Translations under genes and position numbers: made by a program | Notes under the pieces: model-generated | What the model was told of the DNA's origin: nothing | Seen by the model: only the letters and a program-made list of their open reading frames with translations | The model's database searches: none | From: Felixounavirus AN17P8 | DNA: 64,000 bases | Direction: 5' to 3' (one strand) | Sequence record: OZ035742.1 | Shown: positions 1 to 64,000 of the stretch, one piece after another | Layout of the letters: each line of letters opens with the position of its first letter | How positions within the stretch are numbered: position 1 is the first letter of the stretch

Positions 1-14
1 CTGAATAATTCTAT

Positions 15-1631
15 TTGCGGAGGTGCTTAATGGACTTAAATGCTGTTAAGCAGAAGCGAGTGGAAGATGTTAGGAAAGTCCTAGCTGGAGAGTTGGGGCT
101 TTCTGAAGAAGTAAAAGAAATTATCAAATCATTCGGTAAAGACTCCTCTAAATTCCTTCCAACTCAAATTCTGACTTTATTAAGATACACACCAGACCAA
201 GTTCGCCTTATCTTTAAATTGATGACTGATAAGAACTATGTAGCTCCTCAGCCGGGTTCTCAAGAGGTCTTTTTAAACACTAATGCTGACTTGGTTCTCT
301 ATGGTGGTGCTGCTGGTGCTGGTAAGACTGCTGCATTGTTAATGGACTCTTTAAGATTTATTGAAGACCCTAACTATAATGCTGTATATTTCCGTCGAAA
401 TACAACACAGCTACAAGGTGGTTTATGGCCTGCTGCAAAGAAACTATTTGGTAAGTTTGGTGGGATTCCTCACGAGCAGAAAATGACTATCACATTCCCT
501 TCTGGGGCAACTATCAAGTTTACCTACCTAGAACTTGAAAAGCACGCTGAAGGTCATCAGGGTATTGAATACTCAGCTATTTACTTTGACGAAGGTACAC
601 ACTTCTCTGCTTCACAGATTTCATACCTACAAACCCGTCTACGTTCTGGTGCTGAAGGCGATTCATACATGAAGATTTCCATGAACCCAGACAGAGACCA
701 CTTTATTTACGATTGGGTAGAGCCATTCTTAGATGAAGAAGGCTATCCAGACCCTGAAAAATGTGGTCGTATTCGTTGGTATGTAATGAACGATGGTGTG
801 ATGGTTTCTGATTGGGAGAGAGACAAGATTCTTGAAATGTTCCCTCTTGAGATTCCTCAAACATACACCTTTATCTCTGGTACGATTGATGATAACCCAA
901 TCCTTGACTTCTTAGAGCCTAAGTACCGTGGTAAGTTGGAAAACAACACTCCTGTAAACGTTGCAAGACTTCGTTTCGGTAACTGGAAGGCTCGTGCAGA
1001 AGGTTCAAACTATTGGCAAAGACAATGGTGTGAAATTGTTGATTCACTCCCAGAAGATGTATTTGATGTTAGAGCATGGGACTTAGCAGCAACTTTACCA
1101 TCTGAGATTAACCCTAATCCAGACTGGACAGCAGGTGTTAAGATGGGTAAATCTAAAAAAGACGGTTGCTATTATATCATTGATGTAGTAAGATTTAGAG
1201 ATAGACCCTCTGGAGTCGAAACACAAATTAATTTGACTGCTGAAAGTGACGGTAAGCGAACTGGTATTTTTATCCCTCAAGACCCAGGCGCTGCTGGTAA
1301 ATCCTACGCAACATCCCTCATCAGGAAACTTGCCGAGAAAGGTTATCGAGCAAGAGCCAAACCAACAAATAAAGATAAAGTTACCCGCTTTGCGGGATTT
1401 TCTGCTGCTTCTGAAGCTGGACTTGTAAAAGTCTTGAGAGGTAGTTGGAATGAAGCTTACTTTCAAGAACTTGAAGGCTTTTGTGGTGACGGCAAAACTA
1501 AAGATGACCAAGTGGATGCTACCAGTGATGCTTTCAACAGTCTTAACGAAGTTAAATTATTCAAGCCACCATCAATGGGTGCTCACACAGATTTAGTGAG
1601 AGGAAACCCATATGAGGGGCTTAGACGTTGA
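15..1631 (+). CDS. terminase large subunit
   Basis: 538 aa; Walker A-like LYGGAAGAGKT near N-terminus, acidic nuclease-like C-terminal half; sits directly upstream of portal gene; RBS ggaggtg before ATG. Confidence 0.75.
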   Translation: MRRCLMDLNAVKQKRVEDVRKVLAGELGLSEEVKEIIKSFGKDSSKFLPTQILTLLRYTPDQVRLIFKLMTDKNYVAPQPGSQEVFLNTNADLVLYGGAAGAGKTAALLMDSLRFIEDPNYNAVYFRRNTTQLQGGLWPAAKKLFGKFGGIPHEQKMTITFPSGATIKFTYLELEKHAEGHQGIEYSAIYFDEGTHFSASQISYLQTRLRSGAEGDSYMKISMNPDRDHFIYDWVEPFLDEEGYPDPEKCGRIRWYVMNDGVMVSDWERDKILEMFPLEIPQTYTFISGTIDDNPILDFLEPKYRGKLENNTPVNVARLRFGNWKARAEGSNYWQRQWCEIVDSLPEDVFDVRAWDLAATLPSEINPNPDWTAGVKMGKSKKDGCYYIIDVVRFRDRPSGVETQINLTAESDGKRTGIFIPQDPGAAGKSYATSLIRKLAEKGYRARAKPTNKDKVTRFAGFSAASEAGLVKVLRGSWNEAYFQELEGFCGDGKTKDDQVDATSDAFNSLNEVKLFKPPSMGAHTDLVRGNPYEGLRR

Positions 1632-1638
1632 TAGCTAG

Positions 1639-3114
1639 GTGAGAAGAATGGCAGATATTACAGAAACACAAGAAAGCTTACCACCATTTAGAATGGGTGA
1701 AGTAGGTTCTTTGGGTCTGAAGGTTAAGAATGGAAGAATCTATGAAGAACCTCGTCAGGCACTAAGGTTCCCTGAAAGTATTAAAACTTTCCAATTAATG
1801 ATGCGTGACCCTGCTGTAGCAGCATCTGTAAATATTATTAAGATGTTTGTCAGAAAAGTCAACTGGAGATTCGTACCTCCAAAGGGAAAAGAGCAAGACT
1901 CTAAAATGCTTGAAAGAGCAGACTTCTTTAATTCTTTAATGGATGACATGGAGCATGATTGGGCAGATTTTATTAATTCTGTAATGTCATTCTGCACTTA
2001 TGGGTTCTGTGTTAACGAGAAAGTTTATAAGAAGCGTCAGGGTAAGAAAGGGAAGTACCAATCAAAATTCGATGATGGTTTAATCGGATGGGCTAAATTG
2101 CCAATCAGAAACCAGTCAACGCTTGATAAGTGGTACTTTGACGAAGACTTTAGAAAAGTTACTGGTGTTAGACAGAATCTGAGAAATGTTTCACATATTG
2201 CTGGAGCAATTAATCTTGGAGAAAGACCACTGACAAGAAAACTTCCACGAGCTAAATTCATGCTGTTTAAGTATGATGATGAATATGGAAACCCAGAAGG
2301 TCGTTCACCATTACTTAATGCCTATGTACCGTGGAAGTATAAAGTTCAGATTGAAGAGTATGAAGCTGTTGGTGTTTCAAGAGACTTGGTTGGTATGCCA
2401 AAAATTGGTTTACCACCAGATTATCTGGATGAAAATGCAGAACCTGAAAAGAAAGCTTTCGTACAATATTGCAAAACTGTTGTTAATGATATGATTGCAA
2501 ATGACAGAGCAGGTTTAATCTGGCCTAGATATATCGACCCAGATACTAAAGAGGATATTTTTGAGTTCTCATTAGTTTCTAGACAGGGTGCTAAAGCATA
2601 CGATACAGGTTCTATTATTGACAGATATTCCAAGCAGATTATGATGGCATTTATGTCAGATGTTCTTGCTATGGGTCAGTCAAAATATGGTTCATTCTCT
2701 CTTGCAGATTCTAAGACAAGCTTACTAGCGATGTCGGTAGATATTCTGCTGAAGCAAATTAAGAACGTAATTAACCGTGATTTAGTTGCACAGACTTATG
2801 CTCTTAATATGTGGGATGATGAAGAACATGTACAAATCACATATGATGATATCGAAACTCCAGACCTTGAAGCAATTGGTTCTTATATTCAGAAGACTGT
2901 TGCAGTAGGTGCTTTGGAAGTTGACAAAGAGCTATCTAACAAGCTTAGAGAGCATATTGGTCTTCCTCCTGCTGATGAGTCTCAGCCAGTATCTGAAAAG
3001 CTTTCTCCAAATAGCCAAAGCCGCTCAGGAGATGGTTATAAGACCGCTGGAGAAGGTACTGCAAAGACACCTTCAGCAAAAGACCCAAGCACAGCAAATA
3101 AGGCAAATAAATAA
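1639..3114 (+). CDS. portal protein
   Basis: 491 aa ORF immediately downstream of terminase and upstream of protease/capsid genes; synteny and size typical of portal. Confidence 0.6.
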   Translation: MRRMADITETQESLPPFRMGEVGSLGLKVKNGRIYEEPRQALRFPESIKTFQLMMRDPAVAASVNIIKMFVRKVNWRFVPPKGKEQDSKMLERADFFNSLMDDMEHDWADFINSVMSFCTYGFCVNEKVYKKRQGKKGKYQSKFDDGLIGWAKLPIRNQSTLDKWYFDEDFRKVTGVRQNLRNVSHIAGAINLGERPLTRKLPRAKFMLFKYDDEYGNPEGRSPLLNAYVPWKYKVQIEEYEAVGVSRDLVGMPKIGLPPDYLDENAEPEKKAFVQYCKTVVNDMIANDRAGLIWPRYIDPDTKEDIFEFSLVSRQGAKAYDTGSIIDRYSKQIMMAFMSDVLAMGQSKYGSFSLADSKTSLLAMSVDILLKQIKNVINRDLVAQTYALNMWDDEEHVQITYDDIETPDLEAIGSYIQKTVAVGALEVDKELSNKLREHIGLPPADESQPVSEKLSPNSQSRSGDGYKTAGEGTAKTPSAKDPSTANKANK

Positions 3115-3614
3115 TGGCTGAAGTTATCTCTATTTCAAATGCTACACGAGTGCATTCGTATAGAGGTGTTCTTATCGTTACTGACAAATTATCTGCAGAG
3201 GCTGGCTCAAGGGTCAGCCTTTCAGGTTATGTAAGTGATGGTGGAACCTCTGACGTTTTCACTATTTGCAGGTTACTTGATGCACCAATGAGTGGAAAAC
3301 CGTTTATTTTAGGAAATTGTAGTGAAATTGTTAAAATTCCATTTGACAGTTCATGCCTTTTGGGTGTAAAGTTATATAACTGCGAGAATAAACGTATCAA
3401 TGTTAATAGCATTGAAGCCGCTTTCATTACCCTCGACACTGCATTTCAATCTCCAATGACAGTTAATAAAGAAACAAACAGACTTGAGTACATTTTTTCA
3501 CAAAATGATTACAAAGTACTTGTCAAAGGTAAAGTATATGATATGATTGTAAATGTGGTAGATGAATCTGGTAACCATTCAACAGTCCTTAAACAAAAAG
3601 TAAGGTTTAATTAA
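3114..3614 (+). CDS. hypothetical head-module protein
   Basis: 166 aa ORF, start overlaps portal stop (ATGA-type coupling); no recognisable motif. Confidence 0.4.
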   Translation: MAEVISISNATRVHSYRGVLIVTDKLSAEAGSRVSLSGYVSDGGTSDVFTICRLLDAPMSGKPFILGNCSEIVKIPFDSSCLLGVKLYNCENKRINVNSIEAAFITLDTAFQSPMTVNKETNRLEYIFSQNDYKVLVKGKVYDMIVNVVDESGNHSTVLKQKVRFN

Positions 3615-3946
3615 TGGGAACATTAACTATTGATGGTAAGAATAAAATCCTCGCCACGCTAACCCCAACGACTATTATTTTACACAATGTAGACCCAACG
3701 GCAGACCCTACAGCAAATAAGGTTACTCAGCCAGTGGCTATTTATTTTTCTGAACCGGATAATGGCTTAATTGCCTCAGAAGATACAGTTAATATTACTG
3801 TTCCAGCTTCTGCAACGGTCTCACACTATAGCTTGTGGGATGCTAACGATAAATGCGTGGCAACTGGTGCTCTTAGCAAACCTCAATTCTTTGCTGAAGA
3901 AGGTATCTATGTTATCTCTTCAGTCTCTGTAGATTTAAACAAATAG
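3614..3946 (+). CDS. hypothetical head-module protein
   Basis: 110 aa ORF translationally coupled to upstream ORF. Confidence 0.4.
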   Translation: MGTLTIDGKNKILATLTPTTIILHNVDPTADPTANKVTQPVAIYFSEPDNGLIASEDTVNITVPASATVSHYSLWDANDKCVATGALSKPQFFAEEGIYVISSVSVDLNK

Positions 3947-3957
3947 GGTGAGTAAAA

Positions 3958-5304
3958 ATGAGTTCGAATATCTTCAGACTTGCTGATAGATTATTCAACC
4001 AACCTTTACTAGCCACTGAATCATTAGCTCACTCAGCAGCAACTTATGTGAATAACAGATTGCTGGGTGATGTCCAAGCAGCAGTAAACTTTGATAAACC
4101 CAAAGGTGAAGCAAGAAGTCTTTTAAAAGTAAAAGATGACATTGCTATTATCCCTATTATGGGCGGTTTAACCCATCGTATGACATTCATTGATGCAATG
4201 TGTACAGGTGGTTTAAGCTCTTATGAAGGTTTGCGTAGAGGCTTTGACGAAGCTTTAGCAGATGAGTCGATTAAGACTATTGTTCTGCACATCGATTCTG
4301 GTGGTGGTGAAGCTTCAGGTTGCTTTGAATTAGCACGTCACATTATGGCTTCAAGAGGCCAAAAGAAAATTATTGCTTATGTAGATGAGTTCGCTTGTTC
4401 CGCTGCATACGCTCTTGCATCTTCTGCTGAAGAAATTATTGCATCACCAGATGCAGATGTTGGTTCTATTGGTGTAATTATGGTTCATCAGGAATTAACT
4501 AAAGCATTTGAAAAGAATGGCGTGACAATTAACGTCATCAAAGCTGGTGAGTTTAAAGGTATGGGTTCACCATTCCAAGCACTTTCAGAAGAAAGCAAAG
4601 AAAGACTTCAAAAGAGAATTAATGATACCTACGCAACCTTTACAGGTTTTGTAGCCGAATCTCGTAATCTCTCTGAAGAAGCTGTAAAGAATACTGAGGC
4701 GAATGTTTATTCTGCTCAGGAAGCTCTTGAACTTGGTTTAATTAACTCAATCATGTCTCAAGATGATTTCTTAAATTACTTACAAGGTTCTGAAGAGGCT
4801 CCTGTAAGTTTAAACGTTAACAATTCAGGTGAAGAAATGACTGAACAAGAAAAGCAAGAACTAGAAGCTTTGCGTCTTCAGGTTGCTCAAATGAAAGCTA
4901 AAGAACAGGAAGCTGCTTTGTCAGATTTGACTAATAAGATTTCTGCTTCTGCTGAAGCTTTTGGATTTGATGCAAAAGAAGCTGCAACGACTATTTTAGG
5001 TGCTGGTCTTGATAACCCTCTGAGCGTTCTGTTTATGAATGTTATGGAAGGTGCTAACCAGAAACTTAATGAAACTATCGCGTCCCATGCTTCTGCAATG
5101 GAAGAAAAAGAATCAGAAATCACCAAGCTGAAAGAAACTGCTGGTGCTGTTCTTGAACATTCCAACGCTATGGAAGAAGTGGGTAATGACGGCGAAGCTG
5201 ATTTGGTTGAAGAAGAAAAAGAACCAGCTAAGAATGCTTCCGAAGACACCGCTGAACAACGCAAACTGGCTCTCCAGAATGCTCTAAAATCTCTTATCAA
5301 ATAA
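3958..5304 (+). CDS. prohead protease (S49/ClpP family) fused to scaffold-like C-terminal domain
   Basis: 448 aa; IDSGGGEASG and EFACSAAYALA resemble S49/SppA-type serine protease motifs (lambda gpC-like); C-terminal third is Ala/Glu/Lys-rich coiled coil typical of scaffolding. Confidence 0.65.
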   Translation: MSSNIFRLADRLFNQPLLATESLAHSAATYVNNRLLGDVQAAVNFDKPKGEARSLLKVKDDIAIIPIMGGLTHRMTFIDAMCTGGLSSYEGLRRGFDEALADESIKTIVLHIDSGGGEASGCFELARHIMASRGQKKIIAYVDEFACSAAYALASSAEEIIASPDADVGSIGVIMVHQELTKAFEKNGVTINVIKAGEFKGMGSPFQALSEESKERLQKRINDTYATFTGFVAESRNLSEEAVKNTEANVYSAQEALELGLINSIMSQDDFLNYLQGSEEAPVSLNVNNSGEEMTEQEKQELEALRLQVAQMKAKEQEAALSDLTNKISASAEAFGFDAKEAATTILGAGLDNPLSVLFMNVMEGANQKLNETIASHASAMEEKESEITKLKETAGAVLEHSNAMEEVGNDGEADLVEEEKEPAKNASEDTAEQRKLALQNALKSLIK

Positions 5305-5315
5305 GGAACACAATA

Positions 5316-5693
5316 ATGGCATATCAAGGTTTTACTAAGTTAGGTAAAAGAGAACCTCTGAATGATATCATTCTTTGGGAACAGGTTACCCCAACAGGCC
5401 ACTCTCGTAAAGAGTACACTCCACAGGCATCTACAGAATATCGTGTAGGTGAAGTTCTGAAAGCAGATGGTACTAAGGTACAAGCTGGAGAAGAAGCACA
5501 AGCAGATTCTGTATGTATCGTTAATTTCTACGCAGACCTGCAACTGTCTTATCATGGTCAGTTGAAAGTAGTAGGTATCCACCGTGATGCAGAACTGAAA
5601 GACCTGCTAACTCTTGAATCAAGCGTTGATGCTACTGAAGTCAAGAAAGCTCTGGCTGCTAAAGGTATTGATTTCGTACCAACTGGCCTGTAA
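5316..5693 (+). CDS. head decoration protein (gpD-like)
   Basis: 125 aa ORF between protease and major capsid gene, the position and size of lambda gpD-type decoration proteins. Confidence 0.45.
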   Translation: MAYQGFTKLGKREPLNDIILWEQVTPTGHSRKEYTPQASTEYRVGEVLKADGTKVQAGEEAQADSVCIVNFYADLQLSYHGQLKVVGIHRDAELKDLLTLESSVDATEVKKALAAKGIDFVPTGL

Positions 5694-5726
5694 TAACAAT
5701 AATAAGACATTCTGGAGAATTTTACA

Positions 5727-6833
5727 ATGTTGACTAATTCTGAAAAAAGCAGATTTTTCCTTGCTGACCTGACTGGTGAAGTCCAGTCTATCCCAAATAC
5801 TTATGGGTATATTTCCAACTTAGGTCTGTTCCGTTCAGCACCAATCACCCAAACTACTTTCCTTATGGACTTGACTGATTGGGATGTTAGCTTGCTTGAT
5901 GCGGTAGACCGTGATAGCCGTAAAGCAGAGACTAGCGCACCTGAGCGTGTTCGTCAAATCAGCTTCCCAATGATGTACTTCAAAGAAGTTGAAAGCATTA
6001 CTCCTGATGAGATTCAGGGTGTACGTCAGCCAGGCACTGCAAACGAACTGACTACTGAAGCTGTAGTACGTGCTAAGAAGCTGATGAAGATTCGTACCAA
6101 GTTCGATATTACTCGTGAGTTCCTGTTTATGCAAGCTCTGAAGGGTAAAGTTGTTGACGCTCGTGGTACTCTGTACGCTGACCTGTACAAGCAGTTCGAC
6201 GTTGAGAAGAAGACTGTTTACTTCGACCTTGACAACCCTAATGCTGACATCGACGCTTCTATTGAAGAACTGCGTATGCACATGGAAGACGAAGCTAAGA
6301 CTGGCACTGTAATCAACGGTGAAGAAATTCACGTAGTTGTTGACCGTGTATTCTTCAGCAAACTGGTTAAGCATCCTAAGATTCGTGACGCTTATCTTGC
6401 ACAGCAGACTCCACTGGCTTGGCAACAGATTACTGGTTCTCTGAGAACTGGTGGTACTGACGGCGTTCAGGCTCATATGAACACCTTCTACTACGGTGGT
6501 GTTAAGTTTGTCCAGTACAACGGTAAGTTCAAAGACAAGCGTGGTAAGGTTCACACTCTGGTGAGCATTGATAGTGTAGCAGCAACTGTTGGTGTTGGTC
6601 ATGCCTTCCCTAACGTATCTATGCTGGGCGAAGCTAACAACATCTTCGAAGTGGCATATGGCCCATGTCCTAAGATGGGTTATGCAAATACACTTGGTCA
6701 GGAACTGTACGTATTCGAATACGAAAAAGACCGTGACGAAGGTATTGACTTCGAAGCTCACTCTTACATGCTGCCATACTGCACTCGTCCTCAGTTGCTG
6801 GTAGATGTTCGCGCTGACGCTAAAGGTGGCTAA
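5727..6833 (+). CDS. major capsid protein (lambda gpE-like)
   Basis: 368 aa; position after protease and decoration genes; strong RBS; highest codon regularity in module. Confidence 0.6.
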   Translation: MLTNSEKSRFFLADLTGEVQSIPNTYGYISNLGLFRSAPITQTTFLMDLTDWDVSLLDAVDRDSRKAETSAPERVRQISFPMMYFKEVESITPDEIQGVRQPGTANELTTEAVVRAKKLMKIRTKFDITREFLFMQALKGKVVDARGTLYADLYKQFDVEKKTVYFDLDNPNADIDASIEELRMHMEDEAKTGTVINGEEIHVVVDRVFFSKLVKHPKIRDAYLAQQTPLAWQQITGSLRTGGTDGVQAHMNTFYYGGVKFVQYNGKFKDKRGKVHTLVSIDSVAATVGVGHAFPNVSMLGEANNIFEVAYGPCPKMGYANTLGQELYVFEYEKDRDEGIDFEAHSYMLPYCTRPQLLVDVRADAKGG

Positions 6834-6853
6834 TAAACTTAGGAGGGTTATGA

Positions 6854-7303
6854 ATGTGTTATACAGGCGACCCAGCCAATAACCCTCTTGATAGAGTAAG
6901 AATCCTCTGCACAGACACTAATAATGATGAAATTCTTATTGAGCAGTCTGTGCTAGAGTGGTTCTATCTAGAATCTGGAAAGGATGAAAAGAAAGCAGCC
7001 ATCAAAGCTCTTAAATATTTACTCTTTCAAGTAGCCAAGATGGGAGATGAGAAGGTTGGTGGTGTTTATTTACGTAACTCTTCCAGATTCAAATCTCTGA
7101 AAGCTGTTTATGATGACCTTGTTAAAAGCTCTGTTTCAGGACTACCCTATGCAGGTGGTATTAATCAGTGTGATATTGACATGCGTCGTCAGAATCCTTG
7201 CTCTGTCAAGAAATACACAGAATATGGTGATGCTGCCAGATACGAAGGCAGAGATTACTGCAACCGTGTTAATGGCGTATTTATTATCGAGCGAGATGAA
7301 TAA
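6854..7303 (+). CDS. hypothetical head-tail joining protein
   Basis: 149 aa ORF in head-to-tail junction region. Confidence 0.35.
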   Translation: MCYTGDPANNPLDRVRILCTDTNNDEILIEQSVLEWFYLESGKDEKKAAIKALKYLLFQVAKMGDEKVGGVYLRNSSRFKSLKAVYDDLVKSSVSGLPYAGGINQCDIDMRRQNPCSVKKYTEYGDAARYEGRDYCNRVNGVFIIERDE

Positions 7304-7785
7304 TGGTTAAAAGGGTTATTCACCCCGCTAGAGCAAAATTAGTCGGGGCTATGAAGAACTTGCAAACGGCTAATGCTCAAGTTGGGTATTTTCAAGAACA
7401 AGGTCAACATAGCTCTGGTTTTTCTTATCCTGCTTTAATGTATTTACAAGAAGTTATTGGGGTTCCTTCAGCTTCTGGTAAAGTATATCGTAGGTTGTTT
7501 GAAATCACTATGATGCTAAACAAACAGACCTTGTTAGAGCAGACTAAGAAGAATCTATATAAGCAACTTAGCAGTCTCAACACAGACCCTTCAAATACCT
7601 TAGAAGCATTTGCAAAGAATGCTCAAAAGGCAATTAAAAGGGGCTTTGGTAATTCTGCTATCCTCCCTCCTAACGCACCTTCCACAGTCAAGAAAAAAGG
7701 CTTTAACGCACCTCTTGTTGAGACAGGTGACTTAAGAGATAACCTTGCTTATAAAATTTCTACTAAGAAGGGTATTAAGAAATGA
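7303..7785 (+). CDS. hypothetical head completion/neck protein
   Basis: 160 aa ORF, start overlaps upstream stop. Confidence 0.35.
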   Translation: MVKRVIHPARAKLVGAMKNLQTANAQVGYFQEQGQHSSGFSYPALMYLQEVIGVPSASGKVYRRLFEITMMLNKQTLLEQTKKNLYKQLSSLNTDPSNTLEAFAKNAQKAIKRGFGNSAILPPNAPSTVKKKGFNAPLVETGDLRDNLAYKISTKKGIKK

Positions 7786-8183
7786 GACTCTTAAACAGAC
7801 ACAGCTTTGTAGTAAAGCGTAAAGTCTCTGAAGACGGTTATTACAATGATGATGGTGATTGGGTAGCTTCACAAGATATTGTAGAGGTTAACTGTAAAGG
7901 TAATATCCAGCCATATATCAAAGGTTCTGTAAAGAATGGTACACAGATTGCTTTACCGGAAGGTATCAGGCTTACCGATACAAGAATCCTGTATACCACA
8001 TATAAACTTAGAACTTCAGATGATGTAGAGTGGAATGAGTCTGATATTGTTATGATTGATGGTCATGAGTATGAAGTATTTATGACTATGGATTGGTCAC
8101 AGCAATTAGCCCATACGTCCCATTATGAATATATCATTATTAGAAGGGATAAAATGAATGCAGTTAGAAACAGCAGAACTTGA
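7782..8183 (+). CDS. hypothetical neck protein
   Basis: 133 aa ORF, overlapping stop/start. Confidence 0.35.
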   Translation: MRLLNRHSFVVKRKVSEDGYYNDDGDWVASQDIVEVNCKGNIQPYIKGSVKNGTQIALPEGIRLTDTRILYTTYKLRTSDDVEWNESDIVMIDGHEYEVFMTMDWSQQLAHTSHYEYIIIRRDKMNAVRNSRT

Positions 8184-8757
8184 AAAAGGTCTAGTTAGAA
8201 CCTTAGTGGGTGTTATTGGTCACAGACTAGCTCGTGATAAAAATAATAGGCCAAACGTAATTAGAGCTTACCCTTCTGATAACTCAAATGACAAAGGTTT
8301 AAAACCTGACCAACCATTTATCACCGTATACTGTCAAGATGCTGCAACACCTTATGGTTGGGTTCTTGATAAGTTTGTTGAGGATGATGTAGTTTGTTAC
8401 AGAATTGCTTTTCAGATTCCTGTATTAATTACGGTGAATGGTAAAGGTGCTCACAGTATTATGCTTGAGCTTAAACAACGATTAGAGATGAGTTCAGTCA
8501 GAGATTTAATCCTTGAAGAGACAGGAGCTACAGTACTAGACACTGGAGCTATCCCGAATGACTATACTTATCTCAATACAGATTTCGAAAATTCTGCGCC
8601 TCTTGTTGTAACTCTTGTAAAAAACTCAGTCCTGAAGGATGAACGTGGAAGTATTATTGAGCGTGTCATTGTTGATGGTGAGTTGGTTTATGAAGAAGGA
8701 CAAGAGCCACCAGAATATACTATCCATCTAGATGTAGACTCCAAAGGGGTAAAATAA
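8158..8757 (+). CDS. hypothetical tail completion protein
   Basis: 199 aa ORF immediately upstream of putative sheath gene. Confidence 0.35.
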   Translation: MQLETAELEKGLVRTLVGVIGHRLARDKNNRPNVIRAYPSDNSNDKGLKPDQPFITVYCQDAATPYGWVLDKFVEDDVVCYRIAFQIPVLITVNGKGAHSIMLELKQRLEMSSVRDLILEETGATVLDTGAIPNDYTYLNTDFENSAPLVVTLVKNSVLKDERGSIIERVIVDGELVYEEGQEPPEYTIHLDVDSKGVK

Positions 8758-10110
8758 ATGTGGAATCCAATTGTTAATGTAGATATTACATTGAACACCG
8801 CAGGAACTACAAGAGAAGGTTTTGGTTTGCCACTATTCTTAGCTTCAACAGATAACTTTGAAGAAAGAGTGCGTGGTTACACTTCCTTAACTGAAGTTGC
8901 TGAAGATTTCGATGAGAATACTGCTGCATATAAGGCTGCTAAACAACTTTGGAGTCAGACTCCTAAAGTAACTCAGCTTTATATCGGTAGACGCGCTATG
9001 CAGTACACTGTATCAATTCCTGATGCCGTTACAGAAAGTACAGACTACTCAATTACTGTAGCTGCTGGCGGTGGAATTTCTCAACCATTCCAGTATACAG
9101 CACAAAGCTCAGATACTGCTGAGGTAGTTTTGCAACAGTTTAAAACACAGATTGAAGCTGACCCAACAATCAAAGATAAGGTTTCTGTGAACGTAACTGG
9201 TAGCAATGGTTCTGCCACAATGATTATTACCAAAGCTGGTGATAATGACTTTGTGAAAGTAACAACCACAGCACAGACTGTATATATTGCAAGTACAACT
9301 GCCGATACAGCATCAACTGCTCTGGCAGCTATCGAAGCTTATTCTACCGACTGGTATTTCATTGCAGCAGAAGACAGGACTCAACAGTTTGTCTTAGCAA
9401 TGGCTTCTGAGATTCAGGCTCGCAAGAAAATCTTCTTTACAGCTAACTCCGATGTAACAGCCCTGCAAGGTACAGAATTAGCCAGTGCAAATGATGTTCC
9501 AGCACAGCTTGCTAAGAATATGTACACTCGTACAGTTTGCTTGTGGCATCACGCAGCAGCAGAAGATTACCCAGAGATGGCATACATTGCTTATGGTGCT
9601 CCATATGATGCAGGTTCAATTGCTTGGGGTAATGCTCAGCTAACTGGTGTGGCAGCTTCTCTACAACCATCTAATCAGAGACCACTGACAAGTATTCAGA
9701 AGTCTGCTTTAGATGCACGTCACTGTAACTTTATTGACCTTGATGGTGGTGTTCCAGTGGTTCGTAGAGGGATTACTTCTGGTGGGGAATGGATTGATAT
9801 CGTCCGTGGTGTTGACTGGTTAGAATCAGACCTGAAAACTTCTCTGAGAGACTTGCTAATTAATCAGAAGGGTGGTAAGATTACTTATGATGATACTGGT
9901 ATTACCCGTATTCGTCAAGTCATTGAAACCTCTCTGCAAAGAGCAGTCAACAGAAACTTCCTGTCATCTTACACAGTTAATGTTCCTAAAGCCTCTCAAG
10001 TTGCTTTAGCAGACAAGAAAGCTCGTATCCTGAAAGACGTTACCTTCGCAGGTATCTTAGCAGGGGCTATCTTGGATGTTGACTTGAAAGGTACAGTGGC
10101 TTACGAATAA
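8758..10110 (+). CDS. tail sheath protein (putative)
   Basis: 450 aa ORF followed by a 148 aa ORF, a chaperone pair and tape measure: the canonical sheath-tube-chaperone-TMP order of contractile tails. Confidence 0.5.
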   Translation: MWNPIVNVDITLNTAGTTREGFGLPLFLASTDNFEERVRGYTSLTEVAEDFDENTAAYKAAKQLWSQTPKVTQLYIGRRAMQYTVSIPDAVTESTDYSITVAAGGGISQPFQYTAQSSDTAEVVLQQFKTQIEADPTIKDKVSVNVTGSNGSATMIITKAGDNDFVKVTTTAQTVYIASTTADTASTALAAIEAYSTDWYFIAAEDRTQQFVLAMASEIQARKKIFFTANSDVTALQGTELASANDVPAQLAKNMYTRTVCLWHHAAAEDYPEMAYIAYGAPYDAGSIAWGNAQLTGVAASLQPSNQRPLTSIQKSALDARHCNFIDLDGGVPVVRRGITSGGEWIDIVRGVDWLESDLKTSLRDLLINQKGGKITYDDTGITRIRQVIETSLQRAVNRNFLSSYTVNVPKASQVALADKKARILKDVTFAGILAGAILDVDLKGTVAYE

Positions 10111-10125
10111 TAGAGGTAAATTGGA

Positions 10126-10572
10126 ATGGCTATGTATCAGCAATATTCCCCTAAAGACGTTGTATGTAGCTGGAATGGTATTGCCATTGAAGGCTTTGCC
10201 CCAGACTCATTCTTGCGTCTACAGAGAACATCACCACTCGTGACACCAGTTGTTGGTGCAGGTGGTCAAGTTGCTCTGACACGAAATGCAGACAAGACAG
10301 GTACTATTGAGATTGAGCTAATGCAGACTTCTCTCTCTAACCAGATGCTTTCTGCAATTCAAGCTAAACAAGACAATATGGAACTTGAAGAAGATATCTC
10401 TTCTAACTTCGTAATCTACGACCCATCAGGCTCTGTTCTGGCAACTGGTATTAACGCTTGGTTGCAGGAGTTACCACAGATTGAACTTGGTCGTGACCAG
10501 AACTCTAAAACTTGGATTTTTGGTTGTGAGAAGTTAGACTACACTTCTACAATTCCAGCGTCAAGTGTTTAA
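10126..10572 (+). CDS. tail tube protein (putative)
   Basis: 148 aa ORF after sheath; followed by strong terminator. Confidence 0.5.
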   Translation: MAMYQQYSPKDVVCSWNGIAIEGFAPDSFLRLQRTSPLVTPVVGAGGQVALTRNADKTGTIEIELMQTSLSNQMLSAIQAKQDNMELEEDISSNFVIYDPSGSVLATGINAWLQELPQIELGRDQNSKTWIFGCEKLDYTSTIPASSV

Positions 10573-10583
10573 TAAATCCTATA

Positions 10584-10617
10584 AGGGGGAGACTTTAAAA
10601 GGTCTTCCCCTTTTTTG
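10584..10617 (+). terminator. rho-independent terminator
   Basis: GC-rich hairpin aagggggagac...gtcttcccc followed by TTTTTT. Confidence 0.6.
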
Positions 10618-10644
10618 TTTCTTTTAAAGTATTAAGGAATCACA

Positions 10645-11043
10645 ATGAAAACAGAATCTAGAATAATTAATGGTAAGAAAGTAAATATCGTTCTGCTTGG
10701 GGCAAGAGATGGTATTAAGATGTCTATGAAGTTGGGTAAAATTGTTGTTCCAACCTTTGCACAGATGCTATCAAGTCTGACTGACAAGGGTAAGAAGGAA
10801 GCTCCGATGGTTCCATTTAAAGAGCTTGTTGAAGCTTGTTTTGACAGAATTGAAGAAATTAACCTTGAAGAGATGGCTACCTTATTATTTCAAGGGGCAA
10901 CTGTTGACGACTTCCCACTTAATATTGATACGTACTTCCAAGCAAACTACGGTGAGTTTATTGATTACTTAGCATTTGCGCTGGAGGCAAACTTCGGAAG
11001 TTTTTTCGAAGCAAGCATTTTCAAAAGCCTAACTTCTCAGTAA
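10645..11043 (+). CDS. tail assembly chaperone (G-like)
   Basis: 132 aa ORF directly upstream of tape measure gene; contains slippery heptamer near 3' end. Confidence 0.5.
   Translation: MKTESRIINGKKVNIVLLGARDGIKMSMKLGKIVVPTFAQMLSSLTDKGKKEAPMVPFKELVEACFDRIEEINLEEMATLLFQGATVDDFPLNIDTYFQANYGEFIDYLAFALEANFGSFFEASIFKSLTSQ
11001..11007 (+). other. putative -1 programmed ribosomal frameshift slippery site (T TTT TTC)
   Basis: X_XXY_YYZ heptamer in frame of the 10645 ORF; the -1 frame is open from here through the ATG at 11046 and the whole 11046-11285 ORF. Confidence 0.45.
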
Positions 11044-11045
11044 AC

Positions 11046-11284
11046 ATGGGTAACACTCTACAGACACCACTAACTGATGCTGCTGTAGAGGCAACCTATG
11101 AAGAAGCAGACGAGATGAAATTTGTGCTTGCTATTTATGGTATGGAAGGGTGTAAAGAAACACTTGACCAACTCTTTGCTATGACATTCTCTGATTTATT
11201 ATCATTGAGACAATTTCTTGAGATTCAGAGGTCGTATAAAGAGGAAATTGCTTACAACGAACTTAGAAGAGCAGGAAAAATGTA

Positions 11285-11285
<1 letters not shown>
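11046..11285 (+). CDS. tail assembly chaperone frameshift-extension ORF (GT-like)
   Basis: 79 aa ORF in the -1 frame relative to upstream chaperone ORF, ending at the tape measure start. Confidence 0.45.
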
Positions 11286-19304
<8,019 letters not shown>

Positions 19305-19306
19305 TA

Positions 19307-20473
19307 ATGGCAGTAGGTGAAATTCAAATTAGTGCCTTGCCTCAAGCAGCCTTACCAATTGACCTTAGTGATATCCTCCATCTTAAGCAGGGTATTGAGG
19401 ATAAGAGATGCACTCTTGAGCAATTACTTGCTCCACACTCAAGCCTAAGAAATAACCCTCACGGTGTTACTAAAACACAAATTGGTTTAGATAACGTTAT
19501 CAATGCTCTTCAGTTAGTTGCTGCAAATAACTTATCAGATGTTACTAATGTCACTGAGGCAAGGGCAAATCTACAGATTATGTCTTCAGAAGAGGTTAAT
19601 AATCTTATTCAACAACATATTGATGATAAGAGCAACCCGCACAACACCACTAAGGCACAGGTTGGTTTGAGCAATGTCCAGAACTGGGTGACATCTAACC
19701 TTTATAATGAGGATGCAGATAAGTACGCTACAGCAAGAGCAGTAAATAACTTGTACAAGGCTGTTCAGGCTTCTTATCCAGTAGGTACTATCCATCTCTC
19801 TATGAATCCTGCAAACCCTTCTACATATTTAATTTGTGGAGGTACTTGGGAGTTAGTTTCAAAAGGAAGAGCACTTGTAGGTTATGATAGTGCTTCTAGG
19901 CCAGTTGGTAGTAACTTTGGCTCAAGTAGTGTTAGCTTATCTAGTAACAACCTACCATCACATAGCCATTCAATCTACCTAACTGGTGGTGGACATACTC
20001 ATGGTGCTGCTATTACTATCGATGGCTTTGATTACGGCAATAAGAGCACAAACAGCTTCGATTATGGAACAAAGACCACTAATAGTACTGGTGCTCACAC
20101 TCACTCAGTGAGCGGTTCAACAAATACCACAGGTAATCACACACATACTGTAGGTGGTCGTTACGGGGGTGACTCTATTGGTGGTAAACAACGTGTTCAG
20201 GTCTCAGGGACTGCTCAGGTTTCCAGTGTAGCCGGTGACCACTCACACACTGTTAGCGGTTCAACAAATACCACAGGTAATCACACACATACTGTTGCAA
20301 TTGGTGCTCACACACACACTGTTGCAATTGGTGCTCATACCCATAAAGGCACAGTAACTTTGCAGTCATCTGAGCATACTCACTCAGGTACTACAGGTAC
20401 TACAGGTGCTGGTCAAGCATTTAGCGTTGAACAACCATCCTTTGTGGTTTATGTATGGCAAAGAACCGCTTAA
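19307..20473 (+). CDS. tail fibre protein (short) with His-x-His repeat C-terminal domain
   Basis: 388 aa; C-terminus carries repeated (S/T)GxHTHxV and HSH motifs and ends ...VYVWQRTA, closely matching the C-terminus of the next gene. Confidence 0.7.
   Translation: MAVGEIQISALPQAALPIDLSDILHLKQGIEDKRCTLEQLLAPHSSLRNNPHGVTKTQIGLDNVINALQLVAANNLSDVTNVTEARANLQIMSSEEVNNLIQQHIDDKSNPHNTTKAQVGLSNVQNWVTSNLYNEDADKYATARAVNNLYKAVQASYPVGTIHLSMNPANPSTYLICGGTWELVSKGRALVGYDSASRPVGSNFGSSSVSLSSNNLPSHSHSIYLTGGGHTHGAAITIDGFDYGNKSTNSFDYGTKTTNSTGAHTHSVSGSTNTTGNHTHTVGGRYGGDSIGGKQRVQVSGTAQVSSVAGDHSHTVSGSTNTTGNHTHTVAIGAHTHTVAIGAHTHKGTVTLQSSEHTHSGTTGTTGAGQAFSVEQPSFVVYVWQRTA
20111..20295 (+). repeat. coding direct repeats within tail fibre gene
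   Basis: 41-nt exact direct repeat agcggttcaacaaataccacaggtaatcacacacatactgt at 20111-20151 and 20255-20295; tandem 27-nt unit at 20291-20344. Confidence 0.8.
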
Positions 20474-20522
20474 AAATTCTTTTACAGGGGGCTGTACAGC
20501 CCTCTTTCTAGAGGACAAAATA

Positions 20523-22871
20523 ATGGCAGATTATAAGTTGAGTGAATTAAACTCAATCGATACAATCCGTTCAGATGACCTTCTTCATGTCAGGGTTAAA
20601 AAGAGACCTGAAATGCTGGGTGATGAAGACCGTCGAATGACCTATCAAGATTTCTTAGCATCTTTTAAGCTTGAAAGATTTGTTCAGATTGCTGGTAGTA
20701 CTATGACTGGTGACTTAGGGATTGTTAAGTTACTTTATGGTGGTAAGGCAGTCTTTGACCCTACAGGCTCTTCTGAGATTACTATGGGGGATGTTTTAAA
20801 GACTTTTAAACTTAACGCAAATGGTCTTAAACTAACTATTGCAGATGCTTCGAGGTCAGCAACTGTTTATCACACTCTGAATAAACCAAGTCCTAATGAA
20901 CTTGGGATGAGAACTAATGAAGAGAATGATGCAAGATATGCAAAACTGGCTAACTCGAATACGTTTAAAGCCAGGCAAACTATTACATCGAATGGTGAGA
21001 TTTTAACGCTAGTCACCCCTGCGGAGGCGAGTTCAGCGTACTGTGCCCTTGTAGGTAGAGACGCGAGTAATGAAAAGAATTGGGCTATTGGGAACCTAAT
21101 TAGAGGCAGCTTTGATGTTCAAATCGAGAGTAGACAAGGTTCCATCCTCACTCTAGGTACAACTGTAACGATTAATAAGACCCTTGCTGTTGTTGGTCAG
21201 GTCAAACCTTCTGACTTCTCTAACTTAGATGCAAGATACTTTACTCAGACGGCAGCTAATCAGAGGTTTGCACAGTTAGCTGGTAATAACACATTTAGTG
21301 GTTCTAATACTTTCACTAATTTTGTTATTAAGAAGAATGCTAATGCTATTACTATTCAAAATGTAGATACAACTACGGCTTTGTATATCCAAGCAAGGAA
21401 ATCAGATGGAACTAATAAGTGGTACATTGGTAATGACGGTGATGAGAACATTGTAAACATCTATAACTATTTAGCAAAAACACAAATCTCACTAGGTAAC
21501 ACCATTACCATGAGTAAAACAGTCCAAATTGGTGGTCAAGTTCAACCTTCTGATTGGACTAACATTGACTCTAGATATATTCCGGCAGCAACATTAAGTA
21601 CGATTGCAAGAACTAATGCACAAAATACTTTTAATGGTGCGCAAACAGTTGTTAGTGATGGCGAAGGTTTAGTTATTAAAAACTCTACTCAGAATAGGCC
21701 ATTGTATATTCGTGGTAAGGACGCTGCCAATGTATCAAGATGGTGGTTAGGTGTTGGTGACCCAAATTCTACTGATGTAGCCTTAAACAACAGCTTCTCT
21801 GGCACTCAGTTAATTTTAGGTAACTCATCTGCAAGTATCAATAAGACATTAACCCTAGCAGGGCAGATTCAACCCTCAGATTTCTCTAACTTAGATGCTA
21901 GATATTTTACCCAATCAGCAGCTAATCAGAGATTTATGTATGCAGGCTCTACAGGAACAGCTAGTGAAGTAGGGGATAGCAAAGGGGTTGCTTGGAATGC
22001 TAAAACTGGTCTATATAATGTTATGAGGTCTAATGGAGGCTCAACACTACTTGTTTTTCAAATGTATCAAGGTTCAAGCTCTACTCCTTCTGCTCAATTG
22101 AGATTCGACTACCGGAATGGAGGATTTTGGTATAGGTCATCAAGGGACAGTTTTGGTTTTGAAGAGGACTTCACACAAATTTATACAGAAAAGTATAAAC
22201 CAACTCCTTCAGCTATCGGTGCATACACTAAAGCAGAAACTGACCAGAAGATTGCACAGGCAGTAAGTGACTCTACAGACCTTAACAAAATCTACCCTGT
22301 TGGTATTGTGACTTGGTTTAACAGTAACGTTAACCCTAATACCGCACTTCCTGGATTAACTTGGACGTACCTGAACAATGGTGTTGGTAGAACTATCAGG
22401 ATTGCAGCAGCGAATGGTTCAGATGTTGCTACAACTGGAGGTTCAGATTCTGTTACATTAGCAGTTGGAAACTTGCCTTCACACACTCATAGTTTCTCTG
22501 CGACAACCTCTAGCTTTGACTACGGTACTAAGACCACTAATACAACTGGTGCTCACACCCACTCAGTGAGTGGTTCTACTAACAACACCGGTGCTCATAC
22601 ACATACAGTTGGTGGTCGTTATGGTGGTGACTCTATCGGTGGTAAACAACGTGTTCAGGTATCTGGTACAGAACAGGTATCTAGCTCTGCTGGTGCTCAC
22701 GCTCACACTGTATCTGGTACTGCTGCCTCTAACGGAAACCATGCTCACACTGTTGGTATTGGTGCTCACAGTCATACAGTTAGTGGTAACACTGGTGGTA
22801 CAGGTTCTGGTTCAGCATTTAGTGTAATTAACCAGTTCTATAAGCTGATGGCTTGGGTAAGAACTGCTTAA
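20523..22871 (+). CDS. tail fibre protein (long) with His-x-His repeat C-terminal domain
   Basis: about 782 aa from ATG at 20523 (MADYKL..., preferred over the 20406 start that overlaps the upstream gene); three internal repeats around Q(V/I)(K/Q)PSD(F/W)(S/T)N(L/I)D(A/S)RY; C-terminal HxH domain homologous to 19307-20473. Confidence 0.7.
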   Translation: MADYKLSELNSIDTIRSDDLLHVRVKKRPEMLGDEDRRMTYQDFLASFKLERFVQIAGSTMTGDLGIVKLLYGGKAVFDPTGSSEITMGDVLKTFKLNANGLKLTIADASRSATVYHTLNKPSPNELGMRTNEENDARYAKLANSNTFKARQTITSNGEILTLVTPAEASSAYCALVGRDASNEKNWAIGNLIRGSFDVQIESRQGSILTLGTTVTINKTLAVVGQVKPSDFSNLDARYFTQTAANQRFAQLAGNNTFSGSNTFTNFVIKKNANAITIQNVDTTTALYIQARKSDGTNKWYIGNDGDENIVNIYNYLAKTQISLGNTITMSKTVQIGGQVQPSDWTNIDSRYIPAATLSTIARTNAQNTFNGAQTVVSDGEGLVIKNSTQNRPLYIRGKDAANVSRWWLGVGDPNSTDVALNNSFSGTQLILGNSSASINKTLTLAGQIQPSDFSNLDARYFTQSAANQRFMYAGSTGTASEVGDSKGVAWNAKTGLYNVMRSNGGSTLLVFQMYQGSSSTPSAQLRFDYRNGGFWYRSSRDSFGFEEDFTQIYTEKYKPTPSAIGAYTKAETDQKIAQAVSDSTDLNKIYPVGIVTWFNSNVNPNTALPGLTWTYLNNGVGRTIRIAAANGSDVATTGGSDSVTLAVGNLPSHTHSFSATTSSFDYGTKTTNTTGAHTHSVSGSTNNTGAHTHTVGGRYGGDSIGGKQRVQVSGTEQVSSSAGAHAHTVSGTAASNGNHAHTVGIGAHSHTVSGNTGGTGSGSAFSVINQFYKLMAWVRTA

Positions 22872-22950
22872 TCCCTTATTGACTGATTGTTAAGATGGTG
22901 TTAATATTCTTTATGGGTATTCTCACCATCTTGGCTGATGAGGTGATTAA

Positions 22951-23145
22951 ATGCCTACAATCCTAGCAATTCTTCTAAAAAATCTAGGTAGCTTCTTCTG
23001 GAAACTCATTTTATCCCTTCTGAGTGAATACATGATTGAGAAAGTGTTCTTTAAGCTTGCAAGATACCTTGCGAGTAAAACAGACACACCTATTGATGAT
23101 GAGTTCGTAGATAACTTAGAAAAAGCTTTTAAGGGGGAGAAATAA
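22951..23145 (+). CDS. small membrane protein (holin/antiholin candidate)
   Basis: 64 aa, single hydrophobic helix, charged C-terminus; RBS gaggtg. Confidence 0.3.
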   Translation: MPTILAILLKNLGSFFWKLILSLLSEYMIEKVFFKLARYLASKTDTPIDDEFVDNLEKAFKGEK

Positions 23146-23517
23146 ATGAAGTGGCTAGAGGAAGCTTTTAAAAATAATATTGGTGCAATTGTTGTTGGTA
23201 TTTTTAGTGTTATTGGGATGTATACCACGATGCAAGTTTCAAGTGGTAAGCAAGAAGTGTCTGTCACAACAAAATTACAGCAGCTAGATAATTATAGTAA
23301 ATCTAATTACTCAGCTATTCGTGATTTGCAGTCTGACATGAGATTGATTCAGCTAGGGATGGAGAACCAGAAAGTTCAGTTAGAGAATGTTAAGGGTGAA
23401 AACGCAAAACTTACCAAAACTCTTGATAAATTCTCTGACAGTGTAAATAATCTGGCTCAATCAGTATCAGCCTTGCAAGCTATTACTGAAAAGAACACAA
23501 AGAATACTGAAAAATAA
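23146..23517 (+). CDS. membrane-anchored coiled-coil protein (holin-like candidate)
   Basis: 123 aa; N-terminal TM helix IGAIVVGIFSVIGMY followed by coiled-coil; sits after tail fibres as holin t does in T4-like genomes. Confidence 0.3.
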   Translation: MKWLEEAFKNNIGAIVVGIFSVIGMYTTMQVSSGKQEVSVTTKLQQLDNYSKSNYSAIRDLQSDMRLIQLGMENQKVQLENVKGENAKLTKTLDKFSDSVNNLAQSVSALQAITEKNTKNTEK

Positions 23518-23519
23518 AA

Positions 23520-23552
23520 TTTTAAGGCTCCTTTTTACGGGAGCCTTTTTTG
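23520..23552. terminator. bidirectional rho-independent terminator
   Basis: hairpin aggctcc-tttttacg-ggagcct flanked by A-run upstream and T-run downstream, between convergent gene blocks. Confidence 0.65.
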
Positions 23553-23555
23553 TTT

Positions 23556-24455
23556 CTACTTACCTACTGACAAAGGTGCTTCAATCTTTCCTGCATGTTG
23601 GTAATTGTAAATGCCACCAATAAAATCACTTGCAGTGAGATGTTTTAAGTCACTTAAAGTGTTAAGTGGGATACCAATCTCAAAAGTTGGTGCATGGAAC
23701 TCTTCATTGTTCATCAGTTCATAAACCTGCTTCATATGATTCTGATAAATCTGAGTATCTCCAAAGACACCTATCAAGTACCGTGGAGTGTATCCAGTCA
23801 TCTTACAAAGAACTTCCAGAATAAAACCATAAGATGCAATATTAAACGGGAGTCCTAAAAAGGTGTCTACTGAACGCTGATACCATTGTAAGTCAACTTC
23901 ACCCTCGTTAGTGATATAAATCTGAAACAGAACATGACAAGGTGCTAAAGCCATCGAGTTGGATGCAATATCTGCTGCATTCCAAGCATTAACAAGCATG
24001 TAGCGGTCTGTAATATCACCCTTCATCTTCGTTACTAAGGTCTCTAACTGGTCTACAACACAACCATTATGACCTTCAAAGTTTCTCCACTGAACCCCGT
24101 AGATTCTCCCACCTGCGTCATCTAACCAGTCTTGTTCAGAAGAATAATTAGAGCTTAACCAGCGTTTAAAATCATCTGACCAGATAGTCCAGCGTTCTCC
24201 ATCATTTTCATCCCAAGTGCGGTAACGGAGTTCACCCAGTTTATTCTCACCATTCAGGAACCATAAAGCTTCCCCAATAACTTGCCGTGTAAACACCTGT
24301 TTAGATGTTAAGAGCGGGAAACCAGTTCGCATATCAAAACGAAACTGAGGTGGAGCAAAAGCAGAGATAACATCTCCAGTTCGTGTAGTACGTAGTTCAC
24401 CAACGGATAAAACATGGTTCAGTATATTTTTGTAACTCGAATCTGCTTGTGACAT
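23556..24455 (-). CDS. thyA: thymidylate synthase
   Basis: 299 aa; active-site ALAPCHVLFQIY and YQRSVDTFLGLPFNIASY match ThyA family motifs; Asn retained in PFNIASY (dUMP-type); adjacent DHFR. Confidence 0.75.
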   Translation of the reverse strand: MSQADSSYKNILNHVLSVGELRTTRTGDVISAFAPPQFRFDMRTGFPLLTSKQVFTRQVIGEALWFLNGENKLGELRYRTWDENDGERWTIWSDDFKRWLSSNYSSEQDWLDDAGGRIYGVQWRNFEGHNGCVVDQLETLVTKMKGDITDRYMLVNAWNAADIASNSMALAPCHVLFQIYITNEGEVDLQWYQRSVDTFLGLPFNIASYGFILEVLCKMTGYTPRYLIGVFGDTQIYQNHMKQVYELMNNEEFHAPTFEIGIPLNTLSDLKHLTASDFIGGIYNYQHAGKIEAPLSVGK

Positions 24456-24456
24456 A

Positions 24457-25002
24457 TCAAAAGTGTCCTTTTACTTGTGGAACATAAATTTCAAAAGTTG
24501 CTTTACCATCCTCTGATGGTTTTGACTGTACCTTTGTAAATACACGGTTATCATACAGCTTCTCAAAGAAGTTTTCAAAAGGTAAATGCACAGTGACCTC
24601 TTCAGTAACTTTATGGAAAACAGTATGGAACACTACATCAGCATACGGTAAAGCATCGACAAGGACACCTGCGCCACCAATTACAAAGACATCTTCATCA
24701 ATAGAGCTATCAAGATACTTCAAAAATGCTCCAAATGACTCTTTACTGGCTTTAGCATACATTACATCATCTTTGCCAAAGTCTATGCCTAAGTATGGTA
24801 CAGAATTTGTTAAGACGAGGTTTGCACGTTCTGGTAAAGGCTTACACCCCAGAGTCTTGAAAGTCTCATTCCCCATCACTACTAAGTTATTTTTAGTTAG
24901 TCTCTTAAACTCTTGCATATCCTGTTTGTGTCGAGGCCACGGCATACCAGTTGGAGTACCAAACTCCCCATTTTCACCACTTGCAAAGATTAACTTAATC
25001 AT
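24457..25002 (-). CDS. frd: dihydrofolate reductase
   Basis: 181 aa; MIKL...MPW...VVMGNETFKTLG...LPERANLVLT...VIGGAGV...ALPYAD resembles bacterial and T4 DHFR. Confidence 0.8.
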   Translation of the reverse strand: MIKLIFASGENGEFGTPTGMPWPRHKQDMQEFKRLTKNNLVVMGNETFKTLGCKPLPERANLVLTNSVPYLGIDFGKDDVMYAKASKESFGAFLKYLDSSIDEDVFVIGGAGVLVDALPYADVVFHTVFHKVTEEVTVHLPFENFFEKLYDNRVFTKVQSKPSEDGKATFEIYVPQVKGHF

Positions 25003-25259
25003 TTTGTAAATCCTTTCTTAATGAACCAGTTGATAACATTCTTCACAGCTTTATTGCTATGGTAGATTAAGTGCGGTGTGGGTTGGTATGAACCATAAGC
25101 CCAGAATGATAGCTGCTCACCACAACCAACACATGTCGTACTCTCTTCAGATATATGACCATTAACAATCATATGAACTTCACCTTGTAAATCTGTACAC
25201 CCACAATGTGGACATCGGATAGGTGTTCCATCAGACTCATAGCAGTGTTCAATTTTCAT
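24999..25259 (-). CDS. small zinc-ribbon protein (hypothetical)
   Basis: 86 aa with CPHCGC...CVGCG cysteine pairs. Confidence 0.35.
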   Translation of the reverse strand: MKIEHCYESDGTPIRCPHCGCTDLQGEVHMIVNGHISEESTTCVGCGEQLSFWAYGSYQPTPHLIYHSNKAVKNVINWFIKKGFTK

Positions 25260-25775
25260 TTACTTAACCTCAAAAACTGGCTCAAGAACCAATATAAAGT
25301 CTACACAGTCATCTTCTTCATCCAGAATACCATCAAAGTTCTTAGGAACGAAGTCGAAGAGGCTCATAACAAAACAGTCAGAAGTGACCCTGATAGTTCC
25401 TCCCATGTTCTCTACAGTTAACACTGTACGACTTTCTTTTACCTCCCTCAGAAGATTACTCACAAAGTCATCTAAGAAGTACTTCATTAGTGACTTGAAA
25501 CCTTTAGGGTAATTTGTACCAGAGTATGTTTCAATCTGAGGCACAAGCTTAACATTTATACTAGTCTTTGTTAAGAATGTGCTAGAGAACATGCTATCAG
25601 GTAACTTACAAACAGTCTTTTCAGTACCTTCATGTTCAATCTCAACAAAACCAGCTTCGTCGCCACATGTGACTATTTTAAAAGATGCTTCATTCTCATG
25701 CTGCGAAGCCATAAACTTTTTAAGCATCACTTTAAGGAAATCTGCATGAGCATCTTGTAAGTAGATATCAATCAT
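25260..25775 (-). CDS. hypothetical protein
   Basis: 171 aa ORF tightly packed in minus-strand operon. Confidence 0.35.
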   Translation of the reverse strand: MIDIYLQDAHADFLKVMLKKFMASQHENEASFKIVTCGDEAGFVEIEHEGTEKTVCKLPDSMFSSTFLTKTSINVKLVPQIETYSGTNYPKGFKSLMKYFLDDFVSNLLREVKESRTVLTVENMGGTIRVTSDCFVMSLFDFVPKNFDGILDEEDDCVDFILVLEPVFEVK

Positions 25776-25788
25776 AGTTAATCACCTA

Positions 25789-26148
25789 TTATGGGAACAG
25801 ACACTTGATGTCATCGTTTTTAAAAACAAAACTTGTGTAGTTATAACCGTCAACATCCAGCCAAACAGCCTGAACATCTACACCATCAAGATTCTGGTAA
25901 AGCTCTTTGATGAAGTGGTCTTTTACAATCTGACTGCTAGTTGTTTCCAGCTTAATGTTCGAGATTGCTGAACCTACAGCCATATAACCCATGACACGTT
26001 TCTTTTCAGTATGCTTAATCTTACCATCTTTGTAAGACATAATGAGATTGGAAAGAATCTTTACACCATAATACTTTTCAAGGTGAGTAGGTACACCATA
26101 AAAGCCTAATGCGAAGTTTTCAGAGTGGATAATGTTTTCACGTTTCAT
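25789..26148 (-). CDS. hypothetical protein
   Basis: 119 aa ORF. Confidence 0.35.
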   Translation of the reverse strand: MKRENIIHSENFALGFYGVPTHLEKYYGVKILSNLIMSYKDGKIKHTEKKRVMGYMAVGSAISNIKLETTSSQIVKDHFIKELYQNLDGVDVQAVWLDVDGYNYTSFVFKNDDIKCLFP

Positions 26149-26149
26149 A

Positions 26150-26479
26150 TTAGTCTGCCAACCTTAAATTGAAATTAACACCAAATTTTTCACATACTTC
26201 CAACATATACTCAAGGGAGACATTACCAGTGAGGTGGATTATGTTGGATACACGAGCCTGAGAGATACCACAAATTTTAGCAACTTGCTCTTGAGAAAGA
26301 CCTCTGGATTTAATCTCTCTCTTAAAACGATGTGCAACGAAGTCTCTCATTTCGTCTACATCCATTGGACAAATATAACTCTCCATTTCAGCCTCTCTAT
26401 CAGCCTCCCAATCATCTTGTGGAGCATAAGGGTCAAAAACTTCATTCATCTTTCTTCTTCCGTTTGCGTGAAGTGTCAA
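26150..26479 (-). CDS. putative HTH DNA-binding protein
   Basis: 109 aa; C-terminal segment LSQEQVAKICGISQARVSNIIHL resembles an XRE-type helix-turn-helix. Confidence 0.4.
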   Translation of the reverse strand: MTLHANGRRKMNEVFDPYAPQDDWEADREAEMESYICPMDVDEMRDFVAHRFKREIKSRGLSQEQVAKICGISQARVSNIIHLTGNVSLEYMLEVCEKFGVNFNLRLAD

Positions 26480-26654
26480 TTAATGAATCTATGTTTGTAG
26501 CCCTAACCTTTTCACGTTCATCGTTAAGATAATCATCAAGAGCCTTTTCAATCTGTGAATCATCTTGACAGATAACTGTAAAGACTGTAAAGCCGTCTGT
26601 ATCGTCAATTATCTTACCATAACCGCTTCTGGGATGTAACTTTTTAAGAGCCAT
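26442..26654 (-). CDS. hypothetical protein
   Basis: 70 aa ORF overlapping downstream gene start. Confidence 0.3.
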   Translation of the reverse strand: MALKKLHPRSGYGKIIDDTDGFTVFTVICQDDSQIEKALDDYLNDEREKVRATNIDSLIDTSRKRKKKDE

Positions 26655-26655
26655 A

Positions 26656-27039
26656 TCAAATACCTGTGCAGCTTCTGTTTTCTAAGAAATACTCCACACC
26701 ATACATAGCTTTTTGCATCAAATCTTCTTTAAACTGGATACGATGGTTGAGCATAGCCTGTACATCAATATCATCATGGTGCTTTTCTTTAATATTTGCA
26801 GATTGCAGGAAATACTCTGCAAGAACACGATATTGATAGTCAGTTACCTTATCAGTCATCTCTGTTAAAGACTCTTCAGAGATTGGTTTAAGTAGCTCAC
26901 CATTCGCTAGAGCAACACCTTTAACAATCTGGCAAGTGTCTTCTGGAACACCTGATAAATCCACATTTGGAAGTTCTGTTGCACTGACTGGTAAATTCAT
27001 TGCCATAACCATTGCAGCAGCTAATAAAATCTTTTTCAT
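26656..27039 (-). CDS. secreted/periplasmic protein (hypothetical)
   Basis: 127 aa with N-terminal signal peptide MKKILLAAAMVMAMNLPVSA. Confidence 0.4.
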   Translation of the reverse strand: MKKILLAAAMVMAMNLPVSATELPNVDLSGVPEDTCQIVKGVALANGELLKPISEESLTEMTDKVTDYQYRVLAEYFLQSANIKEKHHDDIDVQAMLNHRIQFKEDLMQKAMYGVEYFLENRSCTGI

Positions 27040-27259
27040 AATGACCTCAAAGTTATATTAAATTTTGTATTACATTGAGTATAAAAATAAGCTATAACAC
27101 CTGACTTGTCAACAGATTTTATAGCTTATTTGGCAGATTTTTTATAAGGCTACTGCCATCCTTCCATACCAAACCTCACCTGACCTCGCCTAACCCTACC
27201 TTACTCCACCATACAGCACCTTATTAAAACACCCTGTTTAAAGACCTTTTAAAAAGGTA

Positions 27260-27390
27260 AGTCTCATTTTAATGTAGCTGAGACTAACTACCCATACCTC
27301 ACCCTACCAGACCCTACCAGACCAGACCTTACCCTACCAGACCCTACCGAACATCACTTAAAAACCCTCTTAGAAGACTCTTAAGTGATG
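27260..27390. repeat. composite structured non-coding element, copy A
   Basis: hairpin 1 (agtctc / loop attttaatgtagct / gagact), conserved box aactacccatacctcacc, C+A-rich tract with 10-11 nt periodic ccctaccagac units, hairpin 2 (catcacttaa / 19-nt loop / ttaagtgatg). Confidence 0.7.
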
Positions 27391-27391
27391 T

Positions 27392-27535
27392 AATCGAATT
27401 TTAATGTAGCTCCGATTAACTACCCATACCTCACCTCACCCAACCATACCATGCCTTGCCAGACCGCACCTTACCTCATTAAAAGACCCTCTTAAAAGAC
27501 CTTTTAAAAAGGAGCCTCCGAAGAGGCTACCTAGT
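27392..27535. repeat. composite structured non-coding element, copy B
   Basis: hairpin 1 with altered but still pairing stem (aatcg / same loop / cgatt), identical box aactacccatacctcacc, C+A-rich tract, 3' end replaced by terminator hairpin. Confidence 0.65.
27501..27530 (-). terminator. rho-independent terminator (minus strand)
   Basis: on minus strand: hairpin agcctc-ttcg-gaggct followed by TTTTT, immediately downstream of the 27540 stop. Confidence 0.55.
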
Positions 27536-27539
27536 CAAC

Positions 27540-27980
27540 TTAGAAAGGTTTTCTACGTTGCTTGTTAATGTTAGCTTTCATAGCAGCTAAATGGTTTTGC
27601 TGTTCAATCAGTCGTGAACGTTCTTGATGACTAAGCGCCATAGTGTTCACATTCTCAATTGCTTGAGTGGCTTGCTTTAAAGCTCGACCAATCTTACCAG
27701 ACATTTTGCGTTTTGCAATAGTTGCTTGATGCTTAGGTTCAACCACACGATAACCAACACCCATTGAAGCAACCAGATAAATCTTCTCTTCTTTAAGAAG
27801 CTTTTCAATAAACTTCTCAAGTCGGTTTAGACGTGTAAGTGCATAAGCCTTCATTTCATCTTCGTACTTAACAATGTCACCTTGATAAGTTGGCTTCACA
27901 ATACCTAAGAAGGTGTCCATCTCGGAATGTGATACAGTGTCGCCGTAACTAAACTTTGCTGCTAATGCTTTTGTATTCAT
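27540..27980 (-). CDS. hypothetical protein
   Basis: 146 aa ORF; basic C-terminus. Confidence 0.4.
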   Translation of the reverse strand: MNTKALAAKFSYGDTVSHSEMDTFLGIVKPTYQGDIVKYEDEMKAYALTRLNRLEKFIEKLLKEEKIYLVASMGVGYRVVEPKHQATIAKRKMSGKIGRALKQATQAIENVNTMALSHQERSRLIEQQNHLAAMKANINKQRRKPF

Positions 27981-27982
27981 AA

Positions 27983-28588
<606 letters not shown>

Positions 28589-28646
28589 TTAGTTGATTGT
28601 TAAGTTGTTTGTAAAGAACCCTCAACAGAAGACTCTTTAGAAACTT

Positions 28647-28783
28647 GGTAGATTTTTAACGTGGCTACTACCATCCACCCATACCTCACCTAACAACACC
28701 TAACAACACAAAACTACACCCCACACCACCGCACCACACCAAACATCACTTAAAAACCTTCTTAGAAGACTCTTAAGTGATGC
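28647..28783. repeat. composite structured non-coding element, copy C
   Basis: hairpin 1 with third stem variant (ggtag / loop atttttaacgtggcta / ctacc), box cccatacctcacc, nearly G-free C+A tract, hairpin 2 almost identical to copy A (one substitution). Confidence 0.65.
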
Positions 28784-28847
28784 TGGTGAGTACCCGTTGG
28801 TTTATGCTGCTCAGTATACTCACCAAATTTTCTATGTCAACAACTTT

Positions 28848-29987
28848 TTATTCGTAGTCTCGAATAACTAACCCGACAGGGAACTGTAAAGACCCCTTAC
28901 GAGTCATCTTCTGGAACTGAACCGTTAAAGGCTTCCCGATAAACTCTTCAGGATGCTCAGCAAGATACTGTTTCTTCTCATGAGTAGTCTTCCATGAGAC
29001 ATCTACAAAGACGTTAGGGAGGGTCTCTACAACGAACTTGCCATGACCACGCTTATCAGTCTTTACACCAGTCACTTTAAACTCTTCAGTGTGCATCTTC
29101 TTGTGTTTAATCAAGAAGTATGAACGGTGACAACACTCATAGAAGGAGTCTTCAGAGATTGAACGGTACATTGCACCTTCAAACTTAGCTTCAACCCACT
29201 TATCATGAGCTTCATCAAACTCTTCCCAAGAATTTACACGACGAGATTTAACAGGAACAACTCTACAGCCGTCTCTAAAGTCATTCAATGGTGAAGTCTC
29301 AATAATATCTCTACGCTCAGGCCACGTCTTAGTACTGTCACAGATATCGTACCAGTAAAACTTGAGTAGGTGTCGGTCAGGATTGTCTTCATTTTTAATC
29401 ATGGAGACAATATCTTCTAAGTCCTGCCCATGAGCATAAATCTCACCATCAAATTCATCAACATCTTTGTGGAGCCTTAACATTGCCATAATGTCAGGTA
29501 TTAGCTCAGTAGGAATTTTATAAACAGTATTCTCACGAGAGTATGCTGTAAATACACTACCGATGCTCAAGTGTCTTGAAATTCTACAACGGACACCATC
29601 AAGTTTTGGTTGAGCATCAGCAGGGAACTTCAGGTACTTCGCATGACTAACCTTTGCAGCATCATGAGCAAGCTGTACACCTACCTTCTCAGTATTCTGT
29701 GCAGACTCTTTTGTGTAAGCATAACCTTTACGGTCAACTTGCTTTTTATACTTAGCAGCAACTTCAAAGAGAGCTTGCTGTTCAGCGTTACGCTCATTCT
29801 TTTTACCGATGTTTTTAGGTTCTGCTGTATACTCTTCAAACATCATCTTGCCATTTTCTTTACCATAGGTTGTAATAACTTTGTCACCTACAGCAACGCA
29901 TGACCAGACGTTGAAAGAGCCATCTTTATTTTGTTTGTATAGGATTGTCATTTTATTCCTCTGAGTGATACCAAGTGTTGCAAGCAT
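28848..29987 (-). CDS. ATP-dependent DNA ligase
   Basis: 379 aa; KxDG adenylation motif PKLDGVRC; size and context similar to T7/T4-type ligases. Confidence 0.6.
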   Translation of the reverse strand: MLATLGITQRNKMTILYKQNKDGSFNVWSCVAVGDKVITTYGKENGKMMFEEYTAEPKNIGKKNERNAEQQALFEVAAKYKKQVDRKGYAYTKESAQNTEKVGVQLAHDAAKVSHAKYLKFPADAQPKLDGVRCRISRHLSIGSVFTAYSRENTVYKIPTELIPDIMAMLRLHKDVDEFDGEIYAHGQDLEDIVSMIKNEDNPDRHLLKFYWYDICDSTKTWPERRDIIETSPLNDFRDGCRVVPVKSRRVNSWEEFDEAHDKWVEAKFEGAMYRSISEDSFYECCHRSYFLIKHKKMHTEEFKVTGVKTDKRGHGKFVVETLPNVFVDVSWKTTHEKKQYLAEHPEEFIGKPLTVQFQKMTRKGSLQFPVGLVIRDYE

Positions 29988-30144
29988 TACATGCGTAAAG
30001 CTCTAAGTCATTTTTATCCGGTTTATGAAAACAGTTTGCTCCGCAGTGGCAACGAAATGGCTTTCCACCAACTGTCAGGACGAAGGACTGAATCTTTCCA
30101 TCAGGAGTTCGTACAGCATTTTTATGCTTATCTTCTTTGTTCAT
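29953..30144 (-). CDS. small zinc-ribbon protein (hypothetical)
   Basis: 63 aa with CHCGANC...CNACN cysteine pairs. Confidence 0.3.
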   Translation of the reverse strand: MNKEDKHKNAVRTPDGKIQSFVLTVGGKPFRCHCGANCFHKPDKNDLELYACNACNTWYHSEE

Positions 30145-30347
30145 TTCCTCTTGCCACCAATTTCTACGTCAATAACTTGAACATCACCAGCAACATCAAA
30201 CTTATGAATGATGCTTTCCACAGTGTAAGTCCAATCCTCAATGCGAACCAACTCACCTTCTCGTGGGACGATTGGATTACGTTGAGCTACCGTTGTAGTG
30301 GAGTGAACAACATCATAACGATAGATATAGTTTACTAATACTTCCAT
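30141..30347 (-). CDS. hypothetical protein
   Basis: 68 aa from internal ATG (MEVLVNY...) with GAGG RBS; chosen over the 30446 start that would overlap the upstream lipoprotein gene by 89 nt. Confidence 0.3.
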   Translation of the reverse strand: MEVLVNYIYRYDVVHSTTTVAQRNPIVPREGELVRIEDWTYTVESIIHKFDVAGDVQVIDVEIGGKRK

Positions 30348-30357
30348 CGTGAAAACC

Positions 30358-30615
30358 TCACTCAATAACCGTAGTATGTGATTGACCATTTTTGCCATAG
30401 CTATAAGATGTTGTTGTTTGAGAGTTTGGGCATCTGACAACAACAATATCTCTGCTTATAGCATCACCATTGAGTTTGTAGATTTTGCAGTCTTGCATCT
30501 CTGGAGGGAGGCTGTAAGAAGCATCTTTGTTTTCATAAGATGGGTTGCAGCCAGCCAGAAAAATTACTCCAAGTGCAACCATTGCTTTCACGCAACTCTT
30601 AACCTTATTGTTCAC
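30358..30615 (-). CDS. putative lipoprotein
   Basis: 85 aa; signal peptide with lipobox LAGC (MVALGVIFLAGCNPS). Confidence 0.4.
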   Translation of the reverse strand: MNNKVKSCVKAMVALGVIFLAGCNPSYENKDASYSLPPEMQDCKIYKLNGDAISRDIVVVRCPNSQTTTSYSYGKNGQSHTTVIE

Positions 30616-30747
30616 GATAGTCTACCTCTCTGTATGTTTTTAAATAGTGAGTGATGAGTTCTGGTAATTCACTACGTTTAACGTTTGAACGAAGAAGTGT
30701 CCAGTCAAAACCTTTACCAACCCTTCCCCAGAGACTGTACATTTTCT

Positions 30748-30981
30748 TCATAGCAACTCCAGAATATCAATACGTTCGCCTTTGAGTACTCCAGTACGGT
30801 CTTTTGCAATCTTACCGTCAACGATAAGGATGTGTGTAGACCTTAAAGCATCGTTGTTAAAGGTTTTTACGAACTTGCTAGGCATGACTACAATGGACAT
30901 CTCCTGAATTAACTCTGGAGTGTAGCAGTTATCATGAAGTTGCTGAATAACGTCTGCAAGTGTCATTTTTGGTGTCTCCAA
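30748..30981 (-). CDS. hypothetical protein
   Basis: 77 aa ORF. Confidence 0.3.
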   Translation of the reverse strand: METPKMTLADVIQQLHDNCYTPELIQEMSIVVMPSKFVKTFNNDALRSTHILIVDGKIAKDRTGVLKGERIDILELL

Positions 30982-31172
30982 TACTCAATATCAATAAGTT
31001 CTTGTGCAATACTTTTCAGATTACCTTTCAAGAAAACCTTCTCAGAACCTGAAAGAGATGAATTGTCAATTAACCTGCTCATCCTCTCAAACAACTTCTG
31101 TTTACGGTTCTTGATAGTTTCCTTTGAAGCACCTTTCATCATCGCTGCATGGGTTCTTCCACGGTGGCTCAT
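30963..31172 (-). CDS. hypothetical protein
   Basis: 69 aa ORF, basic. Confidence 0.3.
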   Translation of the reverse strand: MSHRGRTHAAMMKGASKETIKNRKQKLFERMSRLIDNSSLSGSEKVFLKGNLKSIAQELIDIEYWRHQK

Positions 31173-31223
31173 AATCCCTCCTATATAAGATATTGTATAA
31201 GGTACTCTTCCATGAGCACCTTG

Positions 31224-31757
31224 TCAAGATAGTTTTGCAAACTCTCCGTGGAGTTTAATAGCAGCTTCACAGTAAGCTTTATGGGCTTCTTCTGGTGTGT
31301 CATGGTAACCTAAAAACATCTTCTTACCTTTATAACTTATCTGTGCGACCCACTTACCAGACTTCTTTTTAAGACTTACACCCTTGTACCCAGATTTATT
31401 GGTGACTGGTTTACCTTTATTCCAAGCACTTTGAAAATCATCTGCTTCCCTTAAGTTTACAATCCTGTTGTCAAGCGAGTCTCCGTTGATATGGTCAATG
31501 ATACCTTTTGGCATCTTGCCATACACGTAAAGCCATGCGAGTCTGTGTGCTTTATGTGCTTTCTTGTCAAAATAGATACTAATCTGTTTATGACCACTTG
31601 AATCAGTCTGGATATTACCTGCCACCTTTCCTGCATAATTACTGTTAAAAACACTAACAGCTCTTGATTTACCTTCTCTACGAAGCCAAGTAAAGACCCC
31701 TGTTTCGGGGTCATAGTGCAGCAGCTCCTTTAAACGTTTTTGTAAAATTAAATCCAT
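31224..31757 (-). CDS. HNH homing endonuclease with AP2-like DNA-binding domain
   Basis: 177 aa; IIDHINGDSLDNRIVNLREAD (HNH_3-type) and C-terminal YKGVS...GKWVAQISY...HGEFA; paralogous to 53909-54400. Confidence 0.6.
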   Translation of the reverse strand: MDLILQKRLKELLHYDPETGVFTWLRREGKSRAVSVFNSNYAGKVAGNIQTDSSGHKQISIYFDKKAHKAHRLAWLYVYGKMPKGIIDHINGDSLDNRIVNLREADDFQSAWNKGKPVTNKSGYKGVSLKKKSGKWVAQISYKGKKMFLGYHDTPEEAHKAYCEAAIKLHGEFAKLS

Positions 31758-31760
31758 TAA

Positions 31761-34490
31761 TCAATGTACCTCATACCAGCTCTTACCAACCTTTGCTGTA
31801 CCAGTTACAAGTGTTTCTTTCCTCAAACCTAAGTTTTTTGAAGCTTGTCCATACATCCAGTCAGCAATTGCTTTCATATCATGTGTCATACCCTCTGGAC
31901 ATTCCCAACTATTTTCATCGTGATATGCCAGAAGTAACCTTGCTCCGATAGCTGGTTTTCGAGCATTCAGTTTTGTCAGGCCATCTTCACAGGCTTTTCT
32001 TGCTGCTAGGTTGATGGCCTCATTCTGAATCTGTGCTTCCGAACTCATCAGGAGGTAGTTCAGTAGTTTATGTGGAGATTTGCACCATATCCATGCTCCA
32101 GCGACCCTGATATAACCACCTTTAGCAATTGAAGAATTCTTCCCAAAAACCTCTTCCAGAGCCTTTTTAGACGCCTTAAAATCGGCTTCTAAGCTATCAA
32201 GTAACTTCTTAATCTTTGGCAGACGCATATAGTAAGTTTGTTTAGTCAATGCACCTTCTTCCGTAGATGATGCCTTGATAGTTTTTGCAAACTTCTCGTC
32301 TCCGGCTCCAAATAACAGGGCGTAGATGCCATTTTTGCTCTTCTTACGGCCTTTTGTAATCTCGTGAAGAAGTTCCTCATCCTGTGTCTCCCTACAACGA
32401 ACAATATCTTCTTCCTTGTTCAGACCAAAGTAAATACTGTTCAGTGTATGCGCATCAGTCCCTGTGTAGACTTCATAGAGGTCGTTCTCAGCATCATAAC
32501 GAAGATACTTGTCAGTTTCTGGATTAAGATACTTATCGAGATGCTTGCAATAGTATCTGCCATCCTCTTGCTTAGTGAACTCTACTGACTCTTTACCCTC
32601 AGTTACTGCTTTAGTGAAGTCTTCATCACCCATAAAGTTACAAAGGAGAACTAGCTGGGCTGAGTTCATATCAACGGAGACTACGTTGGTTCCTTCCTCG
32701 CAAATCCACACCTCCCTCATAGGCGCTCCATAGACAGCAGCACCAGATGGTACGTTTACAATACCATATTGTGTCATACGTCCAGTTGAAGTACCAAACA
32801 CCATTGCACCAGCACTAAGGCGACCATCAGGACGAATCTGGTTCAACCAACCTTTTTCATCATCTTTTGAGTTCTCAATAGTTCTGCGTCGGTGCATTAA
32901 AGTATAGTACTTAGCAATCTTCTGTCCAAGCTCACCTTCAATCGTATCATAAGATGATTCAGTAAGTTTTGGTGAAGTACGGATTAAGCAAGGCTCAAGC
33001 AAATCTGTGTATTTCTTCACAGACCAGTTATGCTCAATGTACTGTACACCTTCATGTTCAACATAACTCAAACCACATCGTTCCACCATTTCCTGCCACT
33101 TAGGATGTTTTGTAATCATCTTTTTATTGTCTTTGAAACGACAAACTTTGACAGGGCGACCGTCTGAGTCTTTCTTGTAGTTCCAGTCATCTGGAATCCA
33201 ACCAACTGATTTCAAGTAGTCTTTAACAACTGCTACCTGAGTCATACGAGAAACTTCGAACTCAATTGGTGTATATGGTGCATCAATCAAACCTGTGTAG
33301 CGACTTGACTCAAGTTCAAAGTGGTTAACAACGTGACTGTTATAGTACTTCACAGTTTTGACTGTTTTTACTGGCTTCCAGTCTTTGCATTTCTTACCAA
33401 TCTTTGCGTTCAACTCATTGCAAATTGCACGAGCATCCTTCATTGCTACAAAACCTTCCTTGTACTCTTCACCAGTTACAGTGTTGGTTGGTGTATAGCA
33501 ATTTCTCTTTTCAATGTTAAAAATCTTTGTAGTTGGCTTACCAAATGGTTTGATTTCGTATGTCTGCATCTCGCCATTACGTACCTGCTGACGATACTTT
33601 GTCTTAGGGTACTTGGTAATTCTTTTCAGTCCATCTGCATGACCAAATGTTTCAACATACTCATTCCAAGCTTTTGCAAACTCTTCTCCAGTGACTTTAC
33701 CTTTGGTCTTAATAGTTGGAGGCAGATGTGGTTCAACCTCTGAAGCAAGCTCATTAGTCAACTTGTCAAGTTCCTTTACATGGAACTCCATAAGCCCCTT
33801 ATCAGCTTTCCAACCATTGATAGCTTGTTGACTCATCCAGAAAGATGTTTCTTTAGCTCGCATGTAGGTTTCATAAGTGTCTATGCCACACTTCTTAAGC
33901 TTGAGATACTCATTATCAAGTGCCCGTTTAGTTTTGGCGTTAATACGGATATCTTCTACAACACGAGTGAAGATTTCTGCATTCCACACACCCCAATGCT
34001 CAATCTCTGGCTTACGAACACCAACACGAGCACCCCAAGCAGCCAAGCCATGAGCACCTTTATAACCCTTTGGAGTTGGTCTATCCATCCACTGAACACG
34101 AGACTGGATAAGAGAGTCCTGAAAGAAATTACTCCACGGTTTACACTTTGGATTATCAAAGTTCCATAAATCAGGTGCAATGTGATTGAAAACCCACCAG
34201 TCATAACCGAGACCATTATGGATGCAAAGACGTTTTGCCTTTAACGCAAATTCAACACCTTCACGTAAACCACCCTTGATGTACTTAGTGTACTTGTGAC
34301 CGAGGATAGGCTCATCTGTAAAGACCCATACAGGTGGCTCTTCATCGTCAGATTTATAGTCTGCGAAAGCCATTACGTGAACTTTAGTGAACTCAAGGAG
34401 TAAACCATCAGTTTCTGTATCACCAACCAAATGTAAGTTTTTAAAATCTACGTTTTCCATTTTTACTCCCTCTAAAATCATTAACCCCAT
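31761..34490 (-). CDS. DNA polymerase, family A, with 3'-5' exonuclease domain
   Basis: 909 aa; exo motif GDTETDG; family A motif A VSVDMNSAQLVLL, motif B KNGIYALLFGAG, motif C LLAYHDENSWE. Confidence 0.85.
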   Translation of the reverse strand: MGLMILEGVKMENVDFKNLHLVGDTETDGLLLEFTKVHVMAFADYKSDDEEPPVWVFTDEPILGHKYTKYIKGGLREGVEFALKAKRLCIHNGLGYDWWVFNHIAPDLWNFDNPKCKPWSNFFQDSLIQSRVQWMDRPTPKGYKGAHGLAAWGARVGVRKPEIEHWGVWNAEIFTRVVEDIRINAKTKRALDNEYLKLKKCGIDTYETYMRAKETSFWMSQQAINGWKADKGLMEFHVKELDKLTNELASEVEPHLPPTIKTKGKVTGEEFAKAWNEYVETFGHADGLKRITKYPKTKYRQQVRNGEMQTYEIKPFGKPTTKIFNIEKRNCYTPTNTVTGEEYKEGFVAMKDARAICNELNAKIGKKCKDWKPVKTVKTVKYYNSHVVNHFELESSRYTGLIDAPYTPIEFEVSRMTQVAVVKDYLKSVGWIPDDWNYKKDSDGRPVKVCRFKDNKKMITKHPKWQEMVERCGLSYVEHEGVQYIEHNWSVKKYTDLLEPCLIRTSPKLTESSYDTIEGELGQKIAKYYTLMHRRRTIENSKDDEKGWLNQIRPDGRLSAGAMVFGTSTGRMTQYGIVNVPSGAAVYGAPMREVWICEEGTNVVSVDMNSAQLVLLCNFMGDEDFTKAVTEGKESVEFTKQEDGRYYCKHLDKYLNPETDKYLRYDAENDLYEVYTGTDAHTLNSIYFGLNKEEDIVRCRETQDEELLHEITKGRKKSKNGIYALLFGAGDEKFAKTIKASSTEEGALTKQTYYMRLPKIKKLLDSLEADFKASKKALEEVFGKNSSIAKGGYIRVAGAWIWCKSPHKLLNYLLMSSEAQIQNEAINLAARKACEDGLTKLNARKPAIGARLLLAYHDENSWECPEGMTHDMKAIADWMYGQASKNLGLRKETLVTGTAKVGKSWYEVH

Positions 34491-34717
34491 ACATTACTGC
34501 AAAAAATTATAAAAAGCAAGTTGACAATGCACTTGACAAGGTGTTAATCTTTGCGAAGTGGGTTTTTACTTAAAAGGTTACTTAACAGTTTAGCTATACA
34601 GATACTTTAAAACTCTTAAAAGATTATTTAATAGCTTTTAAAAAGCTTTAAAGTATAACGTATAGAATACGTTAAGATAAAAGATTAAAACTTAATAGTT
34701 ACTTAAAAGAGGCTTAC
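34491..34717. promoter_or_regulatory. divergent AT-rich promoter/operator region
   Basis: 227 bp between divergent polymerase and early plus-strand genes; two TTGACA boxes (34521, 34533), TATAAT on minus strand (34506-34511), perfect palindromes aagcttttaaaaagctt and taacgtatagaatacgtta. Confidence 0.45.
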
Positions 34718-35140
34718 ATGCAGAAAATGTTTGTTCACCCAGACATAGCTGACTTTGTTAGAGCTTTGCAGAAGTTGGAAGAACTTGACATTGCTGCTCA
34801 ACGGGAATATGCTCACCATCACAGGAGAATGGTTGATATACAACATGAAATAGAGTTATCTGAAAACTATGAAGATGACTTAAAATGTTCTGTATTTGAG
34901 CATATGAAAGATGTTGCTACAGCGAGACGTAAAGCTAAAGACACAGTTGCTTTACTAGATTCTCTTAAAAAGAGGTTGCAAAGTGGTACAGACCTGTGTA
35001 ATCTAGCGTCACTGATTAACGATGTTGAAACTTCTTGGGATAGGCACTATTATCCACGTTCTGAAAAGACACTTGACTTTTCTTCATCCGAAAACTTAAA
35101 ATGTTCTAGAAAGAAACTTAACAAACTGAGAGAGAAATAA
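34718..35140 (+). CDS. hypothetical early protein
   Basis: 140 aa ORF, first gene after divergent promoter region. Confidence 0.35.
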   Translation: MQKMFVHPDIADFVRALQKLEELDIAAQREYAHHHRRMVDIQHEIELSENYEDDLKCSVFEHMKDVATARRKAKDTVALLDSLKKRLQSGTDLCNLASLINDVETSWDRHYYPRSEKTLDFSSSENLKCSRKKLNKLREK

Positions 35141-35141
35141 T

Positions 35142-35942
35142 ATGAATATCGATGTAGAAAAGATGCTTGAAGAAAAAGGTATTGACGAAGCATTTTTAAT
35201 CAATGCCGTAGAAAGCATGGCTATGATTCTTCGTGGGAACAACTACACAGAACAGTTTATGCCTGCAAGCTATAATCTGCCTGAAGACAAGTCTGATAAC
35301 GGTGCTTTTGCAGAACAGGTTAACATGATGTTGACAGACACTACACTTGCTCTGGCATCTATTGCGGTTGGTGTTGATGCACTTGCTGAGTTCATTTTTT
35401 ATGAAATGCAAAAGAATGACTATATCAGGATGTCAGACGAAGATAAGGAACTGTTGCTGACTAAGGACACTGATTTCATTATTGATACGCTTATCTCATC
35501 AACAAGTGCTGTTATGGCTGCTCTTGAGAAGCGTATGGAAGAGAAACTTTCACGATATGAAAAACTTGATTGGGGTGTAGAAGAACTAAACCAACGAATC
35601 AAGGAGATTATCCAGCAAACTAAAGAGTCTTTGGAAGAAGCTGTTGAAAATGACTCTGTAGCTGATATAGAACCACTTCAGGTGAAAGTTGCACTGATGA
35701 TTCCAGCTATCTCTACGATGATGAATATCGTTGCACTAATCCAACTTTCACAGATGATGGGTATGAGTATTGAGTTCATTGAGGAGATGACTGGTGGTGT
35801 TAGTATGCAAACAATCAATGATGTTTTGGTGAATATTGGTGCTTCAATCATTGAAGAGAAACTACGCATTAACTTCGGTGATGATTTTGTGAAGCAAATC
35901 TCAGCTATGGCTGAAAAAGAGTCTGCTGAGCAACTGCACTAA
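35142..35942 (+). CDS. acidic hypothetical protein
   Basis: 266 aa, strongly Asp/Glu-rich. Confidence 0.4.
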   Translation: MNIDVEKMLEEKGIDEAFLINAVESMAMILRGNNYTEQFMPASYNLPEDKSDNGAFAEQVNMMLTDTTLALASIAVGVDALAEFIFYEMQKNDYIRMSDEDKELLLTKDTDFIIDTLISSTSAVMAALEKRMEEKLSRYEKLDWGVEELNQRIKEIIQQTKESLEEAVENDSVADIEPLQVKVALMIPAISTMMNIVALIQLSQMMGMSIEFIEEMTGGVSMQTINDVLVNIGASIIEEKLRINFGDDFVKQISAMAEKESAEQLH

Positions 35943-35959
35943 GTCTTTATAAGTCTTAC

Positions 35960-35985
35960 AGGCCCCCTTAGTTGGGGGCTTTTTA
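35960..35985 (+). terminator. rho-independent terminator
   Basis: hairpin gccccc-ttagtt-gggggc followed by TTTTT. Confidence 0.6.
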
Positions 35986-36003
35986 GTAATTAATGGGGAT
36001 AAA

Positions 36004-36747
36004 ATGAGTAATATTATCGCATTTACTGGAAAGGCACGTTCTGGAAAAGACACCTCATGTTCTATTGTGAAGAACATCTTAGAGGATGAGTACGGCTACA
36101 ATGTTGCAGTAATGGCCTATGCAGACAACCTTAAGCTATCTGCATCAAGGATATTTGACCTGACTTGGAATGACCTGTATGGTGAAACTAAAGAGACTCC
36201 ACAGGTTTTTGACTTATCATATCCTGGACTAATGTTCAAAGTTACCGAAGCTATGGAGTTCACCTTCAAAGGCGAACGTTACCATATGGATTTTAAGCTT
36301 ATGTCAGAGTTAACCGGACGATTAATCATGGAGCTTAAGAAGGTTGCTAAACCGACTCTATTAACACGTCTGGGATTTAGCAAGAAGTATAAATTTTCAT
36401 CAAGACAAATTCAACAGATTTGGGGCACTGAAGTTATCCGTAAAGTTATGGGTGACAAGTTCTGGGCTAAAGACCTCGAAAAACGAATGGTAAATTTCTT
36501 TGATGTTTGCTCACTTAGAAATCAAGAAGGTGTTGTTTTAATCAGTGATTTAAGATTTGACTCTGAAGCTGAGTGGCTGAGTAGATTTGCACACCAAACT
36601 ATTGAAGTAAAAAGAGACAATGTGGACAAAGTTTCATCACATGTTTCAGAAAATGGCATTTCTACAAAATATGAGCGTGACATTATTCATAATAATGGTA
36701 CTCTTGCAGACCTTGAGAGCAAACTAAGAGCTATCCTGAAGATTTAA
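36004..36747 (+). CDS. deoxynucleoside monophosphate kinase (T4 gp1-like)
   Basis: 247 aa; N-terminal P-loop IIAFTGKARSGKDT closely resembles T4 dNMP kinase start. Confidence 0.55.
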   Translation: MSNIIAFTGKARSGKDTSCSIVKNILEDEYGYNVAVMAYADNLKLSASRIFDLTWNDLYGETKETPQVFDLSYPGLMFKVTEAMEFTFKGERYHMDFKLMSELTGRLIMELKKVAKPTLLTRLGFSKKYKFSSRQIQQIWGTEVIRKVMGDKFWAKDLEKRMVNFFDVCSLRNQEGVVLISDLRFDSEAEWLSRFAHQTIEVKRDNVDKVSSHVSENGISTKYERDIIHNNGTLADLESKLRAILKI

Positions 36748-36755
36748 AAGAGAGA

Positions 36756-36956
36756 ATGAAGATGAGAGTAAAAGATAATTTTAAAGTTATTGACCACCGT
36801 TTAGTGGAACTCTCATCTCTTTCCAATGAGGTAATGATTGAACGTCTTAAGAGAGTTGAATCACGAAGGAAAGAGATTGCAGATGAAATTCATGAACTGG
36901 ACAAGATTGAAAATGGATTGAAGGCAGAACTACAACGAAGAGGTGCTAATGTCTAA
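36756..36956 (+). CDS. small coiled-coil protein (hypothetical)
   Basis: 66 aa ORF. Confidence 0.3.
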   Translation: MKMRVKDNFKVIDHRLVELSSLSNEVMIERLKRVESRRKEIADEIHELDKIENGLKAELQRRGANV

Positions 36957-38934
36957 AGGTCGTAAATTGAAAGAGGCTGGTCAGTTTATTGGTCATTGTG
37001 CATGTCCACGTTGTGGTTCATCAGATGCTGGTTCAATCTATCATCATGACGATGATTCTTATTCGATGACTTGCTTTAGTTGTAACAAAGGTTTCCCAGA
37101 GTGGGATTTTGATAAAGGACAAATCGTGAGCACTTATTCTACTGGTTCAGACAATAAAAACCGTACTTTCCGTGGAATGGATTTAGACGATGTAAAAGAA
37201 AACCTAGAAGCAATGGACTTGAAAGACAGGAAGATTCCTGCAAAAGTCCTTGAACGCTTAGGTATAAAGGTTGACATTGACAGTGATGGTGAAATTGATG
37301 CGCATTTCTATCCAACTTACAAACGTAATGAAGATGGCAAGCTAGAGCACGTTGGTTACCGTGTACGTCATCGTTACCCAGAAGACCATCCAAAAGAACA
37401 CCTACGAGGTAAGCTAAAAGACTTTTCAGGTGGTGTTGGAGACATTAAAGGTGAACTGGCAATGTTCGGTTCATGGATTGCTCCAGAAGGTGGTAACCGT
37501 CTATTCATCTGGGAAGGTGAGATGGAATGTGCAACAGCAATCTATATGACTTCTCTTGCGATTAAGGACAAGTCTCGTCGTAAGAATTACTGTCACGTAT
37601 CTGTTCCATCAGGTGCAAACATTAAGTCTATCAAAGACAACTATCAGTACATTACATCATTTGATGAAATTTACTTGTGCTTTGATAATGATGAAGCTGG
37701 TGCTAAAGCTACTAAAGAGGCTGCTGGTATCCTCCCTATCGAGAAGGTTCGTTTATTCCAGTATCCAGAAGGTGTAAAAGACCTTAACGAATGGTGGACA
37801 AAGTTCTATAAAGAGAAAGATACAGTTCTGGAAGGATTTAAGCAGCGTATCTACAATGCACCTCGTTACTGTCCTGCTGGTATCAAGAACTTCGCAGATG
37901 GTTTTGAGGCAATGAAGAATCGTGGTCAGATTCCATTGATTCCTTTCCCAGAATCTTTCGGAGATTTGAACAGACTGACTTATGGTGGTTATGGTCTAGG
38001 TGAGATTACAACTCTGGCAGCACCATCTTCAGTGGGTAAATCAGCATACACTCGTGAAATGATTTACACAGCTTGGAAAGATACCGATTACAATATTGGT
38101 GTAATTCCTGTAGAAGATACCTATGAAGAGTTGATGGAGATGCTCTGTGCAATCCACCTAAGCAAGCAGATTTCTGAGATTCCTTATGACGAACGTGATT
38201 GGGATGAATTGAAGGAAGCACACGCAGAACTATCTAAAGGTCGTCGTATCCACATCGTAGACCATCAAGGGGCAATTGACCAAGATAACTTGCTGGAGTT
38301 TGTTGACTATCTTGTTAATAGTTTAGACTGTAAGATTATTATTCTTGACCCTATTACGTTGGCTCTGTCACGTTCAGATACGGATGAAGAGGAAGTTTTG
38401 TCTGAGCTATTGCGTCGTTGCAAACGCTACCAGTATGCACAGGTAAACGTCTGTCACGTTCGTAAAAGTGCAGGTGGTCAGAAGGCTAACTCCGAAGGTG
38501 GAGATATCTCTGAAGAGGATATTAAAGGTTCTGGTGCGTATTTCCAGATTTCTATGAACAACATCCTGTTAATGCGTAACAAAGTTGACCCAGACCCTGT
38601 TAAGAAAAACTTGACAAAAATCAAGCTAACTAAATGTCGTCGTCACGGTAAGTCAACGGGTATTGCTGGTCATACTTGGTACAATCCAGATACAGGACGC
38701 CTCATCAAAGCATCTGGTTGCGGAGTTGACATTGATGGTGCAGCAGAAAATATTCGCCAACAGTTTGGTATTGGTGAAGCTGAAGACCATTACGATGACT
38801 CTTTGCCACATTATGAGGATGAAGTGTTTGACCGTGAGACTGGTGAAGTCTATACTGAAGAGCAGCGCCAAAGCTCAACGATTCCACCTGTATTAAGTGA
38901 GGATGCAGATGACTGCCCATTCGAAACTGAGTGA
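36943..38934 (+). CDS. bifunctional DNA primase-helicase (T7 gp4-like)
   Basis: 663 aa; N-terminal Cys4 zinc ribbon CPRCGSSD...CFSCNKGF, TOPRIM EGEMECA, DnaB-type Walker A AAPSSVGKSAYT and Walker B IIILDP. Confidence 0.85.
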   Translation: MLMSKGRKLKEAGQFIGHCACPRCGSSDAGSIYHHDDDSYSMTCFSCNKGFPEWDFDKGQIVSTYSTGSDNKNRTFRGMDLDDVKENLEAMDLKDRKIPAKVLERLGIKVDIDSDGEIDAHFYPTYKRNEDGKLEHVGYRVRHRYPEDHPKEHLRGKLKDFSGGVGDIKGELAMFGSWIAPEGGNRLFIWEGEMECATAIYMTSLAIKDKSRRKNYCHVSVPSGANIKSIKDNYQYITSFDEIYLCFDNDEAGAKATKEAAGILPIEKVRLFQYPEGVKDLNEWWTKFYKEKDTVLEGFKQRIYNAPRYCPAGIKNFADGFEAMKNRGQIPLIPFPESFGDLNRLTYGGYGLGEITTLAAPSSVGKSAYTREMIYTAWKDTDYNIGVIPVEDTYEELMEMLCAIHLSKQISEIPYDERDWDELKEAHAELSKGRRIHIVDHQGAIDQDNLLEFVDYLVNSLDCKIIILDPITLALSRSDTDEEEVLSELLRRCKRYQYAQVNVCHVRKSAGGQKANSEGGDISEEDIKGSGAYFQISMNNILLMRNKVDPDPVKKNLTKIKLTKCRRHGKSTGIAGHTWYNPDTGRLIKASGCGVDIDGAAENIRQQFGIGEAEDHYDDSLPHYEDEVFDRETGEVYTEEQRQSSTIPPVLSEDADDCPFETE

Positions 38935-39190
38935 TAGTTATAAAAGAGAGGGGTTCACACCCTTCTTTGAAGAAAAAAGTTTAAATAAATTTCAGGAAGA
39001 GTGTTTGACAAAGATTGATAGGTTCTATAGAATGCTCCTTATGAAATGCGATGGGGAAGTTGAGATAAAAGAAGATTTCCACCAAAGCATGATTACAGTC
39101 ATCATTGCGCTGCCTCAGCATAATATTAGCTGGCTGTTTATAATTAAAGAAAATGTGTTTGAATATCAAGTATATCGGAGAATATCATGA
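38897..39190 (+). CDS. hypothetical protein
   Basis: 97 aa ORF overlapping primase-helicase stop. Confidence 0.3.
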   Translation: MRMQMTAHSKLSDSYKREGFTPFFEEKSLNKFQEECLTKIDRFYRMLLMKCDGEVEIKEDFHQSMITVIIALPQHNISWLFIIKENVFEYQVYRRIS

Positions 39191-39343
39191 AACACTCTAA
39201 AGCATTTGAAAAAGTTTTTGGGGATTCCTTAAAAGCCACTGCTGGAAAACCAGCAAAATACTATGAAGAGAAACGTGTAAGAACTGGAAAAACTGCACGT
39301 AAAGCAGCTTCTAAAGATAAGCACAACTTCCAGTAATTAGTAT

Positions 39344-39372
39344 TTGACAATAGAGTATCAACAAATTAGAAT
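39344..39372 (+). promoter_or_regulatory. sigma70-like promoter (TTGACA-17-TAGAAT)
   Basis: -35 TTGACA at 39344-39349, 17-nt spacer, -10 TAGAAT at 39367-39372, about 37 nt upstream of SSB-like gene. Confidence 0.55.
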
Positions 39373-39408
39373 TGGTACTCTTCATAAATTGAGATAGAGG
39401 TTTAAATA

Positions 39409-40266
39409 ATGTCTAAAGTTGTTAAAATGAAAGCTCCGGTAGAGAAGTACAACGGTACTGAACGTCAAACTCTGCGTTACCTGCTGAAAGACGTCTGGTT
39501 TTATTACCTGAACACTTCACCACGTCCGGGGAAAGGTAAGTCTATTGATAAAAAATTCCCAGGAAAAGATTGTAACTACAGCGTATCAATTCTGGCAGAG
39601 GATGGTAACAAACTGTTTAAAGAGTTTACTAAGTCTAAGAAAAATCCAGAAGGCTGGGATAAAGTTACTACTGAAGCAGTTGATGCAGATGACTTCGAAG
39701 AGAAGTTTGGTTGTAAACCACCTTTTGAAGCAGATACTTACTACATCTTGAAAGTAAGTCGTGCAGCAGCTTATAAAGATGGTGCTGTATGGACAGCTAA
39801 ACAGTCATTCCCTGTAATGCTGATTGAAGAAGTAAATGGTAAGCGTGTAGCTGTTAAGCAGCCGATGAAGAAAATCAAAGCTCAAGCATCTGATAAACAT
39901 GAAGATGACAAGAACTATGACGTAATTCATCCAGATATCGCAGTTGGTAACGGTTCTTTTGGTAGTGTGATTCTTTCTACTCACTTCTACACTTTTGAGA
40001 ACAATGTTCTGACAAAACCTATTCAGGAACAGTTTATCATTGATACTCTTGTACCTTACACTGGTGGCAACGGTGCTAACGGTGAGCCTGAACTGGATGA
40101 AGATGAACTGGCTATGCTTGGTCTTGATGGTGTTGAAGATAACGGTGAAATCACTGAAGAAGACGCAACAGACCATAAATCTTCGAATGCTTCTGATGAT
40201 GGTGATGATGAAGATTTGCCAGACCCAGATGACGAAGAAGATGAAGACTTCGATACAGAAGACTAA
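39409..40266 (+). CDS. single-stranded DNA-binding protein (gp2.5-like, putative)
   Basis: 285 aa; very acidic C-terminal tail ...DDEDLPDPDDEEDEDFDTED typical of phage SSBs; sits in T7-like replication module. Confidence 0.5.
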   Translation: MSKVVKMKAPVEKYNGTERQTLRYLLKDVWFYYLNTSPRPGKGKSIDKKFPGKDCNYSVSILAEDGNKLFKEFTKSKKNPEGWDKVTTEAVDADDFEEKFGCKPPFEADTYYILKVSRAAAYKDGAVWTAKQSFPVMLIEEVNGKRVAVKQPMKKIKAQASDKHEDDKNYDVIHPDIAVGNGSFGSVILSTHFYTFENNVLTKPIQEQFIIDTLVPYTGGNGANGEPELDEDELAMLGLDGVEDNGEITEEDATDHKSSNASDDGDDEDLPDPDDEEDEDFDTED

Positions 40267-40283
40267 TCTCTAAAAGTTACTTT

Positions 40284-40313
40284 AAAGCCCTGTACTTAGT
40301 ATGGGGCTTTTTC
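40284..40313 (+). terminator. rho-independent terminator
   Basis: hairpin aaagccc...gggcttt followed by T-run. Confidence 0.55.
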
Positions 40314-40328
40314 ATATGGAGAGCCATA

Positions 40329-41369
40329 ATGGAGAAGTACACATTAACAAAACTTCCCGATTCAGTTACACATGTTTTTATTGACTCTGACAGCATTGCC
40401 TATAAAGGTGCTTGTGTAGTTGAGAAAGCAAAATATAAATATGTCAATAAACTCACAGCAGAAGAATCTGATTCGTTTGATAATGCAAAAGATGCTGCAA
40501 GATGGTTAGCAGACCAGAGAATCCTTGTGGAAGAGCTTGGTCTGACATTTGATGAAGATGAATGGGAAAGACAGACTTGGAAAGAAGCTAAGAGTGAAAA
40601 AGAAGCTATCATGGCTACTCAACAGGTGCTTCAGGAATGGCTTAAGGTTGTTGGTAAAGAAAGAACTTGGGTAGGTTATTTAACAGAGAAAGGTGTGCAT
40701 AAACATAAAGACGTTAAAGGTCTTGAGCACCAATATCAAGGCAACCGTAAAGATGCTGTCACACCAACACACCTAGTTGCTTGTCGTGAGTATCTTCTGT
40801 CAAGACCAGAGTTCAAACTCTTAAAGGGTGGCTTCGAAGCTGATTCAATCGTAATTGCTAAAGCTGAAAAGATGGGTAAGAAAGCCGCTCTTATGAGTAT
40901 TGACAAAGACCTTCGACAAGCTGAAGGGACTTATTGTATTGATATGACTTATGAAAAATCACCACTAATTTTTATTGCTGACAATAATGTTGGTGATATC
41001 TGGGATTGTCCTATCAAATCAAAACCAAAAGCTGCAAAAACAGTTGGTGTAGGTTTTAAATTCTTGTGTTATCAGGCTGTTGCTGGAGATAATGCAGACA
41101 ACTACTTCGGCCTTAAGGGTGCTGGTAAAGTAGCTGTGATGAATGCTTTAGATGGTAAAGAGACCTATAAAGAGTGTCTTGACGCTATCTATGAACTCTA
41201 TGCTAAAAAAGACTCTTATACCTATGTGTCATGGGATGGACAGACTGTTACAAAGACACCGTTAGAGTTAATGGAACAGCATTTCTGGATAGCATATCAA
41301 GAGAGAAATCCAAAAGATAATTTCTCTTTCAAGAAATATAATTGGGAGCCGTGTATGAATGAAGATTAA
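40329..41369 (+). CDS. 5'-3' exonuclease / flap endonuclease (RNase H-like, putative)
   Basis: 346 aa; N-terminal VFIDSDSIAYKGA resembles the FEN/5'-3' exonuclease acidic motif; position in replication module. Confidence 0.45.
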   Translation: MEKYTLTKLPDSVTHVFIDSDSIAYKGACVVEKAKYKYVNKLTAEESDSFDNAKDAARWLADQRILVEELGLTFDEDEWERQTWKEAKSEKEAIMATQQVLQEWLKVVGKERTWVGYLTEKGVHKHKDVKGLEHQYQGNRKDAVTPTHLVACREYLLSRPEFKLLKGGFEADSIVIAKAEKMGKKAALMSIDKDLRQAEGTYCIDMTYEKSPLIFIADNNVGDIWDCPIKSKPKAAKTVGVGFKFLCYQAVAGDNADNYFGLKGAGKVAVMNALDGKETYKECLDAIYELYAKKDSYTYVSWDGQTVTKTPLELMEQHFWIAYQERNPKDNFSFKKYNWEPCMNED

Positions 41370-41856
41370 AGGATTTGGCAATTGTCCCACCTATGGTCAT
41401 TGGGTATCTTTATGTGGGGAAGTTGACCCCACTAAACATTTTGGCTTTGTCTATTTAGTACACTGTAAGAAGACTGGACAATATTATATCGGAAAGAAAC
41501 AGCTTAACAGTGTGACCAAAAGAAAAGTTGCTGGGAAGACTCGGAAGAAGGTAGTCACTAAGGAAAGTGATTGGATGACTTACGAGACTTCTTCTGAGTA
41601 TATTAAAAAAGATATTGAGAGCTTTGGAAAAGAATTTTTTGACTTTTACATTATCCAAACCTACTACACAAAAGGTGGCCTAGTTTATGGTGAAGCAAAC
41701 CTTCAACATAAGTTCGATGTAATGACAAAAAGGATTGACTCGAAGCTCAGACTCTTCTACAATGCCAATATTGCAGCAATTAAGTTTATTACTAAAGAAA
41801 CTTATGAAGATGCTGAAAAAAGAATCCATAAGGTAATGAAAGTAAATTGTGCTTGA
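41359..41856 (+). CDS. putative GIY-YIG domain nuclease
   Basis: 165 aa; FVYLVHCKKTGQYYIGKK has GIY-(10)-YIG-like spacing followed by Arg/Glu residues; weak. Confidence 0.3.
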   Translation: MKIKGFGNCPTYGHWVSLCGEVDPTKHFGFVYLVHCKKTGQYYIGKKQLNSVTKRKVAGKTRKKVVTKESDWMTYETSSEYIKKDIESFGKEFFDFYIIQTYYTKGGLVYGEANLQHKFDVMTKRIDSKLRLFYNANIAAIKFITKETYEDAEKRIHKVMKVNCA

Positions 41857-41862
41857 TAACTA

Positions 41863-42126
41863 TTGAGAGAGAATAAAATGTTTAACAAAAGTAAAGCTGT
41901 AAGTCATGTAGCAAAAGTTGACAGCAAGATTGAAGAACTTGAGCGCATTCTTGCAAATGCTAAAGAGTCAATCATTAAAGAAGTTGAAGCTGTTGAATCT
42001 CAAATGCAGCACCTGATGCTTAAACGTCAAGAGCTACGTGAGCACCTAGAATATATTGAAACACGAGAGCTAAAGGTTAACAAATATTTTAAGGAGTCCG
42101 AATGTTTAACTCAAGAGAATCAGTAA
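41863..42126 (+). CDS. small coiled-coil protein (hypothetical)
   Basis: 87 aa ORF. Confidence 0.3.
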   Translation: MRENKMFNKSKAVSHVAKVDSKIEELERILANAKESIIKEVEAVESQMQHLMLKRQELREHLEYIETRELKVNKYFKESECLTQENQ

Positions 42127-42857
42127 AAAACTGGAACCTTCGTTGTGGGAACACTCAAAAGCAACCTTACAGCAATGAGTATTGGGAATCTTTAAAATCT
42201 CAATCTCTGTGTATGCTTGAAGAAGCAAAAGAGCTTGTAAAAGCAATTGAAGAGAAAGACCCCATTGAGACACTGGATGCTCAGGCAGATTTGCAATATG
42301 TTCTTGACGGATTGATTTATCTGTCACAACATGACCATAACGGCGCTATGAAAGCTGTTTGCCATAATAATGACCTGAAGTACACAGATGACTATGAAGA
42401 AGCTTTAAAACGTCTTGCAGACATTGAAAAGCGTACTGGTCAAGAGTGTATTATCAGAATGTCAGTAGTTGATGGTAAAGAGTGGTATGCGATTGTTCGT
42501 GCAGCAGATGGGAAGATTATGAAGCAATCAAATATCCCTAAAGTACAGCTTGGTGAATACATTGTAGAACTTGAAAGCCAAGAACTTTTTGTGGTAGTAT
42601 CTGAGACATGCGTTATCTGCAAAGGTATTGTAGGTAGCTTAAAGGATTTGGGTGTAGATGGTTTTGTAGAAGTTAATCCAATTACCTCTAAAGCAGATAA
42701 AGACTTCTGTAAAGAGAATGGACTATGGATTGCAGATATTGTCTACTATGATGGTGAGCAGTTCCATGTAACCTCATACCCGAAACTGAATTATGATGCT
42801 AATAACCTGAAGTGCTGGTTAAAAGGGGTTGGTTATAATGGATTCACAGAACATTAA
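42102..42857 (+). CDS. hypothetical protein with possible MazG-like NTP pyrophosphohydrolase N-terminal domain
   Basis: 251 aa; helical, Glu/Asp-rich EEAKELVKAIEE...ETLDAQADLQYVLDGL resembles the MazG-type EExxE/D pattern; C-terminal 130 aa unassigned. Confidence 0.3.
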   Translation: MFNSRESVKNWNLRCGNTQKQPYSNEYWESLKSQSLCMLEEAKELVKAIEEKDPIETLDAQADLQYVLDGLIYLSQHDHNGAMKAVCHNNDLKYTDDYEEALKRLADIEKRTGQECIIRMSVVDGKEWYAIVRAADGKIMKQSNIPKVQLGEYIVELESQELFVVVSETCVICKGIVGSLKDLGVDGFVEVNPITSKADKDFCKENGLWIADIVYYDGEQFHVTSYPKLNYDANNLKCWLKGVGYNGFTEH

Positions 42858-43161
42858 TAAAGAGGGTGTGGCTCAGAAGAGCCACTTCTCAAACTACAAT
42901 ATTTCTATGACGGTGTTTATGAATGACCCGTTACTAGAAAAATATGGTGAGACTCCAGATACACTTCTGGACAATGAACAAGTTTTAAAAGCAGTCCTGT
43001 ACAAATACGGGATTGATATTGAGAAAGAATATTCCTTTGAAATCTGCCAACACAGGAACACTTTCGGTAAAGTTGTGATGGCTCCACTCTTTATGGGTGT
43101 AGAAAGAACTGACTATGGTTGGTTGTATCTAAAAAGAAACTTGGAGAAATACCGTGTCTAA
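42829..43161 (+). CDS. hypothetical protein
   Basis: 110 aa ORF. Confidence 0.3.
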   Translation: MVIMDSQNINKEGVAQKSHFSNYNISMTVFMNDPLLEKYGETPDTLLDNEQVLKAVLYKYGIDIEKEYSFEICQHRNTFGKVVMAPLFMGVERTDYGWLYLKRNLEKYRV

Positions 43162-43489
43162 AGCAAAAAAGCTATCTTATGATGACATCATCTCAGGTGC
43201 TAAGTTAGGTGTTGACAGTATCGGACAAGATATCAAGCACGGAGACACAGTTATGTACTGTGATGACCGAAGAGGTAGAAGTGCAATCTTGTTTGGAAGA
43301 ATTGTTTGCAAGATGAGAGGTAATTACGTTGTTGCAGACATGGATGTGAACGTTACACAAAAACTTGAAACAATTATAGATACTAGCGCACAATCATGGT
43401 TCCTAAATTGTATGCACACCTCGTCAGTCACAAAAGTAAGTGATAAGTTTTACGATATGTGGCAGAATGAGCAAATTTTCAAGATTTAA
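43154..43489 (+). CDS. hypothetical protein
   Basis: 111 aa ORF. Confidence 0.3.
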   Translation: MSKAKKLSYDDIISGAKLGVDSIGQDIKHGDTVMYCDDRRGRSAILFGRIVCKMRGNYVVADMDVNVTQKLETIIDTSAQSWFLNCMHTSSVTKVSDKFYDMWQNEQIFKI

Positions 43490-43494
43490 ACTAT

Positions 43495-43518
43495 GGAGCC
43501 TCTTTGGAGGCTCTTTTC
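43495..43518 (+). terminator. rho-independent terminator
   Basis: hairpin gagcctc-tttg-gaggctc followed by TTTT. Confidence 0.55.
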
Positions 43519-43535
43519 ATCTGTAGGATTCAAAA

Positions 43536-45770
43536 ATGATTAAGACAATTAAAAAATCAAACGGTACAGTAGTAAGCTTTGACCCAGAAAGACTGAACAA
43601 GTGGGCATCATGGGCAGATAAGCGTGGAATTATCTGGTCAGAAGTCACTATGGAAGCCATGAAACGTGTCTATGAAGGATGCACTACAAAAGAGATGCAC
43701 CAAGCCATGATTGATGTTTGTGTTGATAAACAAACTCAAGAGTACTCAGACATGGCTGGACGGCTACTTTTGGGTATTATCTACAAAGAAGCCTTTGGAG
43801 GCTTTACTAAGGTTCCTACGCTGGTTACATTCGTTAAAAATATGGAGAGAGCAGGACTTTGGGAGAAGATGGATTATTCACAGGAAGAGCTTGAATACCT
43901 GCAAGGTTACATCGTACACTCAAAAGATATCTCTTACGGCTATGCAGTATTGAAACAGTTCAGAGACAAGTATGGTATCCGTGATATTAAAACTGGAAGA
44001 CTTTTTGAGTCACCACAATTTATGTTTATGGGTATGGCTATGAAAGCCTTTGAGAAGCAACCAAAGCACCGTAGACTGCAAGATGTTATCAAGCTGTACA
44101 CTTACCTATCTGACCTGAAGATTAACGCTCCTACGCCTTATTTAAACGGTTTAAGAGCAACTAAATCAGGCTATGCGTCATGCTGTTTGATTAAGGCAAA
44201 TGATACTGCTGAATCACTTGGTATTGCTGCAAAGGTTGCTTATGATATGACTACAAAGCAAGCTGGTATTGGGATGCTGATGGAGACTCGCACTATTGGT
44301 GATGGTATCCGTCAAAATACTATTGAGCACATGGGTAAGCTACCTTATTACAAGCTTGTACGTTCATCTGTAGAGGCAAATAAACAGAAGAGTCGTGGTG
44401 GTTCAGCTAATAACTTCTACACTGCTCTAGACCCGCAGATTGAAGATTTACTGCGTTTGAAGCACCCTACAACGGTTCCTTCTAAACGTATTAATGAGAT
44501 GGACTACTCATTCGGCACAAACGATTATTTCTGGCAGTGTGTTCAGTATGATACAGATTGGTTGCTATTCTCTTACAAAGATGCACCAAAACTCTATGAC
44601 ATGTTCTACACAGCATCTGCTGATGAGTTTGCTATGGCAGTTGGTCATGCAGTACATTCAGGTGTTAAGCACAGACGGGTAAAAGCTCGTGAAATTGCTA
44701 AGCTGTTTATTCAACAGCGTTATGCTACAGGCCGTGTGTATCCATTCTTCACTAACAATGCAAACACACATACACCATTTAAAGAACCATTGAAGATGTC
44801 AAATCTTTGTATGGAAATTGTGTTGCCAGTGTATGGTTTTGAGAAAGAGACAGACCTTTACAGAGACGATGCTGTGAAAGAGGATGGTGAGGTAGCTCTT
44901 TGCTTCCTAGCTAGTTTGGTTGCAGGGAGAATTTCAGAAGATGAATACGCTGACGTTGCTTATTATGCTCTTGCAATGGTTGACTCCGTTATTGACCTTA
45001 TGGATTATCCGTATCCGTCGATGCGTAACCATGTTCAGAAGCGTCGTTCTGTTGGGATTGGCCTTACAAATGTGGCTCATTACCTTGCGAAGAACTACGT
45101 GAACTACTCTTCACGAGCAGGTAAAACGAAACTTCATGAACTTGCAGAGATGCACTCTTACTATCTGCATGAAGCCTCTCTGAGACTTGCTAAAGAGCGT
45201 GGTGTTCCAGAGTACATGAAGTTTACTAAGTATCCTGAAGGCTGGGTTCCTCCAAAGACAGCCAACAAGAAGATTGATGAAAAGCATGATGCAAAACTAC
45301 GATATGATTGGGATGACTTAGCACAACGTATCAAAGAAAATGGTGGAATCCGAAACTCTGTATTAGAAGCTTACATGCCTAATGAGAGTTCTTCACTGGC
45401 AACTAATACGACAAATGGCCTGTACCCAATTCGTGACTTTATTTTAACTAAAAAGTCTGCAACTGGTAACGTGTTGTTTATTGTTCCAGATTATGAAGAG
45501 TTGAAGTATGTATATGAAATTGCTTGGGGTATTGACACCTTTGACCTGATTGATTGTTATGCAATTGTTCAAAAGTTCACTGGTCAAGCTATCTCTTCAG
45601 ATTTCTATGTTGACTACGCAAAAGCTAAGAAGGTATCATTGGCTCAAGCTTTGAAGTACATGATTTATGCCAACTCGGTAGGTATGAAAACCATGTACTA
45701 CCTTAACAGTCGCATTGGTGTAGGTAAATCTGCACTGCAAGATGCTTATTGCGAGGGCTGCGGTGTTTAG
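43536..45770 (+). CDS. nrdA: ribonucleotide reductase class Ia alpha subunit
   Basis: 744 aa; N-terminal ATP-cone-like region, catalytic core, C-terminal CEGCGV cysteine pair; followed by beta subunit gene. Confidence 0.85.
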   Translation: MIKTIKKSNGTVVSFDPERLNKWASWADKRGIIWSEVTMEAMKRVYEGCTTKEMHQAMIDVCVDKQTQEYSDMAGRLLLGIIYKEAFGGFTKVPTLVTFVKNMERAGLWEKMDYSQEELEYLQGYIVHSKDISYGYAVLKQFRDKYGIRDIKTGRLFESPQFMFMGMAMKAFEKQPKHRRLQDVIKLYTYLSDLKINAPTPYLNGLRATKSGYASCCLIKANDTAESLGIAAKVAYDMTTKQAGIGMLMETRTIGDGIRQNTIEHMGKLPYYKLVRSSVEANKQKSRGGSANNFYTALDPQIEDLLRLKHPTTVPSKRINEMDYSFGTNDYFWQCVQYDTDWLLFSYKDAPKLYDMFYTASADEFAMAVGHAVHSGVKHRRVKAREIAKLFIQQRYATGRVYPFFTNNANTHTPFKEPLKMSNLCMEIVLPVYGFEKETDLYRDDAVKEDGEVALCFLASLVAGRISEDEYADVAYYALAMVDSVIDLMDYPYPSMRNHVQKRRSVGIGLTNVAHYLAKNYVNYSSRAGKTKLHELAEMHSYYLHEASLRLAKERGVPEYMKFTKYPEGWVPPKTANKKIDEKHDAKLRYDWDDLAQRIKENGGIRNSVLEAYMPNESSSLATNTTNGLYPIRDFILTKKSATGNVLFIVPDYEELKYVYEIAWGIDTFDLIDCYAIVQKFTGQAISSDFYVDYAKAKKVSLAQALKYMIYANSVGMKTMYYLNSRIGVGKSALQDAYCEGCGV

Positions 45771-45825
45771 TTTTAACAACTATGAGGGTCGTAAAAGACC
45801 CTCTAAAAATAACTTTGGAGAGAGT

Positions 45826-46083
45826 ATGAAGGACTTAATAGCAAATCATGAGTGGCCAATTTATCTGCTCTACAAACCTCGGAAAACGTTGTACTATGTA
45901 AGTAGCACAGATATGATGATAAAACAAAATGATGACTCATGGGTCGATGGTGTGTCATACATCTCTACAGCAGATGGTAAAATCTATGCAAGACCATATG
46001 AAATGTTCAATGAAGAAAATTGGGAAGTTCTAGACCGAAAACAAGCCTTAGAAATGATAAAGAAAGGAGAAATCACACTATGA
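45826..46083 (+). CDS. hypothetical protein
   Basis: 85 aa from ATG at 45826 with ggagagag RBS, just after a stem-loop; start refined from track ORF 45742. Confidence 0.3.
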   Translation: MKDLIANHEWPIYLLYKPRKTLYYVSSTDMMIKQNDDSWVDGVSYISTADGKIYARPYEMFNEENWEVLDRKQALEMIKKGEITL

Positions 46084-47153
46084 TTAACCAACACCCAATC
46101 TTTTTAGGTGGTGAGAGAAAGACATTTGACTCACTTAATAAACACTACCCAAAAATCTTTGAGCTATATAAACAACAAAAAGCGCAAGACTGGTCAGAAG
46201 ATGAGTTTCCTTTTGAACAATCACGTCTTGATTTTGAGAGTGTGCCAGCATCAATGTCAGGTGTAATGCTTGAGATTCTTAAGTGGCAGTGGGAAGCAGA
46301 TACCCAAGTTGCTAAGAGCTTGGCATTCGCCTTTGCACCATTCATCTCTGATGACATCTATGCAACTGCAATTATGAAGCAGTCTGAGATTGAAAACCTA
46401 CATGCTCTTACTTACTCAGAGATTGTAAGGCAATGTATTAAAAACCCTGAAACAATCTTAGATGAGATTAACCAGAATGTTGCTGTACAAGACCGATTAA
46501 AAACTGTGAATCGTGTTCTTGAAGAATTACTGGATGAAGGTATAAACTATCGCCTGAGTTATGTCCGTGATTCACTTCTGGACAAAGACCATTTACACTT
46601 CCATAAAGTGATTCTGAAAGGGCTGTTTGCAGTGACTGCACTTGAAGGTATATCTTTTATGGCATCCTTTGCATGTACTTTTGCACTTGATGCTCAAGAT
46701 AAATTTCAGGGTATTGCTCAAGCTGTACAGAAAATTATGCTTGACGAAATCCTTCACACTAAAATTGATATTGAAGTTTTAAAAGAAACTTTAAGAGATG
46801 ATGAGTGGCAGAAAGCTTTTCAACAAATTCTTCCAGAGATTAAAGTAATCTTAGATGAAGTAGTTGAAAGTGAAGAGAGATGGTCGTATTATATCTTCTC
46901 CGAAGGACGTGCTGTAGTTGGCTTAAATACAAAGCTTCTTCATGAGTGGGTTTACTATAATGCTGCCCCACTGTATGATATGTTTGGCATTCCCAGAGAT
47001 TTTGTAGCTCCTAAAGAACCACCTTTGAAGTATATGATTAAGAAGATGGAAATTGATAAAGAGCAGAATGCTAATCAGGAGCAACAGAACGGTGCGTACC
47101 TGTTGAATACTGTTGTAGATGATTTGAATAGTGGATTTTTAGAGGTTCCTTAA
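46080..47153 (+). CDS. nrdB: ribonucleotide reductase class Ia beta subunit
   Basis: about 357 aa from ATG at 46080 (MINQHPIFLGG...); helical ferritin-like protein after nrdA. Confidence 0.8.
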   Translation: MINQHPIFLGGERKTFDSLNKHYPKIFELYKQQKAQDWSEDEFPFEQSRLDFESVPASMSGVMLEILKWQWEADTQVAKSLAFAFAPFISDDIYATAIMKQSEIENLHALTYSEIVRQCIKNPETILDEINQNVAVQDRLKTVNRVLEELLDEGINYRLSYVRDSLLDKDHLHFHKVILKGLFAVTALEGISFMASFACTFALDAQDKFQGIAQAVQKIMLDEILHTKIDIEVLKETLRDDEWQKAFQQILPEIKVILDEVVESEERWSYYIFSEGRAVVGLNTKLLHEWVYYNAAPLYDMFGIPRDFVAPKEPPLKYMIKKMEIDKEQNANQEQQNGAYLLNTVVDDLNSGFLEVP

Positions 47154-47395
47154 TGACTTATGTAATTTACTCCAAAACTGGATGCCCTCAGTGCGAGACC
47201 GCAAAGAATTTTGCAAAAGCTCTTGGTATTGACCATGTTGTGAGAATGTTAGGGCAGGATTATGAGCTATCAGAACTAATGGATATTGCACAGATGCCAG
47301 TTCGTCAGATGCCATTCATCATGAAAACTGATGGACAAAACCTAAAACCTGTTGGGACGCTACAGAATTTTATGGCAGAGGTGAATAATGCTTAA
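47153..47395 (+). CDS. glutaredoxin-like protein (NrdH/NrdC-type redoxin)
   Basis: 80 aa; CPQC active-site motif near N-terminus; immediately downstream of nrdB. Confidence 0.6.
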   Translation: MTYVIYSKTGCPQCETAKNFAKALGIDHVVRMLGQDYELSELMDIAQMPVRQMPFIMKTDGQNLKPVGTLQNFMAEVNNA

Positions 47396-47594
47396 ACGCC
47401 TTTGGGAAGGTTTGGTTGTTGATGCACCAGCTATTGTGATTGGTATGCTTATTGTTAACCTATTTACTGACTTTGAACAAGGTTCGTTGTTTGGAGCCAT
47501 GTTACTATGGGTTATCTTTGAAATATTAGAGATACAGTTAGGTATCACTGAAAAACTAAGAGAACTCTTTTCGAAGTTTTCTAAAAAGATTTAA
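47388..47594 (+). CDS. small membrane protein (hypothetical)
   Basis: 68 aa, two hydrophobic segments. Confidence 0.3.
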   Translation: MLKRLWEGLVVDAPAIVIGMLIVNLFTDFEQGSLFGAMLLWVIFEILEIQLGITEKLRELFSKFSKKI

Positions 47595-47601
47595 AATGAA
47601 A

Positions 47602-47624
47602 GGGTCTCTTCGGAGGCCTTTTTA
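47602..47624 (+). terminator. rho-independent terminator
   Basis: hairpin ggtctc-ttcg-gaggcc (one G-U pair) followed by TTTTT. Confidence 0.55.
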
Positions 47625-47642
47625 GCATGTAAAGGGGCAATA

Positions 47643-49787
47643 ATGAACAAAGTACAAATTATTAAAAAGAATGGCTCACTTGAAGAACCTGATATCAAAA
47701 AAGTTTTAGCAGCCGTCACAAAGTCGGCTAATAGGGTTGGTTATAAAGAGCTTCCACCAGATGTTACTCAAGCTCTTGAGTCAGCATTTATGAGGATTCT
47801 GGTAAAGTCCACTAAGCAGAATAATTTGCTAATTTCTGTAAATGATATTCACAGTATTGTTGAGGGTGCTTTGGCAGAAGTCAATCACGAGATTTATGAG
47901 TCTTACTCAACATATAGAAATTACCGTAAAGAAGTTGCTCAAAATTGGGATGAACTCTACCAGAAGACCAAAGATACACTCTTCTTAGGTGACCGAGAAA
48001 ACGCTAATTTTGACAGCAGTTTAATTTCTACAAAAGGTTCAATTATTCGTGGTTATCTGACTAAAGAAATCTTTAAACAGTACCATTTAACACCAGAGGA
48101 ACTTGAAGCCATTGAAAAAGGGTTTATCTATATCCATGATTTAAGAGACCTAATTTTTGGTGGTATCAACTGTTGCCTGTTTGACATTGGTAAAGTCCTG
48201 AAAGGTGGCTTTGAAATGTCTGGCATCGAATATTGTGAACCAAAGTCTGTGCTGTCGGCCTTACAGGTTATTGGTGACGTAGTTCTTTCAGCAACTGCAC
48301 AGCAATTTGGTGGCTTTACTTTAGCAGAGATTGATAAGGTACTTGTGCCGTATGCTAAGAAGTCTCTACGCTATCATGCTGAGAAAGCAGCATCTTATGG
48401 TATTCCTAAAGAACATTACCACAATTATGTCATGGAGCAGCTACAGATTGAACTGACTCAAGGTTTCCAGTCACTTGAAATGAAACTAAACACTGTACCT
48501 TGTAGCCGTGGGGATTTTGCATTCACAACTTTGACATTCGGGTTACTTGACTCAGATATGTCCAATGAAGATAACCGACTGCAATATATGATTGCAAGTA
48601 CTCTCCTAGATGTTCGTATGAATGGACAAGGTAAGAGCAAGAAGCCTGTTGTATTTCCTAAACTGGTTTATATTTATGACCAGAAGAGACATGATGAGAA
48701 TATCTGTCAAGGCCACCTGTACAGTAAAGCTGTTGAGTGTTGCTCTAAAGCTATGTATCCAGATTTCTTAAGTGTGTCTGGACATGGTGCTGTAGCAGAG
48801 GCTTTTGAGCGTTCTGGTAAGGTAATTTCCCCGATGGGTTGCAGAGCTTTCTTATCTCCATATTTTAACGAGAATGGGGAAGAGTTCTACGTTGGTCGTG
48901 CTAACATTGGTGCTGTATCTTTGAACTTGCCAATGATTTACCAGTATTCTAAAGAGAATGGCTTAGATTTCTGGAAAGAGCTTGATAAGTACCTAGAAAT
49001 GATTCGCAGCTTCCACAAGAAACGTTACGAAATGATTGCTAATATGCCAGCAAGTTCTAATCCTCTTGCATTCACACAAGGTGGTCTGTACAAAGGGAAT
49101 AAGAAACCTACCGACAAGGTTGGCTGGGGTATCGTGAAGTCCTTCACAGCTTCTTTTGGGGTTACTGCGCTTGATGAGCTATCTGTTCTTGCTGAAGGTA
49201 AACGACTTCATGAAGTTGGAAGCTGTAGTTTTGCATATGATGTTCTAGAATATATCAACATGAAGACTGAAGAGTTTAAAAATGAAGACGGCTTCTTATA
49301 TGCAGTCTATGGCACTCCAGCAGAATCACTTTGTGGAACTCAGCTAAAACAGTTCAGAGATATGTTTGGCGTTATCAAAGGCGTTTCTGACAAGGAATAC
49401 TTTACAAATAGTTTCCATATGAATGTTGCAGCAGACATCACACCATTTGAGAAGCAGGACTTAGAAGAACCTTTCTTTCATATCTGTAGAGGCGGAAGAA
49501 TCCAGTATGTAAGAGTAGCTAACCCAGAAAACTTATCAGCACTTAAGAGTTGTATTACAAGAGGGATGTTGAAGGGTTTTTATCAGGGGCTTAACTTTGA
49601 CTTAGCAATCTGTGAACATTGTGGTAACAGACCAAAGGCTGATGTTGAAGAATGTGAGGTTTGCCATTCACATGACATCTCTGTGATTAACAGGGTGTGT
49701 GGGTATCTTGGATGGACTAAGATTAAAGGTGAATCCCGAATGAACGATGCAAAAATCGCTGAGATTCGTGACAGGATTTCTATGTAA
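47643..49787 (+). CDS. nrdD: anaerobic ribonucleoside-triphosphate reductase
   Basis: 714 aa; C-terminal zinc site CEHCGN...CEVCHS and glycyl-radical motif RVCGYLG. Confidence 0.85.
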   Translation: MNKVQIIKKNGSLEEPDIKKVLAAVTKSANRVGYKELPPDVTQALESAFMRILVKSTKQNNLLISVNDIHSIVEGALAEVNHEIYESYSTYRNYRKEVAQNWDELYQKTKDTLFLGDRENANFDSSLISTKGSIIRGYLTKEIFKQYHLTPEELEAIEKGFIYIHDLRDLIFGGINCCLFDIGKVLKGGFEMSGIEYCEPKSVLSALQVIGDVVLSATAQQFGGFTLAEIDKVLVPYAKKSLRYHAEKAASYGIPKEHYHNYVMEQLQIELTQGFQSLEMKLNTVPCSRGDFAFTTLTFGLLDSDMSNEDNRLQYMIASTLLDVRMNGQGKSKKPVVFPKLVYIYDQKRHDENICQGHLYSKAVECCSKAMYPDFLSVSGHGAVAEAFERSGKVISPMGCRAFLSPYFNENGEEFYVGRANIGAVSLNLPMIYQYSKENGLDFWKELDKYLEMIRSFHKKRYEMIANMPASSNPLAFTQGGLYKGNKKPTDKVGWGIVKSFTASFGVTALDELSVLAEGKRLHEVGSCSFAYDVLEYINMKTEEFKNEDGFLYAVYGTPAESLCGTQLKQFRDMFGVIKGVSDKEYFTNSFHMNVAADITPFEKQDLEEPFFHICRGGRIQYVRVANPENLSALKSCITRGMLKGFYQGLNFDLAICEHCGNRPKADVEECEVCHSHDISVINRVCGYLGWTKIKGESRMNDAKIAEIRDRISM

Positions 49788-49794
49788 AACTTGA

Positions 49795-49837
49795 CAAGGT
49801 GGTGTGGGTGTTGATAGGCTTACATCACCTTTTTTTA
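49795..49837 (+). terminator. putative terminator after nrdD
   Basis: inverted repeat aaggtg...cacctt followed by TTTTTTT; large loop, so weaker call. Confidence 0.35.
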
Positions 49838-49942
49838 TTGGGTGTTAGATATGGCAGAGAATATTATTGGGTTGTTCATAGGTTCTGTCTTACTAGGGTT
49901 CTTTTTAGGACTCTCTTATTGTGAATTGAGAGATAAGTTAAA

Positions 49943-50143
49943 ATGTTTAAAATATCAAAAACGTTGATACCCATACTCCGCATACTAGCCTTCTTCTTTG
50001 GGGTTAGTGTTATGGTATGGGGTTTTTCTGACCCACAATGGGGTTTCTCATATCATGGTCAGATGGATTTATGGTCATGCTTCAAACCATTTTTAGGTTT
50101 AGTTATAGCATTCAGTGCATTACCAGCTAAGGTGAAATTATGA
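49943..50143 (+). CDS. small membrane protein (hypothetical)
   Basis: 66 aa, two hydrophobic helices. Confidence 0.3.
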   Translation: MFKISKTLIPILRILAFFFGVSVMVWGFSDPQWGFSYHGQMDLWSCFKPFLGLVIAFSALPAKVKL

Positions 50144-50535
50144 TTAAGTTGAACCAAAAACAGTTAGAGTGGATTAAAGATTACGCCTCAGAGTGTGGCT
50201 CTTGCGAAAAGAATCACGTAAGATACTCAACATTCCATACGGTATTTACATTGTACATCAGTGATAACGTTCTAAGTGATTCCGTAGAAGATGGTATAGC
50301 ATTACCTAATGAATTGCTTGACAAATTAGCTGTAGTCACTGGAACTTGGTCTGAAGAAGATGGTCATGAATTATCTGATGATGTTGTCTTCTACACCCTT
50401 GAAAACATCATGAATCCAGAGTACATTATGCTAATGACTTGCGCGCAAGACTGTGTTCCATTACAAAACTTTATTAAAGAGCACTGTGAAGAGTTTATTA
50501 CTAAACAGGTTCCTTGTCAGGTGGTATTTGAATGA
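50140..50535 (+). CDS. hypothetical protein
   Basis: 131 aa ORF, overlapping start/stop. Confidence 0.35.
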   Translation: MIKLNQKQLEWIKDYASECGSCEKNHVRYSTFHTVFTLYISDNVLSDSVEDGIALPNELLDKLAVVTGTWSEEDGHELSDDVVFYTLENIMNPEYIMLMTCAQDCVPLQNFIKEHCEEFITKQVPCQVVFE

Positions 50536-50831
50536 GCAAAACAATTCGAAGAAAAGGTTTAAAGAACGTTCATGGACTTTATGAGTGGAGAAATGAGGTA
50601 CGTAACAGAGAAAATGCTTCAGAGGTCTACTACCACTCTGATATGATATCTAGAAAAGGTGGCTCTTACGACTTCACAAGCCAGCCTTGTAGAGAGATTA
50701 AGAAGGCTACTAAACGTCTTACAAGAACACAAATAAGGCAGCTTTCTAAGACATCCTTCTTAGATGAAGACTTTGACATTGATAGTAAGTCCCCAAAGAA
50801 AGCTGCTAAGAACACTTATATGTATTGGTGA
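50532..50831 (+). CDS. hypothetical protein
   Basis: 99 aa ORF. Confidence 0.35.
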   Translation: MSKTIRRKGLKNVHGLYEWRNEVRNRENASEVYYHSDMISRKGGSYDFTSQPCREIKKATKRLTRTQIRQLSKTSFLDEDFDIDSKSPKKAAKNTYMYW

Positions 50832-50840
50832 GGTAACTAG

Positions 50841-51326
50841 ATGAATTACATGGAGATTAGACCATTTGATACAGCTAATGGTGAAGGGGTTCGTGTAAGC
50901 CTCTTCGTAGCTGGTTGTAAGCATCACTGTGAAGGCTGCTTTAACAGGGAGTCTTGGAAGTTTAATGCTGGTAAAGAGTTTACTTATGCAAACCTTTACG
51001 GCATCATTAAGTTAATGGATGATGAGGCCATCAGTGGGCTGTCAATACTTGGTGGGGAGCCTCTGGATGATAGAAACATTCAAGAGGTCACCAACATATG
51101 CAAGCGTATTAAAACTGTTTATCCAGAAAAGTCTATATGGCTTTGGACAGGTTTTCAACTGCACGAAAAAATCCACTTAGATGTGATGAAATATGTTGAC
51201 GTGGTGATTGATGGTAAGTATGATTCATCTAAACCAACAGTTAAACCATATCGTGGTTCTGATAACCAAAACCTCTGGAGAAAAGAGTATGGGTGGCAAG
51301 GCGATTGCCAATGGCGAGCAGAATGA
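50841..51326 (+). CDS. nrdG: anaerobic ribonucleotide reductase activating protein (radical SAM)
   Basis: 161 aa; GCKHHCEGC matches CxxxCxxC radical-SAM cluster motif; paired with nrdD. Confidence 0.75.
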   Translation: MNYMEIRPFDTANGEGVRVSLFVAGCKHHCEGCFNRESWKFNAGKEFTYANLYGIIKLMDDEAISGLSILGGEPLDDRNIQEVTNICKRIKTVYPEKSIWLWTGFQLHEKIHLDVMKYVDVVIDGKYDSSKPTVKPYRGSDNQNLWRKEYGWQGDCQWRAE

Positions 51327-51564
51327 TTATTCTGGTAAGTGGACTTATGACATCAACAAGTTAGATGCCTGGATGATTTATACGAGAGAAAAATTTGGTA
51401 CACATTCATTATGTGCTCTTGCAACTATGGTGAAGAACGTTACCTTTGAAATTCATGAATCAGATAAGTTTGGAGACTTCTACAGGATTCAAAACATCAG
51501 AGAAGGTATAACTCCAATCGGTATCACTGAAGAAGAACTTCATAAGTTCTGTATTAAACTTTAA
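51289..51564 (+). CDS. hypothetical protein
   Basis: about 91 aa from internal ATG at 51289; the track ORF starts inside nrdG so true start is uncertain. Confidence 0.25.
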   Translation: MGGKAIANGEQNDYSGKWTYDINKLDAWMIYTREKFGTHSLCALATMVKNVTFEIHESDKFGDFYRIQNIREGITPIGITEEELHKFCIKL

Positions 51565-51845
51565 TGAGAGAGACTAAAATGGGAATTTTAGGTAATATTA
51601 AAGCTGGCTTTTTGAAGGCACTGGCAAAAGCAGCAGCAATCATTTCTATGACTGGGGAGCAGGTTGGTGTAGATGCTTCAGCAATTGCACAGGTTCTTGC
51701 AAGCCAAATTGAACAGCAGCCTTACATCCACGTTGGACGTGGTAAAGGTGGTAAAAAACAAGCACATCGACCAACTGGTGCAGCAGCAATTAAACGTGCA
51801 GCTAAGAAAGCTCGTAACCGTAAACGTAATAAGAAGGCTAAATAA
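51564..51845 (+). CDS. hypothetical protein with basic C-terminal tail
   Basis: 93 aa; Lys/Arg-rich C-terminus. Confidence 0.35.
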   Translation: MRETKMGILGNIKAGFLKALAKAAAIISMTGEQVGVDASAIAQVLASQIEQQPYIHVGRGKGGKKQAHRPTGAAAIKRAAKKARNRKRNKKAK

Positions 51846-51847
51846 TC

Positions 51848-52168
51848 ATGAGCAAAGTTTATAACACTCGCAAATTACAGATTTTCGTACTGTGTCAGTT
51901 TATGGCTAAAGAATACAATTTCTACTATTGTGGCACAGGTTTCATTAGCGACGATGATGGCTCATACCTCCCATTTAAAGAAGCTGTGAAGCTCTTCAAT
52001 GAAGAGGAAAGCTCTAAGAAAGATATTGAAAAGGTTAAGCTAACCTACAGCAAGAAAGATAAGAAGATAATCTGCCTAGATAACTTTGTAAAAGTTACTG
52101 GAGAAGCAAAAGAGTTTATGGATGAGAGTGAGATTTCATTCACAAGCATCTTGAAAGTGGCTCAGTAA
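51848..52168 (+). CDS. hypothetical protein
   Basis: 106 aa ORF. Confidence 0.35.
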   Translation: MSKVYNTRKLQIFVLCQFMAKEYNFYYCGTGFISDDDGSYLPFKEAVKLFNEEESSKKDIEKVKLTYSKKDKKIICLDNFVKVTGEAKEFMDESEISFTSILKVAQ

Positions 52169-52181
52169 ACAGATACTATAA

Positions 52182-52210
52182 GGGAACTGTAAAGGTTCCC
52201 TTTTTATTTT
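52182..52210 (+). terminator. rho-independent terminator
   Basis: hairpin gggaac-tgtaaag-gttccc followed by TTTTT. Confidence 0.6.
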
Positions 52211-52220
52211 TGGAGATAAA

Positions 52221-52736
52221 ATGTATCTGTCAAACCTGAAACGTTCGGCTGCAATGTCAGTTCTAAGACTCAGCTTTGAGGAACGTCAAGAGTTCATTGA
52301 CTCCCACCAATACGACCCTTCTAACTCGAATCACATGGTTCTTTGGAATCGTGATAACTTCCGTGAAAGAGCACTTGTCCGTTATTACCCACACTACACA
52401 ATAGATAACCTGTATGAATGGTGTGTTGTGAAGAACACTATTGCAACACTGAACAATCTTTGCAGGTATACAGGTAAGCAAGCATTTACATTAGGCCACC
52501 ACAAACCTGTTACAAAGGGTGGTGAGCATCACTGCGCAAACTGGTTTATCCAGACTAAACTTGATAACCAGAAGCAAGGGGATAACCTTCTAAGCACACC
52601 TAAGATGACCTATGAAGAGCAAGAGAAATATGTCAAAAATAATATGCCAGATGTGCTTGACAACAACTATACAGATTTGGCAATATCTCTCCTGTTGAAG
52701 TTCGAGACAGTTTATAGGGCAACTTACAATGGCTAA
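52221..52736 (+). CDS. hypothetical protein (possible HNH-type nuclease)
   Basis: 171 aa; GHHKPVTKGGEHHCANW...N..Q loosely resembles an HNH motif. Confidence 0.3.
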   Translation: MYLSNLKRSAAMSVLRLSFEERQEFIDSHQYDPSNSNHMVLWNRDNFRERALVRYYPHYTIDNLYEWCVVKNTIATLNNLCRYTGKQAFTLGHHKPVTKGGEHHCANWFIQTKLDNQKQGDNLLSTPKMTYEEQEKYVKNNMPDVLDNNYTDLAISLLLKFETVYRATYNG

Positions 52737-53007
52737 AGAGAAGTGGGAGATTTTACCATTAGTCAGTGAAGGCGGTAATGGTTGTGAAATGTACATGATA
52801 CGTGGTCATGTTCCAGAACCAATTGCACTTGAGATGGTAAACAACTTTACAGATGGCTCTTACAAAGACTTAGGGGAGCCAACTATAAAGCAGCAATGGG
52901 TAAAGCCTGTACCAGACAGCACAGGTAACTGTAGTGTACTTTATCACGTTGTAGACCCTGTAAAATGCAAATCTGCAATGGCAGTAACAAATGTAACTTT
53001 TGATTGA
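52729..53007 (+). CDS. hypothetical protein
   Basis: 92 aa ORF. Confidence 0.3.
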   Translation: MAKEKWEILPLVSEGGNGCEMYMIRGHVPEPIALEMVNNFTDGSYKDLGEPTIKQQWVKPVPDSTGNCSVLYHVVDPVKCKSAMAVTNVTFD

Positions 53008-53900
53008 GAGAGAAAACTATGAAAACATCTATCCGTGTTACAGTTCATTCACCAACTAAAGGGACTCATGAAGAAGAGTTTAACATCGTCCAATTTCCTT
53101 CTGGTGAGATTGGTGGACATTTTTCACCAGAGTTTGTTGACTTTACTGCTTATGCTGCATCATCCATCAACAACGTGATTATGATTGTAAAGGGTTATGA
53201 CAAAGACACATTATTTGCTGTGGCACTTGCTAAAGAGGCAATTGATGATTTAGTACCTCATAAGTTTGCTATGAAGACTGCTATCTTTTACTATTTGCCA
53301 AATGCACGTTACGACCGTCACATGTTTAAAGGTGATGCAGCAGCTTTGAAAGTGTTTGCACAACAGGTTAATGCAATGGGTTTTGATGCAGTCTGTGCAG
53401 TTGACCCTCACAGTTGCGTTCCAGATAACCTGTTTAACTGCTTCCAGAGTATTCCTCAAAAGGAGATTGCAGTTCACTATGCAAATGACCCTCTGATTGA
53501 TTACTTAGTAGCCCCAGATGCAGGTGCAGCTAAGAAGATTGCAGAGACTGCTAAAGAGGTGGATAAACCATATATCACAATGTCTAAAGTGCGTAACCTT
53601 AAGACTGGTGAGATTACGGGTATGCGAATCCTTGATGATGTTGATTTGACAGATAAAACCGTCATGATTCTGGATGATATCTGTGATGGTGGTCGAACCT
53701 TCGTAGAAGCAGCAAAACATCTTCGTGAAGCAGGTGCAAAACGTGTGGAACTTTATGTAACACATGGTATCTTCTCTAAAGATGTTGAAAACCTTCTTGA
53801 CAATGGTATTGACCATATCTACACTACAAACTCTTTAGGGGAAGCTAAAGACCGTGGATTAGCACATTATGCCCAAGTTACTGTAGCAAACCTTGATTAG
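53004..53900 (+). CDS. ribose-phosphate pyrophosphokinase-like (PRPP synthetase family; candidate ADP-ribose pyrophosphate synthetase)
   Basis: 298 aa; PRTase motif VMILDDICDGGRTFVEAAKHLREAGAKRVELYVTHGIFS aligns with E. coli Prs CVLVDDMIDTGGTL...GAKRVFAYATHPIFS. Confidence 0.75.
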   Translation: MREKTMKTSIRVTVHSPTKGTHEEEFNIVQFPSGEIGGHFSPEFVDFTAYAASSINNVIMIVKGYDKDTLFAVALAKEAIDDLVPHKFAMKTAIFYYLPNARYDRHMFKGDAAALKVFAQQVNAMGFDAVCAVDPHSCVPDNLFNCFQSIPQKEIAVHYANDPLIDYLVAPDAGAAKKIAETAKEVDKPYITMSKVRNLKTGEITGMRILDDVDLTDKTVMILDDICDGGRTFVEAAKHLREAGAKRVELYVTHGIFSKDVENLLDNGIDHIYTTNSLGEAKDRGLAHYAQVTVANLD

Positions 53901-53908
53901 GTAATAGT

Positions 53909-54400
53909 GTGAATAAGGGTTATTTTGAAAAATACCTAATATATGAACCAGATACAGGTTTATTAATTTGGAGAGTAACCCTTTGCAGTACCGCTATTGC
54001 TGGTAATGTGGCTGGCACAAGGTCTAAGAAGGGTTATATCCAAGTCCAGATAAATAAGAAGAGGTACTATGCACATAATATTGCATGGATTATGTCTGGA
54101 GGTGAGATACCAAGTGGATATGAGGTAGACCACATAGACCTTGATAAAGCTAATAATAAGTTGGAGAATTTAAGACTTAGCACAAAGTCACAAAATCAGA
54201 GAAATAGGGGTATACACAAGAATAATAAAACTGGTGTGAAGGGTGTAAGTTTTTGTAAACAAACAGGTCTTTACAAAGCAAGAGTCATGCTTTACTATAA
54301 AGAATACTTTTGTGGAAGATTTAAAACGGTAGAAGAAGCAAAAGAAGCTGTAATTAAAAAGCGAATAGAACTTCATGGTGAGTTTGCAAGACATAACTAA
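53909..54400 (+). CDS. HNH homing endonuclease with AP2-like domain
   Basis: 163 aa; YEVDHIDLDKANNKLENLRLSTKSQN and GVKGVSF...HGEFA; paralogous to 31224-31757; inserted between Prs-like and NAMPT-like genes. Confidence 0.6.
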   Translation: MNKGYFEKYLIYEPDTGLLIWRVTLCSTAIAGNVAGTRSKKGYIQVQINKKRYYAHNIAWIMSGGEIPSGYEVDHIDLDKANNKLENLRLSTKSQNQRNRGIHKNNKTGVKGVSFCKQTGLYKARVMLYYKEYFCGRFKTVEEAKEAVIKKRIELHGEFARHN

Positions 54401-54414
54401 GAGAGAGATAAAAT

Positions 54415-56196
54415 ATGAGTAAGTCACTTTACGCAGTACCAGCAGGTCTTAATGCAGATGCTTACAAGGCATCACATATATATCAGTATCCAGATGCTAC
54501 GCAATATCTTATGTTGAACCTAACACCACGTAGCGACAAATGGTTTAACAGTCCTTTAGCAATTGATGGTGTAGTGGCTTTTGGTATTCAACGTTTTGTT
54601 AAAGATTACTTGATAGACCACTGGAACGCCACTTTCTTTGAACGTGATAAAAAAGAAGCAATTGACGAAATCTTAGAAGTTATGAATGGTGTTCTGGGTA
54701 AAGATGCTATCGGTCGAGAGCATTGGGAAGCACTTCACGACTTAGGCTATCTACCAGTTGAAGTGTACGCTGTAGAAGAAGGTACAGTTGTTCCTATGCG
54801 TGTCCCAATGATTGTCTTCCAGAACACTGTTTCAGGTTTCCATTGGGTAGCAGGTTATCTGGAAGACGCTTTCTCTGCTGAGATTTGGAAGGCTTGCACC
54901 ATTGCAACTATTGCATTGCACTACAAACGTATCTGTAAGAAGTGGGCTGACCTCACTTGCGACAACGACTTGCATTTACCTTATCAGTGCCATGACTTTG
55001 CTATGCGTGGTATGTCCGGCTTTACTGATGACGCATTCAACGCTGTAGGACACTTAACCAGCTTTAAAGGGACTGATAGCTTCCCTGCTGTATACACGGC
55101 TAAACGTATCTATGGGCAGACCTATCCAATCTCTGATATTGGAAGCTCTGTACCAGCCACTGAACACTCTGTAATGTGTGCAAACATTGCTTGGGAAGGT
55201 GGTAACGAGTTGGTTGAAGAAGAAAGACGATTTAAAGGTGAGTTGCAAACCTTCCGTCGTTTCTTAACAGAAACTTACCCAACTGGTATTGCAAGTATTG
55301 TTTCAGATACTTATAACTTCTGGAGAACTGTGTCAGAAATCTTACCAGCACTTCGTAAAGAAATTATGGAACGTGACGGTAAGCTGGTAATTCGCCCTGA
55401 CTCTGGAGACCCTGTACACATTGTCACAGGTTATAAAGCAATCCACTTAGAGTGTGCTAAGAAGGCTTATTATGAGCACCTAAGCAAGCTGGAAGCTAGT
55501 GACACAATGTTGAATGCTGTTCTGAACATGAAGCTTGAAAACATCAACTATGGTATTGCTGGATGGCTACTGTCAGAAGGCTACGAAATGGTTGTTGACA
55601 GAGAAGACTTTGAAGTTGCTGATACAGTGATGTTGAAAAATGCTTATATGGTCGGTTCTGCAAACGTTGTAACACGTCCTGTAGCTGAAATTGATGGAGC
55701 TATTAAGACACTGTACAACATCTTTGGGGGAACTATTAACTCTAAAGGGTTTAAGGTACTGGATGAACATATCGGCCTTATCTATGGTGACTCTATCACG
55801 CTGGAACGTGCAAACGAAATCCTGAAGCGTCTGTATGAAATGGGTTTTGCAAGCTCTAACGTAGTGTTTGGTGTAGGCTCTTACACTTACCAGTACATGA
55901 CTCGTGACACCTTTGCATTTGCTGTCAAAGCAACTCTTGCAAGCATTGGTGGTAAAGAGATTATGCTTGCAAAAGACCCTAAAACAGATAGTGGTGTTAA
56001 GAAGTCTGCCTTTGGTGGTGTAGCACCTATGTGGGACGGTGATAAGCTGAAAGCTGTAGATGGATATGGATTCCAGAGTTTTGCAGATGTACTTGACCAC
56101 CCAGCCTGTGCTTTACGTTTAGTCTTTAGTGACTCTGAGCAGTTCGGTTACACGACTCTTGGTGATATTCGAAATAATATTGACAAGCAGCTTTAA
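54415..56196 (+). CDS. nicotinamide phosphoribosyltransferase-like (NAMPT family; candidate nicotinamide ADP-ribose transferase)
   Basis: 593 aa; DAYKASHIYQYP, HDFAMRGMSG, SFKGTDS, VSDTYN, IRPDSGDP, IYGDSI align with conserved NAMPT motifs (DSYKVTHYKQYP, HDFGYRG, NFKGTDT, VSDSYD, IRPDSGNP, IQGDGV). Confidence 0.8.
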   Translation: MSKSLYAVPAGLNADAYKASHIYQYPDATQYLMLNLTPRSDKWFNSPLAIDGVVAFGIQRFVKDYLIDHWNATFFERDKKEAIDEILEVMNGVLGKDAIGREHWEALHDLGYLPVEVYAVEEGTVVPMRVPMIVFQNTVSGFHWVAGYLEDAFSAEIWKACTIATIALHYKRICKKWADLTCDNDLHLPYQCHDFAMRGMSGFTDDAFNAVGHLTSFKGTDSFPAVYTAKRIYGQTYPISDIGSSVPATEHSVMCANIAWEGGNELVEEERRFKGELQTFRRFLTETYPTGIASIVSDTYNFWRTVSEILPALRKEIMERDGKLVIRPDSGDPVHIVTGYKAIHLECAKKAYYEHLSKLEASDTMLNAVLNMKLENINYGIAGWLLSEGYEMVVDREDFEVADTVMLKNAYMVGSANVVTRPVAEIDGAIKTLYNIFGGTINSKGFKVLDEHIGLIYGDSITLERANEILKRLYEMGFASSNVVFGVGSYTYQYMTRDTFAFAVKATLASIGGKEIMLAKDPKTDSGVKKSAFGGVAPMWDGDKLKAVDGYGFQSFADVLDHPACALRLVFSDSEQFGYTTLGDIRNNIDKQL

Positions 56197-56210
56197 AAGT
56201 ATATGATAAG

Positions 56211-56233
56211 AGGCTCCTACGGGAGCCTTTTTA
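56211..56233 (+). terminator. rho-independent terminator
   Basis: hairpin aggctcc-tacg-ggagcct followed by TTTTT. Confidence 0.6.
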
Positions 56234-56249
56234 ATTTCTGGAGAAAGAC

Positions 56250-56585
56250 ATGAAAATCAAAGAGATGAATATTAACGTTGTCTTGGAAGAACGCTGGGAA
56301 AACATTAAGAAACCTGAAGATGGTAAAAAGTTTCTTAACAAAATTTTAGTAGCGGCTAAAGAAGAACTGACGGGTAAGGTTGCAGCAGCAATCACAATAA
56401 AGGTTTGTGTAAAAGGTCTTCCACAACATCACCAATTTGCACTTGACGAGTTTAAAGAAAGCTTCTACAATCCAAACAAACAGATGCTTGAAAGTAACTT
56501 TGCAGTATCTACAAGTATCGTCCATGACAGAAGCTTTATCCTTTACAAAAACATGAGAGGTGAGTCATGCAAGCATATTGGATAG
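56250..56585 (+). CDS. hypothetical protein
   Basis: 111 aa ORF. Confidence 0.35.
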   Translation: MKIKEMNINVVLEERWENIKKPEDGKKFLNKILVAAKEELTGKVAAAITIKVCVKGLPQHHQFALDEFKESFYNPNKQMLESNFAVSTSIVHDRSFILYKNMRGESCKHIG

Positions 56586-56743
56586 AAATTTTACTGTCAC
56601 TTGGTAGTGTAGCAGTATTTGTTTACCTTCTTTGCAAGTACTATGCAGAGCACAAGAAGTGTGACTACTGTAACGGAGAAGGGTACACAAGAGCAGGCTG
56701 TTGCCCTATGTGTGGTGGTTCTGGTAAAATGTTTAATAAGTAA
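56567..56743 (+). CDS. small membrane-anchored zinc-ribbon protein (hypothetical)
   Basis: 58 aa ORF below the track cutoff; hydrophobic N-terminal helix then CDYCNGEG...CPMCGGSG. Confidence 0.25.
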   Translation: MQAYWIEILLSLGSVAVFVYLLCKYYAEHKKCDYCNGEGYTRAGCCPMCGGSGKMFNK

Positions 56744-56771
56744 TTTAACAGTAAACTAAGAGGAAAGTATT

Positions 56772-59138
56772 ATGCGCATGGTAAACGACCACGCAGAAGT
56801 GATTAAGAGTTCAACTTCTTTGGAGACATCTCAAGCACAGATTACAATGACACCTGAAATGTTTAGCCTTCTGAGTTCTGGTGTATACACGTTTAAAGAG
56901 CGAGCAGTGATTCGTGAACTGTCATGTAACGCAGTAGATGCTCAGAAAGAAGCTGGAAAAGAAAACATCCCATTCCATGTGCATTTACCTACTCGATTTG
57001 AGCCTTACTTTGAAGTCCGTGACTTTGGAACTGGTTTAACCCACGACAAAGTAATGAGTTTGTATCTGAACTACGGGGCTTCTACGAAGAATGACTCTAA
57101 TGATTACATTGGTGCAATGGGTATCGGCTCAAAATCCCCATTTGCAATTGCTCAGTCATTCACAGTATCTAGCTATGTTGATGGTGTTGTTAATAAGTAC
57201 TCTGTTTACCTTGAGAATGGTATCCCTCAAGTGACTAAGCTTACTACTAACCCAACAAATGAACCTAATGGCTTAGCTGTACGTGTGGCAGTTGCTGACC
57301 ACCGTATTTCAAAGTTCTTTGAAGAGGCTGGTCACGTATATTCATACTTTGCTGTAAAACCAGAAAGTAACATTGTATATGATGACGTGTTAGCAGATAT
57401 GAACGTCATTGCTCGTGAAGAAGGTGTTTATGACGCTATGATTCATAAGCAAAGCTGGCGTTCTAGTGGTAACAGGACAGAGTTTAATGTGGTGATGGGT
57501 AATATTGCCTATCCAGTGAACATGGAAGCATTACTTGGTGATGATTTCTTCAAAGTCTTGCCAGAGTTTTTCCGTAGGAGCGTAGACCTTGTAAACATCT
57601 ACATGCCTATTGGTTCAGTTGCTATAGCAGCTTCTCGTGAAGCATTGCAGATGAATGATACGACAAAAAATGTTATCATTGAGGCAACTAAAAAGATAAC
57701 TGAAGCAATTACAAAGGATGTTATCAAGAAAGTTAATAGTCAACCTACACTCATGGATGCTGCACAGGCTTATGCTGAGTTACGTTTGAACTCACGAGAA
57801 ATGTTTAATGCTGTGTGTCCAAAGCTAGAGTGGGGAGGTGTTAAGCTTGATTCTCTGGAAGAAGAATTGCTAAACATTCGTCGTGGGATTATCTACGCAG
57901 AAGACGGCTCAGTCATTTATGAACGTGACGGTAAAGGCAATATTAAGGTTGATAGGAACGGAAACAACATCCCTAAAGTAGATTATCTTTATAACCCAGT
58001 TGCTTATGTCAAGTTCAACTCTTTAGAGAGTAAGGTTCGTGCAACAGCACTTTCCTACACTCAAGAGGCAAGTATGTTCAATATCTTTGGTGCAATGCGT
58101 AAGAGCCAAATTGAACAGTTTTTGTTCGTGATTAATGACCGCCGCAATAAAAACGGTACTGAGAAGACTGTAGGCCGCAATCAGATTCTGCGTGGTGCAT
58201 GTCGAGACTATGCCAGTGAGTCAAGTCTGTTTCACAGATACAATGGTATTGTGTTTGTATTCTCGACTGAAAAAGAGTTAGATGATTTAATCAATCTACA
58301 CAAACTTGATAAAAGCTTGTTAAAGATTGTGAAAATGTCTGATAAGGAACACCATTACCAGCGCAAAGAAGCTGTAAGAGGTGTTGTAAAACTCTGGAAA
58401 GCAGTTCCAGCAGAATCTGTAGCTTCATACACAGAGGTGTCAGAAGACTTAGACACAATTGAAGAGCCTCAGCTTTACATTAAGGCAGTAGGTGACACAG
58501 TTGATGGCAAATGCTTTTGCTCATCTCCAGAAGATGTAGCTAAGTCAGTTGCTAATGTTATAGGGAAGACAGTCTATGTTTTCCGAAAAGCAAATTGGAA
58601 AAAGATACCAGAAGACTGGATTGAAGTAGATGAGAAGCTCTTGAACGACAGCTTAACTGATGTTCACTGGATTAATCATAACAGGTATATGACACGCATC
58701 TACATGAATGGTGTTCTTGACCTTACAAGCAGTTGGATTATTGCCAGAAACTTTACATTCAATAACAGGAAGATTTCTCGTGGTTATTGCTACTCACGAG
58801 ATACTAGCAAAACTATCTTCCTAGAAGGTAACGAAGAGGCTGTAGAGGCAATTTTCGGTAAAATCCAGTATGTTGCTGCACCGTTTGCATACACTTACAC
58901 TATTAGTGTGTTGAAGACTTTGAAAGAATGTCTTGACAATGATACAAAGCTTTACAAGAAAATTAAGAAAGCTGGCGACCGCATGGTTATTAAGTTGGCA
59001 AACTACCTTTCAAAAAGAAAACAAGAAAACTTCTTGCTTTCCCATTTAGATTGGAATAAAGTGTCACCTATTGAAGTGAGTAAGTTTTTGGGCTTTAATG
59101 TGAAATGTGTTCCAGAAGGTACAACAGTTTACGATTAA
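56772..59138 (+). CDS. rIIA: rIIA-like protein with N-terminal GHKL (HATPase_c) ATPase domain
   Basis: 788 aa; GHKL motifs ELSCNAVDA (N box), VRDFGTGL (G1), GAMGIGSKS (G2); followed by rIIB-like gene. Confidence 0.6.
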   Translation: MRMVNDHAEVIKSSTSLETSQAQITMTPEMFSLLSSGVYTFKERAVIRELSCNAVDAQKEAGKENIPFHVHLPTRFEPYFEVRDFGTGLTHDKVMSLYLNYGASTKNDSNDYIGAMGIGSKSPFAIAQSFTVSSYVDGVVNKYSVYLENGIPQVTKLTTNPTNEPNGLAVRVAVADHRISKFFEEAGHVYSYFAVKPESNIVYDDVLADMNVIAREEGVYDAMIHKQSWRSSGNRTEFNVVMGNIAYPVNMEALLGDDFFKVLPEFFRRSVDLVNIYMPIGSVAIAASREALQMNDTTKNVIIEATKKITEAITKDVIKKVNSQPTLMDAAQAYAELRLNSREMFNAVCPKLEWGGVKLDSLEEELLNIRRGIIYAEDGSVIYERDGKGNIKVDRNGNNIPKVDYLYNPVAYVKFNSLESKVRATALSYTQEASMFNIFGAMRKSQIEQFLFVINDRRNKNGTEKTVGRNQILRGACRDYASESSLFHRYNGIVFVFSTEKELDDLINLHKLDKSLLKIVKMSDKEHHYQRKEAVRGVVKLWKAVPAESVASYTEVSEDLDTIEEPQLYIKAVGDTVDGKCFCSSPEDVAKSVANVIGKTVYVFRKANWKKIPEDWIEVDEKLLNDSLTDVHWINHNRYMTRIYMNGVLDLTSSWIIARNFTFNNRKISRGYCYSRDTSKTIFLEGNEEAVEAIFGKIQYVAAPFAYTYTISVLKTLKECLDNDTKLYKKIKKAGDRMVIKLANYLSKRKQENFLLSHLDWNKVSPIEVSKFLGFNVKCVPEGTTVYD

Positions 59139-59142
59139 GTGC

Positions 59143-59172
59143 TTGACAAGGGGCTTCAAAGCCCCTTAGAAT
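59143..59172 (+). promoter_or_regulatory. sigma70-like promoter (TTGACA-18-TAGAAT) with hairpin in spacer
   Basis: -35 TTGACA 59143-59148, -10 TAGAAT 59167-59172; spacer forms palindrome aaggggct-tcaa-agcccctt; about 45 nt upstream of rIIB-like gene. Confidence 0.5.
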
Positions 59173-59216
59173 AGCCTCACAAAATGAGTTATTAACTAAC
59201 AAGAGAGAGTAATAAG

Positions 59217-60326
59217 ATGACTACTAAAACTAAAGCACAGATTGACGCAGAAATTTACAAACTGGTTAAAGAGGGTAAGCTGACTAAAACAGCTATTGCA
59301 CAGAAATTTAACACCTCAACACGTTCAGTTGGTCGTGCTGTAGAGCGTCATGAAGCAACCTTAAAAGGTAAGAAAAAGGTAGCTTCTAAACCAGCTACGA
59401 AGACTTTGAAGCAAGTTGCTAAATCAGTTAAAAAGAAAGCTGGAAAACCAGTTGAAAATGTTGTTAAAGAGACTGTACAAAAGGCTCCGGTAAATAAACT
59501 ACACGAAGCTATGCAGAATGGTAACCAGATTGAGTATATGATTACTGGCGATTCTATTATCATGACTTTTGGTGCAGATTCTGAAATCGTTGAATCTACC
59601 CATCCGAACTACAAAGAAATCGTAATGGCTGTTGTATCCGGTGAGTATAAGAAAGCTTTCGAACTGATGAACATTCGTAAGTCTATCGAAAACTTCACTC
59701 AGGGTGCTATCACCATCAAAGGTGACAAGTTATTCTATGGTGCTGTTGAGATGCGTTCTACTCTGGTTGACCGTATTCTTCACATGATGAAGACTGGAGA
59801 TAAGGGTTTTGAACGCCTTGTGATGTTCTTCGAAAAACTGATGGAAAACCCATCTAAAGATTCTGTAGAACAACTTTGGGGATTCGTATCTCACCTTGAT
59901 GTTGAAATTGATGAAGAAGGCTACATCATTGGTTGGAAGAAAGTCTCTACTCGTGAAGGCAAGCTGGTTGACTCCCACACCTACAGAGTTCCTAATGATT
60001 TGGGTAACATTGTAGAAATGCCACGTTGGATGGTTGATAATAACCGTAACGTGACTTGCTCTCAAGGTCTTCACGTTGGTGCTTGGGATTACGTTCGTTG
60101 CTTCTCAGGCGACACAATCCTGAAGGTTCGTGTCCATCCACGAGACGTTGTATCCGTACCAACTGATTACAACGATATGAAGATGCGCTCGTCTCGTTAT
60201 GAAGTTGCAGCAATCGTTGATAATCAACGTAAAGTGCTGAAAGCATGGGATGGCAAGACTGAAGCTTTACATGTCATCGTCGGTACTGCTGGAGAACTTA
60301 TCTCCCAACGTAAACGTGAAATCTAA
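59217..60326 (+). CDS. rIIB: rIIB-like protein
   Basis: 369 aa; adjacency to rIIA-like gene; segments RSTLVDRIL, VEMPRWMVDNNRNVTCSQGLHV, VRVHPRDVVSVPTDYNDMKMR resemble T4 rIIB as recalled from memory. Confidence 0.5.
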   Translation: MTTKTKAQIDAEIYKLVKEGKLTKTAIAQKFNTSTRSVGRAVERHEATLKGKKKVASKPATKTLKQVAKSVKKKAGKPVENVVKETVQKAPVNKLHEAMQNGNQIEYMITGDSIIMTFGADSEIVESTHPNYKEIVMAVVSGEYKKAFELMNIRKSIENFTQGAITIKGDKLFYGAVEMRSTLVDRILHMMKTGDKGFERLVMFFEKLMENPSKDSVEQLWGFVSHLDVEIDEEGYIIGWKKVSTREGKLVDSHTYRVPNDLGNIVEMPRWMVDNNRNVTCSQGLHVGAWDYVRCFSGDTILKVRVHPRDVVSVPTDYNDMKMRSSRYEVAAIVDNQRKVLKAWDGKTEALHVIVGTAGELISQRKREI

Positions 60327-60343
60327 TAAGTAATTTCTTAAAA

Positions 60344-60367
60344 GGCTGCTTCGGCGGCCTTTTTTAT
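60344..60367 (+). terminator. rho-independent terminator
   Basis: hairpin ggctgc-ttcg-gcggcc followed by TTTTTT. Confidence 0.6.
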
Positions 60368-60426
60368 TTGTATTTTGTGCAGAGTGCTGTATAATTGTTG
60401 TCACGATAAACTAAACAGGAGAACCA

Positions 60427-60975
60427 ATGAAGAAATTGATTCTAGGTTTGTGCTTAATGTTTACAGCACACTTATCTTATGCAGTTGACTGCCCAGAGCT
60501 ATCAATTAGCCAAAAAGTAAACATGTTAAAAGCTTACCAGTATGGTGAGAATAACATGGGTAAAGGTTGGGGTATCACTCTAGCTGCTATAGCCTTACAA
60601 GAGTCAGAGTTAGGTCTAAAGGTAGAGAATAAAAAGACCCATGACTATGGTATTTTCCAGAATCACTTGAAGACTGTTGTAAAGCGTAACAAAATCAGTC
60701 CTAATGTGGCTAAAAAGAAACTCTTAAAAGACTTTGACTATGCTGCGAAGGAAACGCACAAAGAACTTGAGTTTTGGACAAAGGTACATGGTCAGCCAAA
60801 GTCAAAGAAGACTTTACAAAAAGTTTTAGCGTCATATAATGCTGGGTATTCGTACAGAATCCCTAAAGCTAAGAAATATTCTCAAGATGTTTATAACAAT
60901 ATGAAAGTAATTGCTCAATGTGAATTTGCAACAAACATTTCTAAGGTAAACCATGAAAAAATTAAGAAAGTCTGA
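60427..60975 (+). CDS. lytic transglycosylase-like endolysin with signal peptide
   Basis: 182 aa; signal peptide MKKLILGLCLMFTAHLSYA; SLT-like catalytic region AIALQESELG and SYNAGYSY; perfect TATAAT 30 nt upstream. Confidence 0.55.
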   Translation: MKKLILGLCLMFTAHLSYAVDCPELSISQKVNMLKAYQYGENNMGKGWGITLAAIALQESELGLKVENKKTHDYGIFQNHLKTVVKRNKISPNVAKKKLLKDFDYAAKETHKELEFWTKVHGQPKSKKTLQKVLASYNAGYSYRIPKAKKYSQDVYNNMKVIAQCEFATNISKVNHEKIKKV

Positions 60976-61648
60976 TGTAGTATTGTGCCATGCTTATGAC
61001 TTACATCCTCATGAGTTAGGTCTTGATTCCTGTGTATGGACTCCAGAACAGTGCAGGGATTTTGAAGACACCGCAAGAGAAGTTGTATGTTCACTTGAAG
61101 AGTTCCACACATCAGAACCAATTGTGAACGTTGTGGACAAAGAGACTGGACAATCCATAGGTGTAAGACGTGATAGTTTAGTCATAGTTAATAAAGACCT
61201 TATAGAAAAAGGGAATCTCATCTTAGCAGATATTGATGGTGTTCTTACAAATTTTAATCACGAAGATTGTTCAACGGAATTGACTGATGGTTCATTTTCA
61301 CAGTACACTAATCTTCTTGATTCTGTAAGAGCAAAACCAACGTATGTTTTCAATATCATTGATGCAATTGCTAATCATGCTGCCGTTGGACTCTTGACAG
61401 CGAGAGGTGAATCTCAGAGAATACCCACTGAGATGTTTTTAAGGCATAACACGGAGCATGACTACATGCTTTTTATGCGTGGTTTTGGGACTAACTCTAT
61501 AAGTGCAGAAAGTTTGAAAGTGAGGATGATTCAGTCTTGCATTCTGCCTTACTTTAATATAGTATGTTTTATAGAAGACACAGAGAAGAATGTGCAGAAG
61601 GTGAACAGAATCCTTCCACACATCAAAACCATGTTAGTTAAACATTGA
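60953..61648 (+). CDS. HAD-superfamily hydrolase-like protein (putative nucleotidase/phosphatase)
   Basis: 231 aa; ILADIDGVLTN matches HAD motif I (DxDG); start may be further downstream. Confidence 0.35.
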   Translation: MKKLRKSDVVLCHAYDLHPHELGLDSCVWTPEQCRDFEDTAREVVCSLEEFHTSEPIVNVVDKETGQSIGVRRDSLVIVNKDLIEKGNLILADIDGVLTNFNHEDCSTELTDGSFSQYTNLLDSVRAKPTYVFNIIDAIANHAAVGLLTARGESQRIPTEMFLRHNTEHDYMLFMRGFGTNSISAESLKVRMIQSCILPYFNIVCFIEDTEKNVQKVNRILPHIKTMLVKH

Positions 61649-61658
61649 GAGAAAACTT

Positions 61659-62123
61659 ATGAACAATATCATTACGGTAGCACTGGACGTTACGGCAAAC
61701 AAATCTGAAGTAGTTCGTAACATTATCAAGAGCAACTTTGAGGGTAAAATCTTCCGTGCTGTCAATGTAAAAGCAGACGGTAACATTCGGGAGTATCGTG
61801 CCCTTTTGAATGTTAAGAAACACGTCAAAGGTGCTGGTTCAACGACTGCACACAAAGAAAACCTGATGACCATCTATGATATGGGGATGGCTTCAGAATT
61901 AGGTGCTGAAGGTATCGTTAAAGAAGGTGCTCCGTATCGCTCTTTCAATCTGGAAACTGCTCTCATGCTTTCCTTTACAAGTGGTTCTAAAACAACTACT
62001 TATCTCTTTACTGATGCTGCAACGGTATCTGCTATCAAGGATAGCACTGTCAAAGCTGGGGTAGCTGCTGCTGCAAAAGCTTCTTCGATGGCTGCAAATG
62101 TCCTTGCTAAAGTCCTCGGTTAA
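61659..62123 (+). CDS. hypothetical protein
   Basis: 154 aa ORF, Ala-rich C-terminus; followed by terminator. Confidence 0.35.
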   Translation: MNNIITVALDVTANKSEVVRNIIKSNFEGKIFRAVNVKADGNIREYRALLNVKKHVKGAGSTTAHKENLMTIYDMGMASELGAEGIVKEGAPYRSFNLETALMLSFTSGSKTTTYLFTDAATVSAIKDSTVKAGVAAAAKASSMAANVLAKVLG

Positions 62124-62134
62124 GGTTAAGATAC

Positions 62135-62157
62135 AGGCTCCTTCGGGAGCCTTTTTC
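62135..62157 (+). terminator. rho-independent terminator
   Basis: hairpin ggctcc-ttcg-ggagcc followed by TTTTT. Confidence 0.65.
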
Positions 62158-62175
62158 ATTTCAGGAGATTGTTAA

Positions 62176-62523
62176 ATGACATTTAAAGAGTTCTGTCAAG
62201 CTACTTTCATAATTGTTTTCTTAGTTGGTGCAGGTGTCTGGGGAGGATACTCTTACAGAGACTATCAAGTTGCTGAAACTGAGCTAAACAATCAAAAGCT
62301 CATAAGTGTTGCTAAAGATGCTTATCAGGAAGGATTAGTCACACTGAGCACCAATTACAAGAATGATTTGAAAGATGTGCTTGCTAAGAATAAGCATACA
62401 AAAGAGGTACTAACATATGAAAAAACTAAGCCAGAGTTTTATAATGTTTGTGTTACTGATAACTATGTCAGGGTGTTCAACGAACAAAGTGAACAGTACA
62501 TTCAAAAACTCCCAAGTAAGTGA
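62176..62523 (+). CDS. i-spanin (Rz-like) candidate
   Basis: 115 aa; N-terminal TM helix FIIVFLVGAGVWGG then charged coiled-coil domain; 3' end overlaps lipoprotein ORF in another frame. Confidence 0.4.
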   Translation: MTFKEFCQATFIIVFLVGAGVWGGYSYRDYQVAETELNNQKLISVAKDAYQEGLVTLSTNYKNDLKDVLAKNKHTKEVLTYEKTKPEFYNVCVTDNYVRVFNEQSEQYIQKLPSK

Positions 62524-62686
62524 GAGTGATAAGTACACTCAAGAAGAATCACGGTATATCATCAAAGGTAACACAGGCGGTGATGTAGCAGCAGCCCTTG
62601 AGTTCTATCGTGATGGATTTTACCAGTGTACACTCAAAGCTAATAACCTTATTGACATGATTTTATTAGGGAATAAGCAGCAATGA
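62417..62686 (+). CDS. o-spanin (Rz1-like outer membrane lipoprotein) candidate
   Basis: 89 aa; signal peptide ending in lipobox-like ITMSGC; starts inside the 3' end of the i-spanin candidate in a different frame. Confidence 0.4.
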   Translation: MKKLSQSFIMFVLLITMSGCSTNKVNSTFKNSQVSESDKYTQEESRYIIKGNTGGDVAAALEFYRDGFYQCTLKANNLIDMILLGNKQQ

Positions 62687-62952
62687 CAGAGAATCAAGAT
62701 ACTTTCTATGTAGAGGGCTACTTACTGTTACCACGACCAAAAGAAACTTATATGCGAATTGATTTCTCACCAACCATCATGGATAATGTGATGTGCCATA
62801 TCTTTATGCAAGGTGTCACAGCACAACTTAAGCATGTTGGCAAAGAGTGCAAAATAAAGGTTGACACTCATCCAGAAATCAAAGAAAATCACTACACATG
62901 GTTCTTACCAGACTCTAAAGAAATCTTAGCAGTTCTTAAAACGAGGAAATGA
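62683..62952 (+). CDS. hypothetical protein
   Basis: 89 aa ORF. Confidence 0.3.
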   Translation: MTENQDTFYVEGYLLLPRPKETYMRIDFSPTIMDNVMCHIFMQGVTAQLKHVGKECKIKVDTHPEIKENHYTWFLPDSKEILAVLKTRK

Positions 62953-63263
62953 TTATGCAATTCCAGCCAACAAATCGTGGATTTTCTTATGCAGAATTTA
63001 AAGATGCTAAAGGGGAAATTTGTACTTTACAAGAGAGTTCATCATACGAACCATGTATCTGGTTAGGTGCTAAAGAGGTCTCTGTTCAGTACCTAGACAA
63101 TGGCTGGAAAACACTTGATATCCCAGCATTAGTTGGTAAAGATTTTGTAGGTAATCAAAGAATGAAGCTCAATCAAGAACAGGTAAAAGAGTTGTTGCCG
63201 TACCTCCAATACTTTGCTGAAAATGGTGAATTACCAACAGAGGAACTTACAAATGCAGATTAA
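62949..63263 (+). CDS. hypothetical protein
   Basis: 104 aa ORF. Confidence 0.3.
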   Translation: MIMQFQPTNRGFSYAEFKDAKGEICTLQESSSYEPCIWLGAKEVSVQYLDNGWKTLDIPALVGKDFVGNQRMKLNQEQVKELLPYLQYFAENGELPTEELTNAD

Positions 63264-63579
63264 TGGAAGAGACTTTGTAGCCGTTTACTACGAGAAAGGT
63301 AAAGAGGTTGGTGTAGCACAAGTAACTTATGGCAATGGTAAGTGGCTATATGGAACAATCGCAGTAGTAGGAACAAGAAGTGATACAAAAACTTTTAAAG
63401 ATTGTGTTGACCTTCTTGAAGAATCCATCCAGAATCATTGGTGTCTGATATGGATGACTGATAACGAAGTGATGGAGCGTTTCAAAAAGATTGATATCAA
63501 CATTGACAGTATTGAGCATGTTGATTTATATGAGCTAACTGAGAAGGTAAACTATGAAAGTAATACTAGCCAGAGATAA
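63214..63579 (+). CDS. hypothetical protein
   Basis: 121 aa ORF. Confidence 0.3.
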   Translation: MLKMVNYQQRNLQMQINGRDFVAVYYEKGKEVGVAQVTYGNGKWLYGTIAVVGTRSDTKTFKDCVDLLEESIQNHWCLIWMTDNEVMERFKKIDINIDSIEHVDLYELTEKVNYESNTSQR

Positions 63580-63781
63580 AAAGACACGAAAACTTATCAG
63601 GTCAGCAGTGTTCATTGGACGAAATGAGGTCATCCCATTTACAGCAAATGATGTGATAGCTTACAGGAAGAACTTAGTATTCACTGACTGCTTACGTGGC
63701 TTCATCTCTGAACCATTGGAAGACTTTAAAAGTCGTTGTGGTAAAGGTATCATCATTCAAGAGGCAATTATTCATGGCTGA
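63554..63781 (+). CDS. hypothetical protein
   Basis: 75 aa ORF. Confidence 0.3.
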   Translation: MKVILARDKKTRKLIRSAVFIGRNEVIPFTANDVIAYRKNLVFTDCLRGFISEPLEDFKSRCGKGIIIQEAIIHG

Positions 63782-63974
63782 CTTCTGTAAAGACTGTTCT
63801 ATCGAAATGTTCGGACGTGATACAGGTGACTTAAAAGGTCTTATCACTGAAGAGGACTTTAAATATGGCTATGCAATGCCAGTAATCTGTGAAGGTTGTG
63901 GGTGCATCTGGGTAGACCACGAAGGGCAGCGTGTAAAACCTTCAGAAGATAAAGAATCTTGGGAGAGATGTTAA
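63774..63974 (+). CDS. small zinc-ribbon protein (hypothetical)
   Basis: 66 aa from ATG at 63774 (MADFCKDCS...) with GAGG RBS; CKDC...CEGCGC cysteine pairs; avoids overlap implied by the 63696 start. Confidence 0.3.
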   Translation: MADFCKDCSIEMFGRDTGDLKGLITEEDFKYGYAMPVICEGCGCIWVDHEGQRVKPSEDKESWERC

Positions 63975-64000
63975 ATGGGTATTGTAAAAATCATCAATGG

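What the first reader, a model, noticed from the sequence alone, without database searches (positions are those of the whole stretch)
10999..11048. Probable -1 programmed frameshift joining the two tail assembly chaperone ORFs
The 132-aa chaperone ORF contains the slippery heptamer T TTT TTC (11001-11007) in the X_XXY_YYZ register. From that point the -1 frame has no stop and runs straight through the ATG of the next ORF (11046) to the tape measure start, so a shift would give a G-T-type fusion of about 120 + 94 aa. This arrangement upstream of the tape measure gene is conserved across tailed phages.
Basis: partly seen in the sequence, partly recalled or inferred. Interest (0 to 1): 0.45.

Follow-up and report, generated by a model that had tools for sequence, protein, structure and literature searches.

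The report
Tail chaperone −1 frameshift site
This is the expected ribosome-slipping site in a Felix O1-type phage that lets one gene make a short and a long tail-assembly chaperone; the call is well supported but already annotated in near-identical phages, so it is ordinary.

Summary
T_TTT_TTC lies at 11001-11007 in the X_XXY_YYZ register of the 132-aa chaperone ORF (10645-11043). The −1 frame is open from 10965 to 11285 and ends on the tape-measure ATG. A slip gives a 213-aa product (121 + 92 aa).

The window is a Felixounavirus, 98.6% identical to Salmonella phage Mushroom. GenBank and RefSeq already hold exactly this kind of fusion protein for Mushroom, Moogle/Mijalis and Michonne.

Comparative evidence is strong:
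- The heptamer and about 25 nt after it form an invariant island across five Ounavirinae lineages.
- Synonymous-codon identity is 0.93-0.94 there, against 0.35-0.7 elsewhere.
- The T-part ORF has no conserved start codon in most relatives.
- Distant PF21822 chaperones keep a U-rich slip motif at the same codon.
- One relative has no slip site and encodes the whole fusion as a separate 213-aa gene.

The most likely mechanism is tandem tRNA-Phe −1 slippage. A GGAGG 13 nt upstream may help; a downstream stimulatory structure is unproven. Transcriptional slippage on the T6 run is the main rival.

I found no experimental demonstration for this phage group. Verdict: supported, already known, low interest.

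The parts
10645..11043 (+). Tail assembly chaperone ORF, the 'G'-like part (132 aa; Felix O1 gp65 equivalent). It is the zero-frame product.
   Evidence: Pfam PF21822 Phage_TAC_15, E 1.7e-19, 71 bits against a cut-off of 22. phrog_1613 tail assembly chaperone, E 4e-48.
10983..10987 (+). Shine-Dalgarno-like GGAGG, 13 nt before the heptamer. It is a possible dnaX-type upstream stimulator (inferred).
   Evidence: It meets the Sharma et al. criterion of an SD-like motif 6-17 nt before the motif's second base. It is present at the same spacing in 33 of 40 non-redundant family loci, against a 10-14% background. This is confounded by the conserved Glu-Ala/Val codons. It is absent in Kolesnikvirus, L036 and P778.
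11001..11007 (+). Slippery heptamer T_TTT_TTC (U_UUU_UUC), in register. Both the P-site and A-site codons are read by tRNA-Phe.
   Evidence: It is identical in all Ounavirinae relatives examined. In all 32 lineages tabulated the site reads NNT TTT TTY, including genomes of 60-65% GC. It is the only in-frame TTTTTTC in the window.
10990..11030 (+). Invariant nucleotide island: the slip site plus about 23 nt downstream. This is the dual-coding start of the −1 product.
   Evidence: It is the only stretch of 10600-11320 that blastn aligns to the Erwinia phiEa21-4-like phages, at 92.7%. It shows as invariant columns in alignment A2. Synonymous-codon identity is 0.93-0.94 here against 0.35-0.7 elsewhere. 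There are zero variable sites at 10993-11047 among 23 Felixounavirus sequences.
11007..11285 (+). −1-frame segment read after the slip, the 'T'-like part (92 codons plus the TAA stop at 11283-11285). It begins RSKHFQKPNFSVN, upstream of the annotated ATG.
   Evidence: It is 51% identical to the start-less −1 ORF of phiEa21-4. It is homologous to the C-terminal half of a contiguous 213-aa protein in L083.
11046..11285 (+). ORF2 as usually annotated (79 aa; Felix O1 gp66). It is most likely not an independent gene but the tail of the frameshift product.
   Evidence: phrog_4963. No SD-like sequence lies before its ATG, and the start is not conserved: TTG in P778, ATG 4-5 codons later in Mooglevirus and its relative L030, and none until codon 55 in Kolesnikvirus.
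11011..11131 (+). Predicted long-range RNA structure. Its closing stem is GCAAGCAUUUUCA/UGAAAUUUGUGCUUGC and it starts 4 nt after the heptamer. It is a candidate stimulator and is unproven.
   Evidence: dG −36.3 kcal/mol. The 161-nt context has z = −2.56. It is preserved in Felixounavirus, Suspvirus and Mooglevirus without any covariation. Its 3' arm is not conserved in Kolesnikvirus, L036 or P778.
11019..11022 (+). In-register U_UUC tetramer (ATT TTC). It is a possible minor second slip site (speculative).
   Evidence: Sequence. U_UU.C is the second most shift-prone tetramer in E. coli.
11285..13513 (+). Tape measure protein gene (742 aa). Its ATG overlaps the stop of the −1 ORF.
   Evidence: phrog_4036, E = 0. 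Annotated as the tape measure in relatives.
10126..10572 (+). Tail tube gene (148 aa), immediately upstream of the chaperone. This is context.
   Evidence: PF11681 (KPP10_Orf10 / Phage_Tube_PhiTE). phrog_280.

Best explanation
This is the programmed −1 ribosomal frameshift site of the tail assembly chaperone gene of a Felix O1-like myophage.

Most ribosomes translate 10645-11043 and stop, giving the 132-aa chaperone. A minority slip back one base while tRNA-Phe occupies both the P site (UUU) and the A site (UUC) on U_UUU_UUC (11001-11007). Both tRNAs re-pair with UUU UUU. Translation then continues in the −1 frame from CGA (11007) to the TAA at 11283-11285. The product is a 213-aa fusion of 121 chaperone residues and 92 'T' residues.

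By analogy with lambda G/GT and P2 E/E+E', both proteins coat the tape measure protein. The rarer T extension recruits tail tube subunits. Neither protein ends up in the virion.

The 79-aa 'ORF2' of many annotations is the tail of this fusion, not a separate gene.

- **Shown:** the sequence anatomy, the conservation, the absence of a conserved start codon and the existence of a contiguous homologue of the fusion.
- **Inferred:** that slippage actually happens, its rate, the helper elements (GGAGG 13 nt upstream, downstream structure) and the protein functions.
For: 1. **Anatomy.** The in-register heptamer, the open −1 frame from 10965 to 11285 and the junction with the tape-measure ATG.
2. **Gene identities and order.** Sheath, tube, PF21822 chaperone, tape measure.
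3. **Motif efficiency.** U_UU.U_UU.Y is among the most efficient −1 motifs in E. coli (PMC4066793).
4. **Conservation within Ounavirinae.**
   - TTTTTTC sits at the same codon in all the lineages examined: Felixounavirus (window and Felix O1), Suspvirus, Mooglevirus, Kolesnikvirus and Yersinia phage P778.
   - Positions 10990-11030 are the only nucleotide-level match to the Erwinia phages.
   - Synonymous-codon identity peaks at 0.93-0.94 on the site and returns to baseline inside the T-part.
5. **Codon choice.** All 32 non-redundant lineages encode the site as NNT TTT TTY. Their local codon usage predicts this with probability 0.03-0.5 each.
6. **Unbiased sampling of non-SFF lineages.** Three have T_TTT_TTC or T_TTT_TTG, one has A_AAT_TTT and two have a U_UUU tetramer, all at the same homologous site.
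7. **Start codons.** In most relatives the T-part ORF has no start codon near its beginning: first at codon 55 of 94 in phiEa21-4, and at 35-62 in others. It nevertheless stays open for 78-105 codons and ends at the tape-measure start. Its protein is conserved (51% identity).
8. **Contiguous homologue.** Locus L083 has no slip site. It encodes a separate 213-aa protein that aligns end to end with the predicted fusion, across the junction (E 2e-18; T-part alone E 9e-8).
9. **Existing annotation.** The exact fusion proteins predicted by a slip at this heptamer are deposited for Mushroom (AJF40599.1), Moogle/Mijalis (AIW03804.1, ARB06563.1) and Michonne (AKU44019.1) (joined CDS).
10. **Virion proteome.** The Felix O1 virion proteome found gp63, gp64 and gp67 but not gp65 or gp66, as expected for chaperones (PMC3185647).
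11. **Register.** Position 1 of the heptamer is always T, while position 7 varies among C, T and G. That is the constraint expected for tRNA re-pairing rather than for run length alone.
Against: - I found no direct evidence (protein, reporter or ribosome profiling) for any Felix O1-like phage.
- No conserved compact downstream hairpin or pseudoknot exists in this window. RNA 11008-11090 folds no better than shuffles (z −0.78). The long-range stem has no covariation and is not conserved in three Ounavirinae lineages.
- The upstream GGAGG is explained at least partly by conserved Glu-Ala codons and is missing in Kolesnikvirus, L036 and P778.
- The window has an ATG at 11046, two bases after the ORF1 stop. 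Some independent reinitiation cannot be excluded.
- A one-U insertion by RNA polymerase on the T6 run would give an identical protein.
- The 75-of-75 conservation figure is inflated, because one search pattern required the SFF peptide. In an unbiased protein sample only 89 of 145 family members have xxFF at the site.
Confidence: 0.82

Rival explanations
1. Transcriptional slippage. RNA polymerase stutters on the T6 run (11001-11006) and adds one U to a fraction of mRNAs. Standard translation of those mRNAs then gives the same 213-aa fusion.
For: - The site is a homopolymer.
- Some relatives carry T7 or T8 runs at this site (for example L042, L047 and L051).
- The terminator scan flags a weak hairpin (10981-10997) just before the run. 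Hairpin-assisted slippage is a known mechanism (my own knowledge: Penno et al. 2015).
- The protein product cannot be told apart from that of ribosomal slippage.
Against: - T6 is shorter than the runs of about 8-9 or more that are normally needed for appreciable slippage by bacterial RNA polymerase (my own knowledge: Baranov et al. 2005).
- The upstream hairpin is weak here (z −1.25) and is not conserved in position or strength across relatives.
- The T run always begins at heptamer position 1, and no lineage has NNV TTT TTT, which would be an equally long run out of register.
- Related lineages use A_AAT_TTT or only T5 at the same site. These suit tRNA re-pairing but not polymerase stuttering.
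Confidence: 0.08
2. No recoding. ORF2 (11046-11285) is an ordinary small gene translated from its own ATG by termination-reinitiation coupling at TAA-AC-ATG, and the heptamer is incidental.
For: - An ATG lies 2 nt after the ORF1 stop.
- Most database records, including RefSeq Felix O1, annotate two separate genes.
- A tight stop-start junction can support reinitiation.
Against: - There is no SD-like sequence before the ATG, and the start is not conserved. Kolesnikvirus and many other relatives have no start codon for the first 35-62 codons of the conserved ORF.
- Synonymous constraint begins at the heptamer, about 45 nt before the ATG.
- The −1 peptide RSKHFQKP upstream of the ATG is conserved. 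It is matched in a contiguous homologue.
Confidence: 0.05
3. The shift occurs elsewhere in the overlap, by single-tRNA slippage at the in-register U_UUC tetramer (11019-11022). This would give a fusion with a slightly different junction.
For: - U_UU.C is the second-best tetramer in E. coli.
- The tetramer lies in the invariant island.
- Two distant relatives have only a U_UUU tetramer at the main site.
Against: - In the paper's tests the tetramers reached about ten-fold lower maximal frameshifting than the heptamers, and were barely shifty without a strong stimulator.
- The conserved feature across the family is the heptamer position, not this tetramer.
- The contiguous L083 homologue aligns best with the junction placed at FF|R.
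Confidence: 0.03

Closest known systems
Bacteriophage P2 E / E+E' tail chaperone frameshift (Christie et al. 2002, as described in PMC3091744)
   Same: - Both are contractile-tailed phages.
- In both, two products come from one start in the genes between the tail tube and tape measure genes.
- Both use a −1 shift on a U6-type heptamer: TTTTTTG in P2, TTTTTTC here and TTTTTTG in relative L087.
- Neither has a required downstream hairpin.
   Different: - The chaperone belongs to a different Pfam family (PF21822, not the P2 gpE family).
- There is no detectable sequence similarity to P2 gpE, which I did not test beyond the Pfam assignment.
- The sizes differ: 132/213 aa here against 91/142 aa in P2.
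- P2 is demonstrated experimentally. This case is not.
Bacteriophage lambda G / GT frameshift (Levin et al. 1993; Xu et al. 2004, 2013, 2014, as summarised in PMC5009743)
   Same: - The gene position is the same, immediately before the tape measure.
- Both have a short abundant product and a rare −1 extension.
- Neither product is expected in virions; Felix O1 gp65 and gp66 are absent from the virion proteome.
   Different: - Lambda uses G_GGA_AAG, is a siphovirus and has an unrelated sequence.
- The roughly 30:1 ratio and the binding partners are measured for lambda and only inferred here.
Annotated 'tape measure chaperone' joined CDS of Salmonella phage Mushroom, and of Citrobacter phages Moogle, Mijalis and Michonne
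   Same: - It is the same gene, heptamer and junction.
- Mushroom is 98.6% identical to the window over 8700-13600.
- The deposited fusion proteins equal the products predicted by a slip at T_TTT_TTC.
- The frameshift is stated in the genome announcements PMC4319497 and PMC5543628.
   Different: - These are predictions by annotators, not experiments.
- The window's own exact fusion sequence is not in the protein collection.
- Most sister records, including RefSeq Felix O1, still list two separate genes.
E. coli dnaX −1 frameshift (upstream SD-like stimulator plus downstream hairpin)
   Same: An SD-like GGAGG lies at a spacing accepted as stimulatory (13-14 nt) upstream of a homopolymeric heptamer.
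   Different: - There is no conserved compact downstream hairpin here.
- In dnaX the shift gives a shorter product, whereas here it gives a longer one.
- The role of the SD-like sequence is untested and is confounded by coding constraint.

Membership tests
G/GT-type tail assembly chaperone with programmed −1 frameshift (Xu, Hendrix & Duda 2004) | Two overlapping ORFs lie between the major tail/tube gene and the tape measure gene. | tested here: met
   The order is tube 10126-10572, ORF1 10645-11043, −1 ORF to 11285, and tape measure from 11285.
G/GT-type tail assembly chaperone with programmed −1 frameshift (Xu, Hendrix & Duda 2004) | The second ORF is in the −1 frame and is open back across the end of the first ORF. 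| tested here: met
   The −1 frame is open from 10965 to 11285, a 79-nt overlap. The +1 frame extends only 4 codons.
G/GT-type tail assembly chaperone with programmed −1 frameshift (Xu, Hendrix & Duda 2004) | A slippery X_XXY_YYZ heptamer lies in the zero-frame register inside the overlap. | tested here: met
   T_TTT_TTC at 11001-11007 is the only such heptamer in the overlap.
G/GT-type tail assembly chaperone with programmed −1 frameshift (Xu, Hendrix & Duda 2004) | The slip site and the two-frame arrangement are conserved in diverged relatives. | tested here: met
   The 75 loci are ascertainment-biased. Unbiased sampling gives a U-rich slip motif at the same site in 6 of 7 lineages and a hard-wired fusion gene in the seventh.
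G/GT-type tail assembly chaperone with programmed −1 frameshift (Xu, Hendrix & Duda 2004) | The downstream ORF lacks its own functional translation start. | tested here: met
   The window's ATG has no SD-like sequence. Start codons are absent or not conserved in relatives. phiEa21-4 has no gene annotated there at all. Reinitiation in this particular phage is not excluded.
G/GT-type tail assembly chaperone with programmed −1 frameshift (Xu, Hendrix & Duda 2004) | The first ORF is a tail assembly chaperone homologue. | tested here: met
   PF21822 at 71 bits against a cut-off of 22. phrog_1613. The fold comparison with PDB was uninformative: best E 0.47 and no sequence relative in PDB.
G/GT-type tail assembly chaperone with programmed −1 frameshift (Xu, Hendrix & Duda 2004) | A fusion protein is made at a low, fixed ratio and is required for tail assembly. 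| not testable with these tools
   No experimental report was found. The only indirect support is the contiguous 213-aa homologue in L083.
G/GT-type tail assembly chaperone with programmed −1 frameshift (Xu, Hendrix & Duda 2004) | The products are absent from mature virions. | tested here: met
   The literature check met this: the Felix O1 virion proteome lists gp63, gp64 and gp67 but not gp65 or gp66 (PMC3185647).
SD-stimulated −1 frameshifting (dnaX type) | An SD-like sequence lies 6-17 nt upstream of the motif and is conserved. | tested here: inconclusive
   GGAGG is at 10983-10987 with a spacing of 13-14 nt. It occurs in 33 of 40 family loci against a 10-14% background. It is absent in three Ounavirinae lineages and is confounded by the conserved Glu-Ala/Val codons. 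GAG makes up 36% of Glu codons in the window.
Hairpin/pseudoknot-stimulated −1 frameshifting (IS3/IS911 type) | A stable structure starts 4-10 nt after the motif and is conserved or covarying. | tested here: inconclusive
   The window has only a 121-nt long-range structure, with no covariation and a 3' arm that is not conserved. Compact hairpins with 6-9 nt spacers do occur in GC-rich relatives. There is no Rfam match.
Programmed transcriptional slippage | A homopolymer run long enough for polymerase realignment (usually 8-9 or more), or a shorter run with an adjacent conserved nascent-RNA hairpin. | tested here: not met
   The run is T6. The upstream hairpin is weak and not conserved. The run is register-locked. 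Direct RNA evidence cannot be obtained with these tools.

The most novel reading that the evidence does not exclude
PF21822 chaperones may be a natural series in which one fixed recoding site is served by interchangeable solutions: U6Y heptamer, A_AAU_UUU, a bare U5 tetramer, and a duplicated hard-wired fusion gene. In Ounavirinae, the invariant 30-nt island after the heptamer (GAAGCAAGCAUUUUCAAAA) may be more than dual coding. It could be a sequence-specific stimulator, acting through the mRNA or the nascent peptide, of a kind not yet described for phage tail frameshifts.
Probability: 0.12. Interest if true: 0.4.

Novelty: already known. Interest (0 to 1): 0.15.

Why it matters
The practical value is in annotation. 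Most Felix O1-like records, including RefSeq Felix O1, list a 79-aa 'tail assembly chaperone' or 'hypothetical protein' that is almost certainly only the tail of a 213-aa frameshift product. phiEa21-4-type records leave the region empty.

Felix O1-like phages are used for Salmonella typing, biocontrol and therapy. Correct gene models matter for engineering them, because recoding or codon-optimising this segment would destroy tail assembly.

Biologically it adds one more well-conserved example to a textbook phenomenon. It does not open a new question.

Tried and rejected
- **Compact downstream hairpin or pseudoknot in the window.** RNA 11008-11090 folds no better than shuffles (z −0.78).
- **Long-range stem 11011-11023 / 11115-11131.** It is predicted, but it shows no covariation, and its 3' arm is not conserved in Kolesnikvirus, L036 or P778. 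I did not accept it as a stimulator.
- **Upstream hairpin as a driver of transcriptional slippage.** It is not conserved.
- **Known RNA families.** There is no Rfam match at the site. The weak hits are to the upstream terminator only.
- **Structural membership.**
  - The AlphaFold2 model of ORF1 has mean pLDDT 77.5.
  - Foldseek against PDB gave no significant match; the best was 5ir0, E 0.47.
  - A profile search of PDB sequences found nothing.
- **Experimental evidence in the literature.**
  - The Felix O1 genome paper does not mention a frameshift.
  - The PhageMaP preprint on the Felixounavirus Bas63 says nothing about these genes in its main text.
  - Xu et al. 2004 and Christie et al. 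2002 are not held in the library.
- **The '75 of 75 loci have the heptamer' figure.** I downgraded it after seeing that one search pattern demanded the SFF peptide. I replaced it with an unbiased HMMER sample and DNA look-ups of the other motif classes.
- **The low-diversity trough over the T-part within Felixounavirus.** I considered it as evidence for an RNA element. Between genera, synonymous conservation in the T-part is at baseline, so I left it as unexplained.
Full report
**What is in the sequence**

ORF1 runs from 10645 to 11043 and encodes 132 aa. Around the site its codons read GGA AGT TTT TTC GAA. T_TTT_TTC at 11001-11007 therefore sits exactly in the X_XXY_YYZ register.

ORF2 (11046-11285, 79 aa) is in the −1 frame relative to ORF1. 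The nearest −1-frame stop upstream is the TGA at 10962-10964. The −1 frame is thus open from 10965 to the TAA at 11283-11285, and that TAA overlaps the ATG of the 742-aa tape measure gene by one base.

A slip on the heptamer gives 121 + 92 = 213 aa.

**Is it more than chance?**

I counted in-register X_XXY_YYZ heptamers in 66 long ORFs of the window (18,403 codon positions). There are 59.
- The chance of any such heptamer in the 26-codon overlap is about 8%.
- The chance of a high-efficiency motif is about 1.5%.
- In-frame TTTTTTC occurs once in the whole window, at this site.

This is suggestive on its own. The comparative data below make it decisive.

**What the locus is**

The segment 8700-13600 is 98.6% identical to Salmonella phage Mushroom and 98.2% identical to Felix O1. 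It matches 297 phage records, nearly all in the Ounavirinae.

The gene order is as follows:
- tail sheath: phrog_205, PF11863
- tail tube: PF11681
- ORF1: Pfam PF21822 Phage_TAC_15, E 1.7e-19; phrog_1613 tail assembly chaperone
- ORF2: phrog_4963
- tape measure: phrog_4036
- a Dit-like protein

**It is already annotated in relatives**

GenBank Mushroom and Mijalis carry a two-piece joined CDS named 'tape measure chaperone' across exactly this region. RefSeq Felix O1 lists two separate chaperone genes.

I built the fusion proteins that a slip at the heptamer predicts for Mushroom and Mijalis and looked them up by exact sequence. Both are in the collection:
- AJF40599.1 / YP_009600435.1 for Mushroom
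- AIW03804.1 / ARB06563.1 / YP_009145710.1 for Moogle and Mijalis

A 212-aa Michonne homologue (AKU44019.1) is also present.

The genome announcements for Moogle and Mijalis, both described as Felix O1-like, state that the tape measure chaperone has a translational frameshift. The Mijalis announcement cites Xu et al. 2004.

**Conservation within Ounavirinae**

A sensitive blastn of 10600-11320 found that, in the Erwinia phiEa21-4-like phages, the only stretch alignable at nucleotide level is 10990-11030, at 92.7% identity. That stretch is the heptamer plus about 23 nt.

TTTTTTC is at the same codon and inside the −1 overlap in Felix O1, SUSP2, Mijalis, Sf16, phiEa21-4 and Yersinia phage P778. 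A nine-sequence alignment shows a block of invariant columns from 10999 to about 11029, flanked by diverged sequence.

I measured how often identical amino acids use identical codons.
- Along most of ORF1 this fraction is 0.35-0.7.
- It rises to 0.93-0.94 in windows covering 10996-11030.
- In the −1 frame it is 0.90 for the first nine post-shift codons.
- It then falls to the baseline of about 0.5-0.6, the same as the tape measure gene.

Within Felixounavirus (23 distinct sequences) there are no variable sites from 10993 to 11047.

The extra constraint therefore begins at the slip site, about 45 nt before the ATG of 'ORF2'. That is expected if the −1 frame is translated from the heptamer onward.

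**ORF2 is not an independent gene in most relatives**

After the heptamer, the −1 ORF stays open for 78-105 codons and ends at or next to the tape measure start in every relative examined. Its potential start codons, however, are not conserved.

| Lineage | First potential start in the −1 ORF |
|---|---|
| Window, Suspvirus | ATG at post-shift codon 13, with no SD-like sequence |
| Mooglevirus and its relative L030 | ATG 4-5 codons later |
| Yersinia phage P778 | only a TTG |
| Kolesnikvirus | codon 55 of 94 |
| Many metagenomic relatives | codons 35-62 |

In phiEa21-4 nothing is annotated in the 236-nt gap. Its −1 ORF is nevertheless 51% identical to the window's T-part, starting with the identical RSKHFQKP encoded upstream of the window's ATG.

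**Wider family, and a correction for sampling bias**

A pattern-based search of viral contigs returned 75 loci, with chaperone identity running from 99% down to 23%. All of them have T_TTT_TTC or T_TTT_TTT in register inside the overlap. In the 32 non-redundant lineages I tabulated, the site is always encoded NNT TTT TTY. This holds even in 60-65% GC genomes, where local codon usage predicts it with probability 0.03-0.07.

One of the two search patterns required the SFF peptide, so this sample is biased.

An unbiased HMMER search of 1.84 billion representatives gave 200 family members. Of the 150 best listed, 145 are full-length, and 89 of these have xxFF at the site. The rest have SFL, SLF, SVF, NFS and other variants.

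I fetched DNA for seven of the non-SFF classes:

| Locus | Peptide class | Codons at the site | Motif |
|---|---|---|---|
| L085 | DFF | GAT TTT TTC | T_TTT_TTC |
| L086 | NFF | AAT TTT TTC | T_TTT_TTC |
| L087 | SFL | TCT TTT TTG | T_TTT_TTG, the P2 heptamer |
| L088 | NFS | AAT TTT TCC | A_AAT_TTT |
| L084 | SLF | CTT TTT | U_UUU tetramer only |
| L089 | SVF | GTT TTT | U_UUU tetramer only |
| L083 | SFL | AGT TTC CTC | no slippery motif |

L083 instead carries, right after the chaperone gene, a separate 213-aa gene with its own ATG.
- Its N-terminal half is a chaperone paralogue (phrog_1613, E 4e-11).
- The whole protein aligns end to end with the window's predicted fusion, across the junction (28% identity, E 2e-18).
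- The window's T-part alone matches its residues 119-205 (E 9e-8).

This contiguous homologue is independent evidence that the chaperone-plus-T architecture is a real protein.

**Mechanism**

Both zero-frame codons of the heptamer (UUU, UUC) are read by tRNA-Phe, and both −1 codons are UUU. Re-pairing is therefore cognate at both sites.

Sharma et al. 2014 place H_HH.U_UU.Y among the most efficient heptamers in E. coli. They list U_UU.U_UU.C among motifs giving more than 0.10% shifting without any stimulator.

I applied their two stimulator criteria.

SD-like sequence upstream:
- The window has GGAGG at 10983-10987, which is 13 nt before the heptamer and 14 nt before its second base.
- 33 of 40 non-redundant family loci have such a motif at the same spacing, against 10-14% at random positions.
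- It arises from conserved Glu-Ala/Val codons, so coding constraint may explain it.
- It is absent from Kolesnikvirus, L036 and P778.
- I count it as possible.

Downstream structure:
- RNA 11008-11090 folds no better than shuffles.
- The only qualifying structure is a 121-nt long-range fold starting 4 nt after the motif.
- Its arms are invariant in the three closest genera, so there is no covariation.
- Its 3' arm is not conserved in the other lineages.
- GC-rich relatives do have compact hairpins 6-9 nt after the motif.
- P2, which uses TTTTTTG, also lacks a downstream structure.

The invariant island is adequately explained by dual coding: SFFEASIFK in the zero frame and FFRSKHFQKP in the −1 frame. 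A sequence-specific role cannot be excluded.

**Rival explanations**

Transcriptional slippage on the T6 run would give the same protein.
- Against it, the run is short.
- The small hairpin before it is weak and not conserved.
- The run is locked to heptamer position 1, and NNV TTT TTT is never seen.
- Relatives use A_AAT_TTT or only T5 at the same site.

Independent initiation of ORF2 is contradicted by the start-codon and synonymous-site data above. Some reinitiation in this particular phage remains possible.

A minor slip at the in-register U_UUC tetramer (11019-11022) is conceivable but unsupported.

**Experimental status**

I found no measurement of a fusion product or frameshift efficiency for any Felix O1-like phage. 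The Felix O1 genome and proteome paper does not mention a frameshift. It detected gp63, gp64 and gp67 in virions but not gp65 or gp66. This agrees with the behaviour of lambda G and GT, neither of which is present in mature virions.

**Verdict**

It belongs to a well-known class (lambda G/GT, P2 E/E+E'). The same site is already annotated in phages 98% identical to this window.

The additions from this work are modest:
- family-wide evidence that the site is fixed while the slip motif varies
- a relative in which the fusion is a separate, contiguous gene
- evidence that the common two-gene annotation is wrong

Interest is low.

Noticed in passing
window 10965-11300: Within Felixounavirus (22-23 distinct sequences), nucleotide diversity drops across the whole −1 ORF. 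It is 0.002 in the overlap and 0.006 in the T-part, against 0.042 in the chaperone body and in the tape measure gene, and it rises again right at the tape measure start. Between genera, synonymous conservation in the T-part is only at baseline. The cause is unclear; a recent sweep or recombination block, or a genus-specific RNA element, are possibilities.
   Followed up: partly
window 10583-10621: A strong intrinsic-terminator-like hairpin (13 pairs, then TTTTGTTTCT) lies between the tail tube gene and the chaperone gene. It is annotated as a terminator in Mijalis and several other relatives. It would lower transcription of the chaperone and tape measure genes relative to the sheath and tube genes.
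   Followed up: partly
window 11572-11578: A_AAA_AAG, the most shift-prone E. coli heptamer, lies in register inside the tape measure gene. The −1 frame stops after 5 codons. It is present in Felix O1 and Mushroom but not in the Suspvirus or Mooglevirus loci. It is probably incidental.
   Followed up: partly
L083 1201-2246 (Logan SRR21680730 contig): This relative has two tandem PF21822-type genes: a 134-aa chaperone without any slippery site, then a 213-aa paralogue with a T-like C-terminal half and its own ATG. It is a hard-wired equivalent of the frameshift product. The Dit-like gene lies upstream of the chaperone rather than after the tape measure.
   Followed up: partly
L084 site near 400; L089 site near 790; L088 1278: Other family members carry only a U_UUU tetramer (CTT TTT, GTT TTT), or A_AAT_TTT, at the homologous site. 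They still have a 54-78-codon −1 extension reaching the next gene. The slip motif is therefore interchangeable at a fixed position.
   Followed up: partly
L003 1270-1505 (Erwinia phage phiEa21-4, EU710883) and L001 (RefSeq Felix O1): Database annotation is inconsistent. phiEa21-4 leaves the 236-nt T-part region unannotated. RefSeq Felix O1 and most records call two separate genes, with names ranging from 'hypothetical protein' to 'head closure protein'.
   Followed up: yes
protein cluster of ORF1: 132-aa chaperones in the same 90%-identity cluster as ORF1 are deposited under bacterial names, for example Staphylococcus hyicus WP_252560994.1 and several E. coli assemblies. These are most likely phage contigs or contamination in bacterial assemblies.
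   Followed up: no
window 13513-14313: The 266-aa gene after the tape measure is a Dit-like tail protein (PF21821, E 4e-20). Its secondary PHROG hits are labelled 'endolysin' and 'tail fiber protein', which look like misleading family names.
   Followed up: no

Follow-up and report, generated by a model that had tools for sequence, protein, structure and literature searches.

Two adjacent tail fibers with paralogous, gp37-type tips

The window analyzed here, the whole 64,000-nucleotide stretch of Felixounavirus AN17P8 (OZ035742.1), encodes two adjacent tail fibers with paralogous tips of the T4 gp37 type, each comprising a collar, a needle and a head, and the head cassette of such tips is exchanged via conserved motifs. 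We estimate the probability of this overall reading at about 88%. The initial annotation had proposed that a short tail fiber (STF) and a long tail fiber (LTF) end in a similar domain rich in His-x-His (HxH) units. Both open reading frames and their C-termini are as it quoted, and the module is shared, with 56% identity over 185 aa in a BLASTP alignment that contains a 21-aa indel (E = 1e-51), so that the C-terminal regions are clearly related when aligned. That both fibers of Felix O1-type phages carry gp37-like tips has already been published, and the feature itself adds nothing new: the C-termini of gp76 and gp77 were found to resemble T4 gp37 in the 2010 Felix O1 genome paper (PMC3185647), and a 2025 cryo-EM study of the congeneric phage Bas63 (JohannRWettstein) described a collar, a six-stranded HxH needle and a head on each of its STF and LTF (PMC12609058). 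In both Felix O1 and Bas63, the two fibers end in collar, HxH needle and head, as they do here.

The window belongs to a Felixounavirus, one of the Felix O1-like myoviruses that infect Salmonella, and its DNA matches 243 phage records, the top ones being Salmonella Felixounaviruses at 89 to 94% identity. At the fiber locus, both the DNA (84 to 94% identical) and the map of open reading frames match the annotated loci of Felix O1, NBSal004, VSe102 and other relatives, and Felix O1 resembles this phage in genus, in gene order and in the lengths of its STF (388 aa) and LTF (782 aa). The layout consists of baseplate wedge genes, a 100-aa open reading frame, the two adjacent fiber genes and then convergent thyA/frd. 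Two upstream open reading frames of 489 and 285 aa equal the Bas63 wedge proteins in length (PMC12609058), and the 100-aa open reading frame upstream of the fibers is likely the counterpart of the Bas63 LTF platform. The two open reading frames downstream of the fibers (22951-23145 and 23146-23517) have matches only to PHROGs without an assigned function, and no gp38- or gp57A-like chaperone was recognized in either. Promoter and terminator predictions between 18900 and 23700 were not in excess over shuffled sequence, apart from one bidirectional terminator at 23524-23547.

Domain organization of the two fibers

All features described below lie on the + strand. The STF gene (19307-20473; 388 aa) matches the tail fiber family phrog_2097 (E = 2.6e-138) and is orthologous to gp76 of Felix O1, with the position and length of the annotated tail fiber in relatives; judged from gene order, it is the counterpart of Bas63 gp26. 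Its collar domain (19775-19954; aa 157-216, YPVGTIHL...SSNNL) was identified by Pfam PF21939 (Gp10_C; E = 7.4e-17) and aligns both with the collar of T4 gp37 and with the C-terminal domain of gp10. From the alignment to the T4 tip structure 2XGF, the HxH positions and the translation, we delimited an ascending needle strand (19955-20152; aa 217-282) with four HxH motifs (aa 219, 230, 264 and 278) and two FDYG units, and a descending strand (20228-20383; aa 308-359) with five (aa 312, 326, 335, 344 and 357). Between the strands lies the head, a putative receptor-contact loop placed by alignment to the T4 gp37 head (20153-20227; aa 283-307, GGRYGGDSIGGKQRVQVSGTAQVSS). The collar is completed by a C-terminal return segment (20384-20470; aa 360-388, ...AFSVEQPSFVVYVWQRTA), which matches the end of the PF21939 profile and whose motif ...AFSV..P..V.Y.W.RTA is kept in all orthologs. 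Profile positions 3 to 139 map onto STF aa 154-387, and the needle thus interrupts the collar profile as an insertion.

The LTF gene (20523-22871; 782 aa) matches the tail fiber family phrog_4277 with 1,373 bits and is orthologous to gp77 of Felix O1; again judged from gene order, it corresponds to Bas63 gp27. It starts at the ATG at 20523, 50 nt past the STF stop codon and preceded by AGAGGA; a GTG start at 20406 was rejected, as it lies inside the STF gene and is used in none of the annotated relatives. The three internal repeats of about 100 aa reported at first are present in the shaft at 20940-21254, 21270-21578 and 21588-21920 (aa 140-244, 250-352 and 356-466). They measure 103 to 111 aa, are pairwise 34 to 46% identical in a self-alignment and are matched in three stretches by PF20744 (gp37_trimer; E = 2.1e-64); at the DNA level, a shaft repeat reaches 75% identity over 110 nt. 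The shaft is followed by a domain resembling phage Mu tail fiber protein S (21924-22253; PF12604 gp37_C, E = 5.9e-29; PDB 8JU3, E = 1.3e-22) and by a collar (22293-22475; YPVGIVTW...AVGNL) recognized from its BLASTP alignment to the STF collar, which scores 25.4 bits against PF21939, slightly below the 27-bit cutoff. The needle and head occupy 22476-22787, as defined by 2XGF, the HxH positions and the translation. The LTF head (GGRYGGDSIGGKQRVQVSGTEQVSS; 22611-22685) sits between three ascending (aa 654, 678 and 692) and three descending (aa 726, 740 and 749) HxH motifs. PF03335 (Phage_fiber, a 14-aa tail fiber repeat) exceeds its gathering cutoff of 20 in both proteins, with 24.5 bits for the STF and 40.1 bits for the LTF.

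Homology to the T4 gp37 tip

The T4 comparison in the initial annotation invoked both gp37 and gp12. The first of these is homology: in phmmer searches of the PDB, STF aa 146-359 aligned with residues 18-227 of 2XGF (E = 1.7e-25) and LTF aa 653-760 with residues 105-216 (E = 1.6e-13). All seven T4 HxH motifs align with an STF HxH motif, and five of the six in the LTF fall inside the aligned stretch, the sixth (SHTHS) lying directly upstream. The gp12 comparison is mere analogy, as no gp12 chain appeared at E ≤ 1 in PDB sequence searches with either fiber. The T4 gp12 tip is trimeric and lipopolysaccharide binding, with a collar-type domain and a histidine-coordinated metal. According to the Bas63 authors, the Felixounavirus STF is unlike the T4 STF (PMC12609058).

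The homologous elements comprise the collar, the ascending and descending HxH strands, a small head and the C-terminal return strand. In T4, however, this tip ends a 1,026-aa distal half-fiber whose folding needs gp38 and gp57A, whereas here it ends single-protein fibers of 388 and 782 aa without an adjacent recognized chaperone gene. The head residues also differ, and compared with gp37 the STF has two more HxH motifs and the LTF one fewer. Seven iron atoms are arranged along the T4 needle, and the essential residues include H929, H931 and the glycines of the tip, G942 and G943 among them (PMC6957217). Counting head residues from H929/H931 as numbered in that paper, the GG of the STF head that aligns with G942/G943 is conserved. 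Seven HxH motifs were reported for the Bas63 STF (PMC12609058), whereas we counted nine in this phage; given this difference, the two collar-proximal STF motifs may not be metal sites.

By analogy with the T4 crystal structure and the Bas63 cryo-EM structure, each fiber would form a trimeric needle. Each chain would leave the collar as an HxH-bearing beta-strand, form a 25-residue head loop and return as a second HxH strand that completes the collar, and the three hairpins of the trimer would together make a six-stranded needle. Each HxH motif, contributed by three chains, is predicted to bind one metal ion (iron in T4), for up to nine metal sites in the STF and six in the LTF, and the head of both tips would contact the lipopolysaccharide (LPS) receptor. 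The conserved DNA of the HxH, FDYGTK and GIGAH units serves as homology arms for exchange of the head cassette, both between the two fiber genes and between phages.

Repeats and exchangeable cassettes

As originally noted, the STF gene contains a perfect 41-nt direct repeat, which is exact at 20111-20151 and 20255-20295 and encodes the same 14-aa unit, SGSTNTTGNHTHTV, once on the ascending and once on the descending strand. The estimated chance expectation of such a repeat in 3.6 kb is about 1e-18, and the corresponding pair of 42-nt units is identical at 41/42 positions here, compared with 28 to 40 of 42 in 17 relatives. A tandem 27-nt repeat was likewise found at 20281-20337 (2.1 copies, 96% matches); it encodes HTHTVAIGA twice, within three HxH motifs at 9-aa spacing. 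Because this 9-aa-spaced triplet also occurs in T4 gp37 and in all orthologs, the arrangement is ancestral, and we rejected a recent duplication as its source; lineage specificity is confined to the near-identity of the DNA copies.

The exchangeable tip cassette extends from FDYGTK to IGAH over 85 codons, at 20057-20311 in the STF gene and, as its paralog, at 22515-22769 in the LTF gene. Its limits are those of a block of 95% identity between T4 and VpaE1: the VpaE1 LTF cassette is 95.4% identical in DNA to T4 gene 37, identity being 90 to 100% from FDYGTK to GIGAH and about 40% beyond, with the junctions exactly at these motifs. The VpaE1 paper described its own fiber proteins and T4 gp37 as "only distantly related."

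The domain exchange suggested in the initial annotation is borne out in relatives, both by this cassette in common with T4 and by gene-conversion tracts between STF and LTF. In 4 of 16 Salmonella relatives (UAB_Phi87, PMBT20, Seyj1-1 and BPS17L1), tracts of 113 to 189 nt are 100% identical between the STF and LTF heads of the same genome. Each of the four pairs shares private variants, and the flanks remain gene specific. The tracts fall within the region equivalent to the STF cassette, and in every converted genome they end directly behind the first HxH motif of the descending strand. In the literature searched, we found no paper describing STF/LTF gene conversion or cassette sharing between T4 and VpaE1.

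Alternative explanations for the His-rich module and its repeats

The resemblance to gp37 could in principle be one of low-complexity composition, the His-rich module being some other metal-binding or enzymatic domain. Its composition is indeed biased toward H, T, G and S, and structure prediction gave a poor model: the AlphaFold2 monomer of the STF, built from a 56-sequence alignment, had a mean pLDDT of 58 and a pTM of 0.27; it placed strands at aa 222-271 and 315-362, was confident for the collar only (pLDDT 74 to 88) and left the head disordered (below 50). A Foldseek search of the PDB with this low-confidence model returned nothing below E 0.1, the top match being the T4 gp10 C-terminal domain. 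The 2XGF alignment, however, spans 210 residues and includes the nonrepetitive collar and C-terminal strand, the Bas63 cryo-EM density shows a needle (PMC12609058), and the genes lie within the baseplate-fiber block. Together, the alignment and the cryo-EM density effectively refute a domain other than a needle, to which we assign a negligible probability. Another alternative is that the nucleotide similarity between the two fiber genes reflects recent gene conversion or duplication in this genome. Such an event would fit the 81% DNA identity over 200 nt between 20054-20253 and 22512-22711, the exact 23-nt match at 20180/22638 and the fresh tracts in relatives. (The identity of about 80% first given for 20088-20230 holds, at 81.1%, but its partner is 22546-22688, at an offset of 2458, and not 22550-22690; neighboring offsets give only 17 to 35%.) The two cassettes are 75.7% identical in nucleotides and 83.5% in amino acids, and dN between them is 0.07, but pS is 0.59, as in the diverged collar (0.61). 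The 23-nt run, the longest that is shared, is expected by chance (P about 0.1 to 0.9), and the head copies group with their orthologs (Sl26 and VSe102, and for the STF also NBSal004), not with each other. Since the tip pS equals that of the collar and the run is not significant, the tips were not recently exchanged here. On the basis of the synonymous-site and run-length analyses, we rejected recent conversion in this window as very improbable, and the similarity of the paralogs in this genome reflects protein constraint, not fresh recombination.

A further proposal concerns the repeats, which the initial annotation regarded as plausible hotspots of copy-number change. Under this explanation, the HxH-coding repeats would undergo slippage or unequal crossover, and rapid changes in needle length would tune host range. 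The exact 41-nt and near-exact 27-nt repeats point in this direction, as does the variation among orthologs, which have 6 to 11 HxH motifs in the STF and 4, 6 or 7 in the LTF; in T4, moreover, host range expands by adhesin duplications (Tetart 1996, as cited in PMC3157838). This variation lies between clades, however. In all 16 complete fiber pairs examined from Salmonella-clade genomes, the needle segments are free of length differences and the counts are those of this phage, nine in the STF and six in the LTF, and therefore HxH number does not behave as a fast hotspot. In addition, the 9-aa-spaced triplet common to T4 must be ancient, a crossover between the 41-nt copies would remove 48 codons including the head, and the numbers of units on the two strands tend to covary (Spearman 0.60), which points to rare, coordinated changes. 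We therefore consider rapid slippage unlikely, if somewhat less so than recent conversion.

Cassette exchange and head diversity

For Salmonella Felix O1-type phages, it appears reasonably probable that recurrent ectopic conversion between STF and LTF heads maintains both fibers on a single LPS epitope, or resets them to it, and transfers host-range changes between the two, and that the FDYGTK-to-GIGAH cassette also crosses subfamilies. Adhesin shuffling in T-even phages (Tetart et al. 1996, 1998; Trojet et al. 2011, PMC3157838) similarly involves variable specificity segments between short conserved motifs, with junctions at the motifs. The partners there are orthologous loci of related phages, whereas here they are two paralogous fiber genes in one genome, as well as phages of the Ounavirinae and Tevenvirinae. 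The 85-codon cassettes represent the natural swap unit for retargeting Felix O1-type phages in Salmonella diagnostics or biocontrol; in relatives, the cassette has already been swapped in nature between the two fibers and with T4-like phages.

Host recognition by Felix O1 was described as "elusive" in the BASEL paper (PMC8594841). The head is the hypervariable position of the tip: across 59 ortholog clusters, about 50 different loops occur between conserved flanks. Felix O1 and this phage carry one head type on both fibers, whereas E. coli Felixounaviruses carry two different heads. DNA encoding the head type of this phage was found at 136 places in 77 phage records, so most of these records carry it in both fibers, and 72 of the 77 are named as Salmonella phages. 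Judged from these records, the shared head type is characteristic of the Salmonella-infecting members of the genus and tracks Salmonella hosts almost perfectly.

Both tail fibers end in a T4 gp37-like tip

The window matched 243 phage records, headed by Salmonella Felixounaviruses at 89 to 94% DNA identity. Its ORFs run from two baseplate wedge proteins (489 and 285 aa) through a 100-aa ORF, a 388-aa fiber and a 782-aa fiber to two small ORFs, followed by genes for thymidylate synthase and dihydrofolate reductase in convergent orientation. Annotated Felix O1, NBSal004, VSe102, Mushroom and BPS15Q2, along with other loci, have the identical order, and the wedge proteins of phage Bas63 are of equal size (489 and 285 aa; PMC12609058). 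The interval singled out in the initial annotation (19307-22871) therefore spans the short tail fiber gene (STF; 19307-20473) and the long tail fiber gene (LTF; 20523-22871). The LTF start was placed at ATG 20523, which has AGAGGA just before it and agrees with annotated relatives. A GTG at 20406, given in a mechanical ORF list, was rejected, as it sits inside the STF gene and annotated relatives use the ATG.

The initial annotation had described a similar HxH-rich C-terminal domain in both fibers, encoded by DNA about 80% identical, and both points were confirmed. BLASTP aligned the C-terminal parts of the two proteins across 185 aa (56% identity; E = 1e-51; a single 21-aa indel), and at the DNA level a 200-nt stretch (20054-20253 versus 22512-22711) shows 81% identity. 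The interval originally proposed gave 81.1% identity at an offset of 2458, compared to 17 to 35% at neighboring offsets. The repeats reported there were likewise recovered: an exact 41-nt direct repeat in STF (starting at 20111 and 20255), a 27-nt tandem repeat in STF (20281-20337; 2.1 copies, 96% matches) and three internal LTF repeats (aa 140-244, 250-352 and 356-466; 34 to 46% mutual identity), which Pfam PF20744 covers in three stretches.

The suggested likeness to T4 gp37 was borne out by a PDB sequence search, in which STF aa 146-359 (E = 1.7e-25) and LTF aa 653-760 (E = 1.6e-13) aligned to the same chain of 2XGF, the crystal-structure sequence of the gp37 receptor-binding tip. The STF alignment takes in the whole tip, from the nonrepetitive collar up the ascending strand, across the head and down the descending strand into the beginning of the return segment. 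Each of the seven gp37 HxH motifs aligns with an HxH motif of STF, which has two additional collar-proximal ones, one per strand (aa 219 and aa 357); LTF has six in total. In both fibers, Pfam detected a Gp10_C collar profile interrupted where the needle is inserted (the LTF collar hit falls just below the Pfam cutoff), together with a 14-aa Phage_fiber repeat. At the level of sequence homology, then, both fibers carry a gp37-type tip. The T4 needle holds seven iron atoms along its length, and the essential residues of the tip include H929, H931 and several in the head, among them G942 and G943 (PMC6957217); counting from H929/H931, the glycine pair aligned to G942/G943 is kept in both heads of the window.

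STF was modeled as a monomer only, from a 56-sequence alignment (mean pLDDT, 58; pTM, 0.27). The model was confident in the collar and unreliable in the head, with strands predicted at aa 222-271 and aa 315-362. A Foldseek search with this low-confidence model returned no significant match, with T4 gp10 C-terminal domain chains ranking top (E about 0.1). By analogy with T4, the tip would trimerize into a six-stranded needle in which HxH triplets may bind metal, at up to nine sites in STF and six in LTF, and the head would touch LPS. An identical head type on both fibers could give the two one common receptor.

The C termini of Felix O1 gp76 and gp77 have been described as resembling T4 gp37 (PMC3185647), and the Bas63 cryo-EM paper reported a collar, an HxH needle and a head on both Felixounavirus fibers and singled out the tips as varying most within the genus (PMC12609058). 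The tip feature itself is therefore already known, and only the exchange events in relatives, outside the window, may be new.

The head varies among relatives and tracks host

We compared 29 Felixounavirus loci (IMG/VR) and 12 annotated genomes. The head is variable between conserved flanks, with about 50 distinct loops in 59 ortholog clusters. The window's head DNA was located at 136 places in 77 phage records, of which 72 are named Salmonella phages; Felix O1 is among these records and has it in both fibers. In contrast, E. coli members of the genus have other head types, and their STF head is unlike their LTF head. The head is thus the variable part of the tip and tracks host.

The suggested change in repeat copy number was seen between clades: STF orthologs have 6 to 11 HxH motifs (mode, 9) and LTF orthologs 4, 6 or 7, whereas the Salmonella clade (16 complete fiber pairs) is constant at 9 and 6, respectively. 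Ascending FDYG and descending IGAHxH units tend to covary in number (Spearman 0.60 across 171 nonindependent sequences), with common classes of 1/1, 2/2 and 4/4 (STFs of loci L024, L026 and L029 compared with the window's STF), as expected if paired strands of a hairpin must stay in register.

The LTF ORFs of L002 (453 aa) and L006 (541 aa), taken as Si3 and EC6, are truncated, in agreement with the incomplete appearance of these LTFs noted in the Bas63 paper (PMC12609058); Si3 still codes for a tip cassette downstream. GU169904.1, named "Staphylococcus phage SA1," contains both Felix O1-type fiber genes (83003-86558; 90% identity) and is probably a mislabeled or mixed record.

The tip cassette is the unit of exchange

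The segment exchanged is an 85-codon cassette from FDYGTK to GIGAH (STF, 20057-20311; LTF, 22515-22769). Among 16 genomes with the window's head type in both fibers, the STF and LTF head DNA matches at 100% in four, with shared runs of 189 nt in BPS17L1, 141 nt in Seyj1-1, 115 nt in PMBT20 and 113 nt in UAB_Phi87 (chance probability, 4e-7 to 1e-21). Within each pair, the STF and LTF copies have private variants in common. The identical tracts all stop just past the first HxH motif of the descending strand, and the sequence downstream is gene specific (57 to 67% identity between paralogs versus ortholog medians of 76 to 97%). On clustering, STF and LTF copies were mixed in five head groups, while the flanks sorted by gene. 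This pattern is that of recurrent ectopic gene conversion between the two fiber genes in relatives. Homogenization during short-read assembly is an unlikely source of the identical tracts: the background divergence of 15 to 20% is high for such an artifact, and Felix O1 displays the same tendency, its two heads being 96.6% identical with a 51-nt run.

The cassette of the coliphage VpaE1 LTF (L008:7209-7472) and T4 gene 37 (L092:901-1163) share 95.4% DNA identity, which falls from 90 to 100% to about 40% exactly at FDYGTK and GIGAH. This indicates a recent transfer of the cassette between Tevenvirinae and Ounavirinae. VpaE1 was shown to depend on the truncated LPS core that E. coli B strains carry; the authors of that study stated that T4 gp37 likewise recognizes E. 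coli B LPS, yet rated the VpaE1 fiber proteins and gp37 as only distantly related (PMC4690856). The junctions fit the model of Tetart and Krisch, as cited in PMC3157838, of exchanges at conserved adhesin motifs.

Domain exchange, which the initial annotation had considered plausible, is accordingly seen in relatives but not in the window's own pair, where the DNA similarity of the tips is not a trace of recent recombination. Between the window's cassettes, dN is 0.07 (STF aa 250-313), while the synonymous difference (pS, 0.59) equals that of the strongly diverged collar (0.61), and the two heads differ at 1 of 25 residues; selection on the protein, rather than a recent event, therefore keeps the heads alike. 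No shared run exceeds 23 nt, a length at chance level for the observed identity, and on clustering of the head each copy falls with its orthologs from other phages. Within STF, the 41-nt repeat pairs ascending and descending 14-aa units that match at 41 of 42 nt, compared to 28 to 40 of 42 in 17 relatives, which points to lineage-specific homogenization inside this gene, shared with UAB_Phi87. Overall, the initial observation was confirmed and its interpretation supported.

Other features of the locus

Between the LTF shaft repeats and collar, a domain at 21924-22253 resembles phage Mu tail fiber protein S (PDB 8JU3, E = 1.3e-22; Pfam PF12604); LTF thus combines Mu-like with T4-like parts as a mosaic. 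In the N-terminal half of STF (19450-19700), a motif recurs as NPHGVTKTQIGLDNV and NPHNTTKAQVGLSNV and is also visible as a weak DNA repeat (19450/19525); it may correspond to the helix-and-turn shaft motif reported for Bas63. In the STF return segment, GTTGTTG is encoded by a perfect 9-nt tandem, CAGGTACTA (20385-20407; 2.6 copies). The small ORFs 3' of LTF (22951-23145 and 23146-23517) encode 64 and 123 aa and matched only PHROG families of unknown function; the 123-aa product has a hydrophobic N terminus and a repetitive polar tail, and some relatives annotate it as a holin. A bidirectional terminator hairpin (23524-23547) lies between them and the convergent thyA/frd genes, and the GC skew switches sign at about 24000.

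Follow-up and report, generated by a model that had tools for sequence, protein, structure and literature searches.

Viral Interference Programmable Repeat (VIPR) is a phage-encoded, CRISPR-like form of RNA-guided DNA silencing whose primary literature consists of two 2026 preprints from one laboratory (bioRxiv 10.64898/2026.04.26.720920, 10.64898/2026.04.26.720927). There, Vipr is described as a minimal RAMP protein related to Cas5/6/7, with an RRM core, a G-loop and a thumb. The guide RNAs (vrRNAs) are composed of 9–16 GGY/NN (YNNGG) repeats followed by an invariable tail, which in the SUSP1 clade includes a pseudoknot. In SUSP1, sRNA-seq mapped four vrRNAs, one lying upstream of vipr-vap1 and three lying downstream; these RNAs are ~100 nt long, end in a structured 3' tail and co-purify with Vipr in pull-down. 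Each repeat is bound by one protomer, with GGY sequestered and NN presented. Double-stranded DNA is then read by the NN pairs, one base in three being passed over, in a protein-held R-loop triplex. The SUSP1 complex silences transcription without a PAM in GFP and phage assays, and the natural targets of the clade are a satellite phage. Working vrRNAs are reported to show internal degeneracy, and VIPR is proposed to be older than CRISPR (VIPR preprints 10.64898/2026.04.26.720920,.720927).

The backbones of class 1 CRISPR-Cas complexes (Cas7/Csm3 filaments on crRNA) resemble VIPR in their RAMP fold with thumb and G-loop, in the set number of guide nucleotides taken up by each protomer, with periodic base flipping, and in having a structured, conserved handle that caps a variable guide. 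They differ in that the VIPR guide is noncontiguous, two of five RNA bases reading two of three DNA bases, and in that VIPR is phage-borne and aimed at other mobile elements; the locus analyzed here, moreover, holds no repeat-spacer array, cas1/cas2 or other cas genes. A CRISPR-Cas identity was rejected for this locus, which has 5-nt units with 2-nt variable parts and two protein genes and shares only the RAMP fold.

The window (the whole 64,000-nt stretch that was analyzed) belongs to a Felix O1-like coliphage (Felixounavirus), and its region 27040–27540 almost certainly carries guide-RNA genes of a SUSP1-clade VIPR system of type II. The system has been described before, and this locus is almost the same as its model member. 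Shared with the SUSP1 type II system are the promoter, the GGYNN units, the satellite target class and the 1-nt skip rule, as well as the arrangement of one upstream and three downstream vrRNAs (SUSP1 was parsed with the same rules). The alpha and delta tails are identical in the two phages, the delta tail of the window being that of SUSP1 vrRNA1. The two loci differ in their NN guide sequences, in their downstream tails (gamma, beta, alpha here versus beta, beta, alpha in SUSP1) and in phage genus (Felixounavirus here versus Suspvirus). VIPR is a newly described kind of RNA-guided DNA recognition in which the guide reads DNA by a gapped code, and its assignment here would turn "hypothetical proteins plus odd repeats" into a defined inter-virus weapon in the Felix O1-like phages, which are widely used for therapy and biocontrol.

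Layout of the locus

Positions 26000–30000 were searched by megablast and matched 259 phage records, nearly all from Felixounavirus or other Ounavirinae; the gap 27040–27540 is 100% identical to Escherichia phage VpaE1_ev035. GenBank labels the elements only as "repeat_region" or "DR_4". They are not described in the genome papers of Felix O1, VpaE1 and UAB_Phi87 or in the Bas63 gene-essentiality preprint, and literature on Felix O1 transcriptomics and intergenic repeats yielded nothing useful on them. All genes from ~23.5 to 34.5 kb lie on the minus strand, and the gap was therefore read on that strand, which is the functional strand of the elements as it is of the surrounding genes.

Two tandem composite copies had originally been predicted in the gap, with another beyond it. 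A family of repeated composite elements (~122–133 nt) is indeed present, including the further copy near 28647–28783; the gap 27040–27540 holds three tandem copies rather than two, the one at 27128–27220 having been overlooked, and the fourth lies in the next gap at 28643–28745. These copies flank a two-gene cassette (vipr and vap1). Region 27040–27540 is thus no simple gap; it lies downstream of the cassette and is functionally part of it.

On the minus strand the order is promoter P1, one vrRNA gene, vipr, vap1, a terminator and three vrRNA genes. Each copy is made up of a spacer module, 10–13 GGYNN units and a 38-nt tail, in that order, and the spacer is either the module first noted as "hairpin 2" or a CCTTTTTAAAAGG...TTTTAAT module. 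Tract and tail together measure 88–103 nt in the four window elements. The features are listed in minus-strand order.

28813–28840, minus strand: promoter P1, sigma-70-type (TTGACA-16-TATACT, 11/12; promoter scan), upstream of the first vrRNA, vipr and vap1
28744–28782, minus strand: spacer module "h2" (the earlier hairpin 2), a 10-bp inverted repeat around GAGTCTTCTAAGARGGTTT, preceding the repeat tract
28681–28745, minus strand: upstream vrRNA repeat tract, 13 GGYNN units, five with T or A for the first G
28643–28680, minus strand: upstream vrRNA 38-nt 3' tail, delta type, with hairpin TGGTAG/CTACCA and pseudoknot GTGG/CCAC
28610–28640, minus strand: extra copy of the spacer core (GAGTCTTCTGTTGAGGGTTCTTTACAA), directly before the vipr ribosome-binding site
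27983–28570, minus strand: vipr, encoding a 195-aa RAMP-like (Cas7-like) protein, assigned by identity to PDB 36pp
27540–27980, minus strand: vap1, a 146-aa VIPR accessory gene (identity to SUSP2; phrog_5926; role taken from the preprints)
27513–27528, minus strand: intrinsic terminator-like hairpin AGCCTC-TTCG-GAGGCT with a T run, 3' of vap1, conserved in the module grammar
27478–27512, minus strand: spacer module "c" (CCTTTTTAAAAGG and GTCTTTTAAGAGGGTCTTTTAAT)
27388–27475, minus strand: downstream vrRNA 1, with 10 GGYNN units (27426–27475) and a gamma-type tail (27388–27425)
27352–27390, minus strand: spacer module "h2" (the earlier hairpin 2)
27256–27348, minus strand: downstream vrRNA 2, with 11 GGYNN units (27294–27348) and a beta-type tail (27256–27293)
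27224–27257, minus strand: spacer module "c"
27128–27220, minus strand: downstream vrRNA 3, with 11 GGYNN units (27166–27220) and an alpha-type tail (27128–27165)
27084–27131, minus strand: promoter P2 (TTGACA-17-TATTTT) for the next gene, its -35 inside a palindrome with 19-nt arms (inverted repeat)

In 30/30 related loci, and also in SUSP1, P1 is conserved at a distance of 30 nt ahead of the first spacer. For the downstream vrRNA trio, which comes after the terminator, no sigma-70 promoter was predicted by the promoter scan. Hairpin 2 proved real, CATCACTTAA-N19-TTAAGTGATG occurring twice against 0 expected; as the h2 spacer it possibly acts in 5' processing or as a boundary.

Vipr, Vap1 and their link to the repeats

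Arrays of this sort can be recognized from sequence alone. The decisive clue to the identity of the locus was the adjoining ~190-aa gene, not the repeat. The window Vipr is identical at 191/195 positions (98%) to PDB entry 36pp, "SUSP1 Vipr protein" (E 6e-128), which was also the one strong match when the PDB was searched with a profile of the Vipr family. Vipr corresponds to phrog_4652, and >500 homologues of it occur across many phyla, in phages as well as prophages. No Pfam family scored above gathering for the vipr ORF, and vap1 gave only a chance-level sub-threshold match. An AF2 model of the window Vipr (pLDDT 94.8) was compared with the PDB by Foldseek; its best fold matches were Csm3/Cas7 RAMP subunits, and the fold is predicted from this model to be RAMP/Cas7-like. 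By translation and alignment, residues H17, K33, R39, E71, M72, K82, G87, K88, R138, C173, D177, W178 and R179 are present in the window protein, and one named contact residue is altered (T175 is V). The preprints name these residues as the contacts of SUSP1 Vipr with GGY, with the skipped base and with the non-target strand (bioRxiv 10.64898/2026.04.26.720920, 10.64898/2026.04.26.720927). Vap1 adjoins vipr downstream and is 99% identical to the SUSP2 gene at the matching position; the two genes were paired in 20/30 related loci.

IMG/VR was scanned for (GGTNN)7GGT, for which the chance expectation was roughly estimated at ~0.05, and simple pentamer microsatellites were set aside. Among the matches listed, complex tracts in which NN varies were present at no fewer than 60 loci, on viral contigs unrelated to one another; often they formed tandem arrays ending in a fixed unit. 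Clustering of the flanking ORFs among these listed matches placed one ~190-aa family next to the tract, on the same strand, in 33/60 loci, and this family includes the window ORF 27983–28585. The link between protein and repeat across unrelated phages was thus found independently of the preprints. A 14-mer search of IMG/VR for the box described below returned almost only chance matches.

Repeat units and 3' tails

The true period of the tracts is 5 nt, in the form of GGYNN on the minus strand, with 13, 10, 11 and 11 units in the tracts at 28681–28745, 27426–27475, 27294–27348 and 27166–27220, respectively. A period of 10–11 nt had been proposed, which did not hold; the 10-, 15- and 30-nt periods in the copy at 27258–27390 are local duplications of units. 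When the 88-kb genome was scanned for CC every 5 nt, tracts were found only in the gaps at 27.1–27.5 kb and 28.6–28.8 kb, with 0 hits in 20 shuffles. The tracts are strongly strand-asymmetric, as noted at the outset; the sense strand is the G-rich one, not the C+A-rich plus strand. In 62 unique guides from the 30 related loci, G2 was conserved at 100%, Y3 at 100% (T 90%, C 10%) and G1 at 76%, and N4 and N5 were near-random (C at position 4, 15%). Guide size among these was 7–18 units, and tract lengths vary between genomes by exact 5-nt steps (inter-module distance 52, 57, 62 ... 107).

The 38-nt tail folds as a hairpin of 6–7 bp with a 4-bp pseudoknot (columns 3–6 with 17–20), the pseudoknot pairing as AAGG/CCTT, GTGG/CCAC or GTAG/CTAC. 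It contains the originally described hairpin 1, and its conserved loop and differing yet complementary stems were confirmed, the loop motif TTTTAAYGTRGCT having exactly 3 occurrences, all at these elements. Across 24 distinct tails, 89% of cells pair, compared with 28–50% with slid partners, and both sides are changed in 9/11 pairs; these figures rest on ~4 independent types, the stems being position-specific paralogues conserved across genomes. The compensatory covariation claimed for the stems is therefore real, with few independent events behind it, since four paralogous types have been kept across genomes. The box CCATACCTCACC, which had been called invariant, is exact in three copies and different in the copy at 27128–27220; it is made up of the last GGYNN units together with the first part of the 3' tail.

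By free energy, the four vrRNAs folded no better than shuffles (z +1.1 to -1.4), which fits a guide held open by protein; support for the structure thus comes from covariation, across no more than four paralogous types of tail. Rfam 15, at gathering threshold, gave 0 matches in the whole window, and vrRNAs are not yet in Rfam. Of the roles first suggested, a structured small RNA was essentially right: in SUSP1, the homologous elements give ~100-nt vrRNAs whose 3' tail is structured. A protein-binding array was near the mark as well: according to the preprints, one Vipr protomer sits on each GGY repeat, on RNA and not on DNA iterons.

Satellite targets and the proposed mechanism

The locus was compared by blastn with 5,426 complete E. 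coli genomes, and 121 chromosomes matched, the similarity being confined to a vrRNA tract and its tail. Five of the matching regions were examined. In four of them a shared 12-kb island was present, which encodes a serine recombinase and has baseplate, tape-measure and HNH genes; the fifth was an IS-disrupted remnant. All five satellite loci carry one vrRNA gene each, with no detectable Vipr or Vap. A 183-aa satellite ORF was considered as a Vipr homologue and rejected as not homologous.

Each window guide was scored against the five satellite copies alongside 100 shuffles of its unit order. With a 1-nt skip, guide 27426–27475 matched at 18/20 NN positions and guide 27166–27220 at 20/22, and 0/100 shuffles were as good in either case; skips of 0, 2 and 3 gave null-level scores for both. 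The match of guide 27166–27220 lies in a satellite gene, in which the skipped bases fall at codon position 3. Two targets in the E. coli satellite are accordingly predicted from sequence for the guides of this phage, as xNN sites at 8400–8429 of the region from E. coli VTB97585v (L275) and at 9044–9076 of the region from E. coli S40 (L273). Against the same five copies no convincing match was obtained for guide 27294–27348 (best 18/24, 8/100 shuffles as good) or guide 28681–28745 (best 18/26, 44/100 shuffles as good).

At a threshold of 80% of NN positions, taken from the VIPR preprint, 28/49 unique guides of the vipr-carrying relatives matched on the five satellite copies at or above the threshold. 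When sites of ≥80% were pooled for guides of vipr-carrying and vipr-less loci, both target strands were hit, and the skipped base fell on codon position 3 in 19 of the 22 in-gene sites. The targeting rule of the preprints was thereby reproduced. No self-target of ≥80% was found in the 64-kb window, the best self match reaching 67–75% of NN positions.

By homology to SUSP1, the locus would give rise to four minus-strand vrRNAs of ~90–100 nt, each with 10–13 GGYNN units and the 38-nt hairpin/pseudoknot tail. Vipr would polymerize along the GGY repeats, one protomer to each repeat, flipping out and holding the GGY bases and presenting the two variable N bases. Double-stranded DNA would be base-paired by the NN pairs with gaps, one base being skipped after every two that pair, and the resulting protein-held R-loop triplex would block transcription of the competing element. 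The natural target would be the 12-kb phage satellite in E. coli chromosomes, presumably a parasite of these phages. Expression, RNP assembly and silencing in this phage are expected by analogy with what the preprints report.

Vipr-less relatives and other readings

The 30 related loci follow a fixed module grammar in which P1 comes first and 1–5 units follow; in two-thirds of the genomes the two-gene cassette is embedded among them. Genomes that are nearly identical can differ in copy number, which spans 1 to 5. Ten of the 30 loci, all from Felixounavirus, lack vipr and vap, yet retain 1–2 vrRNA genes with the same promoter in front; UAB_Phi87 is an example of a vipr-less phage with vrRNAs. 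The complete genome of Felix O1 contains neither vipr nor vap, and it has kept one eroded vrRNA-like element; no close Vipr was found in 8 other vipr-less near-complete contigs. Some guides of vipr-less loci match the satellite at 87–91% of NN positions. The single eroded elements of Felix O1 and other vipr-less relatives have no targets, and their GGY fraction is close to 0.55.

Because vipr-less loci keep vrRNAs, some of which match the satellite, and because satellites carry a vrRNA without vipr, it is tentatively suggested that vrRNA genes circulate and function without a vipr of their own, the orphan guides loading in trans onto the Vipr of a co-infecting phage or helper. Alternatively, the orphan guides would be mere relics of cassette loss. 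If loading in trans does occur, guides would be a resource that can be shared or hijacked when phages and satellites are in conflict. Judged against the accessible parts of the preprints, the orphan guides are the only part of this analysis that may go beyond their content.

Erosion in the relatives also bears on the window itself, in that its array could be VIPR-derived but partly decayed, with at least one vrRNA, especially the upstream one at 28643–28745, an inactive relic. The upstream vrRNA lacks the first G in 5/13 units and has no target match, and the vipr-less relatives, Felix O1 included, keep eroded elements (GGY ~0.55) without targets. Even in guides with excellent targets, however, the first G is only 76% conserved, and working vrRNAs are reported to be internally degenerate (VIPR preprints 10.64898/2026.04.26.720920,.720927). 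Missing targets are weak evidence for decay when five satellite variants were searched. Decay of the array is on balance unlikely; with its 5/13 non-G first bases, the upstream vrRNA may nonetheless work poorly.

The original prediction favored a replication origin or priming hotspot, at which a gp4-like primase-helicase would use primase pentamers on the G-rich strand, perhaps after an R-loop downstream of P1. Recognition pentamers of T7-type primases are GGGTC, TGGTC and GTGTC. A promoter followed by a G-rich, C-poor untranslated tract favors R-loops, as at T4, ColE1 and mitochondrial origins. In the gap of the upstream vrRNA a strong promoter does lie upstream of such a tract, and the locus resembles T7-type primase sites and transcription-activated origins in its G-rich strand and in having some GGGTC/TGGTC pentamers downstream of a promoter. 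The clustering of these pentamers is genuine in one tract, with several in the copy at 27294–27348, but they are absent from the other three (3, 0, 0 and 0 per tract) and occur at 0.05 per unit in relatives (748 units). They fall on the hypervariable NN positions and, unlike T7-type primase sites, are conserved neither between copies nor between relatives. The variation in copy number (1–5) and the 5-nt length steps among near-identical genomes are likewise unlike an origin. Similar tracts co-occur in unrelated phages with a RAMP-like protein, not with replication genes, and foreign DNA is matched by the guides once a specific gapped code is applied. The primase idea is unsupported because its pentamers lie in one of four tracts, depend on NN and are rare in relatives, and because copy number is not fixed; an origin here is highly improbable.

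Equally far from likely is a cis-acting RNA leader for the downstream operon, whether a TRAP-like attenuator, a nut/BoxA-like antitermination site or a set of two-tetrad G-quadruplexes. TRAP binds 11 (G/U)AG triplets with 2–3-nt spacers, the RNA being wrapped on a protein ring. The tracts are sense-oriented between P1 and the next genes, and their periodicity of a triplet plus two spacer bases over 10–13 units recalls TRAP sites; the spacer core GGTCTTTAA, which was taken to be loosely BoxA-like, also speaks for a leader. At the trp leader of Bacillus, as with Vipr, a protein oligomer reads one conserved triplet per five RNA nucleotides over ~55–65 nt of single-stranded RNA. TRAP, however, is a closed ring that acts by cis attenuation with uninformative spacers, whereas VIPR is a helical filament whose spacers carry information, and the two proteins are without homology. 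The NN bases carry target information that a cis-regulator would not need, and in satellites the one RNA of this type is not followed by such an operon. In SUSP1, discrete ~100-nt RNAs act in trans on DNA (VIPR preprints 10.64898/2026.04.26.720920,.720927).

The information in NN and the linkage to a RAMP-like protein are left unexplained by a TRAP-like attenuator, lambda nut/BoxA-BoxB-like antitermination, an R-loop origin, two-tetrad G-quadruplexes, a Chi-like or RecA-preferred GT-rich recombination hotspot, a rut site for antisense transcripts on the C-rich strand, a MITE-like mobile repeat, or an RfaH ops-like pause site (the alpha tail agrees at 10/12 positions with GGCGGTAGCGTG, taken to be ops-like), and all were rejected.

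Beyond the guide-RNA genes of the VIPR locus, P2 is kept 19 nt after the alpha tail in all related loci and is probably a neighbor of the system, not part of it.

Array turnover, spacer modules and the P2 palindrome

The window was compared with its closest database genome, VpaE1_ev035 (LR699048.1). Gap A (three vrRNA guide genes, ~27.1-27.5 kb) was identical in the two phages, whereas gap B (~28.6-28.8 kb) held two vrRNAs in VpaE1_ev035 (locus L125, 16436-16862) and one in the window (28681-28745), with different guides. Arrays thus turn over by gain or loss of whole units, and also in 5-nt steps, between phages that are otherwise near-identical.

vrRNAs in the window are set apart by two alternating spacer modules, h2 and c, which have a core in common (GTCTTYTAAGAGGGTYTTTTAA); a fifth copy of this core lies directly 5' of the vipr ribosome-binding site.

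Spacer elements (window coordinates)
28744-28782, module h2
27352-27390, module h2
27478-27512, module c
27224-27257, module c
28610-28640, extra spacer core

The preceding tail type fixes the next module, h2 following gamma tails and c following beta tails or the terminator. The modules may serve as processing sites, promoters or boundaries.

On the minus strand, the -35 hexamer (window 27107-27112) of P2, the predicted promoter serving the ORF at 26656-27039, is enclosed by a palindrome (27085-27131) with 19-nt arms that are 89% complementary (AAATAAGCTATAAAATCTG TTGACA ... CAGGTGTTATAGCTTATTT). It looks like an operator, and the small 'transcriptional regulator' gene (26150-26479), two genes further downstream, may be the one it serves.

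vrRNA genes without vipr and vap

In Felixounaviruses that lack the vipr-vap cassette, the promoter found in the window, P1, is still followed by one or two vrRNA-like genes. A tblastn search of the whole Felix O1 genome found no homologue of Vipr or Vap (E > 0.3).

vrRNA-like units at loci without vipr
NC_005282 57753-57817 (L126 3001-3132), minus strand, Felix O1 vrRNA-like gene, vipr-vap cassette absent
L128, L129, L135, L145, one unit
L131, L137, L142, L146, L151, two units

Single-unit relics are eroded (GGY fraction ~0.55) and no target was found for them. Guides of some two-unit, vipr-less phages match the satellite, a vrRNA target island in E. coli, at 87-91% of NN positions.

A 12-kb satellite-like island occupies several integration sites in E. 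coli chromosomes (L271 4863-16934; L273 2250-13700; L274; L275); 121 of 5426 complete E. coli genomes gave a blastn hit with the window's locus, confined to a vrRNA tract and tail. It carries serine recombinase, baseplate, tape-measure and HNH genes and one vrRNA gene, whose delta-like tail includes a variant stem (TGTCG/CGAC). Neither vipr nor vap was detectable in the island, so its guide would need the Vipr of a helper phage.

Public annotation and further arrays

Vipr at least 90% identical to that of the window was present in 117 phage records in the collection. In public records, vipr and vap genes are annotated as hypothetical proteins, and pieces of vrRNA genes are labelled only 'repeat_region' or 'DR_4' (59418-59475 and 60811-60868 in wV8, EU877232.1; also MN850647, MN850636 and other records).

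Further VIPR-like arrays were obtained, among the matches listed, by a simple (GGTNN)7GGT scan of IMG/VR contigs.

VIPR-like arrays on IMG/VR contigs
L157 4602-5070 and L259 6113-6498, vipr-family gene followed directly by seven head-to-tail vrRNAs, each ending GGTAAGGCTAAT
L209 3232-4394, at least 10 vrRNAs ending GGCAG
L164 2216-3406, VIPR-like array
L260 2603-12927, 14 or more tracts across 12 kb of one contig, the longest with 47 units

A second protein family (~165-176 aa) adjoins arrays in eight loci among the matches listed, and may represent another accessory gene.

Follow-up and report, generated by a model that had tools for sequence, protein, structure and literature searches.

The free-standing homing endonuclease genes (HEGs) of T4-like phages are, as Edgell, Gibb and Belfort reportedly described in 2010, mobilized by intron-less homing. 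Within this group, Seg proteins are GIY-YIG enzymes, while Mob proteins are HNH enzymes without an AP2 domain. The HNH-AP2 endonucleases, including one from phage Felix O1, were reported in 2004 by Magnani, as cited in PMC5318435. Six HNH endonuclease genes are present in the Felix O1 genome (PMC3185647), and homing endonucleases are found among the variable genes in comparative papers on Felixounavirus (PMC8300805, PMC6669636). With respect to genomic location, Barth et al. (2023) examined the IPA-HNH class, which consists of HNH-AP2 HEGs from phages, and found 29% of them beside DNA polymerase genes; HEGs at large mark boundaries of genetic exchange (PMC10448857). In Skunavirus, distinct HNH endonucleases occur at one location, and marker exclusion has been shown (PMC12724721).

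The DNA analysed here, referred to as the window, is a 64,000-nucleotide stretch (sequence record OZ035742.1) of a Felixounavirus, one of the myoviruses resembling Felix O1 that infect Salmonella, Escherichia and Shigella. Roughly 260 GenBank phage records match two of its regions at 90–97% identity, and each region holds a gene, termed HEG1 and HEG2, respectively. On comparative grounds, both are probably homing endonuclease genes of the free-standing (intron-less) kind, and they belong to the HNH-AP2 family. They belong to a known and previously annotated kind of element: their equivalents in the matching GenBank records are labeled “HNH endonuclease” or “homing endonuclease”, and both proteins match phrog_99 “HNH endonuclease” (1.3e-72 for HEG1 and 1.7e-67 for HEG2). 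The additions made here are modest and consist of a multi-allelic hot spot with shared modules, a conserved rare-codon hairpin, and a Ser110 variant of the nuclease. The genes concerned are as follows.

31224–31757, minus strand: HEG1, a free-standing HNH_3 plus AP2 endonuclease gene (177 aa, ATG start)
31761–34490, minus strand: pol, the gene for a family A DNA polymerase (909 aa, uninterrupted, Pfam DNA_pol_A)
53909–54400, plus strand: HEG2, a free-standing HNH_3 plus AP2-like endonuclease gene (163 aa, GTG start)
53004–53900, plus strand: Prs-like (ribose-phosphate pyrophosphokinase) gene, the upstream flank of HEG2 (Pfam Pribosyltran/Pribosyl_synth, GenBank annotation)
54415–56196, plus strand: NAMPT-like gene, the downstream flank of HEG2 (Pfam NAPRTase/NAMPT_N)

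An earlier note, made from the letters of the window, had described HEG1 as an HNH_3/AP2-type gene packed 3 bp from the polymerase stop. Both the Pfam matches and the spacing bear this out: the pol TGA (31763–31761) is followed by TTA and then by the HEG1 ATG at 31757, so that the minus strand reads GTA CAT TGA TTA ATG GAT across the junction; the note leaves out that HEG1 and pol both lie on this strand. The same note placed a paralogue between the Prs-like and NAMPT-like genes and remarked on a common HGEFA ending. The location and the ending (LHGEFAKLS versus LHGEFARHN, with LHGEFA common to both) hold, while the word “paralogue” appears to fit only loosely. The two proteins align end to end with 36% identity (E 5e-31), many metagenomic proteins are nearer to HEG1 (50–58% identity) than HEG2 is, and the pair is better regarded as members of one family than as recent duplicates. 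No third HNH-AP2 copy was found in the 64-kb window.

Each HEG has its own start and stop codons and lies between intact neighboring genes. The start of HEG2 is GTG here and ATG in six orthologues. No Rfam intron was found at the HEG1 or HEG2 sites in the three relatives scanned. Open reading frames were intact in all 23 occupied loci, and pairwise dN/dS values were low, i.e., 0.13–0.15 within the HEG1 lineage (dS 0.6–1.4), 0.05–0.08 in the other lineages at the same site, and 0.11–0.17 in HEG2. Both genes are thus under purifying selection and appear to encode functional proteins rather than to be decaying remnants.

The N-terminal part of both proteins is an HNH nuclease domain like that of I-HmuI, and the C-terminal part is an AP2 DNA-binding domain in HEG1 and an AP2-like region in HEG2. 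The domains of HEG1 map as follows.

31419–31553, minus strand: HNH (beta-beta-alpha-metal) nuclease core of HEG1, aa 69–113, with D88, H89, N101, S110 and N113
31245–31394, minus strand: AP2 DNA-binding domain of HEG1, aa 122–171 (Pfam AP2, 47 bits)

Against Pfam cutoffs of 24.8 bits for HNH_3 (PF13392) and 33.3 bits for AP2 (PF00847), HEG1 scored 54.4 bits (9.3e-15) and 47 bits (3.1e-12), respectively, with the HNH_3 match ending at position 38 of the 46 in the profile. The HNH_3 match of HEG2 is stronger (3.7e-19, 68.5 bits), and its AP2 match (5.4e-4, 20.6 bits) falls under the cutoff; HEG2 aligns with HEG1 across the entire AP2 region and matches phrog_99 from end to end. When a profile of 49 family members was compared with the PDB, it matched I-HmuI (1u3e, E 8.7e-7) as well as plant AP2/ERF domains (WRI1, 3.5e-12). 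A phmmer search of the PDB with HEG1 matched the AP2 domain of WRI1 (7wq5, 3.6e-7), and the same search with HEG2 gave no match, I-HmuI being reached only with the family profile. The AlphaFold2 model of HEG1 (pLDDT 94.5) contains a beta-beta-alpha unit comprising strands 86–89 and 102–105 and helix 107–112. Its best PDB match by Foldseek is I-HmuI 1u3e (probability 0.99), with a low TM-score (0.37) that probably stems from a differing orientation of the two domains. The AP2 domain superimposes on that of AtERF1 (1gcc, GCC-box binding) with an rmsd of 1.1 Å over 51 columns (probability 1.00).

In I-HmuI, the residues responsible for catalysis are D74, H75 and N96 (PMC12724721). In the alignment, D88/H89 of HEG1 correspond to D74/H75, N101 to N87, S110 to N96, and N113 to N99. 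The Asp-His pair and the structural Asn (D88, H89 and N101 in HEG1) are invariant in 49 of 49 aligned family members, as is N113 across the family. In HEG2 the numbering of D74, H75, N87, N96 and N99 is identical to that of I-HmuI, with N96 lying in the motif SQN, and retention of D74, H75, N87 and N96 points to a canonical active site. The N96 column holds Asn in 42 of the 49 members and Ser in seven, the latter being confined to proteins in or near the HEG1 lineage. All of that lineage (P0001–P0008, L005, L018) has Ser at the S110 position. With Ser110 at a metal-ligand position, the nuclease of HEG1 could be weakened, or HEG1 could be a nickase or a binder. An Asp106-Asp107 pair is also specific to the lineage and lies three and four residues before S110, one helical turn upstream; it could act as a substitute metal ligand.

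The insertion site of HEG1 (site 1) was compared in 31 IMG/VR loci retrieved via the polymerase C-terminus. It was empty in 12 and occupied in 19. HEG1 itself (lineage A) was present at 98–99% protein identity in three loci and at 73–85% in three more, while the remaining 13 occupied loci held other HNH-AP2 genes that are 47–53% identical to HEG1 and form three further lineages. A second sample was drawn from Felixounavirus records in GenBank with a HEG-deleted junction as the query, by taking rows evenly down the ranking; it gave 29 occupied and 23 empty sites (n = 52). Overall, ~55% of relatives have an HNH-AP2 gene of one of at least four divergent lineages downstream of pol, and the remainder show a clean empty site. 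DNA of the HEG1 type is found in 57 GenBank records.

An empty site 1 consists of the pol stop, TTAGTA and TTGACA. All of the HEG lineages at this site are inserted into one 6-bp gap between the pol stop and the TTGACA element, and the stop codon of HEG1 (TGA, 31226–31224) forms part of the TTGACA hexamer. The hexamer opens a conserved intergenic element.

31173–31227, minus strand: conserved intergenic element downstream of site 1, beginning with TTGACA, single copy in the window

Where site 1 is empty, the element starts 6 bp after the pol stop. It holds an inverted repeat, AAGGTGCTC/GAGTACCTT (31222–31199), as well as the ribosome-binding site of the next gene, and compensatory changes are seen in the element of L023/L024. 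A reading of TTGACA as a sigma-70 −35 box was rejected, since the best −10-like hexamers are 22 nt off or match at only three of six positions. The promoter scan reported no promoter at the element, and the window holds no further copies of it such as a repeated phage promoter would have.

The lineages at site 1 also have the last 65–100 nt of the HEG nearly identical. Site 1 is a multi-allelic hot spot, at which HNH-AP2 lineages appear to replace each other as cassettes. Taken alone, the site 1 polymorphism is compatible with either gain or precise loss of HEG1 and does not separate the two.

The second insertion site (site 2), between prs and NAMPT, is more often empty. HEG2 was present in six of 28 IMG/VR loci and missing from the other 22, in 61 of ~256 GenBank records (~24%), and in 15 of 59 rows in an evenly spaced GenBank sample, the other 44 being empty; none of those 59 rows held an alternative occupant. 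Comparison with relatives had been named in the earlier note as one way to check its proposal, and presence of both genes at the same loci in all relatives as counting against it; the comparison shows that neither gene is universal. The states of the two sites assort independently across contigs. At both, the junctions, whether occupied or empty, can be placed to the single base and do not differ from clade to clade. An empty site 2 holds an intrinsic-terminator-like hairpin, GGGGCTTnAAAGCCCC-ATTTT, and HEG2 sits in its place. The first codons of NAMPT differ as well, reading ATGAGT..TAC in genomes with HEG2 and ATGACT..TAT in genomes without it.

Two Moogle-like phages (L076 and L078) reveal how HEG2 relates to its flanks. 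Their Prs and NAMPT proteins are ~75% identical to those of the window, versus ~90% for HEG2. In a sliding comparison of L078 with the window, nucleotide identity is 70–85% in the flanks and 87–96% inside HEG2. Over the 100 nt after HEG2, L078 shares 96% identity with the window but just 76% with its HEG-less sibling L079; beyond this tract, L078 reverts to 93–100% identity with L079. A HEG and adjoining 100 nt that are window-like, followed by sibling-like sequence, argue that L078 acquired HEG2 horizontally together with a short co-converted tract, i.e., the first ~70–100 nt of NAMPT.

A related pattern is seen on the polymerase side of HEG1.

31761–32660, minus strand: divergent 3′-terminal pol allele linked to HEG1 (sliding identity and segment table)

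From its start to ~32700, pol is 95–100% identical in most Felix-like relatives and 83–86% identical in a divergent clade. In contrast, the last ~900 nt are 70–80% identical in most relatives and reach 97–100% only in the HEG1 carriers L001, L002 and L025, plus L022. In GenBank, flanks with at least 95% identity occur in 59 of 273 records, a number that matches the 57 records with HEG1-type DNA. L022 keeps to 99–100% identity with the window as far as the pol stop; a HEG of lineage B follows, and identity is back at 95% over the last ~100 nt of that HEG, a structure best read as cassette replacement. L009–L011 change allele within pol at ~32300. At about window position 32320, the pol gene of L025 contains a group I intron (Rfam RF00028, 62 bits), and other relatives have ~800 bp of inserted DNA with a gene for an endonuclease VII-type protein. 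The pol 3′ end in this genus is thus bracketed by two mobile-element sites, and the divergent 3′ allele could alternatively owe its arrival to the endonuclease encoded by the intron that relatives carry at ~32320.

A small inverted repeat within HEG1 is common to every lineage at site 1.

31695–31712, minus strand: hairpin GACCCC-GAAACA-GGGGTC in the 5′ coding region of HEG1, covering codons D16 P17 .. G20 V21

The hairpin starts 45 nt into the ORF, is terminator-like by scan, and folds as predicted. Its general form, GACCCC-N6-GGGGTC, occurs in 19 of 19 occupied site 1 loci at 33–51 nt after the pol stop; it is absent from all other Felixounavirus loci examined and occurs once in the window. 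The stem encodes D-P-x-x-G-V of the family motif YDPxTGV with rare codons (CCC, 3% of Pro; GGG, 8% of Gly; GTC, 10% of Val; joint usage 9e-5). When eight representatives of the lineages were aligned, no stretch of 5 nt or more within the first 480 positions was invariant apart from the two stem arms and GACCA, the latter belonging to the Asp-His codons. Stem codons are invariant in four of four cases, compared with two of 21 other codons of invariant residues (Fisher p 0.0012).

Two simpler accounts of the hairpin were rejected. It is not a mere footprint of the peptide YDPETGVF: the counterpart in HEG2 (YEPDTGLL) is written GAA CCA ... GGT TTA and forms no hairpin, the rare stem codons are invariant, and 19 of the 21 other codons vary. 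Nor was it homogenized by gene conversion in the manner of the 3′ tail, since the codons that flank the stem differ between lineages. The RNA fold of the whole region at the HEG1 start is no more stable than shuffled controls (z −0.47), and the local hairpin alone is notable. Among the other perfect GC-rich 6-bp hairpins of the window, four of six are followed by a T-run and are terminator-like. We infer that the HEG1 hairpin is a selected cis element. Because the scan found no promoter-like site on the HEG1 strand within ~340 nt upstream, it would most likely serve to terminate or attenuate transcripts that read through from pol. Alternatively, it may be a candidate binding site for the AP2 domain, as AP2 domains are reported to favor GC-rich DNA (PMC10448857, which cites Magnani 2004). 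The GGGGC/GCCCC terminator hairpin replaced by HEG2 is likewise a candidate part of the HEG2 target.

A sequence of events can be proposed from these data. HEG1 would probably depend on the pol transcript for its expression, either by read-through or by coupling, because it has no promoter-like site of its own and begins 3 bp after the pol stop, and the GC-rich hairpin would probably attenuate this expression. In a co-infected cell, the enzyme would recognize a long site in a HEG-less genome and nick or cut there. The most likely target would be the pol 3′ end or pol-downstream junction in the case of HEG1, and the prs-NAMPT intergenic terminator hairpin plus the NAMPT start in the case of HEG2. 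To our knowledge, no member of the HNH-AP2 family has a mapped target in a Felixounavirus. Recombinational repair from the HEG carrier would then copy the HEG and adjacent sequence into the recipient, a step that the comparative data support. The carrier genome would be protected, its own site being both interrupted and different in sequence. Empty sites in relatives, the discordance of HEG2 with its flanks, the association of HEG1 with a particular pol 3′ allele, the swap in L022, and purifying selection on both ORFs are comparative signatures of free-standing homing endonuclease genes. The earlier proposal of intron-less homing beside conserved essential genes is supported as far as homing is concerned; Prs and NAMPT, however, are conserved auxiliary genes that are not proven essential.

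Two other explanations deserve weighing against homing by both genes. One is that HEG1, with its Ser110, no longer homes and is a domesticated or impaired DNA binder (for instance, a regulator using its AP2 domain to bind GC-rich sites) or only a strand-specific nickase, kept because it is useful or harmless. The exchange of the I-HmuI N96 for Ser throughout the lineage, where 42 of 49 family members have Asn, would fit such a history, as would the early end of the HNH_3 match at profile position 38 of 46; a dN/dS of 0.13–0.15 at dS 0.6–1.4 indicates that the protein does something, and I-HmuI is itself a nickase (PMC3017599). D88, H89, N101 and N113 are nevertheless invariant, and Asp106-Asp107, one helical turn before S110, could replace the missing ligand. 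The gene is also missing from most relatives, hence it has no core function, and its tight linkage to a foreign-looking pol 3′ allele is as expected of homing with co-conversion. Loss of homing by HEG1 is accordingly judged unlikely.

Still less credit is given to the view that the two genes are static accessory genes (“morons”), whose patchiness would result from ordinary recombination or deletion among co-circulating Felixounaviruses with no present-day homing. The genomes are indeed mosaic at many HEG-free places, with sharp identity drops near window positions ~35490 and 29555, and again farther downstream within those alignments; the GTG start of HEG2 in this genome is weak, and homing is itself deduced from comparison of sequences. 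Ordinary recombination, however, would hardly account for occupied and empty junctions that are base-precise and the same across clades, for a HEG2 whose conservation between clades exceeds that of its flanks and which moves with a short flanking tract, or for the convergence of four HEG lineages on one 6-bp gap. Intact ORFs and purifying selection in all 23 occupied loci, and membership in an established HEG family, likewise weigh against it, and static accessory genes are regarded as very improbable. Homing by both genes remains the preferred reading.

A more speculative elaboration, held only tentatively and with doubt predominating, is that site 1 is a “HEG cassette dock” used by at least four lineages with shared hairpin and 3′ modules, in which the cis hairpin is selected and the Ser110 variant site is functional. 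As a terminator or attenuator, the hairpin could restore 3′-end formation of the pol transcript and throttle HEG expression; as a GC-rich AP2 site, it could instead serve in autoregulation or in competition between alleles. The shared modules may be homology arms by which rival endonuclease alleles displace one another, and Ser110 with Asp106-Asp107 may provide an HNH enzyme with a different but working metal site.

Typing and biocontrol of Salmonella and E. coli make use of Felix O1-like phages. Homing endonuclease genes decide which alleles win in a co-infection, and here these include part of a DNA polymerase gene. Such genes thereby shape mosaicism, and they could skew the results obtained with phage cocktails or engineered crosses. 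The HNH-AP2 family also connects the nucleases of phages with the origin of a plant DNA-binding domain, AP2/ERF.

HEG1 and HEG2 can be compared with four described systems. They have a nuclease core in common with I-HmuI and I-BasI of the Bacillus phages SPO1 and Bastille, and I-HmuI shares with HEG1 an association with a phage DNA polymerase gene. I-HmuI differs, however, in residing within a group I intron and in having another C-terminal DNA-binding module, whereas HEG1 and HEG2 are free-standing and carry AP2; it has N96 where HEG1 has Ser. Moreover, I-HmuI is a proven nickase (PMC3017599), while the nucleases of HEG1 and HEG2 are predicted and known here from sequence.

The seg and mob genes of T4-like phages (e.g., those for SegG and MobE) resemble the present pair in being intergenic ORFs between conserved genes, with presence or absence varying among close relatives. 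Co-converted flanking markers and localized divergence of the neighboring gene are found with the T4-like free-standing HEGs, as they are here. In T4, homing and marker exclusion have been shown experimentally, whereas for HEG1 and HEG2 they are deduced from comparisons. The I-HmuI-like HNH endonucleases of lactococcal Skunavirus also vary in number and position among close relatives, with distinct lineages sharing one insertion location, and they are enriched in the replication module (PMC12724721). They belong to a different host and phage group, an AP2 domain is not reported, and marker exclusion was demonstrated there via plasmid expression (PMC12724721).

The fourth system is that of the HNH-AP2 homing endonucleases themselves (Magnani et al. 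2004; Wuitschick et al. 2004; IPA-HNH), which have the same N-terminal HNH and C-terminal AP2 arrangement. Felix O1 is among the founding examples of the group (PMC5318435). The IPA-HNH proteins of ICP1-like phages differ in having an HNH domain too divergent for the Pfam HNH_3 model, which HEG1 and HEG2 match directly. Like HEG1, HNH-AP2 HEGs often adjoin DNA polymerase genes and exchange boundaries (PMC10448857), and the “HEG island” picture drawn in the same paper finds a likeness in the Felixounavirus pol 3′ end, situated between two mobile-element sites.

In HEG1, the free-standing HNH_3 and AP2 endonuclease gene just downstream of the family A DNA polymerase gene (pol), the final 65–100 nt (3′ end, window 31224–31320) are nearly invariant in nucleotide sequence across HEG lineages whose proteins are otherwise only 47–53% identical. 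This stretch encodes EEAHKAYCEAAIKLHGEFAKLS, and its near-invariance among such divergent lineages indicates that the boundary of the exchanged cassette falls within the open reading frame. Beyond the insertion site lies another conserved feature.

31173–31227, minus strand: highly conserved intergenic element of ~55 nt, downstream of the insertion site

The element begins with TTGACA, canonical sigma-70 spacing is absent from it, and it contains a 9-bp inverted repeat, AAGGTGCTC/GAGTACCTT. In two distant relatives (L023 and L024) the repeat reads AGGATGCACA/TGTGTATCTT, with pairing preserved.

The polymerase gene itself is uninterrupted in the window and is split in relatives at the position equivalent to ~32320 (minus strand), the same site at which the allele breakpoints of L009–L011 fall. 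Two kinds of insert are found in pol.

L025, 4281–4564: 268-bp group I intron without an ORF (Rfam RF00028, 62 bits)
L026–L030 (L026, 3200–4000): insert of ~800 bp whose product is a 160-aa protein of the endonuclease VII type (phrog_307, 3e-42)

Multiple alignment with relatives also revealed large insertions or deletions at window ~30140, ~29958, and ~28720–28855, and the DNA ligase gene (28848–29987) is annotated as two or three pieces in GenBank relatives. Together, these observations suggest that additional intron or HEG insertion sites may exist just downstream of the pol region.

HEG2, the second HNH_3 and AP2-like gene, starts with GTG in the window (53909–53911), and all six of its IMG/VR orthologues carry ATG at that position; the GTG may point to lowered expression or early decay. 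A further ORF lies upstream.

52221–52736, plus strand: ORF of 171 aa, two genes before prs

Its product matches phrog_3500 (unknown function) and, weakly, the HNH endonuclease family phrog_2214 (6.8e-6), with no Pfam match at E ≤ 0.01. The ORF could represent a third HNH-type gene, a divergent one.

Solely as a comparison set for the GC-rich hairpin within the 5′ coding region of HEG1 (31695–31712, minus strand), we used four hairpins of the window.

56212–56227, 23526–23545, 35962–35979, and 62136–62151: perfect GC-rich hairpins followed by T-runs

All four are typical of intrinsic terminators, and one occurs 16 nt past the NAMPT stop codon.
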